From NCBI GenBank assembly GCA_021808995.1, contig JAKBAP010000001.1, forward strand, positions 1-46,260: a DNA stretch of 46,260 bases, given 5' to 3'. A program made the translations under genes and the position numbers. This DNA is from Planctomycetota bacterium. Its GTDB lineage: Bacteria > Planctomycetota > Planctomycetia > Isosphaerales > Isosphaeraceae. Below are positions 1-46,260 of the stretch, one piece after another (within the stretch, counting starts at the first letter, position 1; the number at the start of each line of letters is the position of its first letter). The notes below the pieces were generated by a model, which had not been told where the DNA came from, did no database searches, and saw only the letters and a list, made by a program, of their open reading frames with translations.

Positions 1-2181
1 ACCCAGGAAGCCGTCGATCCGCCGGGCTGACAGCTTGAACTCGCGGGCGCTTCCCGCCCCGACTTTCGGGTTCGCCCCCTCAAGCACGACCGTGAAATCG
101 GGCCTGCGTTCGCGGATCGTCAGGGTATAGCGGAACCCGGGCCCCTCGAGCCCACGGACATCCTTGATCTTGACCAGATATTCGCCATCGGCCGGGGCCG
201 TGAAAAACAATCGCGAGTCGGTCCCCAGCTCACGGTGGGCGTCGTCGTCGTTTTCATGATAAAGCAAGAACACCGGCAATCCGTTAGGAACCAGCCTCGT
301 CCCCGGAGGATGCGGCTCGACGATATAACAGGGCTCGCCAAGGGCGTGCGCCAGCGGGGTGGTATCGAACCAGCCCCAACGACCCCCTTGGCCGGGATAA
401 ACGCCAAAGCCGGAATCCGGCCCCTCGGGATACCGCCAGAGCTTGACGACCTCGCCACTGATGTAAAGATATTCGTTGAGTCGCATCTCTTGCCAGTTGA
501 ACACGCGAAAATCGCCAGACTCGGCGTCGTTCTTGCCGCGGAACGTAAAATACGAATCGCGGGTCGCCTGCAACAGCACCCGCGGCACCCGCCCCCCGCG
601 CGAGTCGAGAACCTCGATGTGCGAATCAAGCCTGGACTTGTCCCCCTGGGTGCTCGTCTCGAGCACCCATTCCTCGCCGGCCCTCGCGGTGAACCGGAAA
701 TAATCGGCGTCGGCACGGCCCTGGCCGCCGGCGATCACCCCGCTGATCCGCGCCGGTACGGTCACGCGGTTGGCCTGGTCCGGGACGCTGTTTGGCTCGT
801 GCTCGGCCGCCGGGGCGAGCGGACGCGCGGTGGGATCCCCCCCCATGGCCGCCCCACGCGACGCGATCGGGGAAACGACAGGGGCCGACGCCGGAATCGC
901 GTACGACGCCAGCGAGCCATCCAGCCGGCCGACCTCGAACGAGCCGCCATCGGGCGCGATCGCCACCGCGGTCGGGACGTCAGGCTGGTTTTCCCAGAGC
1001 GCTTGCTCGCTATAATCACTCGTTCGCCAGACCTTGATCGTGCGATCCTCGGCCAGCGAGATCAGCCTCGACCCGTCGCGCGTGAACGCCAGCCGGGTGA
1101 TCGCCCCTTCATGAGCGAACCGCGCGATCACCATGGGGTTGATCTCCGGATTCTCGCGCGAGACAAACTTCCAGACCCGAATATTGGCGTCGGCACCGCC
1201 GGCCACGATCCAGCGCCCATCCGGGCTAAACGCACAGGAGTATTCCGCCTTGAGCGGCTGCGGTAGCGTGTCCATCCGCAGGCCATCCTCGACCCGCCAC
1301 ACCTTGCATGTGTCGTCGGCGCTGGCGCTGACCAGAAACCGCCCGTCGGGGCTGAATGCCACGTCGTACACCGCCCCCGTATGCCCCTCGAGCAAACGAG
1401 CGAGCTTGCCCGAAACCGCGTCCCAAAGGATGATGGTTTTATCATATCCACAGGTCGCGAGAACCTTGCCATCGGGAGAGAGCTCGGCGTCGTGAAGGAT
1501 GTCGCGATGCCCCTCGAATTGCTTCAGGAGCGAGCCCGAGGCGACGTCCCAGATCATCGCGACACCACCCAACCCCGCCACGCCGGAGGCCGTCACGAGC
1601 CTGTCACCCCCCGGCGTGAACCGCGCCCCGGTGACCTTACCCGGGTAATGGCCCAGCGTCCGCCCTGGCTGGGCCGATCGTGGACCGCGGCCGGCGACGA
1701 GCTCCACCATGCCGCCCCGCGCCACGGCCAAGGTCCGGCCGTCGCTCGTGAGATCCATGGCCGTGATCGGCATGGTTTTCACGCGCGTGGCGACCTTCGG
1801 CACGTTGAGCGCCAGTCGGTCGGGCGCTCCCCCCTTCGGTCCCAAGGCCCCGGCGGAGATCCAGCGCTTGACGACGTCGATTTCCCCAGTGCTCGGACGC
1901 GGCTCGTCCTTGGGCGGCATCATCGGCTTGACCGTGCTCGTCATCAGGCGAACCATGCGGCTCCCCGCCGGGTCGCCCGGCAAGATCGCGGGCCCGCGCG
2001 GCGTCCCACGCCCCAGCGAGGCGTAACTTTCCAGGGAGAATTTCCCCTCGCGATCCTCGTCGTTGTGGCAGCCGGCGCAGTATTTCTTGAGGATCGGCGC
2101 GACAGCCTTGTCGTAATCCGGGCCAGGGCCTTCCTCGGCCCCGACCGCCGCCACGACCGCCACGATCATCACCCACGACAT
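1..2181 (-). CDS. PSCyt (Planctomycete cytochrome c) domain + WD40-repeat protein with PPC-like C-terminal region; 3' end cut by window edge
   Basis: Absent from the ORF track because it runs off the left edge. Reverse strand from ATG at 2181 reads MSWVMIVAVVAAVGAEEGPGPDYDKAVAPILKKYCAGCHNDEDREGK (CxxCH haem motif). Spot translations in the same frame stay open and protein-like: 1500-1381 ILHDAELSPDGKVLATCGYDKTIILWDAVSGKLARLLEGH (WD40), 780-661 DQANRVTVPARISGVIAGGQGRADADYFRFTARAGEEWVL, 120-1 TIRERRPDFTVVLEGANPKVGAGSAREFKLSARRIDGFLG. GAGGGA SD-like element a few nt upstream of the ATG. Not every codon was translated. Confidence 0.8.
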   Translation of the reverse strand, partial: MSWVMIVAVVAAVGAEEGPGPDYDKAVAPILKKYCAGCHNDEDREGKFSLESYASLGRGTPRGPAILPGDPAGSRMVRLMTSTVKPMMPPKDEPRPSTGEIDVVKRWISAGALGPKGGAPDRLALNVPKVATRVKTMPITAMDLTSDGRTLAVARGGMVELVAGRGPRSAQPGRTLGHYPGKVTGARFTPGGDRLVTASGVAGLGGVAMIWDVASGSLLKQFEGHRDILHDAELSPDGKVLATCGYDKTIILWDAVSGKLARLLEGHTGAVYDVAFSPDGRFLVSASADDTCKVWRVEDGLRMDTLPQPLKAEYSCAFSPDGRWIVAGGADANIRVWKFVSRENPEINPMVIARFAHEGAITRLAFTRDGSRLISLAEDRTIKVWRTSDYSEQALWENQPDVPTAVAIAPDGGSFEVGRLDGSLASYAIPASAPVVSPIASRGAAMGGDPTARPLAPAAEHEPNSVPDQANRVTVPARISGVIAGGQGRADADYFRFTARAGEEWVLETSTQGDKSRLDSHIEVLDSRGGRVPRVLLQATRDSYFTFRGKNDAESGDFRVFNWQEMRLNEYLYISGEVVKLWRYPEGPDSGFGVYPGQGGRWGWFDTTPLAHALGEPCYIVEPHPPGTRLVPNGLPVFLLYHENDDDAHRELGTDSRLFFTAPADGEYLVKIKDVRGLEGPGFRYTLTIRERRPDFTVVLEGANPKVGAGSAREFKLSARRIDGFLG

Positions 2182-2192
2182 CGGGCGTCCCT

Positions 2193-4709
2193 CTAATGGT
2201 TGAACAGGAATTCACGGCTGCTCATGAGACCCCAAAACACGTCCTCGGCGATCTCGGACTCCGCCTTATCACCCGGCGGCGGGAGCAGATCGAGCAAGCT
2301 CGCTCGCTCGCTCTCACTGGGATATCGAGATAGGCACGCCAGGTAAATCTCATCGAGAACGCTCGCGCTCGACATCCCCCGCCCGCGCAGCCGGAGCAGC
2401 TTCTCGAGTCGATTCCCCGCCGCGTGGAGCTTATCATTCAGCGTGGTGCCATTGGAAAGGTGCAGCACCTGCACCATCGTCGGCTCGTCCGATCGCTCGC
2501 ATTCGCAGACGATTCTGCGTGGGTTGCGCCCGAACGTCTGGAGAAAGTAATTCTCGACGGCGGCGTCGTAAAGCTGCACCGCCCGCGTCCCGAGGGGATA
2601 GAAATCGGTCTTTTCCCGGTCGGCGCCAGGGAACGCGATGAAGTCAAACTTGGTCGGAACCTCGGTCGCCTGCACGATCGCGTCGTGCAGCACCTCGGCC
2701 ATCATCCGCCGGGGGTAATAGCGCGAATAGAACCGTTGCTCCAGGCGATTACCGGGCAAGGGGCGGCTCGTGCGCTGATAGGCGTTGGAACGCAGAATCG
2801 CCCGCATCAGCGCCTTCAGATCGTAATGATTGGCCGTCAGGTAATCGGCGGCCGCCGAGAGCAAGCCGTCGTTGCTGGCGGGGTTTGAAACCCGCATGTC
2901 GTCGACCTTTTCCACCAGCCCGACCCCGAAATAATTGGCCCAGACGCGGTTGGCGATCGAGCGCGCGAAATAGGGATTGCCAGGCTTGGTCAGCCACCGG
3001 GCCAGGCTCGCGCGGCGATCGGCCGGATCGTCGAAATCAAGTGGCCTTTGGTCGAGCGCCGCGGGTGCCTGGGGCTTGCCGGTTCGTGGCTGGACCAGCT
3101 CGCCCGACTCGGCCACGTAGATCGTCCGCCGCCCGTCGCCCGACCGACCCTCGCCCCCCCAGCCCTTGGCCTTGACCCGCGAAAACAGGCTCGCCATCCC
3201 GTAATACTGATCATTGGTCCATTTTTCGAGCGGGTGATTGTGGCACTTCGCACACCCGATCGAGAGCCCCATGAACGCCTGGCAGACGTTCTCGGACATC
3301 TCCTCGGGCGATTGGCTGAGCGTGTAAAAATTCGTGGGGCCGCTTTCCAGGCTATCGCCGACGGCCGTCACGACCGCGCCGGCGAACCGGTCCCAGGGGA
3401 CGTTGTCGGAGACTTGCTTGTGAATCCAATCGTAGTAAGCCTTGAGCGCCTGGGGGCGGAGCCGGGTCCCGCTCAGCATCAAGACGTCGGACCATTTGTA
3501 GCTCCAGTAATCGCTGAACTCGGGCCGAGCCAGGAGCGACTCGATGAGCGCGTCGCGCCGGCCTGGCGAGCCATCGGCGAGAAACGCCCGCGCCTCGTCC
3601 ACGCTCGGAAGCCGCCCGATCGTGTCCACGTAGGACCTCCGAACGAACTCGGCGTCGGTACACGCCGGCGAGGCGGGGAGGTTCAGCCTGGCCAGTTGCT
3701 TGTCGATCTGTTGATCGATGAAATTCCGCGGTTGGCGGTCGTCGACGACCTGGCCGGCCGACGCGGGCGCTCCCTCGTACGGCACGGTGAGCCGCGCGAT
3801 GGCGAGCTTGCTCGCGTACCAGCCCACGATCGCTCCCTCCCCGGGGCCGATCACCTGGGCGGAGCCATGGTCGTCGACGCGGCAGACCGACTCGTCGGCG
3901 GACGACCATTTCACCCATCGCGTGACGTCCTCCGTCCGGCCGTCGGAGTACCGGGCCCGGGCCAGGATTCGCTGGCTCCGACCAACCGCCGCGAGCGACC
4001 GGGCCGGCAGGATCTCGATCCCCTCGACCGAGGCGTCCCGCTGGGACGGAGGGGCCGTTCCCTCGCCGATCCATTCGCTCAGGATGCGATATTCGAGCGA
4101 GCTTGTCTCGAACCGCGTGCCCCCCTTATGGCTGATCGCCCCCGAGGGCTTCGCCAGGAACAAGCTCCGGCCCGGGTCGGAAAGCTCGACCCGCCGCCCA
4201 CGGTCTTGCTTGACGATGTTGAAATAATCGGCCGCCGGGTCATAGCCCCGTAGCGAGAGCCGAAACCCTCCCTTACCCGCGAGCGCGCCATGACACGCGC
4301 CCGAGTTGCACCCCTCCTTCGCGAGCACCGGCAGGACATGGTTGCGAAAGCTCCAGGCGAACGGCCGGCCAGTCCCCTCGACGACGACCTGGGCGGTCGC
4401 GATTCGGCCCGCGACCTTCGCCGTGATCGTGGCCCTGCCATCATGGACGGGGCTCACGACGCCGTCGACCACGACGGCGATCCTGGGGTCGCTCGTCGTC
4501 CATTCGATGCCGTTCGTCGCCTGCCGCCCGACCTCGCCACGCTCGATTTCCTGGACGATCAAGGGCTGCCGGCTCGCGGGCGTCGCCAGGGTGAATTCGC
4601 CGGGAAGCACGACCAATCCCTCGGATGCCGCGGCCAGCGCGGGCGCGGCCGGCGAACAGCCGATCAAGATACCGAGGATAAGCTCGATTCGGATCTTCAT
4701 GCGTATCAC
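2193..4709 (-). CDS. DUF1549/DUF1553 (PSCyt2 + PSD1) domain protein with Big_2-like Ig domains
   Basis: 838-aa ORF. Lipoprotein-like N-terminus (GTG at 4709, ATG at 4700: MKIRIELILGILIGCSPAAPALA). Motifs CNSGACHG and CAKCHNHPLEKWTNDQYYGMASLF, and a C-terminal ...SREFLFNH typical of PSD1. Start abuts the stop of the upstream DUF1501 gene. Confidence 0.9.
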   Translation of the reverse strand: MIRMKIRIELILGILIGCSPAAPALAAASEGLVVLPGEFTLATPASRQPLIVQEIERGEVGRQATNGIEWTTSDPRIAVVVDGVVSPVHDGRATITAKVAGRIATAQVVVEGTGRPFAWSFRNHVLPVLAKEGCNSGACHGALAGKGGFRLSLRGYDPAADYFNIVKQDRGRRVELSDPGRSLFLAKPSGAISHKGGTRFETSSLEYRILSEWIGEGTAPPSQRDASVEGIEILPARSLAAVGRSQRILARARYSDGRTEDVTRWVKWSSADESVCRVDDHGSAQVIGPGEGAIVGWYASKLAIARLTVPYEGAPASAGQVVDDRQPRNFIDQQIDKQLARLNLPASPACTDAEFVRRSYVDTIGRLPSVDEARAFLADGSPGRRDALIESLLARPEFSDYWSYKWSDVLMLSGTRLRPQALKAYYDWIHKQVSDNVPWDRFAGAVVTAVGDSLESGPTNFYTLSQSPEEMSENVCQAFMGLSIGCAKCHNHPLEKWTNDQYYGMASLFSRVKAKGWGGEGRSGDGRRTIYVAESGELVQPRTGKPQAPAALDQRPLDFDDPADRRASLARWLTKPGNPYFARSIANRVWANYFGVGLVEKVDDMRVSNPASNDGLLSAAADYLTANHYDLKALMRAILRSNAYQRTSRPLPGNRLEQRFYSRYYPRRMMAEVLHDAIVQATEVPTKFDFIAFPGADREKTDFYPLGTRAVQLYDAAVENYFLQTFGRNPRRIVCECERSDEPTMVQVLHLSNGTTLNDKLHAAGNRLEKLLRLRGRGMSSASVLDEIYLACLSRYPSESERASLLDLLPPPGDKAESEIAEDVFWGLMSSREFLFNH

Positions 4710-6086
4710 CTAGAAGAGTTCGTGAATCTCGCGATGTCCGAAATCGACCAACGGGAAGGGGCGGCCGGCCGGGCCGGGAAGCTTGGTTTCAAGGTCAAGG
4801 CCCAGGCTGTGGAAGATCGTGGCGGCGATATCGGCCGGCTCGACGGGCCGATCGGCGGGGACCGCCCCGATCGGATCGCTCGCCCCGATCACGCGGCCCC
4901 CTTGCACGCCCCCCCCCGCGAATCCCACGGTATAGCAAAGGGGCCAGTGGTCGCGCCCGCCAGCGGGGTTGACCCGGGGCGTGCGGCCGAATTCGGCGAG
5001 GTTGCAGACCAGGGTCGAATCCAGCAGCCCACGCTGGGCGAGGTCCTCGATGAGCGCGCTATAGGCCTGGTCGTACATCGGGCAGACGATGTCGCGCATC
5101 CCCTCGATCGAGGTAAATGGCTTTGAGCCGTGGATATCCCAGGTGATCTCGTCGAACACCGTCAGGAAGGCGTTGATGGTGACGAACCGCACTCCGCTCT
5201 CGACCAGCCGTCGGGCCAGCAGGCAGCACTGGCCGAATCGGGTCATTCCATAGCGATCGCGGGTGGCGGCTGGTTCCTGGGCCAGGTCAAAGGCCGCTCG
5301 TGCCTGGGTGCTGGTCATGAGGCGAAAGGCCGACTGAAAATTGCCGTCCAGAAGGGCGGCGTTCTCGGAGGATTCGAACGTGGAGACGGCGTCATCGACC
5401 AGTTCGCGGATTTTCCGCCGACGGTCCAGCCGGACGTTACCGATTTCCTTGGGTGGGAGCAGGTCGGGCACGCGGAAGCCAGGCTGGGAGGGGTCGGCGT
5501 TGAGCGAAAACGGGTCGTGGGCTTTACCCAGGAAGCCCCCGGCCTGGCCATTGGGCAGGTTGCCGCCGCCACGCCCCATGAGCTCGGGAAGCACGACAAA
5601 CGGCGGCAGATCGGTCTTGCGCCCTTCCAGATAGGCGACGGCCGACCCAAGATGCGGCGTATTGACCCCGCCAGTGAAGAGCCGGCCGGTTTGCATCATC
5701 TGCCAGCCCGCGTCGTGGACGGCCGCGCCGCCGTGGTGGACCGAACGCACCAGCGAAAACTTATCGGCGATCGCGGCGTGCCGGGGCAGGATCTCGGAGA
5801 CCTGGATCTGGGGCGACAGGGTGGCGATCGGCTTGAACGGACCTCGCACCTCGGCGGGCGCGTCGGGCTTCATGTCCCAGAGATCCATGTTGCTAGGCGC
5901 GCCCAGATTGAAAATCATGATGCACGCCCGGTCGTCCTTGCCCGCCTTGACTCCGCCGGCCGCTTGGGCCGCGTACCATTCGGGAAGCCCAAACCCGATC
6001 GCCCCGAGCGTGCCAACCCGCAAGAAATCGCGCCTGGTCGCGCCGTCGCACGTCGAGGTGTGGCCCCGGCCAGTCAACGTGAGCAT
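4710..6086 (-). CDS. DUF1501 domain protein (sulfatase-like fold), Tat signal
   Basis: ORF 4710..6164. I prefer ATG at 6086 (MLTLTGRGHTSTCDGATRRDFLRVGTLGAIGFGL, twin-arginine signal) because GAAGGAGGAG lies 7 nt upstream. Family-typical body (GRTPRVN, GGRDHW). Confidence 0.9.
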   Translation of the reverse strand: MLTLTGRGHTSTCDGATRRDFLRVGTLGAIGFGLPEWYAAQAAGGVKAGKDDRACIMIFNLGAPSNMDLWDMKPDAPAEVRGPFKPIATLSPQIQVSEILPRHAAIADKFSLVRSVHHGGAAVHDAGWQMMQTGRLFTGGVNTPHLGSAVAYLEGRKTDLPPFVVLPELMGRGGGNLPNGQAGGFLGKAHDPFSLNADPSQPGFRVPDLLPPKEIGNVRLDRRRKIRELVDDAVSTFESSENAALLDGNFQSAFRLMTSTQARAAFDLAQEPAATRDRYGMTRFGQCCLLARRLVESGVRFVTINAFLTVFDEITWDIHGSKPFTSIEGMRDIVCPMYDQAYSALIEDLAQRGLLDSTLVCNLAEFGRTPRVNPAGGRDHWPLCYTVGFAGGGVQGGRVIGASDPIGAVPADRPVEPADIAATIFHSLGLDLETKLPGPAGRPFPLVDFGHREIHELF

Positions 6087-6334
6087 GCGAAAACTCCTCC
6101 TTCGACCCTGCCACGGCCCCGGGAATGCGATCGTCGCGTCCCCGGGCCCAGGACGGACGTTCAAGGCGGGTGTGCGCCGAGATAGCCTCAGCCTATACCC
6201 TTATACCCTCCCAGCCCAAGCCTGGCCAACAGGATCGTGCTCCGTCTTCGTGTTTTTCGAGTTCTCCCGTGACCGCCAGCCACGCGCCACGGGTGCTTTG
6301 GGAAGGTCGAGCGGGTACGCTATGGTCCGTTGGA

Positions 6335-6943
6335 ATGGTGATCCCCCTTCAGGAACGCCGCTGGAGTGAAGTGACGCGGATCTCCTCGAGCTTGAACTCG
6401 CCGCTTGCCGCGCCTGGGCTTGCCCCTCATCCCTCGCCCGAGATCCTGGGCGGCCTCTTTCGCATGACCGTTGCCCAGTACGAGCGCATGGTCGAATCGG
6501 GCGCTCTGGACGGCCTGCCCGGCGAATTGATCGCCGGCTTGCTGGTCAGGATAATCAGCGAAAACCACCGCATGTCATCGCTTGCGAGCCGCTTCTCGAC
6601 TCGCTCTTGCCCTTGATCCTGCCCGGTCGCCGCCGAGGGCGAGCTCTTGATTGAGGTCGGGGAAACCACCCTCGCGCGGGATCGCGGCGACAAACAGCGG
6701 GCTTACGCACGAGGTGGCGTGCGAATCCGCTGGATTGTCAATCTGGTCGATCGCCGGCTCGAGGTCCACTCTCGCCCCTCCACCGAGGGCTATCGGGACC
6801 GGCTCGTCCTGACGGCGTCCTCGTGCGTCTCGGTCTCCATCGGCGATCGGGGGGTCGGCCAGATCACCGTCGCCGCTTTCTTGCCTCCAGGCGGTCCAGC
6901 CCCGGGAACGTGTTCGCGGATGAAACGAAGAGAGGCTCGATGA
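6335..6943 (+). pseudogene. Uma2-family (DUF820) endonuclease-like gene, disrupted
   Basis: Two same-frame ORFs (6125..6616, 6647..6943) are separated by TGA at 6614-6616. The N-terminal part reads MTVAQYERMVESGAL..GELIAGLLV. The family-typical KPPHVIACEPLLDSLLPLILPG is in a different frame (about 6559-6627). The C-terminal part reads ELLIEVGETTLARDRGDKQRAYARGGVRIRWIVNLVDRRLEVHSRP. The central roughly 50 aa expected for the family seem to be missing. Confidence 0.5.
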
Positions 6944-7178
6944 TCGGTTGTTGGGCGAGAAAGCTGGCTGAAATCAGCCGTCTGGACCCTGGAGGACGGC
7001 TCTGGGCTCAAGGAGCCTTCCCTTGACGGACCCGGAATGCTCGCCTGACCACGGACGTGAGTTCGTGGTCACCGATCGCGCCGCCGCGTCACGTTCAATC
7101 ACGACTTTCAACGATCCGCCAGAATCCGTTGGCGCGCCCGCTGAAACCCTCCGCGGAGCTTCAAGTGGTCTTGAAGCA

Positions 7179-7208
7179 TTGACGGAACCCTGAATCGTCT
7201 GCTAAGTT
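7179..7208 (+). promoter_or_regulatory. candidate sigma70-type promoter for tRNA-Ser
   Basis: TTGACG (7179-7184), 18-nt spacer, TAAGTT (7203-7208), about 60 nt upstream of the tRNA. Motif match only. Confidence 0.25.
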
Positions 7209-7266
7209 TCGAGGGAATCAACCATTGGTATGTGGAGCGACCCCATCGGGACCCGCTCCTTGACCA

Positions 7267-7355
7267 GGAGAGGTGGCTGAGTGGTCGATAGCGACGGTTT
7301 GCTAAACCGTTAAACTGGGAAACCGGTTTCGGGGGTTCGAATCCCCCCCTCTCCG
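7267..7355 (+). tRNA. tRNA-Ser (anticodon GCU), class II with long variable arm
   Basis: Hand-folded cloverleaf. Acceptor GGAGAGG/CCTCTCC with discriminator G. D stem GCT/AGC. Anticodon stem ACGGT/ACCGT with loop TTGCTAA (anticodon GCT). Variable arm AAACTGG-GAAA-CCGGTTT, 7 bp. T arm GGGGG-TTCGAAT-CCCCC. CCA not encoded. Confidence 0.95.
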
Positions 7356-7375
7356 TTAACCGCGACGCGGGGCGA

Positions 7376-8842
7376 TCATCCCTTGATCACCCCGACGGGC
7401 CGCAGGCGGGCGACTTTTCGCGAGATACCGGCCCGCTCGACCACGTCGACCACCATGTCGACGTCCTTGTAAGCGTCCGGCTGTTCCTCGGCCAGGCCTT
7501 TCGCGCCGCGAGCCCGGGCGAAGATCCCCAGTTTTTCGAGCTCCTGGTCGATCCGCCGCGAGCCGGCGTGCTTGACGGCGGCCGTTCGGCTCATGCGCCG
7601 GCCGGCGCCGTGGCAGGTGGTGCCGAATGAGTGTTGCATGCTCCCCGGCTCACCCGCCAGGACCCAGCTCGCCGTTCCCATGCTCCCGGGAATGATCACG
7701 GGCTGACCGATCGTGGCATAGGCGGCCGGGACCTCGGGATGGCCGGCGGGAAACGCGCGTGTCGCCCCTTTTCGGTGGACGCAGACGGGCCTCGAAATCC
7801 CGGCGGAGACGGTGTGGTCCTCGATCTTGGCGATGTTATGGGCGACGTCGTAGACCAGGTCGAGCCCGAGCTCCTCCCAGGAGCGCTCGAACACCCCGGC
7901 GAACACGCCTCGCGCCAGGTGGGCGAGCAAGTGCCGGTTGGCCCAGGCGTAATTCGCGGCCGCGCGCATGGCGGCCAGATACGCCTGGCCCTCGGGGCTC
8001 GAGACCGGCGCGCAGGCGAGCTGGCGGTCGGGGAGCTTGAACCCATAGCGCTCGGGAGCTCCCTCAAAGGCAGCCAGATAATCGTCGCACACCTGATAGC
8101 CCAGCCCGCGCGAGCCAGAGTGGATCAGGACGGTGAGCATCCCCTCCTCGAGCCCCATCGCCTGGGCCGCCACTCGATCGTGGACGCGGTCGACCACCTG
8201 CACCTCCAGGAAGTGATTTCCCGAGCCCAGCGTGCCGCACTGGTCGCGGCCACGCAACAGCGCCCGGGCGCTCACCCGGCTGGGGTCGGCCCCTTCGAGA
8301 CAGCCTCCAGCCTCGGTCGCGATCAGGTCGGCGGGGGTTCCGATACCTCGCGCGACGAAGTGGGCGGGACCATCCAGGAGCACCTGCTTGATCTCGGCCT
8401 CCTCAAGGATGAACCTGCCCCCTTGGCCGACGCCGGTCGGAACATGGCGAAAAAGCTCGTCGATCAGCCGCTTGATGGTCCCCTTAACCTCGCTGTAGGC
8501 GATCTTGCTGCGGAGCAGGCGCACACCGCAATTGATGTCGTACCCCACGCCACCGGGCGAGATCACGCCGCCGTCCGCGGGATCGGTGGCGGCGACGCCG
8601 CCGATACAGAATCCATAGCCCCAGTGAATGTCGGGCATTGCCAGGCTGGCCTTCTGGATGCCCGGCAGGGTCGCCACGTTCACGACTTGCTCGAGCGCCT
8701 GGTCTTCCCGCACCGACTGGATCAACTCCGCCGAGGCGAATACCAGCCCGTCGACCCGCATCTCCGCGCGATAGCTCTGGGGAATCCGCCACAGGCACGG
8801 GCCCGCTTGCTCGAGCGGCCCCTCAAATCGATTCCTGGCCAT
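7376..8842 (-). CDS. rtcB: RNA 3'-phosphate/5'-OH ligase RtcB
   Basis: Motifs GGVGYDINCGVR, GSGNHF, HSGSRGLG, CHGAGR. ORF runs to 8983, but ATG at 8842 (MARNRFEGPLEQ) has AAGGAG 7 nt upstream and gives a family-typical 489 aa. Confidence 0.95.
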   Translation of the reverse strand: MARNRFEGPLEQAGPCLWRIPQSYRAEMRVDGLVFASAELIQSVREDQALEQVVNVATLPGIQKASLAMPDIHWGYGFCIGGVAATDPADGGVISPGGVGYDINCGVRLLRSKIAYSEVKGTIKRLIDELFRHVPTGVGQGGRFILEEAEIKQVLLDGPAHFVARGIGTPADLIATEAGGCLEGADPSRVSARALLRGRDQCGTLGSGNHFLEVQVVDRVHDRVAAQAMGLEEGMLTVLIHSGSRGLGYQVCDDYLAAFEGAPERYGFKLPDRQLACAPVSSPEGQAYLAAMRAAANYAWANRHLLAHLARGVFAGVFERSWEELGLDLVYDVAHNIAKIEDHTVSAGISRPVCVHRKGATRAFPAGHPEVPAAYATIGQPVIIPGSMGTASWVLAGEPGSMQHSFGTTCHGAGRRMSRTAAVKHAGSRRIDQELEKLGIFARARGAKGLAEEQPDAYKDVDMVVDVVERAGISRKVARLRPVGVIKG

Positions 8843-9022
8843 CGCGGTCTCCTTGCTCCTGAAGCTCAAGACAAAAATCACGGGCCGATGAAACCCTGGC
8901 CTCGCTACGAAATGGACTGCGATCGAGCCATAAGGTTCGCAAGCCCTCGCGCCATGTCGGCGCTCCCTCTTGGCCTCGGCCATGGTGCGAGCGTGGCCAA
9001 GATCCGCGGAACGGTATCCGTA

Positions 9023-9051
9023 TTAACAGAAAACCTGGTCGATCATAGGAT
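9023..9051 (+). promoter_or_regulatory. candidate promoter for the 9098 gene
   Basis: TTAACA (9023-9028), 17-nt spacer, TAGGAT (9046-9051), followed by GGGAGGGAG SD at 9085-9093. Motif match only. Confidence 0.25.
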
Positions 9052-9081
9052 TCCGCGCGAATCGGTGGGACCAATTTGTGA

Positions 9082-9669
9082 ATGGGGAGGGAGTCGCGTG
9101 GTCAAGAAATGGACGACGATCGTCGTGATTCTAGGCCTGACTTACGTCGTGCCCATGCCCTGGCCGGGGGCGATAAGCCCGATCGGGATGGATTCATCAC
9201 CCAGGTCGGCACATACCGGCTCTATCACGGGAAGTTCACGTTGAGGTTCTTCGAGAACAAGGGGAAGCTCAACTACGAGGAAGTTGGCACGATCCGGAAG
9301 TTTTGGCTCCCCTTCATCAAGTATGAGGAGGCTTGGTCCGGCGGGCCCGCGGATCCTTGGATCGAAAAAGGTCCAAACTGGTTCGCCTTCGCGGAGTCTC
9401 CCAAGGAGCGGTCGCCCCAGGCCGTTTGGATCTATAGCGGGCGCGACAAACTCCAATACTTGAAGTGGGATCCAGCGCCTCAGGGAAACGATTTGGAGCC
9501 TGGAACCCTCCTGTGCACGCAGTACGAGTTTGACCCCGATACGTTCCCCTCGATCGTGAATAACGTCCCGAGGGCGGTTCTGGATCGGCTGCCGCCCTCG
9601 TTCAAGAAAAAGTGCGAGGTCAGGCCGCGGCTCGCCGCGAGCGTTCCCTCCAGGCCCGTTGCCCGATAG
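9082..9669 (+). CDS. hypothetical protein, apparently frameshifted near its 5' end (signal-anchor encoded in another frame from GTG 9098)
   Basis: The 195-aa ORF has a junk-like Arg/Asp N-terminus. A well-placed SD (GGGAGGGAG) precedes GTG 9098, which opens a different frame reading VKKWTTIVVILGLTYVVPMPWPG (TM/signal anchor) and ending at 9244. The frames join cleanly at the G5 run 9166-9170 (one extra G gives ...PWPGGDKPDRDGFITQVGTYRLYHGKF...). Coding-like GC3, lower than neighbours. Confidence 0.6.
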   Translation: MGRESRGQEMDDDRRDSRPDLRRAHALAGGDKPDRDGFITQVGTYRLYHGKFTLRFFENKGKLNYEEVGTIRKFWLPFIKYEEAWSGGPADPWIEKGPNWFAFAESPKERSPQAVWIYSGRDKLQYLKWDPAPQGNDLEPGTLLCTQYEFDPDTFPSIVNNVPRAVLDRLPPSFKKKCEVRPRLAASVPSRPVAR

Positions 9670-9738
9670 AATGCGCTGAGGAGATCCACCATGCCCACGA
9701 TTACACGCTGACCGAGGACGGAGTCAACGGGACCTGAC

Positions 9739-9879
9739 ATGACGCAAAAGCGCCTGAAAATGGCTCTGCTCAAGCCGCGGTTCTCGACTCGAACGCTGAT
9801 GGTTTTCGTGGGGCTGGTCGCGATCGTGCTGCATGGCGTCGAGACCTCCCGGCGCTGGGACGCTCCATTGACAGGGTAG
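9739..9879 (+). CDS. small membrane-anchor ORF (46 aa), probably the 5' fragment of a disrupted gene
   Basis: MTQKRLKMALLKPRFSTRTLMVFVGLVAIVLHGVETSRRWDAPLTG, then TAG at 9877-9879. It is in the same frame as the downstream ORF 9883..10686 and as an SD-preceded ATG at 9691. Confidence 0.35.
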   Translation: MTQKRLKMALLKPRFSTRTLMVFVGLVAIVLHGVETSRRWDAPLTG

Positions 9880-9882
9880 CCT

Positions 9883-10686
9883 GTGGGTGGTGGGATAGGA
9901 GGGGCGGGTTATTTTTTCAGGCACGACGAACTCGGTTTTGGGTTCGGTTACATAGTCCCGGCCCAGTACGCGCATTCGGTCGAGGGCATGATCACGCGAG
10001 TGATTCGTCATCGGTGCGCCACGCCTGCGCAGTCCTTGTCCCCGGCGCTGGCGGGCGTCTTGTTCGCGGTGCTGGTCCTGAGCTTTCCCTTCGTTCGACG
10101 TTCGCTCGAGACGCGTTACGAAACGGAGTGCCGGCAGGCCTGGATGCGCCGATGTCGGATCGCCCTTTCGATCTTGCTCGTCGCCTCCGCGCTGATCGGG
10201 CTGAATCTCACGGCGGAGCTCGCTCGCCCACCGTCGCCTGCCTCTGAGATCAAGTTCGGCGGTCCTTTCTGCCAGGACTGCGGACCCTCGGTCGGCGATT
10301 ACTTCGGCATCCGGCCGACCGTGCTCAACATTCGTGTGGATGGTCGCGTCGCGATGCGGAGACAATGGGATGGATCGGACGTCCTGAGCCATTCCACCAG
10401 CCGATTTCAGGTGGCCGACTTCTACAACGGCGAAAAAGCCGTCGACGAGGTCACGATCGACCACGGACTCGACGATTCGATCGTGACCTACGGCGGAACA
10501 TACGAACACATGCTCTCAAAGCCACGAGTGGTCCGGCCGGCGACGCGGTCTCGGTTCGACATCTGGTGGGCTCCGGTAGCGAGTGCACTGATCACCATGT
10601 TCGTCGTCGTCGATCTCGGACTTCGTATCCCGGCTTGGAGGAACACCCAGGGACGGGTCTCCACGCTCACCGCCGCGAGCACATGA
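9883..10686 (+). CDS. hypothetical multi-TM protein (GTG start directly after an in-frame TAG)
   Basis: 267-aa ORF with hydrophobic segments (LAGVLFAVLVLSFPFV, IALSILLVASALIGLNL, WWAPVASALITMFVVVDLGL). The opposite-strand ORF 9724..10509 is Arg-rich junk. Confidence 0.55.
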   Translation: MGGGIGGAGYFFRHDELGFGFGYIVPAQYAHSVEGMITRVIRHRCATPAQSLSPALAGVLFAVLVLSFPFVRRSLETRYETECRQAWMRRCRIALSILLVASALIGLNLTAELARPPSPASEIKFGGPFCQDCGPSVGDYFGIRPTVLNIRVDGRVAMRRQWDGSDVLSHSTSRFQVADFYNGEKAVDEVTIDHGLDDSIVTYGGTYEHMLSKPRVVRPATRSRFDIWWAPVASALITMFVVVDLGLRIPAWRNTQGRVSTLTAAST

Positions 10687-10691
10687 CCAGT

Positions 10692-13205
10692 TCACTCGGC
10701 TTGTGAAGGAGCTTCGGCGCTTGGGCGTCGGGCAGCGACCATTGGCCCTGCCAGCGACTTCCCCGTCGCCGTACCCGCCGCGGCGAGCTGCTCTGGCGTC
10801 CCTTCACACACCAGCCGGCCCCCCTCGGCACCCGCGCCTGGGCCCAGTTCGATGATCCAGTCGGCCTCGTGCAAGAGTGCGGGATCGTGGGTGATCGCAA
10901 AAAGCGAATGGCCACGGTCGACCAGCGCGTGGAGAGCCTCGAACACCTTGACTTTGTCGTGAGGATGAAGGCCGAGCGTGGGCTCGTCCAGGATCACGAC
11001 GGCCTGGGTGGTCTGGGCGCGGGCGAGCAGGGTCAGCGAGCGCGCGAGTACGCTCGAGAGCCTGAGCCGCTCAAGCTCACCCGATGAGAGCGTGGCCAAG
11101 GGCTGCCCGAGCCTGAGATAGTCGAGCCCAAGGTCCAGAAGCCCGCGCAGCCGCGATTGGACGCGGGGCCGGTTGCGAAAAAAGCCAAAGGCCTCGCGGA
11201 GCGTCATGTCGAGCACCTGGGCGATGTCTCGGCCGCGGTATTTGATCTCGAGGATCTCGCGGCGGTAGCGCGCTCCGTGGCATTCGGGGCAGGGGACGAC
11301 GACGTCGGGCAGGAACCGCATGTCGACCGTTTGCGTTCCCTCGCCCTGACAGACCCCACAGCGCCCGCCGTCGATATTAAAGCTGAACCGGCCCGCGTCG
11401 TATTTGCGTAGGCGTGCTTCGTGGGTGGCGGCGAAGGCCTGGCGGATCTCGTCAAACGCCTTGACGTGGGTGGCGGGGTTCGAGCGCCCGAGCCTCGTCA
11501 GCGGTCGATGCCCCAGGAAGATCGCGCGATCGATGCCGCTGGGGACGATAAGCTCGTCATGAGGCAGGGGATCGGAGGGTCGGCCAAGCTTTCGGACCAG
11601 TGCGGGATAGAGCGTGTGCTCGACCAGGGCGCTTTTGCCCGACCCATTGACGCCGGCGATCGCGCACAAGACTCCAAGCGGAAACGCGACATCAAGCGAC
11701 CGAAGCCCGCGACCCCGAGCACCACGCAAGCGCAGGTCGTTCCCGGTCGGCTTCCGCCGGCTTCGGGGAGCGAAGGGCGATTGATCCAGAAGCGCGGCCC
11801 GGGTCGGCGACTCGGCGACCGCCGCCAGACCCGCGACCGGGCCGGAGTAGAGCACTCGCCCTCCCTGATCGCCCGCGCCGGGGCCCAGGTCGACAAGATG
11901 GTCGGCGGCCTCGATCACCTGGCGCTCATGCTCGACCACGAGGACCGTGTTTCCCCGGTCGCGAAGGCTCCGGAGCGACTCCACGACAGCCCCGATCCGG
12001 GCGGGGTGCAGCCCGGCCGTCGGCTCATCGAGCACATAGAGCGCTCCCACGGGTCCCGAGGTCAGCAAGCGCGCTAGGCGGGCGCGTTTGAGCTCGGAGC
12101 GTGTCAGGCTGGCGGAGGGGCGATCGAGCGCGACCTCGCCCAGGCCCAGCTCGATCAGGAAACGCAGCCCATGCTCGATCTGGCGAGGGAGCTCGGTCGA
12201 TTCCGCCCCCGCCCAGAGGGCGGCTTCGCGGACGCTCAGGGCCGACGCGGTGGCAATGTCGTGGCCGCCGAGCTTGACCTCGAGCGCCTCCGGGCGTAGC
12301 CTCGTTCCCTGGCAGGCGGGGCAGACCTGGTCCCGCGACCGGCCCAGGCCCTCGCAGGCTCGGCACGCGCCCAGGGCGCTTGAATAGCGAAAGAGAGCCG
12401 GCGAGGGGGGCAGATGGTCGAGCCCGCGGCATCCACATCGCCAGCCCCGGGTGAAGGTCTGGTCGTGCCCTTCGCTCAGGATCTTGCATCGTCCATGGCC
12501 ATGGGTAAACGCGGTCTCGATCGAGTCCGTTCGGCGCGGGGCTGGGTCGCGGCCTCGCGTGAGACGGTCAACGACCACATCGAGGACACCCGGCGTGGCG
12601 ACGGCGAAATCGGGCTCGTCGAGCCGGATCAAGCGGCCCTGGGATCGGGCGCGGGCGAACCCCTTCGCGACCAGGTCGCGCGCGATCGCCTGGGGATCGC
12701 TGTCGGCGAGCAGATCGACCGGAAAGGCGATTTCGTAGGAAGCCTCGGCCGGGATCGCCTCGAGCGCGCGCGCGAACGCGGTCGGCGAGGCGGGCTCGAC
12801 CACCCGACCACAACCACGGCAGACGACCGACCCCTCACGCGCGAACCAGAGCGCGAGCAAGCCATGAATCTGGGCAATGGTCGACAGCGTGCTCCGCGGC
12901 GACCCGCCCCGCGAGGACGCGGCCAGGCCGATCGCCGGGGGGACGCCGTCGATCAGGTCGGAGGGGGGCTTTTCCAGGCGATCGAGGAACTGGCGAGCAA
13001 ACGGTGAAAACGTCTCGATATATCGTCTTTGACCCTCGGCGCGGAGGGTGTCGAGGGCGAGCGAGGTCTTGCCCGCGCCGCTGACGCCGGTGATCACGAT
13101 CAAGCGCGACAGCGGGAGGTCGAGGTCGATCGCCCTGAGATTATGGACCGACGCTCCACGCAGCCTGATGACGCGTTCCGAGACCGGGGCGGAGGGTCGG
13201 GCCAT
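10692..13205 (-). CDS. uvrA: UvrA-family ABC ATPase (short, paralog-like)
   Basis: 837 aa. Two Walker A motifs (GVSGAGKTSL, GVNGSGKSAL). Zn modules (CRACEGLG..CPACQG; CGVCQGEG..CPECHGARY). Two Walker B motifs (LDEPTAGLH, LDEPTLGLH). ABC signatures deviate from LSGGE (LTRSE and LSSGE). Confidence 0.9.
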   Translation of the reverse strand: MARPSAPVSERVIRLRGASVHNLRAIDLDLPLSRLIVITGVSGAGKTSLALDTLRAEGQRRYIETFSPFARQFLDRLEKPPSDLIDGVPPAIGLAASSRGGSPRSTLSTIAQIHGLLALWFAREGSVVCRGCGRVVEPASPTAFARALEAIPAEASYEIAFPVDLLADSDPQAIARDLVAKGFARARSQGRLIRLDEPDFAVATPGVLDVVVDRLTRGRDPAPRRTDSIETAFTHGHGRCKILSEGHDQTFTRGWRCGCRGLDHLPPSPALFRYSSALGACRACEGLGRSRDQVCPACQGTRLRPEALEVKLGGHDIATASALSVREAALWAGAESTELPRQIEHGLRFLIELGLGEVALDRPSASLTRSELKRARLARLLTSGPVGALYVLDEPTAGLHPARIGAVVESLRSLRDRGNTVLVVEHERQVIEAADHLVDLGPGAGDQGGRVLYSGPVAGLAAVAESPTRAALLDQSPFAPRSRRKPTGNDLRLRGARGRGLRSLDVAFPLGVLCAIAGVNGSGKSALVEHTLYPALVRKLGRPSDPLPHDELIVPSGIDRAIFLGHRPLTRLGRSNPATHVKAFDEIRQAFAATHEARLRKYDAGRFSFNIDGGRCGVCQGEGTQTVDMRFLPDVVVPCPECHGARYRREILEIKYRGRDIAQVLDMTLREAFGFFRNRPRVQSRLRGLLDLGLDYLRLGQPLATLSSGELERLRLSSVLARSLTLLARAQTTQAVVILDEPTLGLHPHDKVKVFEALHALVDRGHSLFAITHDPALLHEADWIIELGPGAGAEGGRLVCEGTPEQLAAAGTATGKSLAGPMVAARRPSAEAPSQAE

Positions 13206-13310
13206 GATCGCCTCTGGCGGGGCGAACCCGCCCGTGGGCCTAGTGGAAACGCGACGAGCCCGGATGGCCCGGGCTCGTCACGCGAGAGTCAAACGACCTG
13301 GCCCGCCGGT

Positions 13311-15131
13311 TCAGGGGTTGGCGCGCCTGAGGGTGAAACCGGTCATCATGAAGCCGTCGTCGTCCATCGCGCTATAGCTGCCGCTGAGCGACAGATACTT
13401 GGCGAAGACGGAGAAATCGGGGAGCTTCTCGACAGGGATGAGCTTATCGAGGCCGGGGATCGGGGCTCCGCCGCGAACGACGGTCGCCTGCTCGAGGGCC
13501 TTCACGAACTGCCCCCCCTTGACCATGTCGTAGGAGATCCGAGCCTGCTCGTCGGGCTTGACAAAGGTCATCCCGCTGGCCTTTTCCGGGAGTTCCTTGG
13601 CGACCTTCTGAAATGCCTCGCTCTCGGCAAGGGGGGTGTTGCCCGATCGCAAGACCTGTTCGAGCAGGGTCGAATCGGTCGTCACCATGAGGGCGTCCTT
13701 GGCGATGGCGATGCTAATCGGCCCCTTGAATTGCATCTGCGCGCCCGCCCCATTGTTGGGCATTTCAGGAATGGCGAAATCGTAAATCGTGGTTCCCTGG
13801 AAATCCCGTTTCTCAGGGGCGGCCCCGGTCATCTCGATGACGCGGGAGAGGGTGTTCTGAAACGCCTTTGGGTCCTCGAGCGCGATCGCCAACAGGGCTC
13901 GTTGGCTATCTTCCTTGACCGGCTTCTTGAAGTCGCTGATCAGGGTGACGCGATCACCCAGGGGTCCGAAGAAATCTTGCTTGAGCGAGAGTGGCTGGCC
14001 ACCGTTGGGGCCGACGAGTTGCTGCTCGATGATGTTGAGCATGCCAGGCTGGAACTTGTTGACCAGGTCATTGACGGCCTCGTAGAGGTTATCGAGGTCG
14101 AGGCTCAGGGTTTGATAGCTGGCGACGGTGGCGGGCACCCACGCCTCGGGCTTCAAGGTGATCGCGGGGAGCGAGAACATCTTGAGCACGCCGCTGACCG
14201 GCTTGGGGGCGAGGACGAAGGTCTTGCTCAGGCTGTCGAATCCGCCACCGGCGAAGGTAAAGCAACCGCCGATGGACTTGAGCCCGTCGGCTCCGAGCTC
14301 GGTGACGAGCACCTGGTTTTGCTGGGCATCGGCGTCGACCCCCTTGGCGTTGGCCTTGATGCCGAGGGCGACGAGCTTGGCGACGTCGAGAAACCAGATC
14401 GCCTGGGAGTTCGCGGATTCGGTCTTGGCCTGGGTCTTGACGAAGGGGGCCGAGGTCGCGAGCGAGGTGTCGCGGCCATCTCGGTGGGCGGCCACGTCCT
14501 TGACGAGCTCGAGATCGCTACCGATCAGGAACAGGCTCCCGGCGTTGGTCCAGATGATCGGCGGAGCGGGGGGGGTGTTGTCGTCGTCCTTTTTCGCTTC
14601 CTTTGGCTCCGGGGCCTTCAGGATGTGGATCGTGAGGCCGCTAAAGCTCTCGGTCGTGGCCCTGAAGCCAGAGGATTCGCCCTGCTTGGCGGCACGGGTG
14701 AGCAGATCGAGCATCTTTTTTTCGTTCTCGCCCGCGTCGGCGATCAGGATGCCCGCGATCGGGAGTTTGGGGTCGTCGCGGCTGACGGCGGCCAGGGCGA
14801 GCGGGCCTTGAGGGAGCTCGATGAGCTCGGTCACGCTCAGGCCGACGGCCCCCTTGAGGGGCTTGGCCACCTCCTCGAGCCGCTTCATGAGCTCCTCGCG
14901 AAAATCCTTGAGGGCGGGGTCGTTGTAGAGCTGCCCGTACTGGCTGGCATCAAACGCCTTGCGAAACGCCTTGGCGTCGACCATCTTCGCGAAAAAGATC
15001 GTCGACTCGGGAAGCATTCGTTCCGGAGGCGCCGCGGCGGTCGCGCGGGTGGGCAATCCGGTCAACCCCAAGAGTCCAAGCCAACCGAGCATCGCCAGCC
15101 GACCCATCGTCCGCTTCGCCATTCGCATCAC
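13311..15131 (-). CDS. secreted hypothetical protein (606 aa)
   Basis: Signal peptide MMRMAKRTMGRLAMLGWLGLLGLTGLPTRATAAA. Balanced composition with Lys/Phe/Asn and high GC3, unlike the 761-aa antisense ORF. AGGGAG SD upstream. Confidence 0.8.
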   Translation of the reverse strand: MMRMAKRTMGRLAMLGWLGLLGLTGLPTRATAAAPPERMLPESTIFFAKMVDAKAFRKAFDASQYGQLYNDPALKDFREELMKRLEEVAKPLKGAVGLSVTELIELPQGPLALAAVSRDDPKLPIAGILIADAGENEKKMLDLLTRAAKQGESSGFRATTESFSGLTIHILKAPEPKEAKKDDDNTPPAPPIIWTNAGSLFLIGSDLELVKDVAAHRDGRDTSLATSAPFVKTQAKTESANSQAIWFLDVAKLVALGIKANAKGVDADAQQNQVLVTELGADGLKSIGGCFTFAGGGFDSLSKTFVLAPKPVSGVLKMFSLPAITLKPEAWVPATVASYQTLSLDLDNLYEAVNDLVNKFQPGMLNIIEQQLVGPNGGQPLSLKQDFFGPLGDRVTLISDFKKPVKEDSQRALLAIALEDPKAFQNTLSRVIEMTGAAPEKRDFQGTTIYDFAIPEMPNNGAGAQMQFKGPISIAIAKDALMVTTDSTLLEQVLRSGNTPLAESEAFQKVAKELPEKASGMTFVKPDEQARISYDMVKGGQFVKALEQATVVRGGAPIPGLDKLIPVEKLPDFSVFAKYLSLSGSYSAMDDDGFMMTGFTLRRANP

Positions 15132-15310
15132 GACTCACTCCCTTTCGCTAAAGACCTTGATCCTCGACCGATCGGCCGGGGAAATCGACCAAGACCGGCG
15201 CTCATCTCGCCGGCACCTCTCTGTTTCAGTCCACTTTCCACGCGAGTTACGACCGTCAGGACGAACCGTGCCGGAACGCGACCCGGTCCACCATGTCCAC
15301 GAACGCCTTC

Positions 15311-16366
15311 CTAGCGGGTCGTCTCCTTGCTTTTGACGGTCGAGGAGGGATGAAGCTCGGCCGGAGTGGTTCCTTTCTTGGCACCAGGACCCTCCGTGAG
15401 CCCGACGGGACGCCCCATGATCCGCCGCCGGGGGGGCTCCAGATAACGGTAGCCGCTGTTCGGATTCGATTTGTCAAACGCGAACGCCTCGCGATGCTCG
15501 ATGAACTCCTTGACATACGCGACCGGAATCGCGAAGCCCAGGTTGTCGGCCATCGCCGCGTCGGCGCCTCGGCTGGTGACGCCAATGACCTCGCCACGCT
15601 GGTTAAAGAGCGGGCCACCCGAATTCCCAGGGTTGATCGCCGTGTCGGTCTGGAGATAGAGCTGCCCCTCGATGCTGCGGCTGCGGTTGCTGACGATCCC
15701 CTGCGAGACCGAGCGCTCGAGCCCAAAGGGATTCCCCACCGCGAACACCCCGTCGCCGGCGCTGACGTCGTCATCCTTACCTAGCACGACATGGCTCGGT
15801 TTCACGTCCGGAGGCAAGGGGAGCTTGATCAAGGCGAGGTCAAAAAACGCATTGATCGCGACGATCTCGACGTCATCGATCCGCCGCCGCGAAAAACCCG
15901 ACGTGGCGTTCAAATACAAAATGGCCGAAACCCGGGTCTCTCCCTGGATCACGTGGGCGTTGGTCACGGCATAGCCCTCGCGATTGATAATGAACCCCGA
16001 CCCCTTGCCCGATGGGGTCTCGATCGAAATCACCGCCTCGCCAAAACGACGGACCAAGTCGTTGACGCCCGTCGGTTTCAGGTTCCCGGTCGAATAGAAT
16101 CGCGAGGATTCAATCTCGGGAGCGCGGCTCGAGGGGGCCCCGGTCGCCGTGTCTAGCCCCTTGACCCGTTTCTTGATTTGGTCCTTGGGAATCCGCAAGA
16201 GGTCGTATCCCAGGTCGACGTAGACGGCGGTGGCCCGATCAGCCACGACCTCGCCCACGACCTTTTGACCGTCCCTCAGCGTGATGGTCTCGGAATCGGC
16301 GCGCGCCCGGGGCGCGATCGGACCCAGTACCATGATCATCATGACCAGCCATCGCCGTCGAGCCAA
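15311..16366 (-). CDS. S1C (HtrA/DegP-like) trypsin-fold serine protease without PDZ domain
   Basis: Signal peptide MARRRWLVMMIMVLGPIAPRARA (TTG start after GGAGAGGAG). Catalytic triad contexts TNAHVI, DLALIK, GNSGGPLF. The C-terminal tail is short and low-complexity, with no PDZ-like region. Confidence 0.9.
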   Translation of the reverse strand: MARRRWLVMMIMVLGPIAPRARADSETITLRDGQKVVGEVVADRATAVYVDLGYDLLRIPKDQIKKRVKGLDTATGAPSSRAPEIESSRFYSTGNLKPTGVNDLVRRFGEAVISIETPSGKGSGFIINREGYAVTNAHVIQGETRVSAILYLNATSGFSRRRIDDVEIVAINAFFDLALIKLPLPPDVKPSHVVLGKDDDVSAGDGVFAVGNPFGLERSVSQGIVSNRSRSIEGQLYLQTDTAINPGNSGGPLFNQRGEVIGVTSRGADAAMADNLGFAIPVAYVKEFIEHREAFAFDKSNPNSGYRYLEPPRRRIMGRPVGLTEGPGAKKGTTPAELHPSSTVKSKETTR

Positions 16367-16500
16367 TCGCGGTCTCCTCTCCTCGAGTCGGGTCCTGAAA
16401 AAAAACGCGCCGTCGCTTCAAGCCCTATTCTAATAATCGCTTCGATCCTTTCAACCCTGCCTGGCACCGAACTTCCTCACGTTTCCGGAGAGAAGGCCAT

Positions 16501-16529
16501 TTGTGTATCTTAACTGTTTTTGCTAAATT
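16501..16529 (+). promoter_or_regulatory. candidate promoter inside an AT-rich block (16501-16547)
   Basis: TTGTGT (16501-16506), 17-nt spacer, TAAATT (16524-16529), within ttgtgtatcttaactgtttttgctaaatttccatttgtctcaaatcc. This is a conspicuously AT-rich stretch between divergent genes. Confidence 0.3.
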
Positions 16530-16691
16530 TCCATTTGTCTCAAATCCACTTGACGAGATTCGCGGATTCGGGCTTGTAGCGGTCCAGACGATCGCGCGCC
16601 TCGTTTTAGCGATTGGGACCGGCGTGAACGAGCATGCCGACCGGCCGCGAATTCCATTCGGGTGTGCCCTTTGCTGGGAGACGTTCTCGTG

Positions 16692-17513
16692 ATGACCTTA
16701 TCTTGGCGTGCAAGCGCCCTCCAGGCGAGCCTGGTGTCGCGGATCGTGTTGCCGGCGGCGATGATGATGGGCCTGGCCGCCCCGGGGGGCCGCGCCCAGG
16801 ATGAAAAGCCCGCGCCCGGGCGATCTCCCCAGGCACCCGCGGCCGGGGATTTGATTAAGCCCCCCGCGATTCCTGAAGTCAAGTTGGTTCCCAATCTGAA
16901 TACGATCCCCGTCCCCCATGATCGGACGGCGTTTAACGTCCAGATGGTCAACACGGCCCTTTTGCCGCGTGACAAGGAAGGGATCTGGGTCCTGGATTTC
17001 GCGTTCAAGCCGCTCCGGATGAAGACGGTCGAGATCCCTGGCAAGGGGCGTCGGCAGCTTCATTACCTGTATTACCGGGTTGTGAATCGCACGTCCAAGC
17101 CGCGGATGTTCGTGCCGCAGTTCATCATGGTGAACGAGACAGGCCGAAAGATCGAGGATCAGGTCGTGGCCGAGGCGGTCCCGGTCATCCAGGCGCGTGA
17201 GGACGCGACGATCCCCCTCCTGGGCGCTGTCAACATCATGGGGATGCTGCCGGCGAGCGAAAAACCGGACGTCGACGACGCGGTCTACGGCGTGGCCGTC
17301 TGGGACCGATGGGATCCCAAGGCCGATCGCTTTAGCATCTATGTTCGTGGGCTTTCCGATGGTTACAAGGAAGTCCCCTCGCCGAGCGGTGGCAAGCCGG
17401 TCGTCAAATACAAAACGCTCCGGATCGACTTCATTCGTCGGGGCGACGAGCGGCAACTGAGCGAGAAGGAAATCGAGTTCGGCGACCCAGCCTACGAGTG
17501 GGTCTACTGGTGA
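16692..17513 (+). CDS. secreted hypothetical protein
   Basis: ORF from GTG 16662. ATG 16692 follows GGGAGA. N-terminus MTLSWRASALQASLVSRIVLPAAMMMGLAAPGGRAQD (signal peptide), then a Pro-rich linker and a globular domain. No family recognised. Confidence 0.8.
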   Translation: MTLSWRASALQASLVSRIVLPAAMMMGLAAPGGRAQDEKPAPGRSPQAPAAGDLIKPPAIPEVKLVPNLNTIPVPHDRTAFNVQMVNTALLPRDKEGIWVLDFAFKPLRMKTVEIPGKGRRQLHYLYYRVVNRTSKPRMFVPQFIMVNETGRKIEDQVVAEAVPVIQAREDATIPLLGAVNIMGMLPASEKPDVDDAVYGVAVWDRWDPKADRFSIYVRGLSDGYKEVPSPSGGKPVVKYKTLRIDFIRRGDERQLSEKEIEFGDPAYEWVYW

Positions 17514-17534
17514 GCCGGGGTTTTCAGGGCTCGG

Positions 17535-18236
17535 TCACGAGGATCCCGCGTACGCCGCTGGGTCTGTAAGCCCGAGCTTTGCAAAGGCCGCCAGTCGAAT
17601 CAAGCAGGCGTCGCAGCGGGCGCAGGCCAGTCCCCCTGGCGTGGGGTCGTAGCAGGTGTGGGTCATCCCATAATCCACCCCCAGCTCGTGTCCGCGCTCG
17701 ATGATTCGCTCCTTGGTCATCTGGATCAGGGGGGCGTGGACCGTGAACCGCCCCCGCTGCTCGACACCGGCCTGGGTGGCCAGATTGGCCAGGTGCTCAA
17801 AGGCGCGAAGGTATTCCGGCCGGCAATCGGGATAACCGGAATAGTCGACGCAATTAACCCCAACGAAAAGATCAAAGGCGGCGAGGGTTTCGGCCCAGGC
17901 CAAGGCCAGCGAGAGCATGACGGTGTTGCGAGCCGGGACATAGGTGATCGGGATTCCCTCGCCCATGGCCTCGTTGGGTCGGTCCTTGGGGACCTCGATC
18001 GCGGCGGTCAGAGCGCTCGCGCCAAAGGCCCGCAGGTCGATCGCGATCTCCAGGTGCCGCGCGACCGAGAACGCCCGGGCCACCCGTCGAGCGGCCTCGA
18101 GCTCGATCGAATGGCGCTGGCCGTAATTGACCGTGAGCGCGTGGAGCTCATAGCCCTCGTCGGCCGCGATCGCCAGCGTGGTCGCCGAATCCAGCCCCCC
18201 AGAGAGCAATATCACGGCCCTTTTCGTCGCGCTCAT
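17535..18236 (-). CDS. queC: 7-cyano-7-deazaguanine synthase
   Basis: PP-loop [16 protein letters not shown] and C-terminal Zn-binding cysteines (THTCYD...[10 protein letters not shown]). 233 aa. Confidence 0.95.
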
Positions 18237-18248
18237 GCCCGCCCCCTC

Positions 18249-18278
18249 TTGTGGAAAACCGTTCCGATCCGATATTCT
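18249..18278 (+). promoter_or_regulatory. candidate promoter for rpmA-obg string
   Basis: TTGTGG (18249-18254), 18-nt spacer, TATTCT (18273-18278), 45 nt upstream of the rpmA ATG. Motif match only. Confidence 0.25.
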
Positions 18279-18323
18279 GATCGTCCGTAGGGATGAAGTT
18301 CAACGCATTGGGGTGATTGTTTC

Positions 18324-18575
18324 ATGGCTCACAAAAAAGGACAGGGTTCAAGCCGCAACGGTCGCGACTCGAACCCCAAGATGCTCGGGATCAAGCTTTA
18401 CGGCGGCCAGACGGCCAAGCCCGGGAGCATCGTGTGCCGGCAGAATGGGACCAAATGGCGCCCAGGCCGCAATATTGGCGTCGGCCGCGATTGGACGCTT
18501 TTTTCCTTGATCGACGGGACCGTCCTGTTTGACCAGGAAGGCCGGCGGATCAACATCGTGCCTCACAAGGTCTAA
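18324..18575 (+). CDS. rpmA: 50S ribosomal protein L27
   Basis: [24 protein letters not shown]..., 83 aa, canonical L27. Confidence 0.97.
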
Positions 18576-18641
18576 TCAAGGCGCACCACACAATAGGGCG
18601 GGTCGTCGCGAGCCGCGGAACCGCCCGAGGGCGGGATTTCG

Positions 18642-19679
18642 ATGTTCGTTGATCGAGTGACCTTGTACGTCAAGGGGGGGACGGGTGGCAACGGCTGCCT
18701 GAGCTTTCGGCGTGAGAAATACGCGCCCCGCGGCGGGCCCAATGGGGGTGATGGGGGTCGCGGGGGTGATATCATCATCCGCGCTGAGATGGGGCTGACC
18801 AACCTGGCCCATCTTTCGCATCAGCGCCACTGGAAGGCCGAGCAAGGCGAGCATGGCGAGGGCTCGGATCGTTTCGGCCGGGGGGCGACCGACCTGATCA
18901 TTCAGGCCGCGATTGGGACCCTGGTCCGCGACCGTGATCGTGGCAACTTGCTCGGTGATCTCCGAGCCGATGGCGAGCAGATCATCGTCGCTCGCGGTGG
19001 GCGAGGGGGGCATGGCAACACGTTTTTCAAATCGTCCACCAACCGCGCCCCACGGCAGCACGAAAAAGGCTTTCCTGGCGAGGAACGCTGGATCACCCTT
19101 GAGCTCAAGGTCATCGCCGATGTCGGGCTTATCGGCCTGCCCAACGCCGGCAAGTCGACCTTGCTCTCGCGGATCTCACGCGCGCATCCGGAAATCGCCG
19201 ATTATCCGTTTACCACCAAGTTCCCCAATCTGGGGACCGTGATCACCCCGGACCGCAGTTTCGTGGTCGCCGACATTCCCGGTCTGATCGAGGGCGCGCA
19301 CCAGGGGCATGGGCTCGGCCATGAATTCCTCCGCCATGTCGAGCGCACGTCACTGCTGGTGCATCTGGTCGAGGCGAGCCCGATCGACGGGACGACGCCT
19401 CTGCAAAATTACCTCGCGATTCGCAACGAGCTCGCCCAGTATAGCGCGGCCCTGGCCGAGCGCCCGGAGCTGGTGGTCCTCACCAAGACCGACGTGCTGG
19501 GGTCGCTGGACGAGGCAACCCTGCTGGCCGAGTCGCTCGGTCGTGACGTGTTCACGATTTCGTCGGTGACGGGGCAGGGGGTTCCGAGGCTGTTGCACGC
19601 GATCATCGATCGACTGTGGGGTCATGAGGACGAGCCGGGGCTCAAGTCGCCGGGCACGCCGGTGGCGGCGGGTGCCTAG
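18642..19679 (+). CDS. obg: GTPase Obg/CgtA
   Basis: MFVDRVTLYVKGGTGGNGCLSFRREKYAPRGGPNGGDGGRGGDI (Obg fold). G motifs GLPNAGKST, DIPGLIEGA, TKTD. Confidence 0.97.
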   Translation: MFVDRVTLYVKGGTGGNGCLSFRREKYAPRGGPNGGDGGRGGDIIIRAEMGLTNLAHLSHQRHWKAEQGEHGEGSDRFGRGATDLIIQAAIGTLVRDRDRGNLLGDLRADGEQIIVARGGRGGHGNTFFKSSTNRAPRQHEKGFPGEERWITLELKVIADVGLIGLPNAGKSTLLSRISRAHPEIADYPFTTKFPNLGTVITPDRSFVVADIPGLIEGAHQGHGLGHEFLRHVERTSLLVHLVEASPIDGTTPLQNYLAIRNELAQYSAALAERPELVVLTKTDVLGSLDEATLLAESLGRDVFTISSVTGQGVPRLLHAIIDRLWGHEDEPGLKSPGTPVAAGA

Positions 19680-19682
19680 ACG

Positions 19683-20447
19683 ATGCCGGCGATCGTGGCC
19701 GACCTGGGTAACAGCCGGCTCAAGCTCGGGCGGGTGGATCAAGACCGCCGCCTGGGCGCGACGGTGAGCCTGCAGCTCGGCGATCCCGAGAGCTGGCGGC
19801 GGGGGCTTGCGGAGCTGGGCATCTCGTCTCCTCGTGAGGCATCGTGGGCGATCTCGTCGGTCAATCCCCCCCTCGCCCGGAGCCTGGCGGGCTTTCTTGA
19901 CCAGGAGGGCGTCCAGGCCTCGTGTTGGTTTGACTCGGCCTCCCAGGTTCCGATGGACATGGACGTGGAGGGGGCCGAGACCGGCGGCGCGGACCGCGCG
20001 CTCGGCGTGCTCGCGGCCCGGTCGCTGGCCGCGCCCGGGCAGCCCGTGCTGGTGGTTTCCTGCGGGACAGCCGTGACCATCGAAAGCGTCGACGACCGCG
20101 GCGTCTGGCGTGGCGGCTCGATCGGGCCAGGACTGGGCGTCTCCGCTCGGGCACTTCATCTGATGACCGCCCAGGTCCCCATCATCGCCATCGACTCGCA
20201 ACCGCCGCCCCGCGGCCGAGGGACCGTCTCCTCGCTCGAGGCCGGGATCTTCTGGGGTCTGGTCGGCGGCGTACGCTTGCTCATCGAGCTCCAATCGGCT
20301 CTTCTAGGCGGCGTGCCCGCTGTCTTCTGGACCGGCGGCGACGCACCGCTCGTCGCCCCCGCCGTCGCGGGGCCGACCGCCAGGCTCACACCCAACCTTG
20401 TCCTTCAGGGGCTCGCCCTGCTCGTACCCCTGGAAACCAACCCCTGA
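19683..20447 (+). CDS. coaX: type III pantothenate kinase
   Basis: DLGNSRLKLG N-terminus, CGTAVTI, GGSIGPGLGVSARALHLMTAQVP. Start is 4 nt after the obg stop. Confidence 0.9.
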   Translation: MPAIVADLGNSRLKLGRVDQDRRLGATVSLQLGDPESWRRGLAELGISSPREASWAISSVNPPLARSLAGFLDQEGVQASCWFDSASQVPMDMDVEGAETGGADRALGVLAARSLAAPGQPVLVVSCGTAVTIESVDDRGVWRGGSIGPGLGVSARALHLMTAQVPIIAIDSQPPPRGRGTVSSLEAGIFWGLVGGVRLLIELQSALLGGVPAVFWTGGDAPLVAPAVAGPTARLTPNLVLQGLALLVPLETNP

Positions 20448-20469
20448 ATCCCAGCGCCGAGGTCCGATC

Positions 20470-21081
20470 TTGAGCTCGAAATCCGATGAACGCGTCCTGG
20501 TCGTCCCAGCCCTGGCCCTCGATCAACTCGGGCGATTCCAGGGCTTTCACCCCGACGCCGAGCACTACCTGTCAGCCCTGCTGGTTCCCGAGCTCATGGA
20601 CTATCGCCCGCGCTCGGAGGTCGAGACCGATCCTAGCCTCAAGCAAATCATCCCTTACGTCGTCTTTCGCTGCCATAACGAGGCGTTTTGCTATACGAGG
20701 GGCTCGTCGCAAGGAGAGTCACGCCTGCATCGCCTGCGATCGCTGGGCGTCGGCGGCCATGTCGCCCAGGAAGACGCCGGCGGCGAACGCACCCGAGGTG
20801 CCTACGAGCTCGCTCTCAAGCGCGAGCTCGACGAGGAAGTCGCCGTCTCCAGCCCCGGGCGCATCCAGCTCGTGGGCCTGATCAATGACGACTCGACCCC
20901 GGTCGGCCAGGTCCACCTGGGCGTGATCCACCGGTTTGATCTCGATCAACCCCTGGTCACGCCCCGCGAACATGGGCTCGCCGAGGCGGCGTTCCTTTCC
21001 TTCGATCAGATCCGCGCGCTTCGCGGCGAGTTCGAGACCTGGTCCCAATTCTGCATCGACTCAGTGCTCGACCACCCCTGA
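20470..21081 (+). CDS. Nudix-like hydrolase family protein
   Basis: ORF from 20398 overlaps the coaX end. In-frame TTG at 20470 gives LSSKSDERVLVVP.... Contains GVGGHVAQED...ALKRELDEEV (Nudix-box-like, not perfectly canonical). Confidence 0.7.
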   Translation: MSSKSDERVLVVPALALDQLGRFQGFHPDAEHYLSALLVPELMDYRPRSEVETDPSLKQIIPYVVFRCHNEAFCYTRGSSQGESRLHRLRSLGVGGHVAQEDAGGERTRGAYELALKRELDEEVAVSSPGRIQLVGLINDDSTPVGQVHLGVIHRFDLDQPLVTPREHGLAEAAFLSFDQIRALRGEFETWSQFCIDSVLDHP

Positions 21082-22242
21082 CGCGGCCGCGCGGACCGCG
21101 ACGGGTTTCGCGCCTGGCTGCCGCTCGTCGAGCCAGGCGATGAGGGGGGGGAAAATCTCCCGAGGCGCATGGCGGCTCCAGACCAGGTCACAGTGGCCAT
21201 AGTCGGCCACGTTGCCATTGGCCCTGCCAAACCGCCAGAGCGTCTTATCAGAGCTGCCGATCGCCGCGAACGTCAGCTCGGTCGAGGGCACGTCCGAGAG
21301 CAGGTCGGCATCTCCGGCGACCAGCAGAGTCGGCGTCTTGACCTCGCCCAGACGCGCGGCAAAGTCAATCCGCCGATCCGCCGAAAGCATGTGACCATAT
21401 TCGAGATACGGCCTGAGCTGCTTGAGCGCCCCAGGACCGGTGTCCTCCAGTGCATAGCCATAAAAACGCGAGATCGTCCGGGGTTCGACGTTTTCGCTCG
21501 TGTAATAGAAGCGGTCGATCATCCCCATCCCCGGCAGGCGAAAATACTTGAGTGGCCTGCCCATCCGGCCCGGGCTCGCCACCAGGGCCAGCGCCCGCAG
21601 TCCACGATTCGCGAGGATGATGTCGTGATGGGGCGCGTCGGCCTGGATGATCGTGCTCCCCATCCCCACGAAATTCGCGATCCGCCCCGTATCATGGCCG
21701 AGCTCCAGGTAGGGAAAGATCAGCATCCCGCCTAGGCTATGACCGATCCAGTTGACCTGGTCGCGGCCCGTCACCTTCTCGACGTGATCGAGGATCGCGG
21801 GGACGTCGAATCGCACCATGTCATCGACGGTCCAGCTCCGTTCGCCGCGCTCCCTGATGAAGGTCTGCCGAAGCATCGGGTTCACGAAGTCGAACCTGCC
21901 CAACTGGTCATTTTCACCGGAACCACGCATATCGAAGACAAAAACCTCGTAACCGCGGGCCGCGAGCTGCCCGGGCAGGTGGTCGTCGGTGATCGTCCAG
22001 AAGGTCGCGTTGAGCCCCAGCCCATGGGCCATGATCACCGGGAGCTTGCCCGGATCCGGATGCTCGGGCCGATAGCGTCTGACCCCAATCCGCCAGCCGT
22101 CGCGGGTGGCGACGAATTCGTCGGCGCAAGGCTGCAAGTCCCTGAGCGGCGCGTTCCGGCGCGCGGTCGCGCAGCCGGCGTCGCCAAGCAGGCAGAACAG
22201 CAGCAACAACGAACGGGCGAACGCCCGATCCGGTCGGATCAT
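21061..22242 (-). CDS. alpha/beta-fold hydrolase (lipase/esterase-like), lipoprotein-type signal
   Basis: N-terminus MIRPDRAFARSLLLLFCLLGDAGCATA and nucleophile elbow WIGHSLGGM. 393 aa. 3' end overlaps the convergent Nudix gene by 21 nt. Confidence 0.85.
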   Translation of the reverse strand: MIRPDRAFARSLLLLFCLLGDAGCATARRNAPLRDLQPCADEFVATRDGWRIGVRRYRPEHPDPGKLPVIMAHGLGLNATFWTITDDHLPGQLAARGYEVFVFDMRGSGENDQLGRFDFVNPMLRQTFIRERGERSWTVDDMVRFDVPAILDHVEKVTGRDQVNWIGHSLGGMLIFPYLELGHDTGRIANFVGMGSTIIQADAPHHDIILANRGLRALALVASPGRMGRPLKYFRLPGMGMIDRFYYTSENVEPRTISRFYGYALEDTGPGALKQLRPYLEYGHMLSADRRIDFAARLGEVKTPTLLVAGDADLLSDVPSTELTFAAIGSSDKTLWRFGRANGNVADYGHCDLVWSRHAPREIFPPLIAWLDERQPGAKPVAVRAAASGVVEH

Positions 22243-22341
22243 CGCGACTGAGATCCCTCTCGCGGAGGAAAACGCCGAGAGCCTCCCTGCTCAACGGCGT
22301 CGCGGATTCTAGCGGACAAGTCCCGACAAGGGAACGCCATG

Positions 22342-22384
22342 AAAAAAAAACGCGAGATCGAGCACGGTTGATCCGTCAATCTCG
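22342..22384 (-). terminator. candidate intrinsic terminator downstream of hrpB
   Basis: Minus-strand reading: CGAGATTGA-(14 nt)-TCGATCTCG hairpin (9 bp including one G.U), then CG and a T9 run (plus-strand A9 at 22342-22350). It starts about 50 nt after the hrpB stop. Long T runs are rare in this GC-rich DNA. Confidence 0.45.
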
Positions 22385-22435
22385 ACCTGAACGGTCCCAC
22401 TTTCCCTGACCGCTCTTTTCGCTCAGTTCGCCCAT

Positions 22436-24988
22436 TTAACGACCGGGGCGAGGTTTCGTCGGCGTGGCCTGGAGCGGATCCTCGGGCCAGGCGTGCTTGG
22501 GATATCGTCCCCGAAGGTCTTTACGGACTTGCTGATACGTGTTGCCCCAGAATCCGCGGAGGTCGCTGGTAATCTGGACCGGCCGGCCATTCGGGGCGAG
22601 CAGGTGGATCACGATCGGGATTCGCCCGCGCGCGACCCTGGGCCCGTCGGTCCAGCCAAACAACTCCTGGACCCGAGCGGCCAAGACGGGCGGTCGTCCC
22701 GCTTCGTAGGCGAGCCGGACCACGCGCCCGCTGGGCAAGGTCACGGACTCGGGAGCGCTCGCGTGGAGCTCGCGTCTCTGGGCGGGATCCAATCGCGTGG
22801 CCAGGATCGCGGTCCAATCGGCCTGTTCCACGCTCTCGCGGCGCGATAGATCCGAACAGATTTGCTCGAGCGAGTCGACGAAGACCGACGCCTCCAGGGC
22901 TGGCCAGGCGAGCTCGGGCACCGCCTCGCTCAGGAACTCGAACCGCCCGATCCACGCCGCCGCCCGCTCGCTCGAACGAGCCAGTGCCTCGGCCTCGGGG
23001 CGTAGGGCCTCGAACAAGACCCGGCCCGCGAGAGCGGGTTCGACGGAGGCGCTCGAATCCTCGCGAAGGACAAGGTCCAGAAACAGCAGCCGCGAGCGAC
23101 CCACGACCCGTCCGCGGGCAACGTCATAGTCCGCGAACGACTCCCGCCTGATCAGCCCCGGCAACCGCCGTTCGAGCCACTCAAAACGCGCTGAGCTGGC
23201 GACCTCGACCAGGATCTCTAGCCCGCCAGGGCCCTTGATCTCGCGGGCGTCGAGCGCCAGGAACAGCTCGGCGTCATGAACGCTGGACCCTGGCGCGAGC
23301 CGCGCGCCCCGGCCGCCGACCATGAGGCCGGTGCCGCGGAGCCCCCGCTTTTTCACCAACCGATCGGGATACGCGAGGAGCAGCCACTCGAGCAGCTCCT
23401 CGTCGTCGCCTCGTGAGCGCCTGGGGTTTCGCTCATCGATCCGCCGCAACAGGTCGTCGCGAGCCCGGGCAACCTGCCGGGCGGCGCTGGGGTCGATCCC
23501 TCGCGTGATCAGCCCTGGCGAAAAGCGCGCCTGCTCGGCGATCTCGAGGAGCTCGAGGCGGTCAAGCACGTCAGAGGCAAGCGCGGTATCGCTCGCGAGG
23601 TCGCTGGAGGGTGCCCGGCCCATCCCCCGCGCCTTAAGGTCGGCCTCGGAAAGGAGCGCGGCCACGCTGGCCCCCTCCCAGGGACGGCCCGCGCTTTGGG
23701 CCTCGACGATCAGCCGGCCCAGCCGGGGATGAACCGGCAGCTCGAGCATCCGATCGCCCATCGCGGTGACGCGAGGGGGATCACCGGTGACAGCGCCCAG
23801 CATCCGCAAGAGAGCGAGCGCCCCCTGCGCGCGTTCCGGCGCGGGGGCGTCGAACCAGTTGAATCGACTGAGATCCCGGACGCCAAACGACAGGATCCCC
23901 AGGATGGTCGCCGCTAGATCGACGCGGTGGATCTCGGGGATCGCGAATTCGGGCCGGCCGAGGAAGTCGCGTTCGGCATAGAGTCGAATGCAGCGCCCTG
24001 GGGCGGTTCGGCCCGCCCGACCGGCGCGCTGGCTGGCGGAGGCCCGGCTGATCGCCTCGATGCGATGGCGATCGACGCCTCGATCGGGATCATGCCGCAC
24101 GAGCCGCTCGAGCCCGGAATCGACGACGGTTGTTACTCCCTCGATCGTGAGCGAGGTCTCGGCGACGTTGGTTGCCAGGATCACCTTTCGCGGACCGCCC
24201 GGCGCGAGGACGCGATCTTGCTCCTCGGCCGGCATCGAACCATGCAGGGTCATCACGACCGCCCCACCGGCTAGCGACCCCAGGGCCCGGCCGGCCCGGC
24301 GGATCTCGGCCATCCCAGGCAGGAAAACCAGAATGTGCCCACGATCGCCGGGGTCCGCGAGCCGCTCGGCAACCGAGGCCGCGATCGCCTGATCGAGCTC
24401 GCGACGGGCGGCCGGCCGATACACGACCTCGACCTCGTGAAGCGCCCCCGGCACGTCGATCACCGGGCAATCGCCCAGATAGCGAGCCAGCGCGCCGGTC
24501 TCCAGGGTCGCCGACATCACCACCAGCATCAGATCCGGGCGCGCGTCGCGACGGATCTCGTTCAAAAGCGCGAGCGCCAGGTCGGCGTGCAGCCCACGCT
24601 CGTGGAACTCGTCGATCACGACCGCGCCGACCGATTCCAGGAACGGGTCCGCGAGCAGCCGCCTCGCCAGCACCCCCTCGGTGAGGAATCGCAGCCTCGT
24701 TTGATTCGAGAACCTGCGTTCGAACCGGATCTGGTATCCGACCTCGCCGCCGACCGTCCAACCGCGCTCGAAGGCGATCCGCGCCGACGCCGCGCGGGCG
24801 GCCACCCGCCGGGGCTCAAGCACCAGGACGTTGGGATGGTCGGGCCCAAGCAGACCCGACTCCAGAATCGCCGGCGGGACGCGGGTCGTCTTGCCCGAGC
24901 CAGGCGCGGACCTGACCACCACCGCCCCACCGGCCGCCGCCGCGAGAATCCCAGGAATCGCCAGATCGATCGGCAACCGCTGCATCAT
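22436..24988 (-). CDS. hrpB: ATP-dependent RNA helicase HrpB (DEAH/RHA family)
   Basis: 850 aa. Walker A APGSGKTT, DEFHER box, helicase C and HA2-like regions, HrpB-type C-terminal domain. Confidence 0.92.
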   Translation of the reverse strand: MMQRLPIDLAIPGILAAAAGGAVVVRSAPGSGKTTRVPPAILESGLLGPDHPNVLVLEPRRVAARAASARIAFERGWTVGGEVGYQIRFERRFSNQTRLRFLTEGVLARRLLADPFLESVGAVVIDEFHERGLHADLALALLNEIRRDARPDLMLVVMSATLETGALARYLGDCPVIDVPGALHEVEVVYRPAARRELDQAIAASVAERLADPGDRGHILVFLPGMAEIRRAGRALGSLAGGAVVMTLHGSMPAEEQDRVLAPGGPRKVILATNVAETSLTIEGVTTVVDSGLERLVRHDPDRGVDRHRIEAISRASASQRAGRAGRTAPGRCIRLYAERDFLGRPEFAIPEIHRVDLAATILGILSFGVRDLSRFNWFDAPAPERAQGALALLRMLGAVTGDPPRVTAMGDRMLELPVHPRLGRLIVEAQSAGRPWEGASVAALLSEADLKARGMGRAPSSDLASDTALASDVLDRLELLEIAEQARFSPGLITRGIDPSAARQVARARDDLLRRIDERNPRRSRGDDEELLEWLLLAYPDRLVKKRGLRGTGLMVGGRGARLAPGSSVHDAELFLALDAREIKGPGGLEILVEVASSARFEWLERRLPGLIRRESFADYDVARGRVVGRSRLLFLDLVLREDSSASVEPALAGRVLFEALRPEAEALARSSERAAAWIGRFEFLSEAVPELAWPALEASVFVDSLEQICSDLSRRESVEQADWTAILATRLDPAQRRELHASAPESVTLPSGRVVRLAYEAGRPPVLAARVQELFGWTDGPRVARGRIPIVIHLLAPNGRPVQITSDLRGFWGNTYQQVRKDLRGRYPKHAWPEDPLQATPTKPRPGR

Positions 24989-25033
24989 CTTGGTCGGCCG
25001 TCGCGAGGGGTAAGGCCGTCCGAGCCCGCTCCC

Positions 25034-26959
25034 TTACCCAATGGGATAAAACGGTGCATGATCAGGCCCCAGTCTGGGCGCTTTCGGAATCCGAGGCAAG
25101 CCGCCGATGGGGACCAGCTTGCCATGGATGAACTTGTAATACGTCCCCGTCGGCGGGACCGGATGCAAGCGCGAGGTCCGGCGGTGCGGATTGCCGGCGA
25201 ACATCACGGCCGTCGCCTTCGAAGGCCTAAATCGCACGTGCCCAGCCAACCCGATCAGCTTGTTCGTGCCCGGCCCGCCAATCAGGGTCGTCTGTCCGAA
25301 CCAGCCATGTTCGAGGCTAAAGCCCGATCCACCGGTGACGTAATTGCGAATCCCATGTCCGCCATCGAGCGTGACCGGGATCGTCACCGAGGGGTCCACC
25401 ACGATGTCATTGTTGGCCCTGCGACCACCAAAGACCACGACCTCGTTCAGGCTCGAGATCGCCGGTTGGGTCGAATCCAGCACGCCGTTGACCGTCACCT
25501 CGATGATGTCGCTTCCGGTCCCCGAGGGGTTCGCGACCTGGTCGACCTGGATCTTGTTCGTCCCCTTGTCGTATCGCGGCAACGGTGTCACGAACAACAC
25601 CGGCCCAACCAGGGCGACCGTCCCCGTGAGGATCGGCCCGACCTGGATCGTGGCCGTGGCGGAATTGCTGGTGGTCGTCAGCGAGGTCGGGATATTCGTG
25701 CTTCCCTGTTGCGGGCCGGTCCCGGTCACGTCGTAGCTCACCTTGTCGGTACCCAGAAAGCCAGGGTTGGGGGTATAGGTAAAGGTCCCGGTCGTGGCGT
25801 TGAAATTCGACACGGTCCCGTGCTGGGGCTGAGACAACAGCGTGTAGCTCAGCGTCGAGGGGGTAGCCGAATTGGGGTATCCGCTTGTTCCCGATAGCGT
25901 CACCGTCGTCGGCGTGTTGAGCTTCGTCGTCGCCGAGACCGCGTTCGCGAACGGCTTGAAATTGATCGGAGGACTGATCGGACCGGCGTACGCCCCCACG
26001 GTCACCACGAACGACTGGCTCACCTGGAGATGGCTCAGGGTGTCGGTCGCCGTCACCGTGATCGTCGACGTCTGGCCCTGGGCCGCCTGGGTCGTATCCA
26101 AGACGAGGACGCCGTTGGGATCCTGCGAGGAGAGCGAGGCCGACGTAATGTTGATCGGGTTTACAGGATAGGAATTCTCTTGCGTCACCGGGTTGGCCTG
26201 GACCGGAACCTGGGTCATCTTGGCCAGAATTGTCTGCCCGGTGAGCATCTGCCCAAAGATCGTATATCCATAGCCGAGGGCGGAGTTGGGCGACCCCGTC
26301 GTGATGAAAAACTGGGTGTCGTTGGTGCCATTCGGCGCGGGGGAGCCAGCGTTGTTCGCGTTGGCCATCGCGAGCTGATCAACGCCGGTGAAGGCGAGCT
26401 GCTGAATGTTTTCATTGGGGAAGGGCGTCCCAGGCTGCCCGCTCGAGCCCGTCCCAGTGCGATTGGGCGCTCCCCCCTGCGCGATATAGTCGGTGGCGTT
26501 GGGGAAACCGCCAAAGATCCGAGTGAAATACTTGTTGGTATACCAACCATCATTGGTGAATGTCTGAATCTCATTGACCGTATTGGGCGTCAGATCCTTG
26601 AAGAGCTGAAACGTCATCGGACCCGAGAAGTTGTTCGAGGTATTCGAGGGATCGGTGTACGAGACATTGACCGTCCAGAACAGCGACCCCCCCGCGATCG
26701 AGGCGGCCACCTCGGGATTGCTCGAGGTCACGGAGAAGGTCTGGGGGTCCGTGAACCCACTCGCCGCCAGGAGCGGGACGGTATAACCCTGCTTGGACGG
26801 AACCGTCAAGTTGGTGATCGGCTGGAGCGAGGCGTTCGAACCGGTCATGAGCCGGCGATCCTCGAGCCGCTCAAGCCCGAGCCTCGAACTCACCCGACGC
26901 CGCGGCAGGGTCGCCCCAACCTTCGTGAATGATCCAAACTGATTCAGACGTCGCCACAT
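25034..26959 (-). CDS. cyclophilin-type peptidyl-prolyl isomerase domain + Ig/cadherin-like repeats + Gly-rich C-terminal region; N-terminal LE-x-LE-x-R-x-L motif
   Basis: The track ORF extends to 27892, but that part is antisense to the kinase gene. ATG at 26959 (MWRRLNQFGSF...; GGAGA upstream) fits, with 27028 as an alternative. PPIase signature FTRIFGGF..YIAQGG..GTG..QLAMANA..NGTNDTQFFITTG..YTIFGQM. Then T/S-rich Ig-like modules (FTYTPNPGFLGTDKVSYDV). Confidence 0.85.
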   Translation of the reverse strand: MWRRLNQFGSFTKVGATLPRRRVSSRLGLERLEDRRLMTGSNASLQPITNLTVPSKQGYTVPLLAASGFTDPQTFSVTSSNPEVAASIAGGSLFWTVNVSYTDPSNTSNNFSGPMTFQLFKDLTPNTVNEIQTFTNDGWYTNKYFTRIFGGFPNATDYIAQGGAPNRTGTGSSGQPGTPFPNENIQQLAFTGVDQLAMANANNAGSPAPNGTNDTQFFITTGSPNSALGYGYTIFGQMLTGQTILAKMTQVPVQANPVTQENSYPVNPINITSASLSSQDPNGVLVLDTTQAAQGQTSTITVTATDTLSHLQVSQSFVVTVGAYAGPISPPINFKPFANAVSATTKLNTPTTVTLSGTSGYPNSATPSTLSYTLLSQPQHGTVSNFNATTGTFTYTPNPGFLGTDKVSYDVTGTGPQQGSTNIPTSLTTTSNSATATIQVGPILTGTVALVGPVLFVTPLPRYDKGTNKIQVDQVANPSGTGSDIIEVTVNGVLDSTQPAISSLNEVVVFGGRRANNDIVVDPSVTIPVTLDGGHGIRNYVTGGSGFSLEHGWFGQTTLIGGPGTNKLIGLAGHVRFRPSKATAVMFAGNPHRRTSRLHPVPPTGTYYKFIHGKLVPIGGLPRIPKAPRLGPDHAPFYPIG

Positions 26960-27133
26960 GCCTGGATTCTCCGACCTGGGTCGATCGTGCGCGGTCTCGA
27001 CTCCCAACGTATCGGTTGTAAGGGTCATTGGGCTTAAGCCGCTTCTCCCCGGAGGTCCCCGCGACACACCCTCCATTTCCTCCCTACCGTGATGGTCCAA
27101 AACAACTTGCGCTGTTTCGCGGGATCTCGATGG

Positions 27134-27162
27134 TTGACAGGCTGGGCGCGACCACTTATAGT
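27134..27162 (+). promoter_or_regulatory. near-consensus sigma70 promoter upstream of the Ser/Thr kinase gene
   Basis: TTGACA (27134-27139), exactly 17-nt spacer, TATAGT (27157-27162). Predicts a leader of about 147 nt before ATG 27317. Confidence 0.45.
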
Positions 27163-27316
27163 AGAGACATAGCCATTCGATTGCATGCTTGCGATACCTG
27201 TCGGCCCAATTCTGGCGTGATTCCGATAGGAGCCTCTTTGTTGCGACACGGAACGGTCGCGGTTCGCGACCAAGTCGTGTCGCCGTGGCGAGTCCTCTAG
27301 TGATGAGCGCGAGTCG

Positions 27317-30300
27317 ATGTTGACACCCCAAGAGTCTGGACCAAAAGGCGACGCCGAATCCGACCAGCCCAAGGGGGCCGGCCGGATCGATGGCGCGTTC
27401 GCGAGCGCGGGCGCCGCCGACGCGCCAACGGTTCAGCGGGGCTCGGGAAGCTCGTCGCGCAAGGCCGCGGGGGCGAATTCGGACACGGCCCGCACGATTC
27501 CCCGCCCCGGCGACCAGATCGGCGGCTTCCTGCTCGAGCAAGTCATCGGCGAAGGGGGAATGGGGGCGGTCTTTCGGGCGGTCGACCCCAGGCTCGACCG
27601 CGAGGTCGCGCTCAAGCTCTTGCCCCTCGCCCAGGACGCCGACCCCGAGGTCGTTCAGCGCTTCCTCGAGGAGGGTCGATCCGCCGCCCGGCTCGATCAC
27701 GAAAACGTCGCGCGGGTCTACAGCATCGGCCAGGACGGCCCCTACCATTACATCGCCTTCGAATACATCGCGGGCGAAACCATCCGCCAGCGGGTCGAGA
27801 CCACGGGACCACTCACCCCCGCGCAGGCCATCACCATCACCCTGGAAATCGCCCACGCCCTGGTCCATTCCGCCAGCCGCGGCGTCGTCCACCGCGACAT
27901 CAAGCCCTCGAACATCATCATCACCCCCCAGGGACGGGCCAAGCTCGTCGACATGGGCCTCGCCCGCCGCTTCGAACGCGAAGGGGACCAGGGCCTCACC
28001 CAGACCGGCGTCACCCTGGGCACGTTTGATTATATCAGCCCCGAACAGGCCCGCGACCCCCGCGACGTCGACATCCGAAGCGATCTCTATTCACTGGGAT
28101 GCACGCTGTATCATATGCTCACGGGGCATCCTCCATTCCCCGGGGGGACGTGGCTCCAGAAGCTGATCCAGCACCAGGAGGAGCGCCCGCCGGACCCTCG
28201 GAGCGAACGGCCGGAGATTCCGGCCTCCCTGGCCGCGCTCACGGTGAAGCTCATGGCCAAGGACCGAGAGCGGCGGTGCCAATCGCCAGAAATCCTGGTG
28301 CGCGATTTGATTGTGATCGCGGCCGATCTCGGGGTGGATCTGGGGGGCGATGGGCATGGCTGGGGCGACCCGTTGCCGCGCGCGGCCTGGGAACGGCACC
28401 TGGCGTGGAGCGCCCCGGCGGCGGGATTCGTGCTGGTGCTGTTGGCGCTGGTCGCCTGGAATCGGGAGACGCCCGATCCGGCCGCGCCGCGCCCCGAGCG
28501 CCCGGTGGTGGCGGCGCGTCCGATCGAGCCGGCCCGGGTCGGCGGCCCTGAATCCAAGCCCTCCGCCGGTGGCGACCCCTCGCCCCCGGTCGAGCCCCCC
28601 CAGTTCAACCCCCGCACCATCCCGGTCAGCTCGAACGAGGATCTGCTGGAGATCCTGTCCCAGGCACCGCCGCGATCCGTGGTGGTTCTGGCCGATGATG
28701 GACCCTATCGCATCGGGGGGAGGGCCTGGTCCTCGCGCCCCACGCCGCCCCTGGCCAACCTGGACCTGACCATCAAGCCCGAGGCAGGCGTCCGCCCGGT
28801 GATCCGGTTCGCGTCCGACGCCTTTCTGGCCGAGCGGCCCTCGAGCACGATTTTTGAGTTCATTGGCGGGCGCATCGTCCTCGACGGGCTGGATTTCGAG
28901 GTCGAGTCCACCGACGGCAATCTCGCCCTGACCGCGATCAAGGTCGACGGCGCGGAGCTCACGATCCGCGGCTGTACGTTCCGGCGGCCCTCGTCACAGG
29001 GGGCCGAAAACGTGACGGCCCTCGCGATCAAGGCGTTCGAGGGGCGGTCGTGGACCGAGCGCCCGCCGGCGGTCGTCGTTGACGCGAGCCATTTCGACGG
29101 CGACCAGATTGGCCTGCGGGCGTCGGGGGCGGTCGACGTGGTCTTGCGGGATTGCACGATGGGGCCAGGGGTGCCCTCGTTTCTGCTGGGCGACTCGGCT
29201 CGGCCGACCAATTCGCCGGTCGAGCTGAGGCTGATGCATTCCAGCATCCTGGTGGGCGAGACCGAGGTCTTTCGGATCAAGGGGGGGCCGGCGCGGGTCT
29301 GGGCCGACGATTGCGTCATCGCCCGTTCGGGTGCCCGATCGGGGACCTTGGTCGCGGTTCCCGACGAGCGCGAGCTCATCTGGCGCGGTCGATCGAATCT
29401 CTATGGGGGGATTGGCGAGTTCCTGCGGGTCGGCGGTGCCGACAAGGGGGTCGACTTCGCGCGCTGGAGCGACGCCGCCAGCCTGCGTGAGACGGGCGGG
29501 CGAGCGGTCTCGGCCTCGCCCTGGGCGGCGGCCGAGCCGGCGGTGACCCTCAAGAAATATCGCGAAAACCCTTCGCGAGCGTTTCAGCTCGCTGCGGCTG
29601 GCGGGGGCCAGGCGGGGGCCAGGCAGGGCCCCCAGGGAGCGATTCCTAGGCCTGTGATCGCGGCCCCACCCGAGGTCAATCTCGTCGCGAGCAAGGATCC
29701 GGCCCGTCCGCTTGATCAAGCCGATACGTTCGCTCGCCCCGGTTCGCGTGGCGAGCCGATCATCGACGAGCTGACCAATCCCCGCGCCATCCGCGACCCC
29801 AAGGGAGAGGCCGACGACCCCATGACCCTCCCCACCATGCCCCCGTCGACCCAGCTCGAGGCCGAGAACCGCCCCCCGGCCAATCCCGATCCACCAGTCG
29901 TCCAGTCACCCACCCAGGAATCGCGGCCTACCAGCCCCGAGCGCGACGCCGATCGCGAGCTCAAGCAAACCGATCCCGCGATGGTCCACGACGCGTCACG
30001 GCTGGCCGACGAACTGCGCAGGGCCGGCCAGCGCGGCGGGATTGTCACCCTCGCCCCCGGCTCGCGGATCGACACCCCCACGATCGTCCTCGAAGGGGAC
30101 GGCCGCCGCGAGATCCTCGCTGGACCCGACGGCGAGCGACCCCGCCTTCGCCTCCGGATCCCAGCGGGTTCGCCCCCGCTGGCCAATGCCTGGACCACCC
30201 TTCTCGACCTCCGATCGGGCTCGCTGCGGATCAAGGGCGTGGACCTGATCGTGACCGAGACGGACCCGTCCTCGAGCGCCCGTGTCGCCGCCGTCGGCGT

Positions 30301-31087
30301 CGCGTCGGGCGCTGAGCTCACCCTCGAGAATTGCACGCTCACCATCGCCTCGACCCGAGCCGGCGCGACGGCCCTGGTGGTCCCGCCGCCAACCTCGGCC
30401 CGGATCGATTCCAGCACCCCACGCGAAGCGGTCATTCGGGTTCGCGATTGTTTCCTGCGGTCCGGAGGCGACGGCGTCGCCGTCACGGGCGGGCGCAGGC
30501 TCGACCTCGAGCTCACCAACGTCCTGGCGTCCAGCGAAGGGAGCCTGATCCACGCCCATGGCGCGGCGCGGGGGGGGCGGACCGAGAAATTCGCCGTCAA
30601 CCTGCGAATCGACCAATCCACTCTCCGCGTCAAGGGAGGGGTGGTCCACCTCGACAGCACGCCCGACGCGCCCCGGATCTCCTCGGCCTCGATCGTCGCC
30701 GAGCACACGATCATCACCACCGCCGACAGCATCGACCCGATCTTCCGCCTCGACGGCCAGGACCAGCTCGACGACCTCAACGACAAAATCCGCTGGGAAT
30801 CCCTGGCCGTCGTCTATGACCACATCAAAACATACCGACGAGACGAAGTCGTCGGCTTCGGCGTGATGCCCCGGGTCTACGACCGCGCCCATTGGCTCTC
30901 GGTCTTCCAGCCCAAGGAAGAATCACCCTCCCTGGTCGAGGTCAAGTTCTCGAATCCCGCCGGGTCGTCCGTGAGCGCGTGGACGCTCGACAAGGACAAT
31001 CTCCGCCTCCCCGCCACGAGCCCCGTCCACGATCTCGGCCCCGACCTAGACCGCGTCCCGGACGCGCCCAGGTCAAGCGCCCTCTGA
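27317..31087 (+). CDS. membrane-spanning Ser/Thr protein kinase with large duplicated extracytoplasmic region
   Basis: 1256 aa. Hanks motifs GEGGMGAVF, VALKLL, HRDIKPSNIII, DMGLAR, SPEQ. TM helix LAWSAPAAGFVLVLLALVAW (about 28399-28460). Pro-rich linkers and two similar C-terminal modules. Confidence 0.92.
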   Translation: MLTPQESGPKGDAESDQPKGAGRIDGAFASAGAADAPTVQRGSGSSSRKAAGANSDTARTIPRPGDQIGGFLLEQVIGEGGMGAVFRAVDPRLDREVALKLLPLAQDADPEVVQRFLEEGRSAARLDHENVARVYSIGQDGPYHYIAFEYIAGETIRQRVETTGPLTPAQAITITLEIAHALVHSASRGVVHRDIKPSNIIITPQGRAKLVDMGLARRFEREGDQGLTQTGVTLGTFDYISPEQARDPRDVDIRSDLYSLGCTLYHMLTGHPPFPGGTWLQKLIQHQEERPPDPRSERPEIPASLAALTVKLMAKDRERRCQSPEILVRDLIVIAADLGVDLGGDGHGWGDPLPRAAWERHLAWSAPAAGFVLVLLALVAWNRETPDPAAPRPERPVVAARPIEPARVGGPESKPSAGGDPSPPVEPPQFNPRTIPVSSNEDLLEILSQAPPRSVVVLADDGPYRIGGRAWSSRPTPPLANLDLTIKPEAGVRPVIRFASDAFLAERPSSTIFEFIGGRIVLDGLDFEVESTDGNLALTAIKVDGAELTIRGCTFRRPSSQGAENVTALAIKAFEGRSWTERPPAVVVDASHFDGDQIGLRASGAVDVVLRDCTMGPGVPSFLLGDSARPTNSPVELRLMHSSILVGETEVFRIKGGPARVWADDCVIARSGARSGTLVAVPDERELIWRGRSNLYGGIGEFLRVGGADKGVDFARWSDAASLRETGGRAVSASPWAAAEPAVTLKKYRENPSRAFQLAAAGGGQAGARQGPQGAIPRPVIAAPPEVNLVASKDPARPLDQADTFARPGSRGEPIIDELTNPRAIRDPKGEADDPMTLPTMPPSTQLEAENRPPANPDPPVVQSPTQESRPTSPERDADRELKQTDPAMVHDASRLADELRRAGQRGGIVTLAPGSRIDTPTIVLEGDGRREILAGPDGERPRLRLRIPAGSPPLANAWTTLLDLRSGSLRIKGVDLIVTETDPSSSARVAAVGVASGAELTLENCTLTIASTRAGATALVVPPPTSARIDSSTPREAVIRVRDCFLRSGGDGVAVTGGRRLDLELTNVLASSEGSLIHAHGAARGGRTEKFAVNLRIDQSTLRVKGGVVHLDSTPDAPRISSASIVAEHTIITTADSIDPIFRLDGQDQLDDLNDKIRWESLAVVYDHIKTYRRDEVVGFGVMPRVYDRAHWLSVFQPKEESPSLVEVKFSNPAGSSVSAWTLDKDNLRLPATSPVHDLGPDLDRVPDAPRSSAL

Positions 31088-31093
31088 GCCGCC

Positions 31094-32266
31094 TCACCCC
31101 CCCCGCGCGAGCCGAGCGAGCGCCTCCGCCGGGTTTCCCGACTCGACGCGATCCAGAGCATCCACAATACACTGTACATGCGATCCGCGAAACGGCACGG
31201 CCGCGAAAGCGGGGGGCGGGTCGCCCACGATCCGTTCGGCGATCAGGCGGGCGAGCTCGCCGAGACCCTGTCCGCGCTCCGCGGAGATCGCCAGCTCCAC
31301 CCCGACCTGGTCGAGGGACCACGCTGGCGGTAGGTCGCTCTTGTTGGCGACCACGATCCGAGCTTGGTGGGGTTGACTCAGCAGGTGAAAATCACTGGGC
31401 TCAAGGGGCATGGAACCGTCCAGGACGAGCAGGACCAGGTCCGCGTGAGCGCGGGCGGCCCTCGCCCGCTCGATTCCTTGGCGTTCGATGGAATCGATGG
31501 CTTCTCGTTCGCCGGCGGTGTCGACGAGCTCGATCGGCCATCCCTCGAGCGCGAGCTCACAGGTCACCACGTCGCGGGTGGTGCCTGGCCGGTGGTCGAC
31601 GAGTGCTCGCTCTCGCCCGATGATCGCGTTCATGAGGCGGCTTTTGCCCACGTTGGGTCGACCGGCCAATGCGACGGTCCATCCCCGGGCAAGCCTGAGC
31701 CCGATACCCGAGCGCTGGATCAGGGTCTTGAGCCGCCCGACCAGCGCCTCGCGATCAGCGACCACGAGCCGGGCGATCGCCGCGATTTCGCGGTCGAGAG
31801 CGCCATCGGCCTGGTCGAGCAAGATCGCCGCCGTCTTGAGCGTGGCCGCGAGGGGCAGATCCTCAAGGGCCTGCGTGGCGATCACGCTCTGGGCCGTCGT
31901 GGCCGCGACGAGACCGGGCTCGGCCCGCGCTGCCCCGGCCTGGATCAGCGTGTGCATCACCGCGAGCGGGGCCGCCCGTCCGCCGTGGCACTGGATCTCA
32001 AGGATTCCCTGGTCATCGAGGATCTCGACGACCACCTGATCACCCACGCCGCAAGCTCCCAGGCGGCCGACCCTCGGCCGGCCTGGTCGCATTCGCGCCA
32101 GGCCGATCCCCGACGCCGGCCGAAACAACCGATCGACCATCGCGAGCGAGCCTGGTCCCCACACCCGGACCACGGCGATCGCGCCCGCGCCCGGCGGCGT
32201 GATCACCGCCGCGCGCGTCGACCCTGGAATCTCACTCTCGGCTGGATGCGGTTTCTCGGTGTCCAC
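31094..32266 (-). CDS. MnmE/TrmE-family GTPase, atypical (no C-terminal C-I-G-K motif)
   Basis: 390 aa, GTG start. N-domain GAIAVVRVWGPGS ... ILEIQCHGG ... ARAEPG. G domain GRPNVGKS, GTTRD, DTAG, NKSD. Ends ...NPAEALARLARGG. Confidence 0.8.
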   Translation of the reverse strand: MDTEKPHPAESEIPGSTRAAVITPPGAGAIAVVRVWGPGSLAMVDRLFRPASGIGLARMRPGRPRVGRLGACGVGDQVVVEILDDQGILEIQCHGGRAAPLAVMHTLIQAGAARAEPGLVAATTAQSVIATQALEDLPLAATLKTAAILLDQADGALDREIAAIARLVVADREALVGRLKTLIQRSGIGLRLARGWTVALAGRPNVGKSRLMNAIIGRERALVDHRPGTTRDVVTCELALEGWPIELVDTAGEREAIDSIERQGIERARAARAHADLVLLVLDGSMPLEPSDFHLLSQPHQARIVVANKSDLPPAWSLDQVGVELAISAERGQGLGELARLIAERIVGDPPPAFAAVPFRGSHVQCIVDALDRVESGNPAEALARLARGG

Positions 32267-32306
32267 CAGACTCGCTTCACGCTCGACGGCCCAACATGTT
32301 CACGCC

Positions 32307-33089
32307 TTAATTGTATCCCTTGTCGGCGGGGTTGAGAGCGCCCGAGGCATTCAAGAGCCCGTTCACCACCATGATGACCCGGCCCGAGCCCAGGGTGCCG
32401 GGGCGCGGATGGGCGTCCGGAATAAACTGAAACCGGACATCGCCCAGGCCCATGTTCCAGTTGTTGACGCTGCTGGGCGCGTTCCCGTTCGCCAGCGGGC
32501 TTATGAGCGTCCCATTGCTATTGAGATAGTTGCCCGGGAAATTTCCCGAACCTGGGATCGCCGTGCCGGCCCCGGTAAACATCGTGCCCGAGCTCGCGTC
32601 ATGCACCCAGTTCAGGTGGGTGGGCAAGCCGTGGACCTCGGTCCCGGTCGGACCGGAGAGATCAAGCACGATGCTCGCGCCCGTGTTCAGGGCTGCCCCG
32701 CTCAGGAAATTGACCACGCCCGTCACGGTTCCACTCGGACTCGAGGGCTCGAAGATGAAGAACTGAAAATGGAGTCGACGGGAAAAGTTGCTGGTCGACG
32801 GCTTGCCATAGCCATGGATCGAGATCGATTGGGTGCTGAATCGGCCGGGGCCGACCGTGTAATAGCCGATGGATCGCGCTGTGAACGACTCACGCTTGAC
32901 CTCGGCCGCCGTTGGCTGAGGTGTCCCCGGCGGATACAGGATCGGCACGAATTGCTGAACGTCGAGCGCGGGATAGTGGCGGCCAGGAAGAGCTGGCCCG
33001 AGCGACGACATGAGCTCACGGTCCTCAAGCCCCTCGAGCCTGGGCCGTAGGCGCTTCGATCGGCGATCGCGCGGCGTTTCGATGCTCAT
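32307..33089 (-). CDS. uncharacterised family, tandem paralog 1 (260 aa)
   Basis: ATG 33089 with GGAAGGAG 7 nt upstream. N-terminus MSIETPRDRRSKRLRPRLEGLEDRELMSS. Shared blocks with the two upstream genes (EVKRESFTARSIGYYTVGPGRFS..SISIHGYG; ...GSGRVIMVVNGLLN). Confidence 0.85.
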   Translation of the reverse strand: MSIETPRDRRSKRLRPRLEGLEDRELMSSLGPALPGRHYPALDVQQFVPILYPPGTPQPTAAEVKRESFTARSIGYYTVGPGRFSTQSISIHGYGKPSTSNFSRRLHFQFFIFEPSSPSGTVTGVVNFLSGAALNTGASIVLDLSGPTGTEVHGLPTHLNWVHDASSGTMFTGAGTAIPGSGNFPGNYLNSNGTLISPLANGNAPSSVNNWNMGLGDVRFQFIPDAHPRPGTLGSGRVIMVVNGLLNASGALNPADKGYN

Positions 33090-33126
33090 TGATCGACTCC
33101 TTCCATACCACCCATGCCGCCGGTCC

Positions 33127-33972
33127 TCACGAATAATACTTAGAGACCGCGCTCGCCATCTGGTTGTAATTCAAGAGCCCCTGGAACGTGACGATCGCCT
33201 GTCCGGAACCCATGGTCCCGGGCTGGGCGTGGGGCGACGGCCGATAGACGATGTCAAGCGTGCCCGTCCCCTGCGTGAATCCAGCGGGAGCGATGAATGG
33301 ACCGCCACTGTTGGTGTCGAAGGTCCAAGACAACTGCCTTGGCAGCGGGCCGTTGGCCGCCGGGTCGCCCTGCGCTCCATGAAGGTCCAGGACCAAGAGC
33401 CCGCCAGACTGAAGATAGTTTTCCGGGAAGAGCCCCGCGATGCCGGTGGTCTGGCCAGCGTAGGGGTCGCCAGGCGTCGGCGTGGCGTTCGGGTCGGCGG
33501 GGGGAAAGAGGGCGATCTGGAACTTTCCCTTGAGAAAGGCGTTTGAACCGCCATCGACACCATAGAAATGGATCGTGCTCGCGCGGTCGCTAAACCGCGG
33601 TGTACCGATCGTGTAATGGCCGATCCAGCGAGCGGTGAAGGTTTCCCGCTTGATTTCCCGAGGCGAGGGGGTCATCGGAGTGGCCGAGCCGGGACCATAG
33701 AGCAGGTTCGCCGACTGGGCGATGACCCTGGGATTCAGGAACGGCCCCTGGGGTTGCGACCCGTAAAAGCCATGATGGCTCCCGACCCTCGCCTGGGCGA
33801 TTTCAGCCTGGAGCGCCGAGACGTAAGCCGGGACTCGAGCGGTTTGGTGAGTGATCCCGATCCGAGAGGGCAGATCGCGCTTTTCCAGCGGTTCGAGCGC
33901 CGGCCGCGCGGCGGCCCGTGCGCGCCGGCGCGGTCTTTCGCCTTTGATCCAGCCGTCGTCGACGAAACCCAT
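33127..33972 (-). CDS. uncharacterised family, tandem paralog 2 (281 aa)
   Basis: ATG 33972, 13 nt after the upstream stop (GAGGGG overlaps that stop). RPRRRARAAARPALEPLEKRDLPS. EIKRETFTARWIGHYTIGTPRFSDRASTIHFYG. LFPPADPNATPTPGDPYAGQ. GSGQAIVTFQGLLN. Confidence 0.85.
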   Translation of the reverse strand: MGFVDDGWIKGERPRRRARAAARPALEPLEKRDLPSRIGITHQTARVPAYVSALQAEIAQARVGSHHGFYGSQPQGPFLNPRVIAQSANLLYGPGSATPMTPSPREIKRETFTARWIGHYTIGTPRFSDRASTIHFYGVDGGSNAFLKGKFQIALFPPADPNATPTPGDPYAGQTTGIAGLFPENYLQSGGLLVLDLHGAQGDPAANGPLPRQLSWTFDTNSGGPFIAPAGFTQGTGTLDIVYRPSPHAQPGTMGSGQAIVTFQGLLNYNQMASAVSKYYS

Positions 33973-33985
33973 GGCCGCCTGCCCC

Positions 33986-34957
33986 TCAGTTGATTCCCTG
34001 GAAGAGCGCGTTCAGCGTCCCGCTCTCATGCACGAGCCCCTGAATGCGAACCACCACTGTCCCCGACTGGCTCGCCCCGGCACGCAAGCGACCATCGGGC
34101 TTATAAAAGACCTCGATCAAGCCCATCCCCTGGGTATAGGCGACCGCCCCCCCCGCGCCCCCCTGAACGGCGATCGGTTGACCCGTGGAAGGGTTGGTCT
34201 GAACCGCCGGCGTGGTCGCGTAGGCGGGATTGGTGAACGCCCCCGCCCCCGTCGTGTCGAGCGTGAAACCCAGCCGCGAGGGAAGCCCATGCTGGAGCGC
34301 CTGGGGCGCGTTGCTGGGCACGCCCGGCAGATTGTTGACATCAAAGAGGATCTGATCGGAGGTTTGCAGGTAATTGCCCGGGATGATCGAGGAGATCCCG
34401 GCGATCTGGCCCGCGACGGGGTCGAGGGTGGTCGGCGTCGCCGAGGGGTCGGCTGGGGGGAACAAGAGCAACTGCGCCCGGCCTTGCAAGAACCAGTTCG
34501 AGGCCACGCTTCGGCCATCGCTATAGATATGGATCGTGGCCGACTGATTGGAAAACCGGGGCGCTCCCACCGAGTAGCGACCGGTGTAAGTGGCCCAGAA
34601 GGTCTGCCTACGAAGCTCGTGGGGAGTTGGCTGGGCCGAGGCGTAGGTCCCCGCCGGAAACACCTGCCCACCAATCGCGATCGGCTGGGTCGTAGTGACC
34701 GGGGCGTAAAGCGTGCTCGCCAGTGAATCGATATAGTTTTGGTTGACCCACCGAGGCGTGGCCGCCGCCGACTGAGCATTCTGGGCCGCCGGCCGAGCGC
34801 CCGCGAGCACCAGATTGAGCGCCGGCACGTTGACGCGCGGATGATCCACCCGGCCCATGATATGCAACCCCGACGGCAGCTCGCGGTGCTCGAGCCGCTC
34901 GATATCAGGTCGGCATCCCCGTCCGAGGGCTTCCCGTCGCCGGCTTCCCGCTCGCAT
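33986..34957 (-). CDS. uncharacterised family, tandem paralog 3 (323 aa from ATG 34957; track ORF starts at GTG 34996)
   Basis: GAGAGGAG sits 8-9 nt upstream of ATG 34957. MRAGSRRREALGRGCRPDIERLEHRELPS. ELRRQTFWATYTGRYSVGAPRFSNQSATIHIYS. LFPPADPSATPTTLDPVAGQ. QSGTVVVRIQGLVH. Confidence 0.85.
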   Translation of the reverse strand: MRAGSRRREALGRGCRPDIERLEHRELPSGLHIMGRVDHPRVNVPALNLVLAGARPAAQNAQSAAATPRWVNQNYIDSLASTLYAPVTTTQPIAIGGQVFPAGTYASAQPTPHELRRQTFWATYTGRYSVGAPRFSNQSATIHIYSDGRSVASNWFLQGRAQLLLFPPADPSATPTTLDPVAGQIAGISSIIPGNYLQTSDQILFDVNNLPGVPSNAPQALQHGLPSRLGFTLDTTGAGAFTNPAYATTPAVQTNPSTGQPIAVQGGAGGAVAYTQGMGLIEVFYKPDGRLRAGASQSGTVVVRIQGLVHESGTLNALFQGIN

Positions 34958-35013
34958 CAACCCACTCCTCTCACCCCAAACCCCCGTCCCGCCCACGCCC
35001 GAGCCCTGGTATT

Positions 35014-36678
35014 TCAGGGAAGAATCCGCTCGCCCACCGCCGTGTTCAAATCCAGGATCGCGCGGCGATGACGAACCATCGCGTCACGATACGCCCGAAC
35101 CACGTCGTTGAAATCTTGCTGGGCCGCCAGATACTCAAGGGCGCTGGTGTTGCCGCCCCGGAACCGGTCGAGGGCCTTGTCGCGGGCACTCCGCGAGGTC
35201 GGAATGATCTCGGTTCGCAGCCGTTCGACGGCCGCCCGGCTTTGCTCGAGCTCTTGCTCGGCGTTCAAGACATCGCTCACGACTGTCCGCTCCTGGCTCG
35301 CCATCTGGATCTCGGTCTGCGGAATGTTGATCTTGGCCCGCGCGACGTTCCCCTGGTTGCGATTAAAAAGCGGAACCGTCGCGGTGACGCCCAGCGTCCA
35401 CGAATAGGCGCTCGGAACCCCGAGATAGGTGTTGTTTTGCAGGGTATAGGGCTGATAAAGCAGATAGACGTCGGGATAGCCGTTAGCCTTCGCGAGCTTG
35501 AGGTCGGCGTTGGCCCGTCGAATGGCGATCCGGGCCGCGGCCAGATCCGGGCGCCGCTCAAGCCCCTTGGCCACCAGGTCGGTCCGCGACAACGGAGCCG
35601 ACTGCAAGAGCCCCACCGAGTCCCGCACCCGAATGTCGTCAACCCGATCCAGCGGCATGTTCAGGATCAAGGCCAACGCGCGATTGGCCTTGGACCGCGC
35701 GATGATCGCCTCTTGCAACTGGAGCTCGGACTTCATCACGTTGGCCTTCATCGTCAGCACATCCGACTGCTGGACCTGATCCCCCTTATAGAGGAGCTCG
35801 GTGAGCTTGAGCACCTTGCGAATACCCGTCAGATAGAGCTCGCTGAACTGCACCGTGAGACCGGCGGCGACCACGTCCTCGTAAAAGGTATAAAGATTGT
35901 CGATCTGATTGCGCACCGCGTCCTGGAGCTGGGCCTCGGTCACGTACTTGGCGGCCTTGGCCGATTCGATCCGCGCCAGCCTCTTGAACGTGACATCCAG
36001 AGGAAGGTTCAGGTTGATATCACTCTGGGGTGGCCCGCCCGGGCGCAGGAACGAGAAATGACCGTAGGGAATGAGCTGGGTGTCCGCGTAAAAGACCGGG
36101 TTGGCGCGCAAGCCCGCCGTGAGGAGGTCGGCCTGGGCCATCGGGATCTCCAGGCGGGCCGCCTGGAGGTCGAGGTTTTGCTTGACCACGATCTCGATCG
36201 CCGTGTCCAGGTTCATCCCGTTTTCGGGTCCAAACATGACGAAATCGGCCGGCAAGTCGAGCTCGCCATACTGAGGGACCTGCGCCTCCGTCGCGATCTG
36301 AGTGATCGCCTGCTGCGCGCCCTGGGTCCGAAAGACAGGCATTCCCGGGCTGGCGAAGGCGGCGGCCGGGACATGGGTCCCCTGCGGTCCAGGCCGGCCG
36401 CTCAAGGGGGCGTTCGACGGAGTGTCGTACGACGGGAAATTGGCCGAGCCCAGCGGCTGGCCGACCATGCTGGCCCCTCCGGCCGCGCCCGGAGGCGCTC
36501 CCACGTCAAACTGCGGCCCCTGCGCATGGGCCGCCGTCGATGTCAGCCAGACCGCGATAATCAGGGCGCACACTCGACTCGCCTTGGCATGAAGCCACGC
36601 TCGTCGCCCGCCCCCATGGCTCGATCCGTTCCTGGTCCACGACCTGGAACCGAGCCGTTCCCCATCCTGACGATCCAT
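35014..36678 (-). CDS. TolC-family outer-membrane efflux/secretion factor (OMF)
   Basis: 554 aa. AGGAGG 8 nt upstream of ATG 36678. Signal sequence ...RVCALIIAVWLTSTAAHA. OEP-type repeats (LDTAIEIVVKQNLDLQAARLEIPMAQADLLTAGLRANP...; second repeat ...RPDLAAARIAIRRANADLKLAKA...). Confidence 0.88.
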   Translation of the reverse strand: MDRQDGERLGSRSWTRNGSSHGGGRRAWLHAKASRVCALIIAVWLTSTAAHAQGPQFDVGAPPGAAGGASMVGQPLGSANFPSYDTPSNAPLSGRPGPQGTHVPAAAFASPGMPVFRTQGAQQAITQIATEAQVPQYGELDLPADFVMFGPENGMNLDTAIEIVVKQNLDLQAARLEIPMAQADLLTAGLRANPVFYADTQLIPYGHFSFLRPGGPPQSDINLNLPLDVTFKRLARIESAKAAKYVTEAQLQDAVRNQIDNLYTFYEDVVAAGLTVQFSELYLTGIRKVLKLTELLYKGDQVQQSDVLTMKANVMKSELQLQEAIIARSKANRALALILNMPLDRVDDIRVRDSVGLLQSAPLSRTDLVAKGLERRPDLAAARIAIRRANADLKLAKANGYPDVYLLYQPYTLQNNTYLGVPSAYSWTLGVTATVPLFNRNQGNVARAKINIPQTEIQMASQERTVVSDVLNAEQELEQSRAAVERLRTEIIPTSRSARDKALDRFRGGNTSALEYLAAQQDFNDVVRAYRDAMVRHRRAILDLNTAVGERILP

Positions 36679-37097
36679 TCCGATCGACCTCCTGTCGTTC
36701 GGACGCCCATTCGGCCGACTGCCTGTTCCGGGGCCGACGTCCTGTCAGCCTGAAACACGATGAACCCATCATCTCGACGCCGGCGAACAAGCCCGACGAC
36801 CGTGGTCCGCGATTCGCGACCATGCGCCAAGAATGGCGCGAAGACATGGTGAGAAATGATGGTTTACTTCGTATACCGAATCCCGCGAGAGACGTGAAGG
36901 CCGATTTACAATGAAAATCAAAGGGACCGTCAAGATCCGCCGATCGGCGGCTTGTTGCAAAACCGGTGGAAACGCCGTCTAATACGGTTGAATGAAAGGA
37001 AGCCATGGCGATCCGTGACCGGCCGCGGCCGCCGAGGTTTCCCGTACCCCGCCGCGCCGGCGGGCGCGAGCACCCCACCCCAAGGAAATCCTCGACC

Positions 37098-37625
37098 ATG
37101 GCCGACGATCCGGCGCGTTACCCTAGACGTCAACTGATCACGGCCGCGGGCACCCTCGGCCTGGGCCTGGTCGCGACCGGATCAGCCGCCGCGCGGGAAG
37201 AGAGTGATTCACCCCGATCCAGGCGCATCAGCGAGGAAGCCGTCGTCGGAACCAGCGTCGTCAGGTCGCCCGATTACAGCGAAGCGAAAAAATACTCCCT
37301 GATCCACGTCCTCGAGCATGTCTTCCACCAGGACGAGGTCGTTGACTCCGGCTTTCCAGTCACCCGGACCAAGGACTTCACGATCAGTCCCGCCGTCAAG
37401 CTTGCCCTGGTCACGATGAGCGGCTTCGAGGTCTGGCTCGGCACGACGGAACAAGAGTACTACGCCGCCACGTCCCGGCTCGGGGTCCATGCCGCCCTTG
37501 AGGCCGATTTCGCCCGCCATGCGCTCACGGTCAAGGCCCGCGCGAACTACCGGTTCTGGGGAAAAGTCGACTGCGAGTGGACCTGGCGATGCCACGTCGT
37601 GGTCCACTGCCATGGCGAAGCCTGA
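37098..37625 (+). CDS. small Tat-exported hypothetical protein, paralog A (175 aa)
   Basis: Track ORF begins at 37005. ATG 37098 aligns residue-for-residue with paralog B. MADDPARYPRRQLITAAGTLGLGLVATGSAAA (RR motif, h-region, AxA), mature part ...SRRISEEAVVG...FPVTRTKDF...MSGFEVWLGTTEQEY...CEWTWRCHVVVHCHGEA. Confidence 0.8.
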   Translation: MADDPARYPRRQLITAAGTLGLGLVATGSAAAREESDSPRSRRISEEAVVGTSVVRSPDYSEAKKYSLIHVLEHVFHQDEVVDSGFPVTRTKDFTISPAVKLALVTMSGFEVWLGTTEQEYYAATSRLGVHAALEADFARHALTVKARANYRFWGKVDCEWTWRCHVVVHCHGEA

Positions 37626-37706
37626 TCCCCGCTCCGCTTGAAATCGCCCATCTGAAGCCCGAAAACACCACCCCAACCACGAAAACCCCGACCAGGACCA
37701 CCGACC

Positions 37707-38237
37707 ATGTCCAGCGATCCGTCGAAAGACAGCCGGCGAGATCTCCTCGCGGCGGCAAGCGCCCTCGGCCTGGGGGCGTTCCTGTCCGGGAACACCCAGG
37801 CGGCCCAGGACCGAACGCAATGGGTGCGATCCCGGAAAATCAGCGAGGAGGTCGTCGTCGGCAACAGCATCGCCAAGGCCCCCAATTACAAGGAAGGGGC
37901 GAAACTCTCCCTGATCCAGGTGATCGAGCACGTCTTCAAGCAAGACGAGGACACCGCCGCCGGCTACCCCGTGACCAGAACCAAGGAATTCAAGGTCAAG
38001 CCCACGACCAAGCTAGCGGTGGCGACACTGAGCGGTTTCGAGTTCTGGTTTGGCACCCCCGAGCAAGAATACATGTTCGCCAAGTCGCGCGAGGGAGTGA
38101 ACGCCGCCCTCGAGGCGGATCTCTCCCATGGCTCACTGACCCTCAAGCTCCGCGCGAACGCCAGGCGATCCAACCGCATCGACTACGAATGGACCTGGAG
38201 ATGCCACGTCGTGATCCAATGCTTTGGCGATGCGTGA
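37707..38237 (+). CDS. small Tat-exported hypothetical protein, paralog B (176 aa)
   Basis: MSSDPSKDSRRDLLAAASALGLGAFLSGNTQAA, then ...SRKISEEVVVG...YPVTRTKEF...LSGFEFWFGTPEQEY...YEWTWRCHVVIQCFGDA. The 3' ends of the two genes are also similar at nucleotide level (tggacctgg.gatgccacgtcgtg.tcca). Confidence 0.85.
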   Translation: MSSDPSKDSRRDLLAAASALGLGAFLSGNTQAAQDRTQWVRSRKISEEVVVGNSIAKAPNYKEGAKLSLIQVIEHVFKQDEDTAAGYPVTRTKEFKVKPTTKLAVATLSGFEFWFGTPEQEYMFAKSREGVNAALEADLSHGSLTLKLRANARRSNRIDYEWTWRCHVVIQCFGDA

Positions 38238-38251
38238 ACACCACCCCGAAC

Positions 38252-40021
38252 TCACGGCGCGTGCTTCAGGGCGCGGCGGACCAGTTCGGGAAGATAGCTC
38301 ACCGGAACCGTTCCCTGCGCCAGCACCGCGTCGTGAAACTGCTTCAGATTGAACCGAGCCCCAAGCTCGCCCTGGATCTCCTGCCGCAGCCGGTGAAACG
38401 CGACCCGGCCGGCGAAATACGTCGAAAGCTGACACGAGGTCTGCTTGGCCCGGATAATCTTGCCGATGGCCTCCCCCTCGGTTTGAAACGCGCGCTGCTG
38501 GAGCAGCTCCATCGCCTCGGCCTCGGTCATCGAGCCCACGTGCATCCGATGGTCCAGGATCGCGTTCACGACCGCTCGCAAGTAAAACTTGAGCTGCTGA
38601 AGCCGTAACGCGGGGTCGCCGGCGCCAAATCCCTGGTCCAACATCATCTGCTCGGTATAGACCGCCCAGCCCTCGGCGAAAACGCCCGAGGAGAGCACCC
38701 GGCGGATAAACGAGGGGCAGCGATTGGAATGCTCGAGCTGCACGTAATGGCCAGGATACGCTTCATGAATGGTCAAGATTTTGAGCATCCGTCGGTTATA
38801 CTCGCGCAGGAAGCTCTGAACCCGATCCGGCCGCCAATCGCGAGGCGGTGGGGAAAGCGCGTACTCGCTCGAGCCCCGAGGATCAAGCGGAGGGGCGGGG
38901 TTGAGATAGGCGACCGCGTTGCCCCGCATGAACTCCGGCATCGCGAGAATCCGGCACTGGTCGGGCTCGTGAAGGGTGACGATCCCATGGGAACGAATGA
39001 ATTCCTTGATCTCGTCAACCGTCCCCTTGATATCGGCGACCAGATGGTCGGCCTCGCCATGATCGTCGCCGATCTTGCTCAGCACCCGCGTGACCAGGCG
39101 CCGCCGACCCTCCGCGTCGTCCAAGGGGAACGGCTCCGACGGGAAATAGACCGCGAAAAGCTGCCGCGCGATCACCGCCATCTCGGTCTCGACCCGGGTC
39201 GCCTCGCGCTCAGCCTCGCCTAAGAGCTCGCCAGCCTCGATCCCGGAATCGAGCTCTAAGGCCAGCTTGCGTTCAAACAGGGGCCGGCCGATCCGCCACT
39301 CGCCACTCGCCCGGGGCAAGAGATCCTGCTTGAGATAAACCAGGTACTCGCCAAGCGCGTGCTTCACCCCGGCCGCCCGCTCCGCGAAAAGCCGATTCTC
39401 GACACCAACTCCCGCGATCGTCTGAAGCTCTCCTGAATAAAACGCGATCGCCCCCTCGGTCTGACGGATCGCCGTCTCGACCCGCACCCGCGAAGGATTC
39501 TTCAATGTCGCCCGCGCCACGTCCACGACCCCAGGAATTCGCTCCATTCGCTCGAGCACGTTCCCGACATTGATCGCCATCGGCAACGAAGACTGCGTGA
39601 GCGGCAAATACACGCTCTCACTCAAATAGTCGCCATAAATCCGTGGATCATCCTCGAAGGGATGAAACGTCTCGGCCAGCCAGATCGAGCGAATCAGGTG
39701 CTTCTCGAATATCTCAAGGTCAATCTGGCCGTCACGGGTCAGCTTGGAATAATCAACCTGCTTGCGCAACCCATCCAGCATCGCTCGATCATGCTCAATC
39801 CGCTTCGCGCGCGCGGTCGGCGAAAGATCGTCAAGCCGAGCGTCATACGCATGTTCACCCATACGCGTGGCCATGAGCGGCTCAAGCCGAAACGCCTCCT
39901 GAAGATAATCCCGAAAAACCCGGTCGAGCTTCTGGTCCTCGGATGCGGGCGCTTGAGCCGGGCCGAGGAGCATCATGCACGCAAGTGCCAGGAATCCGGA
40001 CCGCGTCGACATTTTAGGCAT
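38252..40021 (-). CDS. DUF885 family protein (putative metallopeptidase-like), secreted
   Basis: Track ORF extends to 40267. ATG 40021 gives MPKMSTRSGFLALACMMLLGPAQAPA (signal peptide). HEAYPGHYVQ motif typical of DUF885. Confidence 0.88.
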   Translation of the reverse strand: MPKMSTRSGFLALACMMLLGPAQAPASEDQKLDRVFRDYLQEAFRLEPLMATRMGEHAYDARLDDLSPTARAKRIEHDRAMLDGLRKQVDYSKLTRDGQIDLEIFEKHLIRSIWLAETFHPFEDDPRIYGDYLSESVYLPLTQSSLPMAINVGNVLERMERIPGVVDVARATLKNPSRVRVETAIRQTEGAIAFYSGELQTIAGVGVENRLFAERAAGVKHALGEYLVYLKQDLLPRASGEWRIGRPLFERKLALELDSGIEAGELLGEAEREATRVETEMAVIARQLFAVYFPSEPFPLDDAEGRRRLVTRVLSKIGDDHGEADHLVADIKGTVDEIKEFIRSHGIVTLHEPDQCRILAMPEFMRGNAVAYLNPAPPLDPRGSSEYALSPPPRDWRPDRVQSFLREYNRRMLKILTIHEAYPGHYVQLEHSNRCPSFIRRVLSSGVFAEGWAVYTEQMMLDQGFGAGDPALRLQQLKFYLRAVVNAILDHRMHVGSMTEAEAMELLQQRAFQTEGEAIGKIIRAKQTSCQLSTYFAGRVAFHRLRQEIQGELGARFNLKQFHDAVLAQGTVPVSYLPELVRRALKHAP

Positions 40022-40364
40022 GCCTTGAGAATTTCCCGTAGGACCGTGACGAAGGACGTCCAGCCACGGCAAGTGAAAAGGGTTGGGAATACCGAGCCTG
40101 ATCCCGGGCGGGGGTCTCGCGAGGCGATCACGCGCGTGAGGGTGGAGTTTCCGGCTGTGTTCCGCCGACGATTGGGGTATGATAGAGTGTCGGGGAGTGG
40201 AACGAAAGGGTCTTGCGAAAGCGGGCCGACACCCCCGCGTTGCGAACGAGCCTGGCGCGTGTGACAATAAAACCGAACTTCTGGCCGTCCGACGCCGCGG
40301 ATGGAATCGAGCGTTTCGATTCGTCTCGCGACTCCTCGGACGACGTCTTGGTCTAGACCGTAGA

Positions 40365-40958
40365 ATGTGCCAAGTGGTCCTGATCCGTCCTGGGGCGACG
40401 GCTTACGACGAACAAAATCGGGTTCAGGGGATCCTCGACATCCCCTTGAGCGAGCGAGGCCAAGGGGACGTGGCCGTCATGGCCGAGAGCCTGGCCCGGC
40501 TCGTCGACACCTCACCGCTTCGCGCGCTTTATTGCGGCCCTGGCGAGAGCGTGACGCGTACGGCCGAGATCGTGGGTCGATCTCTGGGCCTCCGGCCCAA
40601 GCGGATCGATGATCTGCGGAATCTTGACCACGGGCTGTGGCAGGGATTGCAGATCGACGAGATCAAACGGCGCAACACCAAGCTGTTTCGCCAGTGGATC
40701 GACGACCCGGAGACGATTTGCCCCCCCCTGGGCGAGACGGTCGATCGCGCCCGCGAGCGGATCAAATCGACCCTGAAACCGCTGATTCGGCGGCACCAGG
40801 GCGAGGCGATCGGGCTCGTGGTTGGCGAGCCACTGGCCCGCTTGGTCGCCTGTTTCCTCAAATGCCAGGCGCGGGTCCAGCTCGATGAGCCGCCGGTCGG
40901 TGCCTGCTTCGAGACGATCGAGATCGCCCCACCCCTCTTACGCAACGGAACGCACTAA
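40365..40958 (+). CDS. histidine phosphatase (PGM-like) superfamily homolog lacking both catalytic histidines
   Basis: [32 protein letters not shown]... aligns to the l.LiRHGeT...QG..D.pLs..G pattern, but RHG is RPG (cgt cct ggg). The later VsHGg position reads VVGEPL. The rest of the fold signature is present ([25 protein letters not shown]). Confidence 0.75.
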
Positions 40959-41013
40959 CAGACGCCGCGACCGGATCGCGAGCGGATCACGTGAGCACGA
41001 AAGGAGCGACGTC

Positions 41014-41862
41014 ATGGCGTCGCGGGAAGGACGAGCCCCAAACGCCTGGCACGGGCACTTCGAGCCCAAGCGCGTCCCCGAGGGGGTCTGGATGCGCTGC
41101 GAGGGCTGCCGCGCGACCCTCTTCCGAAAGGAAGTCGAGGAAAACCTCTCCGTCTGCCCCGAGTGCAATCACCATTTCTCCCTCTCCGCCCCCGACCGCA
41201 TCGCCCAGCTCGTCGATCCCGATACCTTCGAGGAATGGCACGCCGACCTGTCACCCCAGGACCCCTTGGGCTTCAACGACCGGCGCCCCTATCCCGAACG
41301 AATCAAGGCCGAGCAAGAACGCACCGGCCTCACCGAGGCCGCCCTGGTCGGCCAGGGCTACATCAAGGGAATTCGCATCGTACTCGGCATCACCGATAGC
41401 AATTTCATCATGGGGAGCATGGGCTCCGTCGTCGGCGAAAAACTCACCCGAGCCATCGAACAAGCAACCCTCGAGCGACTCCCACTCGTTATCGTCTCCG
41501 GCTCCGGCGGCGGAGCGCGAATGCACGAGGGAATCTTTTCCCTCATGCAAATGGCCAAGGTCTCGACCGCCCTCGGTCGATTCCACGTCTCCGGCGGCCT
41601 CTATCTGTCGATCCTCACCCACCCCACCATGGGTGGGGTCGCGGCCAGCTTCGCCTCGCTCGGCGATTTCATCATCGCCGAGCCCAAGGCCCTGATCGGA
41701 TTCGCCGGCCCCCGCGTCATCGAGCAGACGGTCCGAGTGCAGCTCCCCAGCGGATTCCAGACCAGCGAATTCTTGCTCGAACACGGCTTCATCGACCGCA
41801 TCGCCCACCGCCGCGACCTCCGCAGCACCATCGCCCAGTTGATCGATTACACCACCCCTTGA
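41014..41862 (+). CDS. accD: acetyl-CoA carboxylase carboxyltransferase beta subunit
   Basis: AAGGAG 7 nt upstream of ATG 41014. Zn ribbon [26 protein letters not shown]. Carboxyltransferase body ([19 protein letters not shown]). Confidence 0.93.
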
Positions 41863-42617
41863 CCCCCGCGAATCAGCTCGAGTAACCGGTTATCGTGCGG
41901 AAACGGATGCCCACGATACTGGCGGAAACCCTCCGCGTGGGCGACCCCAATCTCACTCCCACGGGTCGCGCTCCATTTCTCCTGGACCGCCAGGTATTCA
42001 TCCATCCCATGCTGACGCATGAGCCATTCGCGCTGGCTCGCGTGGCAGGCGAGCATCGAGCGCTTGGTCTCGAAAACCCGGCTGACCTCGATGTGGAAAT
42101 CGGGAACGACCGGCCGCCCCTCGCGATCCACTCCCATCAGCGGGTCCACGAAATAGAGATAGGGAATCCTGGTCATCGGGGCCGCCGGCGACCACTGCCG
42201 GGTCACGTAATTCGGGCACGACGCCGCGAAACAGGCGTCGCGAACCAAGAGACTGGTCATCTCGTGATCGGCGATGTAATCGACCGGCGGGGCGGTGAGA
42301 ATCACATCGGGGGCGACCTTGCGAATGGCCTCCACGACGCGCCGACGCGATTCGTCGTCGTTGAAGATGGCGAGGTCGCGAAATTCAAGACAGAAATACT
42401 CGGCCCCGATCAGCGCCGCCGCGGCCCGCCCTTCCTCGCGACGAATCGCCGAGATCGCGGCCGCGTCATGCTGGGCGCTGCCGCAATCGCCGGGGGTCAT
42501 CGTCGCGATCGTCACCCGGTGCCCCGCCTCGCGCAATAACACCAGAGTGCCCGCGCACTGAAACTCGACATCGTCGGGATGCGCGTGAATCGCCAGAATG
42601 GTCGCCAACTCCGACAT
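41847..42617 (-). CDS. PIG-L/LmbE family deacetylase
   Basis: ATG 42617 gives [25 protein letters not shown] (AHPDD motif). 256 aa. 3' end overlaps accD by 16 nt (convergent). Confidence 0.88.
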
Positions 42618-42704
42618 GGGATGCCCTCGCTCAAATTGCCCTGAGGTGCTCGCGAAAAAGAGCGTACGCGACCTCAAGTCGAGCCACAAGGGATCGTCGT
42701 CCAA

Positions 42705-42962
42705 TCAAGAGCCGGGTTCAGGGAGCAAGACATTCATGAGCTTGTAGACCTCGCTACACGGGTTTTGGGCCTCGGGAAGCTCCCCTCGTTCGATCCCCGG
42801 CTTCCGGAGCTTCTCGGCTCGCCGACTGGCATCGTGGACGCGATCAACGATTTTGCTGAAATCAAACGAGCCCTTGTCATCTCCAGGAAGGTGCTTCCTG
42901 AGGGATCTGACTGTTTGAGCGCACTCGTGGGTCGACGAGGCCCTCTCCACAAAGTGGAGCAA
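42705..42962 (-). CDS. small hypothetical protein (85-96 aa), start uncertain
   Basis: TTG-initiated ORF, with the frame open upstream to 42998. Coding-like but reduced GC3. No ATG, no clear SD, no family recognised. Sits between the PIG-L gene and the lexA promoter region. Confidence 0.3.
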   Translation of the reverse strand: MLHFVERASSTHECAQTVRSLRKHLPGDDKGSFDFSKIVDRVHDASRRAEKLRKPGIERGELPEAQNPCSEVYKLMNVLLPEPGS

Positions 42963-43095
42963 GAGCCAGTATTCAAAGCAGATCGTTGAGACCGCCAGCT
43001 AGACGCCATGGGCACTATACCGTGGAGCCGACTTGTCGTCCTCGCGGACGATCAAGACGCGCTTCGGGAGATCGCGCGCGGTCTTGGTGGCCGCG

Positions 43096-43162
43096 AAAAA
43101 AAATAAAAAATGTTCTCGCGTGCGCTAGACAACCACTGTACATTAGCAATCAAAGAGCCAGT
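43096..43162. promoter_or_regulatory. lexA upstream control region: A-tract plus short dyads
   Basis: aaaaaaaataaaaaa (43096-43110), then TGTTCtcgcgtgcgctaGACAaccacTGTACAttagcaat. This is the only strongly AT-rich stretch in the 217-bp gap before lexA. No promoter hexamers or complete known LexA box could be assigned. Confidence 0.3.
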
Positions 43163-43233
43163 AGATGGTTGCCCTGCTCGTCGCGACCTGGGGCGACCAG
43201 GATCCTTCGCAAACCCCGGAAAGGGAGCAACGC

Positions 43234-43839
43234 ATGGCCGACCTTGAGGCACTGACCCCCCGTCAGCGTGATATTTACACATTCATCCGGACCAAGATCC
43301 AGGGCCGCGGCTATGGTCCGACGGTTCGCGAGATTGGGCTCAACTTTCAGATCAAGAGCCCTAACGGCGTGATGTGCCACCTGAAGGCCCTCCAGAAGAA
43401 GGGGCTGATCCATCGCGAGCCCAACATGTCGCGTGCGATTCAGCTCCTTGAGGACCCGGTGAACGCGCATCGGATGGGGCTCAAGCTGATCGGCCGGATC
43501 GCGGCCGGCCAGCCGATCGAGGCGATCGAGCAGAGCGAGGAGCTGTCGTTCAGCGACTGGATCGAGCCGGGCGACAAATTCGCGCTTCGGGTCACAGGCG
43601 AATCCATGATCGACGCCCACATCGCCGATGGCGATTTCGTCGTCATCCGCCGTCAGGAGCAAGCTCGCGACGGCCAGATCGTCGCCGTGCGCGACGACGA
43701 CGGCGAGGCCACTCTCAAGAAATACTACCGCGAGCGCAATCGTGTGCGGCTCGAGCCGGCCAACAAGGCGATGAAGCCGATCTACCGCGATCGGGTCAGC
43801 ATTCTGGGCGTGCTGGTGGGTGTTGTGCGAAAATACTGA
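43234..43839 (+). CDS. lexA: LexA repressor
   Basis: AAGGGAG 6 nt upstream of ATG 43234. wHTH N-domain (LTPRQRDIYTFIRTKIQGRGYGPTVREIG), cleavage site GRIAAGQPIEA, catalytic VTGESM and LKKYY. Confidence 0.95.
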   Translation: MADLEALTPRQRDIYTFIRTKIQGRGYGPTVREIGLNFQIKSPNGVMCHLKALQKKGLIHREPNMSRAIQLLEDPVNAHRMGLKLIGRIAAGQPIEAIEQSEELSFSDWIEPGDKFALRVTGESMIDAHIADGDFVVIRRQEQARDGQIVAVRDDDGEATLKKYYRERNRVRLEPANKAMKPIYRDRVSILGVLVGVVRKY

Positions 43840-43894
43840 TCGGGGGCCGCGACCGGCCCGATCGATTTTTCGCGAACCCAACGAGACGTCTTCC

Positions 43895-44380
43895 ATGGGA
43901 ACGGACTCCAAGGATCATCCCGATTTCGTGCGGCTTTACACCGACGGCGCATGCAGTGGCAATCCCGGCCCTGGGGGGTGGGCGTTCATCCTCGACCACC
44001 CCGCGACGGGCGAGCGCAGAAAAGAGGCCGGCGCGGAGCGGCATACGACCAATAACCGCATGGAGCTCATGGGCGTTATTGAGGGGCTCGCCGTCCTCAA
44101 GCGCCCTTGCCAGGTCGAAATCGTGACCGACAGCCAGTACGTGGCCAAGGGGATGAGCGAATGGATGCCCAACTGGAAACGACAGGGCTGGAATCGCAAG
44201 GAAAAAGGCGTTCTCAAGCCGGTCATGAACGTCGACCTCTGGCAACGGCTCGACGGCTTGCTTGTCGGCCACCGCGTCAGCGTCACCCACGTCCTGGGCC
44301 ACCGTGGCCACGTGGAAAACGAGGAATGCGATCGCATGGCCGTCCAGGCCTATAAGGACATGGTCCGAAACCCCGGCTGA
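43895..44380 (+). CDS. rnhA: ribonuclease HI
   Basis: VRLYTDGACSGNPGPGGWAFIL, TTNNRMELMGV, IVTDSQYV, GHRGHVENEECDRMA (DEDD catalytic residues in context). 161 aa from ATG 43895. Confidence 0.92.
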   Translation: MGTDSKDHPDFVRLYTDGACSGNPGPGGWAFILDHPATGERRKEAGAERHTTNNRMELMGVIEGLAVLKRPCQVEIVTDSQYVAKGMSEWMPNWKRQGWNRKEKGVLKPVMNVDLWQRLDGLLVGHRVSVTHVLGHRGHVENEECDRMAVQAYKDMVRNPG

Positions 44381-44457
44381 GCGGTTGCGGGAGCGAGGTT
44401 GATCGGCCCTCCTGGAGAACCCTCGCACACCAGGAAGCACCTTGTTCGGCCGCGGGT

Positions 44458-45984
44458 TCAGACCAGTCTCGAAAGCGCCTCCCGGGCCTGGATGATCAGC
44501 GGGCTGTCGGGGGTTTTCGAGCCTGGGAATTGAGACATGGCGGCGGCGATCATGGGGGCCTGCCAGGCTCGATCGGTCGAGGCGATAGCCTCTTCACAGA
44601 GGGCGGCGGCGTATTTGTAGTCGTGGCTGTCTCGTCCCTTGCGAAAGATCAGGCTTCGTGCCGCCGCGAAGACCTGGCCCGTCGAGCCCCCTCGGGCCAC
44701 GTAATCGAGGGCGAGCCCGCCGGCCTTCTTGCGATCGCTCGAGACGGCCTCGAAAATCGCGGCGACCGCGTCATCGCCGGGCGTGGGGCCGTGGCCCGCG
44801 GGTTCTAGACTGTCGATCGCGACGGGGTTCGTGGGCTTGGTTCGGTCGCGGTACATCGGCTGCCAACCGACCGCTTGCAAGAGGGCGAGCTTGCGGGTGG
44901 TGTCGTCGCCGCATGAATTGTAGATATAATGAAGCGAGTTACTCGCGGTTGTCGCGTGGAGGGCGATGATTCCGGGGCTGTTCATGAGCAGCTCGCTGGC
45001 CGAGAGCATGACCGAGTCCCAGATTGAGCCGGGCGAGACGCCCCGATTGAGCATCCTGGCGGCCTCGGCCGAGGCGGCTTCGGGGGTGGCGTGGCGGAGC
45101 GTTTCGAGCATGCCTTTGGTCGCGCCGGCGTCGTCCTTGCCCATCATCCAGTCGGGTCCGAGTTTGGATGCCGTCTCGAGATTCGCCTGGTAAGGTCCGA
45201 CGGGTTGGGGCGACGCGCCGCCCATCCCGCCAAGGTCGAGCAGGGCATAGGCCACCGAACGGAGGACCGGCTCGGCGTGCGCCCAACCGATCGTTTGCAG
45301 AGTCCGCCAGCTCTGCGCGGCGAAGATCGCCTTGTGCCCGATGTCTCGCTGATCGCGCACGGCCATCCGCCAGAGCGGCTCCATCGCCGCGGCCGACCCC
45401 AAGGATCGGACGAGCGAGCTCACCGCGCGGTCGGCTCCCTCGGTATCCCAGCGCTCCATGGCGCGGAAAAACTCCTCGCGCGCCTGGCCTGGTTTGGGGA
45501 GTTGGTTCGACGGCGGTGCTAACGCCCAGTCGCCTTCCTTGACATCCTGGGCCTGTGACGACTTGAAATTGTCAAACGCCCAGAACAAGGGCAAAAGCCG
45601 GTCCTGGGGCGGAGCCGCGATCGCCAGCTCGTGCGCTGAGTTCATCACCATGACCGCGTGGAATTTGAAGCCCACCGGGCGCGGTTGGATGTTACGAATG
45701 CCCGCCAGGAACAGCCCCGCCAGCAGCTCCTTGTACGAAAGCCCCGCCTTCAGCCTGTCGACCGCGATGGCGATGACCCGGTCGCGCGGGGTTTCCTCGA
45801 TCATCCGCACGATGGGCTCGATCTCGGGGCGGAATCGCACCATCTCGGGCGTCACGCGGGCGTCCTGGCTCGAACGAGGGCTGATCCGCGCGAGCGCGGG
45901 CCAGGGCGCGAGCTCCGCTCCCACGCCCAGCGCGGCCGCGGTGCCCAGGAACCGACGACGCGGCATCGATCGCTTGGATTTCAT
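44458..45984 (-). CDS. Tat-signal hypothetical protein (508 aa)
   Basis: ATG 45984 gives MKSKRSMPRRRFLGTAAALGVGAELAPWPALA (twin-arginine signal). Largely helical-looking body, no family recognised. Confidence 0.8.
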   Translation of the reverse strand: MKSKRSMPRRRFLGTAAALGVGAELAPWPALARISPRSSQDARVTPEMVRFRPEIEPIVRMIEETPRDRVIAIAVDRLKAGLSYKELLAGLFLAGIRNIQPRPVGFKFHAVMVMNSAHELAIAAPPQDRLLPLFWAFDNFKSSQAQDVKEGDWALAPPSNQLPKPGQAREEFFRAMERWDTEGADRAVSSLVRSLGSAAAMEPLWRMAVRDQRDIGHKAIFAAQSWRTLQTIGWAHAEPVLRSVAYALLDLGGMGGASPQPVGPYQANLETASKLGPDWMMGKDDAGATKGMLETLRHATPEAASAEAARMLNRGVSPGSIWDSVMLSASELLMNSPGIIALHATTASNSLHYIYNSCGDDTTRKLALLQAVGWQPMYRDRTKPTNPVAIDSLEPAGHGPTPGDDAVAAIFEAVSSDRKKAGGLALDYVARGGSTGQVFAAARSLIFRKGRDSHDYKYAAALCEEAIASTDRAWQAPMIAAAMSQFPGSKTPDSPLIIQAREALSRLV

Positions 45985-46260
45985 GCTGGTCTCTCCCCGG
46001 CGGGTCGCGTGGAGGGCGTCGCCCGAGTCGAGTGGATTCGGGACAAAGGGCGCGAGCACGACTCGCCAGCCTCATTATGCAAGTGGAGACGTCGAGTTCT
46101 CAAGCCATCGCGAGTCAGGGTCGCCGACGGTAAAGGATCCGCGAAAAACAAATTGATCAATTATCACTGTCTGGGTCCACGCGTCGAAGCGGGGCGTTGT
46201 CCGTGCCCACCTGGGAGCGCGGTCGCCAGATACCGTCAAAGCTCCGGCTCCATCCATTTT

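Follow-up and report, generated by a model that had tools for sequence, protein, structure and literature searches.

What is the role of a short N-terminal motif that is shared by four proteins encoded at this locus, a cyclophilin protein and three tandem paralogs, none of which seems to start with an ordinary signal peptide? A preliminary description of the DNA had noticed this motif, an Arg-rich stretch followed by a core of the type LE-x-LE-x-R-x-L, and had taken it for a possible sorting signal or cleaved pro-peptide. In what follows, "the window" denotes the whole stretch of DNA that was analysed, 46,260 nucleotides from a Planctomycetota bacterium, and "tag" denotes the motif with its preceding Arg-rich stretch. 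The features that matter for the argument are the following.

25034..26959, minus strand: gene for a protein of 641 aa with the N-terminal tag, a cyclophilin domain, a Big_9/cadherin-like Ig domain and a Gly-rich beta-strand C-terminal region
26837..26908, minus strand: tag of the cyclophilin protein, core at 26849-26875, ...TLPRRRVSSRLG-LERLEDRRL-MT
32307..33089, minus strand: paralog 1, 260 aa, a member of a beta-rich family
32997..33077, minus strand: tag of paralog 1, core at 33012-33038, RDRRSKRLRPR-LEGLEDREL-MS
33127..33972, minus strand: paralog 2, 281 aa, with 245 homologs
33859..33942, minus strand: tag of paralog 2, core at 33871-33897, RPRRRARAAARPA-LEPLEKRDL-PS
33986..34996, minus strand: paralog 3 as given in the ORF list, 336 aa from GTG 34996 or 323 aa from ATG 34957
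34865..34948, minus strand: tag of paralog 3, core at 34877-34903, SRRREALGRGCRPD-IERLEHREL-PS
35014..36678, minus strand: TolC-like outer-membrane efflux protein (OEP; Pfam OEP, 4.6e-49)

A resemblance of this kind could arise by chance or from low complexity, or it could belong to a non-coding leader with translation starting past it. Only five positions of the short core are fixed, and Arg-rich sequence is common in GC-rich genomes. Furthermore, the public gene call for the cyclophilin product (P0001, 604 aa) begins at Met38, just past the motif, and the tag is therefore hidden in it. Against this stands the frequency of the motif. When the core pattern [LIVMF]E.[LIVMF]E.R.[LIVMFP] was applied to the six-frame translation of the window, the four instances that had been described were recovered at their positions on the minus strand, each of them preceded by an Arg-rich stretch. 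A fifth match, FEWLERRLP, lies inside a HrpB helicase and looks like a chance match. These five matches compare with 0.18 expected and with a maximum of two in 200 first-order Markov runs. A 30-column tag profile that was made from relatives alone, with the window's own rows omitted, gives 35.0 bits for paralog 1, 25.5 for paralog 2, 24.7 for paralog 3 and 20.6 for the cyclophilin protein, against 8.2 bits for the next best site in the six frames of the window. The tag copies also differ from each other by synonymous codons (CTT/CTC/CTG, GAG/GAA and CGC/CGT), and therefore conservation acts on the protein and not on the RNA. In an alignment of 64 cyclophilin-family sequences, E30, L32, E33 and R35 of the tag are invariant, and in an alignment of 68 sequences of the paralog family the same holds for E27, L29, E30 and R32 (paralog 2 numbering), with the x positions being free in both. 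In these alignments the E, L, E and R of the tag are as conserved as any residue of a folded domain. In most paralogs, moreover, the stretch from the motif to the folded domain contains no Met. An origin by chance or from a non-coding leader is thus not supported by the regex excess, the profile scores, the synonymous codons and the invariant residues, and it seems extremely improbable.

The motif occupies a constant place near the start of the proteins, as had been proposed. In the four window proteins, the core begins 17-28 residues from a well-supported start codon. The cyclophilin protein has 789 homologs, the named ones being from Isosphaeraceae or Isosphaerales; among the 120 listed, 102-103 orthologs have the tag, almost always at residue 32-33 (median 32) and after a conserved MW(D)RIR start, and the listed homologs without the motif are truncated sequences. 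For the paralogs, the motif is found in 104 of the 120 relatives listed, typically 17-20 residues past the Met. In this light, paralog 3 probably starts at ATG 34957 (MRAGSRRRE...) rather than at GTG 34996, since the former start puts its motif at the usual spot of the family, 17 residues past the M.

Structure predictions indicate that the tag lies outside the folded part. In the AF2 model of the cyclophilin protein (pLDDT 83.8), residues 1-40 are of low confidence or disordered and the confident fold starts at about residue 41, directly preceded by the tag core (residues 28-38). In paralog 2, residues 80-270 are modelled with a pLDDT of more than 90 and residues 1-80 with a low one. In the paralog family, the core is followed by S/T and then by a linker rich in Ala, Ser and Pro of 0 to about 60 residues. 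More generally, the tag consists of an extension of about 20-40 residues with an Arg/Pro-rich stretch, often with R-P-x at its end, and then a core with the consensus [LVI]-E-x-L-E-x-R-x-L-[LPM]-[STA]; a flexible linker or the first folded domain directly follows. It thus amounts to a disordered and strongly conserved linear element, set at a constant distance from the start. An amphipathic alpha-helix was considered and rejected: the hydrophobic moment of the core (100 degrees, 11 residues) is not above that of shuffled sequences, a fraction of 0.38-0.94 of the shuffles being at least as high.

Paralog 1, which is 37% identical to paralog 2, has no Pfam or NCBIfam domain match, and no Pfam domain was found in the 245 homologs of paralog 2. 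A Foldseek comparison of the paralog fold with the PDB gave nothing at E<=0.001, the best being the Diels-Alderase AbmU at 0.023 with a TM of about 0.25, and a profile search of the PDB sequences gave no match to the domain.

Is there an ordinary signal peptide after all? A Sec signal peptide has a hydrophobic h-region of about 7-15 residues behind a basic n-region. The h-region test took the best 10-residue Kyte-Doolittle (KD) window, with a mean of 2.2 as the threshold. In three sequence sets, in which the median motif position is residue 32, 18 (97 paralog relatives) and 29, respectively, no h-region was detected upstream of the motif (0/98, 0/91 and 0/92 sequences) or within 40 residues downstream of it (0/103, 0/97 and 0/92). 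Close to the motif, the four tagged proteins reach at best a KD mean of 1.1-2.0, and about 290 relatives stay under 2.2. For comparison, Sec signal peptides elsewhere in the window score 2.1-3.0. They are seen on the PSCyt2/PSD1, DUF3352, TolC-like and DUF885 proteins, and that of the OEP is a classical one with the h-region VCALIIAVW (KD 2.9-3.0). Four further genes of the window have Tat-type N-termini, such as RRDFLRVGTLGAIGFGL and RRRFLGTAAALGVGA. These are the DUF1501 gene and those at 44458-46059, 37005-37625 and 37707-38237. Nothing similar to a Tat box (S/T-R-R-x-F-L-K) plus h-region was found in the four tagged proteins. As both Sec and Tat signals occur on other genes of the window, the tag represents a third class of N-terminus for the organism. 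Like the Sec and Tat signals, which are found on envelope proteins of the same organism, it is N-terminal and has a basic first part; unlike them, it has neither an h-region nor an RRxFLK box, and two invariant Glu and an Arg occupy the place of the hydrophobic core.

It could be imagined that Sec or Tat signal peptides were missed through wrong start codons, and for the cyclophilin gene there is some room for this, with the gene callers differing on the start and the open frame 5' of it continuing to 27892. This upstream frame, however, has a non-coding-like GC3 (0.67 vs 0.80 in the gene) and overlaps a divergent kinase gene, and the MW..R start is conserved among the orthologs. For the paralogs, stop codons are found 39-61 codons 5' of the motifs, with no hydrophobic stretch in between. 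Together with the lack of an h-region both before and after the motif in about 290 sequences, this makes missed Sec/Tat signal peptides very improbable. The claim that the four proteins have no hydrophobic h-region thus holds for the window and for its relatives, and correction of the starts, which had been named as a way to overturn it, exposes no Sec or Tat peptide.

The preliminary description knew of no formal account of such a motif, and on this point it was wrong. The motif class is described in Pfam as PF07595 (Planc_extracel, "Planctomycete extracellular"), in NCBIfam as NF012209.1 (LEPR-8K, "LEPR-XLL domain-containing protein") and by Studholme et al. [quoted passage not shown] PF07595 is a 20-position model with a gathering score of 25.5 bits. 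In the cyclophilin protein it aligns with residues 26-40 (17.2 bits, E 0.0041 with the N-terminal fragment) and in paralog 1 with residues 13-27 (12.4 bits, E 0.14), both below threshold, and it gives no match to paralogs 2 and 3. A cyclophilin ortholog, P0116, has a precomputed PF07595 annotation, and its motif stands at the corresponding place in the alignment. The NF012209 model has 24 positions and a cut-off of 17 bits, and it gives no match to the four N-termini of the window at E<=10. Of ten LE.LEPR.LL copies taken from other genomes, six exceed this cut-off, at 19.6-37.1 bits, with the model aligning exactly on LE.LEPR.LL; the best copy, from Burkholderiales, reaches 37 bits. Among 97 independent profile matches, 13 fit PF07595 at E<=0.01 (best 2.4e-5) and 4 fit NF012209.

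The core of the PF07595 consensus, ExLExRxL(L) preceded by basic residues, is present in all four copies of the window. The four N-termini are thus copies of the known planctomycete tag (PF07595; motif class LEPR-XLL in NCBIfam). The window copies are divergent, Isosphaeraceae-type members that fall below the curated thresholds, and they belong to the LEPR-XLL motif class without being LEPR-XLL in the strict sense. With a profile made only from cyclophilin orthologs, paralog 1 is recovered at E 6.6e-5 and paralog 3 at 0.017, and paralog 2 is missed; a profile made only from the paralog family misses the cyclophilin copy. The cross-family link is thus genuine, though weak at the level of single sequences, and it depends on the short core together with bridging sequences.

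Several variants of the tag can now be compared. With PF07595, whose consensus was described for Rhodopirellula baltica (Studholme, Fuerst & Bateman 2004), the window copies share the N-terminal position, the basic residues before an ExLExRxL core, the phylum, cargo domains of extracellular type and the lack of a hydrophobic core. They differ in ending with L-M or L-P and then S/T instead of LLA, and in often having R-P-x before the core. A Gemmataceae variant, LxLExLExRxxP, is present on 52 proteins of Tuwongella immobilis (PMC8567305). It has the same core in a sister family, and Ig-like, protease and beta-propeller domains are found on the carriers of both. Paralogs 2 and 3 resemble it further in having a Pro three residues past the Arg (RDLP and RELP), which is replaced by Met in the cyclophilin protein and in paralog 1. 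In T. immobilis, the tag is notable on the largest proteins of the genome (8 of the 10 longest; PMC8567305), whereas the carriers in the window have 260-641 aa. The NF012209 type has LE.LEPR.LLSAD at the N-terminus, and its copies from Planctomycetota and Burkholderiales answer to the same DNA pattern. The window copies, in contrast, have D, K or H and not P before the Arg, and the namesakes of that model have about 8000 aa, some of them being proteobacterial with RTX ends.

The position and the cargo of the tag were surveyed more widely. In a search of 1.84 billion representative proteins with the 30-column profile (E<=1e-3), the match began within residue 60 in 95 of 100 cases, which agrees with the N-terminal enrichment for which such a scan had been suggested as a test. 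For proteins of at least 250 aa, this was so in 17 of 18, and two of the non-N-terminal outliers are low-complexity repeats. A search with a 40-column motif alignment gave nothing at E<=10. The domains carried behind the tag are diverse. Pfam assigns Vgb_lyase and DUF5122 propellers, PKD, Calx-beta, FG-GAP, BNR and RTX, and furthermore Big_5, NosD, CopC, GDSL lipase and cyclophilin; with NCBIfam, delta-60 and HAF repeats and CSLREA N-terminal domains were recognized as well. In the cyclophilin protein of the window, Pro_isomerase (1.5e-22) is accompanied by Big_9 (1.8e-6), so that the claim of extracytoplasmic-type modules holds for its Big_9/cadherin-like domain. A fixed N-terminal tag on unrelated domains of extracytoplasmic type, the central observation of the preliminary description, is thus borne out by the cargo of the profile matches and by the two family alignments.

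The taxonomic spread was followed at the DNA level, by scanning an exact back-translated pattern in one genome per species for 185,579 species. Among the matches listed, 36 of 120 records have Planctomycetota-lineage labels. Planctomycetota make up only a few percent of species. By a strict rule, an N-terminal context applies to 19 of the 36 planctomycete matches listed and to 5 of the 84 from elsewhere (Fisher p = 2.6e-8), and most of the non-planctomycete matches listed fall within two unrelated conserved proteins, at internal positions. The window itself stems from a planctomycete of the Isosphaeraceae and also encodes PSCyt1, PSCyt2/PSD1 and DUF1501 proteins.

What, then, does the tag do? 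Most likely it serves as a linear recognition element by which proteins are directed to the cell envelope. It stands in for a Sec or Tat signal peptide on proteins of extracytoplasmic type; a dedicated partner would read it as a linear peptide, with no insertion of a hydrophobic helix, and this reading step may then route the protein to the cell envelope or surface. The probability that the tag is the known motif and that it also routes proteins to the envelope by being read in this dedicated way is estimated at roughly 75%. A sorting signal or pro-peptide, as suggested in the preliminary description, is in line with the proposal of an export signal in the literature (PMC8567305, PMC3343278). 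In T. immobilis, 20 tagged proteins have been detected by mass spectrometry, 8 of them in the SDS-soluble fraction only (PMC8567305). This is weak evidence for location because many cytoplasmic proteins of T. immobilis are likewise found in that fraction only (PMC8567305). A further indirect hint at the envelope is the gene context, the paralog trio being encoded beside an outer-membrane efflux protein in every genome that was looked up.

Alternatively, the tag could be an N-terminal site of retention, anchoring or processing on proteins that are exported by another route, for example, a TolC-dependent route resembling type I secretion, in the manner of the N-terminal retention module of giant RTX adhesins. 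Several observations are consistent with this. The gene for the TolC-like OEP always precedes the paralog trio, the variable Ala/Ser/Pro-rich linker behind the tag resembles a tether, the best match to NF012209 is the Burkholderiales copy, and tagged proteins remain in the detergent-resistant fraction and are not released (PMC8567305). Other observations do not fit. No type I ABC or HlyD-type genes are adjacent to the tagged genes of the window. If the Gly-rich C-terminus of the cyclophilin protein were an RTX beta-roll, type I secretion would be indicated; this is unsupported, the RTX model PF00353 (C-terminal GGxGxD nonapeptide repeats) giving no match in the window protein and reaching only E 0.1 and 0.24 in two orthologs. 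The paralogs, of 260-330 aa, have neither Gly-rich repeats nor a recognizable C-terminal signal, and RTX repeats occur in only 1 of the 97 profile matches, though most of these are fragments. On balance, a retention or processing site appears unlikely.

The N-terminal retention module of LapA-type RTX adhesins and the double-glycine leaders are non-hydrophobic and are read by a dedicated partner. They may offer an analogy to a recognition tag, as non-hydrophobic N-terminal elements on exported proteins. The tag of the window differs from them: it does not resemble them in sequence, it has neither a Gly-Gly nor a di-alanine site, and type I transporter genes do not adjoin the tagged genes.

As the motif has been catalogued for about 20 years, its presence here is no discovery. 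The locus nevertheless matters in some respects. Firstly, the divergent copies fall under the thresholds of both libraries and the public call for the cyclophilin gene starts past the tag. Envelope proteins of Isosphaeraceae that have the tag will therefore probably be listed as cytoplasmic or stay unannotated. Secondly, there is the question of mechanism: the tag has two invariant Glu, an invariant Arg and no hydrophobic core, yet by way of it the proteins, including some in the megadalton range, would have to cross an envelope with two membranes.

What is new here, as a lead, is only the conserved clustering of the OEP gene with the three tagged paralogs. The OEP gene lies 18 bp upstream of the trio on the same strand, and the order of OEP and then three tagged paralogs is found in the window and in all five related genomes that were looked up. 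It could be imagined that the cluster is a dedicated module, in which the tag would mark a route independent of Sec and Tat, or retention at the surface, by way of the TolC-like channel. Such a role is quite doubtful. If it were true, the paralogs of 260-330 aa would constitute a small, tractable model cargo for surface export without a signal peptide in planctomycetes. As small proteins linked to an OEP, they are in any case a convenient cargo for tests of the export mechanism. In two of the five related genomes, an RND pump and a membrane-fusion protein of the CzcB/CusB type come next in the order.

In the window and in all five related genomes looked up, a gene for a TolC-like outer-membrane efflux protein (OEP) is followed by three consecutive paralogs, each carrying the N-terminal tag. 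As judged from gene order, the OEP and the three tagged paralogs form a conserved cluster, located as follows:

Window 32307-36678, minus strand, OEP and paralog cluster
L121 5647-9869, OEP and paralog cluster in a related genome
L122 6466-9714, the same in a second
L123 5342-9635, the same in a third
L125 5428-9787, the same in a fourth
L126 6101-9634, the same in a fifth

In two of these genomes, L123 and L125, the cluster is followed by an RND pump (ACR_tran) and by a membrane-fusion protein of the CzcB/CusB type. The paralog family is beta-rich, has no Pfam domain and finds no match in the PDB, whether compared by fold or by sequence.

The tag is concealed in annotation, where it is missed because gene starts are mis-called. 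In public annotation the cyclophilin protein is P0001, a 604-aa product whose start lies directly past the tag:

Window 26849-26959, minus strand, N-terminus with the tag, omitted from P0001, public start at Met38

Start calls also fall inside the motif in several metagenomic orthologs of this protein. For paralog 3, the ATG at 34957 (MRAGSRRRE..., minus strand of the window) is a more probable start codon than the GTG at 34996; with it, the motif lies 17 residues into the protein, its position in most family members.

The matches listed from the exact DNA-pattern scan (one genome per species, 185,579 species) include N-terminal copies in records labelled with other taxa:

L050 1151-4018, minus strand, N-terminal tag copy, Deltaproteobacteria
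L078 1-727, minus strand, N-terminal tag copy, Burkholderiales
L017 2-1405, minus strand, N-terminal tag copy, Opitutaceae

These appear to be genuine, and the tag is therefore not strictly limited to Planctomycetota. Also among the matches listed is a segment that recurs inside ORFs, 200-300 codons from the ORF start, with the pattern ...R.RRLEAR.ALLA-LE.LEQR.LLAADV (L001, L004, L019, L022, L040, L045, L046, L062, L079, L097 and L101). The records that carry it are from Proteobacteria, Acidimicrobiales and Vicinamibacterales. The segment is part of a conserved protein unrelated to the tag, or of such a protein read in an alternate frame, and the match is coincidental, as in a second internal group listed from Actinomycetota (LLDLKAARLLP...LELLEARDLLFARL).

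The cyclophilin protein ends in a conserved Gly-rich region with short beta-strands:

Window 25034-25450, minus strand, residues about 500-620

Its pattern, LDGGHG..NY.TGGSG...GWFG.TTLIGGPG.N.LIG.AG, looks like a degenerate beta-roll. Against the RTX Pfam model, however, two orthologs reach no better than E 0.1-0.24, and the protein of the window has no hit.

Among the other genes of the window are:

7267-7355, plus strand, tRNA-Ser (GCT), the only RNA gene found by ARAGORN and Rfam
27317-31087, plus strand, Ser/Thr kinase of 1256 aa, divergent from the cyclophilin gene
37005-37625 and 37707-38237, plus strand, two adjacent small paralogous proteins with Tat-type signal peptides
44458-46059, minus strand, protein of 533 aa that bears a twin-arginine signal (PRRRFLGTAAALGVGA)

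Pfam gives no match to the 533-aa protein, to about 900 residues C-terminal of the kinase domain or to either small Tat-type protein; the latter two share the segment KISEE.VVG.S..K.P.Y...K.SLI.V.EHVF.QD.

Follow-up and report, generated by a model that had tools for sequence, protein, structure and literature searches.

Three paralogs of an undescribed family encoded behind a TolC/CzcC-like outer-membrane factor gene in Isosphaeraceae, probable accessory subunits of Czc-type channels

Tripartite efflux systems rank with the most thoroughly studied machines of the envelope, and very few additional components are known, among them CusF, AcrZ, and YbjP. CusF is a protein of about 90 residues with a 5-stranded OB-like fold. 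Here, we describe a locus of a Planctomycetota bacterium in which a gene encoding an outer-membrane factor (OMF) is followed by three members of an unannotated protein family. The locus lies within a 46-kb stretch of DNA (46,260 nucleotides, referred to as the window).

The first-pass annotation of this DNA had described a tight string of five same-strand genes, and all five ORFs were recovered on the minus strand in the ORF listing of the window (Table 1). The gaps that it had reported (56, 13, 37, and 40 nt in the order OMF, par3, par2, par1, GTPase) and the Shine-Dalgarno (SD)-like sites, one for each paralog (GAGAGGAG, GAGGGG, and GGAAGGAG), are evident from the sequence itself. For par3, the mechanical ORF list begins at the GTG codon at position 34996; the ATG start of the first-pass annotation (Table 1) is preceded by a better SD site (GAGAGGAG, 7 nt upstream) and agrees with the N termini of the orthologs. 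Inspection of the junction sequences revealed no terminator-like site in any junction. The OMF gene had been noted to lack an adjacent membrane-fusion, RND, or ABC partner, and a profile search extended this observation, as no RND, MFP, or ABC partner gene was found anywhere in the window. The cassette lacks both the CusA/CzcA-family pump gene and the MFP gene of an HME-RND operon of the CzcCBA/CusCBA type.

Table 1. Features of the locus, with positions numbered along the window
Feature	Position	Strand	Basis
TolC/CzcC-like OMF, 554 aa	35014..36678	-	ORF + PF02321
Paralog 3 (par3-type), 323 aa from ATG 34957	33986..34957	-	ORF, SD, orthologous group
Paralog 2 (par2-type), 281 aa	33127..33972	-	ORF, homologs, AF2 model
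Paralog 1 (par1-type), 260 aa	32307..33089	-	ORF, ortholog position, own cluster
MnmE-like GTPase, 390 aa	31094..32266	-	TrmE_N + MMR_HSR1 domains
par3 N-terminal motif IERLEHRELPS, basic stretch before	34871..34903	-	Motif scan
par2 N-terminal motif LEPLEKRDLPS, RPRRRARAAARP before	33865..33897	-	Motif scan
par1 N-terminal motif LEGLEDRELMS, RDRRSKRLRPR before	33006..33038	-	Motif scan

The product of the first gene matched the Pfam profile PF02321 (E value of 4.6e-49) over two stretches that correspond to two OEP repeats, the better of which aligned residues 367-549 with profile positions 3-187 of 187. These repeats are preceded by a Sec-type signal peptide (..IIAVWLTSTAAHA/QG), in which a hydrophobic segment at residues 36-54 is followed by AHA/QG, and by a conserved Pro/Gly-rich extension of ~100 aa. 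Since a lipobox Cys is absent, the OMF is not a NodT-type lipoprotein. Its scores fell below every curated NCBIfam OMF cutoff (best matches: NodT, 63.6 versus 210 bits; TolC, 49.8 versus 225 bits; IhpA, 43.5 versus 650 bits), and it did not classify with a named subfamily (NodT, TolC-T1SS, CusC, or IhpA). Orthologs of the OMF are 52-80% identical (dN/dS of 0.17), and wherever the contig extends far enough, the OMF gene is the first gene of the cassette.

The three proteins encoded downstream are mutually 34-39% identical over a full-length alignment with 56 invariant columns, a similarity far beyond chance, and the alignment blocks quoted in the first-pass annotation are indeed present. The view that the family is unrecognised also stood, as the three paralogs yielded no Pfam or NCBIfam match even at E<=1 and no PDB sequence match. 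In particular, neither Pfam nor NCBIfam profiles of the biotin-lipoyl, beta-barrel, or hairpin domains of membrane fusion proteins (HlyD/RND_mfp) matched. For par2, 245 database homologs were retrieved, every one of them unnamed and devoid of a Pfam domain. Family members fall into four discrete orthologous groups: par1, par2, par3, and a single-copy group, D. The par3 orthologs (40-75% identical) form their own group and occupy the first position after the OMF gene in nearly all loci, and the par1 orthologs (53-87% identical) form their own cluster and occupy the third position in the cassettes. These observations are best explained by an undescribed family that is specific to the Isosphaeraceae lineage.

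The members share one architecture, in which a basic N terminus is followed by a low-complexity linker and a predicted 8-stranded soluble beta-barrel of ~190 residues. The N terminus of all members carries the basic motif [LVI]ExLExRxL[LPM][ST] ("LExLExRxLLS"), the E, E, and R positions of which are conserved in all four groups. A 19-residue Kyte-Doolittle scan detected no Sec/Tat-type hydrophobic h-region at the N termini of the paralogs; the maximum hydropathy values, 0.87-1.38, were located inside the barrel. A secreted-type cyclophilin+Ig protein that is unrelated to the family bears the same motif, as do >100 homologs of that protein. Together with the gene context, this shared motif suggests that the paralogs may be exported, and a motif without a hydrophobic core may mark an undescribed protein-targeting route in Isosphaeraceae.

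The barrel itself was confidently predicted. In the AF2 model of par2, residues 80-270 make up the 8-stranded beta-barrel core (pLDDT of about 90), and two independent AF2 models, of par2 and of one D-type member, converged on the same barrel of 8 long strands with a core pLDDT of 90-95. The top-probability Foldseek matches were soluble barrels (PodA, 0.97; DUF3224, 0.96; AtDIR6, 0.90; AbyU/PyrI4, 0.75-0.84), and the probability for membrane barrels was <=0.16. No Foldseek match reached E<=1e-3, the best E values being 3e-3 to 6e-3 with TM-scores of 0.40-0.50, which is below significance. The predicted soluble barrel thus bears a weak resemblance to the dirigent, PodA, and DUF3224 barrels.

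The order OMF-par3-par2-par1 was found in every one of the 24 GTDB Isosphaeraceae/Planctomycetota loci that reach far enough, with a permutation to OMF-2-1-3 in one of them (L007), and the linkage of paralogs and OMF, on which the first-pass annotation had built its proposal, extends to about 51 of the 57 assessable loci across the whole family. Two of the outcomes that the first-pass annotation had named as refuting its proposal, a match to a characterised domain and an unconserved OMF linkage, thus did not occur. The surroundings of the cassette are otherwise unconserved, the upstream genes being QueC, L27, Obg, and CoaX. One locus (L021) contains a second OMF gene (41% identical) with its own family member, arranged head-to-head with the trio. 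The conserved unit is best explained as a putative four-gene operon that consists of a CzcC/TolC-type OMF gene and three distinct family members. The paralogs had been described as a diversifying family; this does not hold, as the triplication is ancient and the three fixed orthologous groups are stable lineages under purifying selection, with dN/dS values of 0.20, 0.13, and 0.10 for par3, par2, and par1, respectively.

Nor does the fifth gene belong to the module. Its product contains the TrmE_N (PF10396, 42.4 bits against a cutoff of 29.8) and MMR_HSR1 (PF01926, 82.3 bits) domains and scored below the MnmE equivalog cutoffs of NCBIfam (164 versus 380 bits and 153 versus 253 bits), with MnmE_helical reaching 12 bits against a cutoff of 40. 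The protein is ~55 residues short for MnmE and ends in ...ARLARGG, without the C-terminal Cys motif of MnmE. Given the low scores and the missing residues, the original label of an atypical MnmE-like protein was fair. The GTPase gene (dN/dS of 0.39) adjoins the cassette in only 4 of the 24 loci (L001, L019, L022, and L024), all from close relatives that also have a neighbouring kinase in common, and is a lineage-specific bystander.

The single-copy relatives place the family in a functional context. The D-type member is the last, fourth gene of RND-MFP-OMF-member operons (L027, L028, L044-L046, L052, L053, L055, L057, and L059), the pumps of which pass the CusA/CzcA cutoff (TIGR00914, 830-862 bits versus 701) and the adaptors of which best match CzcB/NccB. 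Metal-related neighbours include an ArsR regulator and a CusF_Ec+SCO1 fusion (copper genes) at L029, another CusF_Ec+SCO1 fusion at L061, a CDF transporter at L027, and a His-rich ORF bearing the motif at L053. An adjacent OMF gene is absent at the deepest branches of the family, L067 (a tandem pair), L068, and L069, and at L061, L062, and L065. Collectively, these data show that the home context of the family is heavy-metal tripartite efflux. The occurrence of single-copy members in CusA/CzcA-type operons suits an accessory function in tripartite efflux better than protein export or surface display, and the export or surface module envisaged in the first-pass annotation is therefore not favoured. 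Since there is no pump in the window, nor within 10 kb of the cassette at 21 of the 24 trio loci, the trio is linked to efflux by descent and not directly.

Gene adjacency alone is equally compatible with a chaperone, a regulator, or a cargo. The paralogs might be periplasmic substrate or metal chaperones, comparable to CusF in CusCFBA, with the barrel handing a metal ion or a small ligand to a pump or channel and the three paralogs providing three specificities. Besides the efflux operons and the CusF_Ec+SCO1 and ArsR neighbours described above, several features would suit such a role: in the nearest fold analogs (PodA, dirigent, AbyU, and AbmU), small ligands are bound inside the barrel or between subunits, each of the three trio lineages has retained a His in the 'TIH' strand, and the D-type members have a conserved 'LH.D.Q' and Asp/Asn-rich loops. 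However, the four groups have no conserved His, Cys, or Met position in common; the only universal residues of the barrel are one Asp and one Tyr, and Cys hardly occurs at all. Neither CusF_Ec (PF11604) nor any other Pfam profile matched at E<=1. Moreover, the trio cassette encodes no pump that such chaperones could supply, and the strict co-inheritance and fixed order of the trio suggest a complex and not three independent specificities. We therefore consider a chaperone function unlikely.

The proposal that the adjacent OMF serves to export the paralogs as cargo or surface proteins, with the non-classical N-terminal motif as the secretion signal, appears very unlikely to us, even though the N terminus is strictly conserved without a Sec/Tat h-region, is common to the secreted-type cyclophilin+Ig protein, and is encoded next to an OMF gene nearly always. 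Where full systems are present, they comprise an HME-RND pump, a transporter class that is not known to transport folded proteins, and neither an ABC nor a T1SS partner was found. Type I secretion features (RTX/GG repeats and HemolysinCabind) gave no match in the paralogs, C-terminal secretion features are lacking, and no ABC/MFP gene is adjacent. Variable surface proteins would not be expected to show such strong purifying selection or such fixed orthologous groups either, and the motif-bearing cyclophilin gene has no OMF linkage. The highest-probability Foldseek analogs being enzymes or dirigent proteins, and several deep branches of the family being devoid of an OMF, one could also picture the barrel as loosely tied to the OMF, either as a catalyst of the dirigent, Diels-Alderase, or PodA type with an exported small molecule as its substrate or as a periplasmic sensor that controls the operon. 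Yet the similarity in fold does not reach significance, the family as a whole has conserved no catalytic-type set of residues, and neither biosynthetic genes nor two-component or ECF regulators are consistently nearby, which renders an enzyme or regulator extremely unlikely.

We are fairly confident that the paralogs constitute a functional partner of the OMF, and they probably represent extracytoplasmic accessory subunits of Czc-type OMF channels that were triplicated in a pump-less cassette, by a mechanism that we infer as follows. The N-terminal motif would serve as a targeting signal specific to the lineage and direct the export of the paralogs, which would bind the cognate trimeric OMF at its periplasmic or outer-membrane-proximal side. 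The cassette of the window may go back to an OMF-plus-accessory pair that was duplicated to a site away from its pump, after which an ancient triplication of the accessory gene would have yielded three non-redundant lineages, and the OMF would work with pumps whose genes lie elsewhere, as does the product of the orphan tolC of E. coli. In the simplest arrangement, the three paralogs would form a 1:1:1 hetero-oligomer on the OMF trimer, and the member of single-copy systems a homo-oligomer; this level of detail on oligomers and docking is possible but doubtful. A bolder proposal, which we regard as rather unlikely as a whole, is that of a previously unrecognised class of OMF-docking subunits, present as a homotrimer in CzcA-CzcB-OMF systems and as an obligate par1/par2/par3 heterotrimer in pump-less cassettes. 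Such a trimer would act at the periplasmic end of the channel, as a cap, a gate, or an extension. The basic 'LExLExRxLLS' N terminus would then represent a new signal for export or sorting that works independently of a signal peptide and is used by Isosphaeraceae for many extracytoplasmic proteins.

The family comprises hundreds of sequence clusters and is unannotated anywhere. Its genes almost always follow an OMF gene directly, be it singly in heavy-metal RND operons or as a fixed trio in cassettes that lack a pump. It would justify a new Pfam or InterPro domain entry. If its members are physical partners of the channel, they would add a new part to tripartite efflux machines, in a phylum with an unusual and poorly understood envelope. 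The ideas of a channel partner and of a targeting route are both directly testable in cultivable relatives.

In terms of fold, the AOC-barrel-like proteins (dirigent, allene oxide cyclase, the pyocyanin demethylase PodA, DUF3224, and the Diels-Alderases AbyU/PyrI4/AbmU) have the same 8-stranded antiparallel soluble barrel as that predicted for the family, at a sequence identity of 8-15% and with no profile match. Unlike them, the family has an added N-terminal targeting-like motif, a linker, and helices, and its genomic context is efflux and not secondary metabolism. The trimer analogy with the dirigent, AOC, and PodA barrels draws on what we take to be their oligomeric states and serves as a lead only.

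In terms of gene context, the single-copy relatives resemble CusCFBA, likewise an HME-type RND tripartite system in which a further small, soluble beta-barrel protein has its gene next to that of the OMF. However, the family has no sequence or profile similarity to CusF, its predicted barrel is larger (8 strands, ~190 residues), and it has no conserved Met/His/Trp metal site; the gene order also differs, being RND-MFP-OMF-X, and the version in the window has three copies and no pump. The OMF of the window shares with the CzcCBA/TolC-type OMFs the two-repeat OEP architecture and the signal peptide and, like E. coli TolC, is encoded away from any pump, whereas its conserved ~100-aa Pro/Gly-rich N-terminal extension and the members of the new family that always follow it set it apart from both CzcCBA and orphan TolC. 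Finally, E. coli YbjP is reportedly a TolC-binding accessory lipoprotein. The paralogs differ from it in having neither a lipobox nor a Cys, in their unrelated fold, and in being encoded in an operon with the OMF; the concept, by a likeness that is functional speculation, would be the same, namely, a small extracytoplasmic associate of the OMF trimer that is neither pump nor adaptor.

The minus strand of the window between positions 31094 and 36678 carries five consecutive open reading frames (ORFs), whose coordinates proved to be exactly those of the first-pass annotation, as did the intergenic gaps of 56, 13, 37 and 40 nt and the SD-like sequences, all legible directly in the DNA. The leading gene encodes an outer-membrane factor (OMF) that belongs to the OEP family, yet scored below all curated subfamily cutoffs of NCBIfam. 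The three paralogs behind it (par3, par2 and par1) aligned end to end with 34 to 39% identity and 56 invariant columns. Pfam and NCBIfam scans of these proteins returned nothing meaningful, the matches to NPCBM, HicB and SH3_9 at E values of about 0.1 to 0.2 being noise, and a PDB sequence-profile search gave no match, which upheld the earlier claim that they form an unrecognised family. None of the junctions of the five genes contained a terminator-like site; the minus strand has a single such site, within the coding sequence of par1, and the number of sites overall equalled that expected from shuffling. Upstream of the OMF gene, no riboswitch or other known RNA was found, and the 46-kb window encodes no RND pump or MFP adaptor partner. 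Rfam matched just one feature of the window, a tRNA gene immediately adjoining an RtcB RNA ligase gene.

Coordinates of the features discussed, in the window and in related loci (handles beginning with L)
Feature	Location	Strand	Remarks
OMF	window 35014..36678	-	554 aa; two OEP repeats (PF02321, E=4.6e-49); normal signal peptide
par3	window 33986..34957	-	323-336 aa
par2	window 33127..33972	-	281 aa
par1	window 32307..33089	-	260 aa
MnmE-like GTPase	window 31094..32266	-	390 aa; last of the five ORFs
Tandem paralogous gene a	window 37005-37625	+	divergent from OMF
Tandem paralogous gene b	window 37707-38237	+	divergent from OMF
DUF885 protein	window 38252-40267	-	
tRNA	window 7267-7355	+	
RtcB RNA ligase	window 7376-8983	-	
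Obg and CoaX	window 18642-20447	+	
Cyclophilin-type PPIase	window 25034-26959	-	Big_9/Cadherin-like domains
DUF885 protein	L027:12974-14710	-	
OMF + single D-type member	L021:4460-6992	-	
OMF + trio cassette	L021:7142-11704	+	head to head with the preceding pair
Member beside CusF_Ec+SCO1/SenC fusion	L029:3703-5236		
Member beside CusF_Ec+SCO1/SenC fusion	L061:1582-2631		
Two tandem members	L067:1456-3056	+	3-kb contig
His-rich ORF	L053:1199-1550	-	~117 aa

A scan of GTDB species genomes yielded 24 related loci, all from Isosphaeraceae, Isosphaerales or Planctomycetota MAGs, with which the window proteins were compared by tblastn. The order OMF, par3, par2, par1 was repeated in every locus reaching far enough; it was permuted in one (L007, OMF-2-1-3), and four incomplete loci (L008, L011, L015 and L023) were consistent with it. 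The proposed linkage of the paralogs to the OMF gene is thus conserved in relatives. Each paralog was 40 to 87% identical to its own ortholog versus only about 26 to 38% to the other two paralogs, and 73 family sequences clustered into four discrete groups, namely par1, par2, par3 and a single-copy group, D. Relative to the closest relative, L001, dN/dS was 0.17 for OMF, 0.20 for par3, 0.13 for par2 and 0.10 for par1. Because the copies fall into orthologous groups of their own and show low dN/dS, the triplication is ancient and each copy has been maintained; the values of 0.10 to 0.20 rule out diversifying selection on OMF and the paralogs, so that the earlier description of a diversifying paralog family has to be replaced by that of three fixed orthologous groups. 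The four-gene unit is conserved and under purifying selection. In ten loci (L004, L006, L010, L012, L016, L017, L019, L021, L022 and L024), tblastn apparently split OMF and family genes among several frames, a pattern across 'MFD' MAG assemblies that resembles the effect of indel errors in long reads more than true pseudogenes.

Nothing else around the cassette was conserved in the 24 loci. The genes upstream of it in about 12 loci were considered as hidden transporter partners and rejected on their identities (QueC, L27, Obg and CoaX). In about 12 related genomes the cassette comes directly after Obg and CoaX (a type III pantothenate kinase), which here lie about 15 kb from it; this lineage has therefore undergone rearrangement of the region. 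The MnmE-like GTPase had been counted with the string as one module, a grouping that did not hold: it adjoins the cassette in only 4 of the 24 loci (L001, L019, L022 and L024), all of which also share a convergent Ser/Thr kinase, and its dN/dS against L001 (0.39) is higher than that of the neighbouring genes, indicating more relaxed constraint. It is a lineage-specific neighbour and no component of the cassette. Being about 55 residues shorter than MnmE, below the equivalog cutoffs and equipped with a weak helical domain and an atypical C-terminus, it may be a diverged paralog instead of the housekeeping MnmE. On the other side of the cassette, the two tandem paralogous genes divergent from OMF encode proteins with Tat-like signals (RRQLITAAGTLGLGL.. 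and RRDLLAAASALGLGA..) and a common C-terminal 'EWTWRCHVV..C.G.A' block, neither with a Pfam hit; they were rejected as part of the system, as tblastn placed them beside the cassette in no related locus. In the window as in L027, a DUF885 protein is encoded within a few kb of OMF and family genes, and in L027 it is followed by a CDF cation-efflux gene; this proximity may be coincidence or residual synteny.

Beyond the trio, a par2 homolog search returned 245 clusters, none of them named or carrying a Pfam domain, and a profile search across 1.84 billion representatives returned 345 clusters, all of single-domain proteins of 200 to 350 aa, the architecture being unchanged in distant members. 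An OEP gene lies immediately upstream of the member in L025 and L026 and also precedes it in L030; in L029 the order is member, then OEP, and in L027 and L028 the member is the last gene of an RND, MFP, OEP, member array. Another 35 loci came from scanning metagenomes with the D-type alignment; mapped by HMM/BLAST, these showed the order RND, MFP, OMF, member wherever the contig was long enough (L044-L046, L052, L053, L055, L057 and L059). The pumps of these D-type operons scored 830 to 862 bits against a curated CusA/CzcA family cutoff of 701, and the adaptors matched CzcB/NccB best; the single-copy branch belongs to CusA/CzcA-type efflux operons. Once three artefacts from merged stop-to-stop ORFs had been corrected, OMF was directly upstream in 49 of the 57 assessable loci, directly downstream in one and 1 kb upstream in one, the exceptions without an adjoining OMF being L061, L062 and L065 and the deepest branches L067, L068 and L069. 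Linkage to OMF is thus family-wide. Of the 24 trio loci, 21 had no pump gene within 10 kb of the cassette. One locus, L021, carries both types, with a D-type pair whose second OMF (41% identical) has its own single family member; matches between two homolog hit lists suggest that such co-location recurs in other genomes. In one minor subfamily, the members have a copper-homeostasis context: both L029, which also has an ArsR-type regulator, and L061 place the member beside a CusF_Ec+SCO1/SenC fusion. The L067 contig holds two very divergent members in tandem and no OMF, next to a weak PEP-CTERM-domain protein, so tandem duplication of the family has happened more than once.

AlphaFold2 models of par2 and one D-type member, built from different alignments, both showed eight long antiparallel strands with a core pLDDT of 90 to 95, preceded by a disordered N-terminus and linker. 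The high-probability Foldseek hits were all soluble 8-stranded barrels, including pyocyanin demethylase PodA (0.97), DUF3224 (0.96), the dirigent protein AtDIR6 (0.90) and the Diels-Alderases AbyU, PyrI4 and AbmU (0.75-0.84). Because soluble barrels scored high and the membrane barrels OmpA, OmpX, OmpW and Ail, rejected as fold assignment, reached at most 0.16, the family is predicted to adopt a soluble AOC-barrel-like fold, a resemblance at TM-scores of 0.40 to 0.50 with no hit at E ≤ 1e-3 for either model against the PDB. Dirigent proteins, allene oxide cyclase and PodA all assemble as homotrimers. Analogy with them suggests that a single-copy member may likewise be homotrimeric and that the three fixed paralogs may join into a heterotrimer, in keeping with the trimeric OMF.

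All family members open with a basic segment and then the motif [LVI]ExLExRxL[LPM][ST]. Just eleven columns are conserved across all four groups, and the E, E and R of this motif supply three of them. With no hydrophobic h-region behind it, the motif does not qualify as a Sec or a Tat signal. The cyclophilin-type PPIase of the window, unrelated to the family, begins with 'LERLEDRRLMT' and likewise lacks a hydrophobic signal; more than 100 of its homologs retain the motif, none having a signal peptide in its place. This shared N-terminus suggests an undescribed targeting signal in Isosphaeraceae, which we infer to be lineage specific; a literature search found no publication on the motif or the family. 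An ORF in L053, divergent from the HME-RND operon (CusA/CzcA-CzcB-OMF-member), also encodes the motif, followed by a His-rich sequence (HVEHAKVHHAEVEMH..GGGHH), and could be a periplasmic metal-binding protein or spurious.

Our preferred reading is that the paralogs would be exported and act with OMF as accessory subunits. The window cassette would then be a derivative without a pump, whose accessory gene has given rise to three nonredundant subunits and whose OMF serves pumps encoded elsewhere; that the three form a hetero-oligomer, and how they might dock, is a more tentative proposal, possible but on the doubtful side. The main rival, a CusF-like metal or ligand chaperone, draws on the operon context and the copper-gene neighbours, but we consider it unlikely given that the groups share no conserved H, C or M ligand and that trio cassettes occur without a pump. 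The first-pass annotation proposed an export or surface module, in which the paralogs would be cargo or surface proteins, and the odd N-terminus would fit such a role; the RND context, the missing ABC/T1SS partners and the strong conservation of the paralogs nevertheless make it improbable. Least supported of all, and very improbable, is a role as enzyme or regulator.

Compared with known systems, the window cassette lacks the defining features of a CzcCBA/CusCBA operon, because it contains neither pump nor adaptor. The paralogs fall outside CusF, MFP, T1SS substrates and Sec/Tat proteins, and they show only resemblance to AOC-type barrels; we know of no precedent for the fixed trio. Most alike in working would be CusCFBA, in which a tripartite-efflux OMF is combined with an extra periplasmic component, the extra component here being itself an undescribed family. 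Collectively, the cassette does not amount to a new kind of machine; what it adds is a new component, well supported and testable, together with a targeting motif that may also be new.
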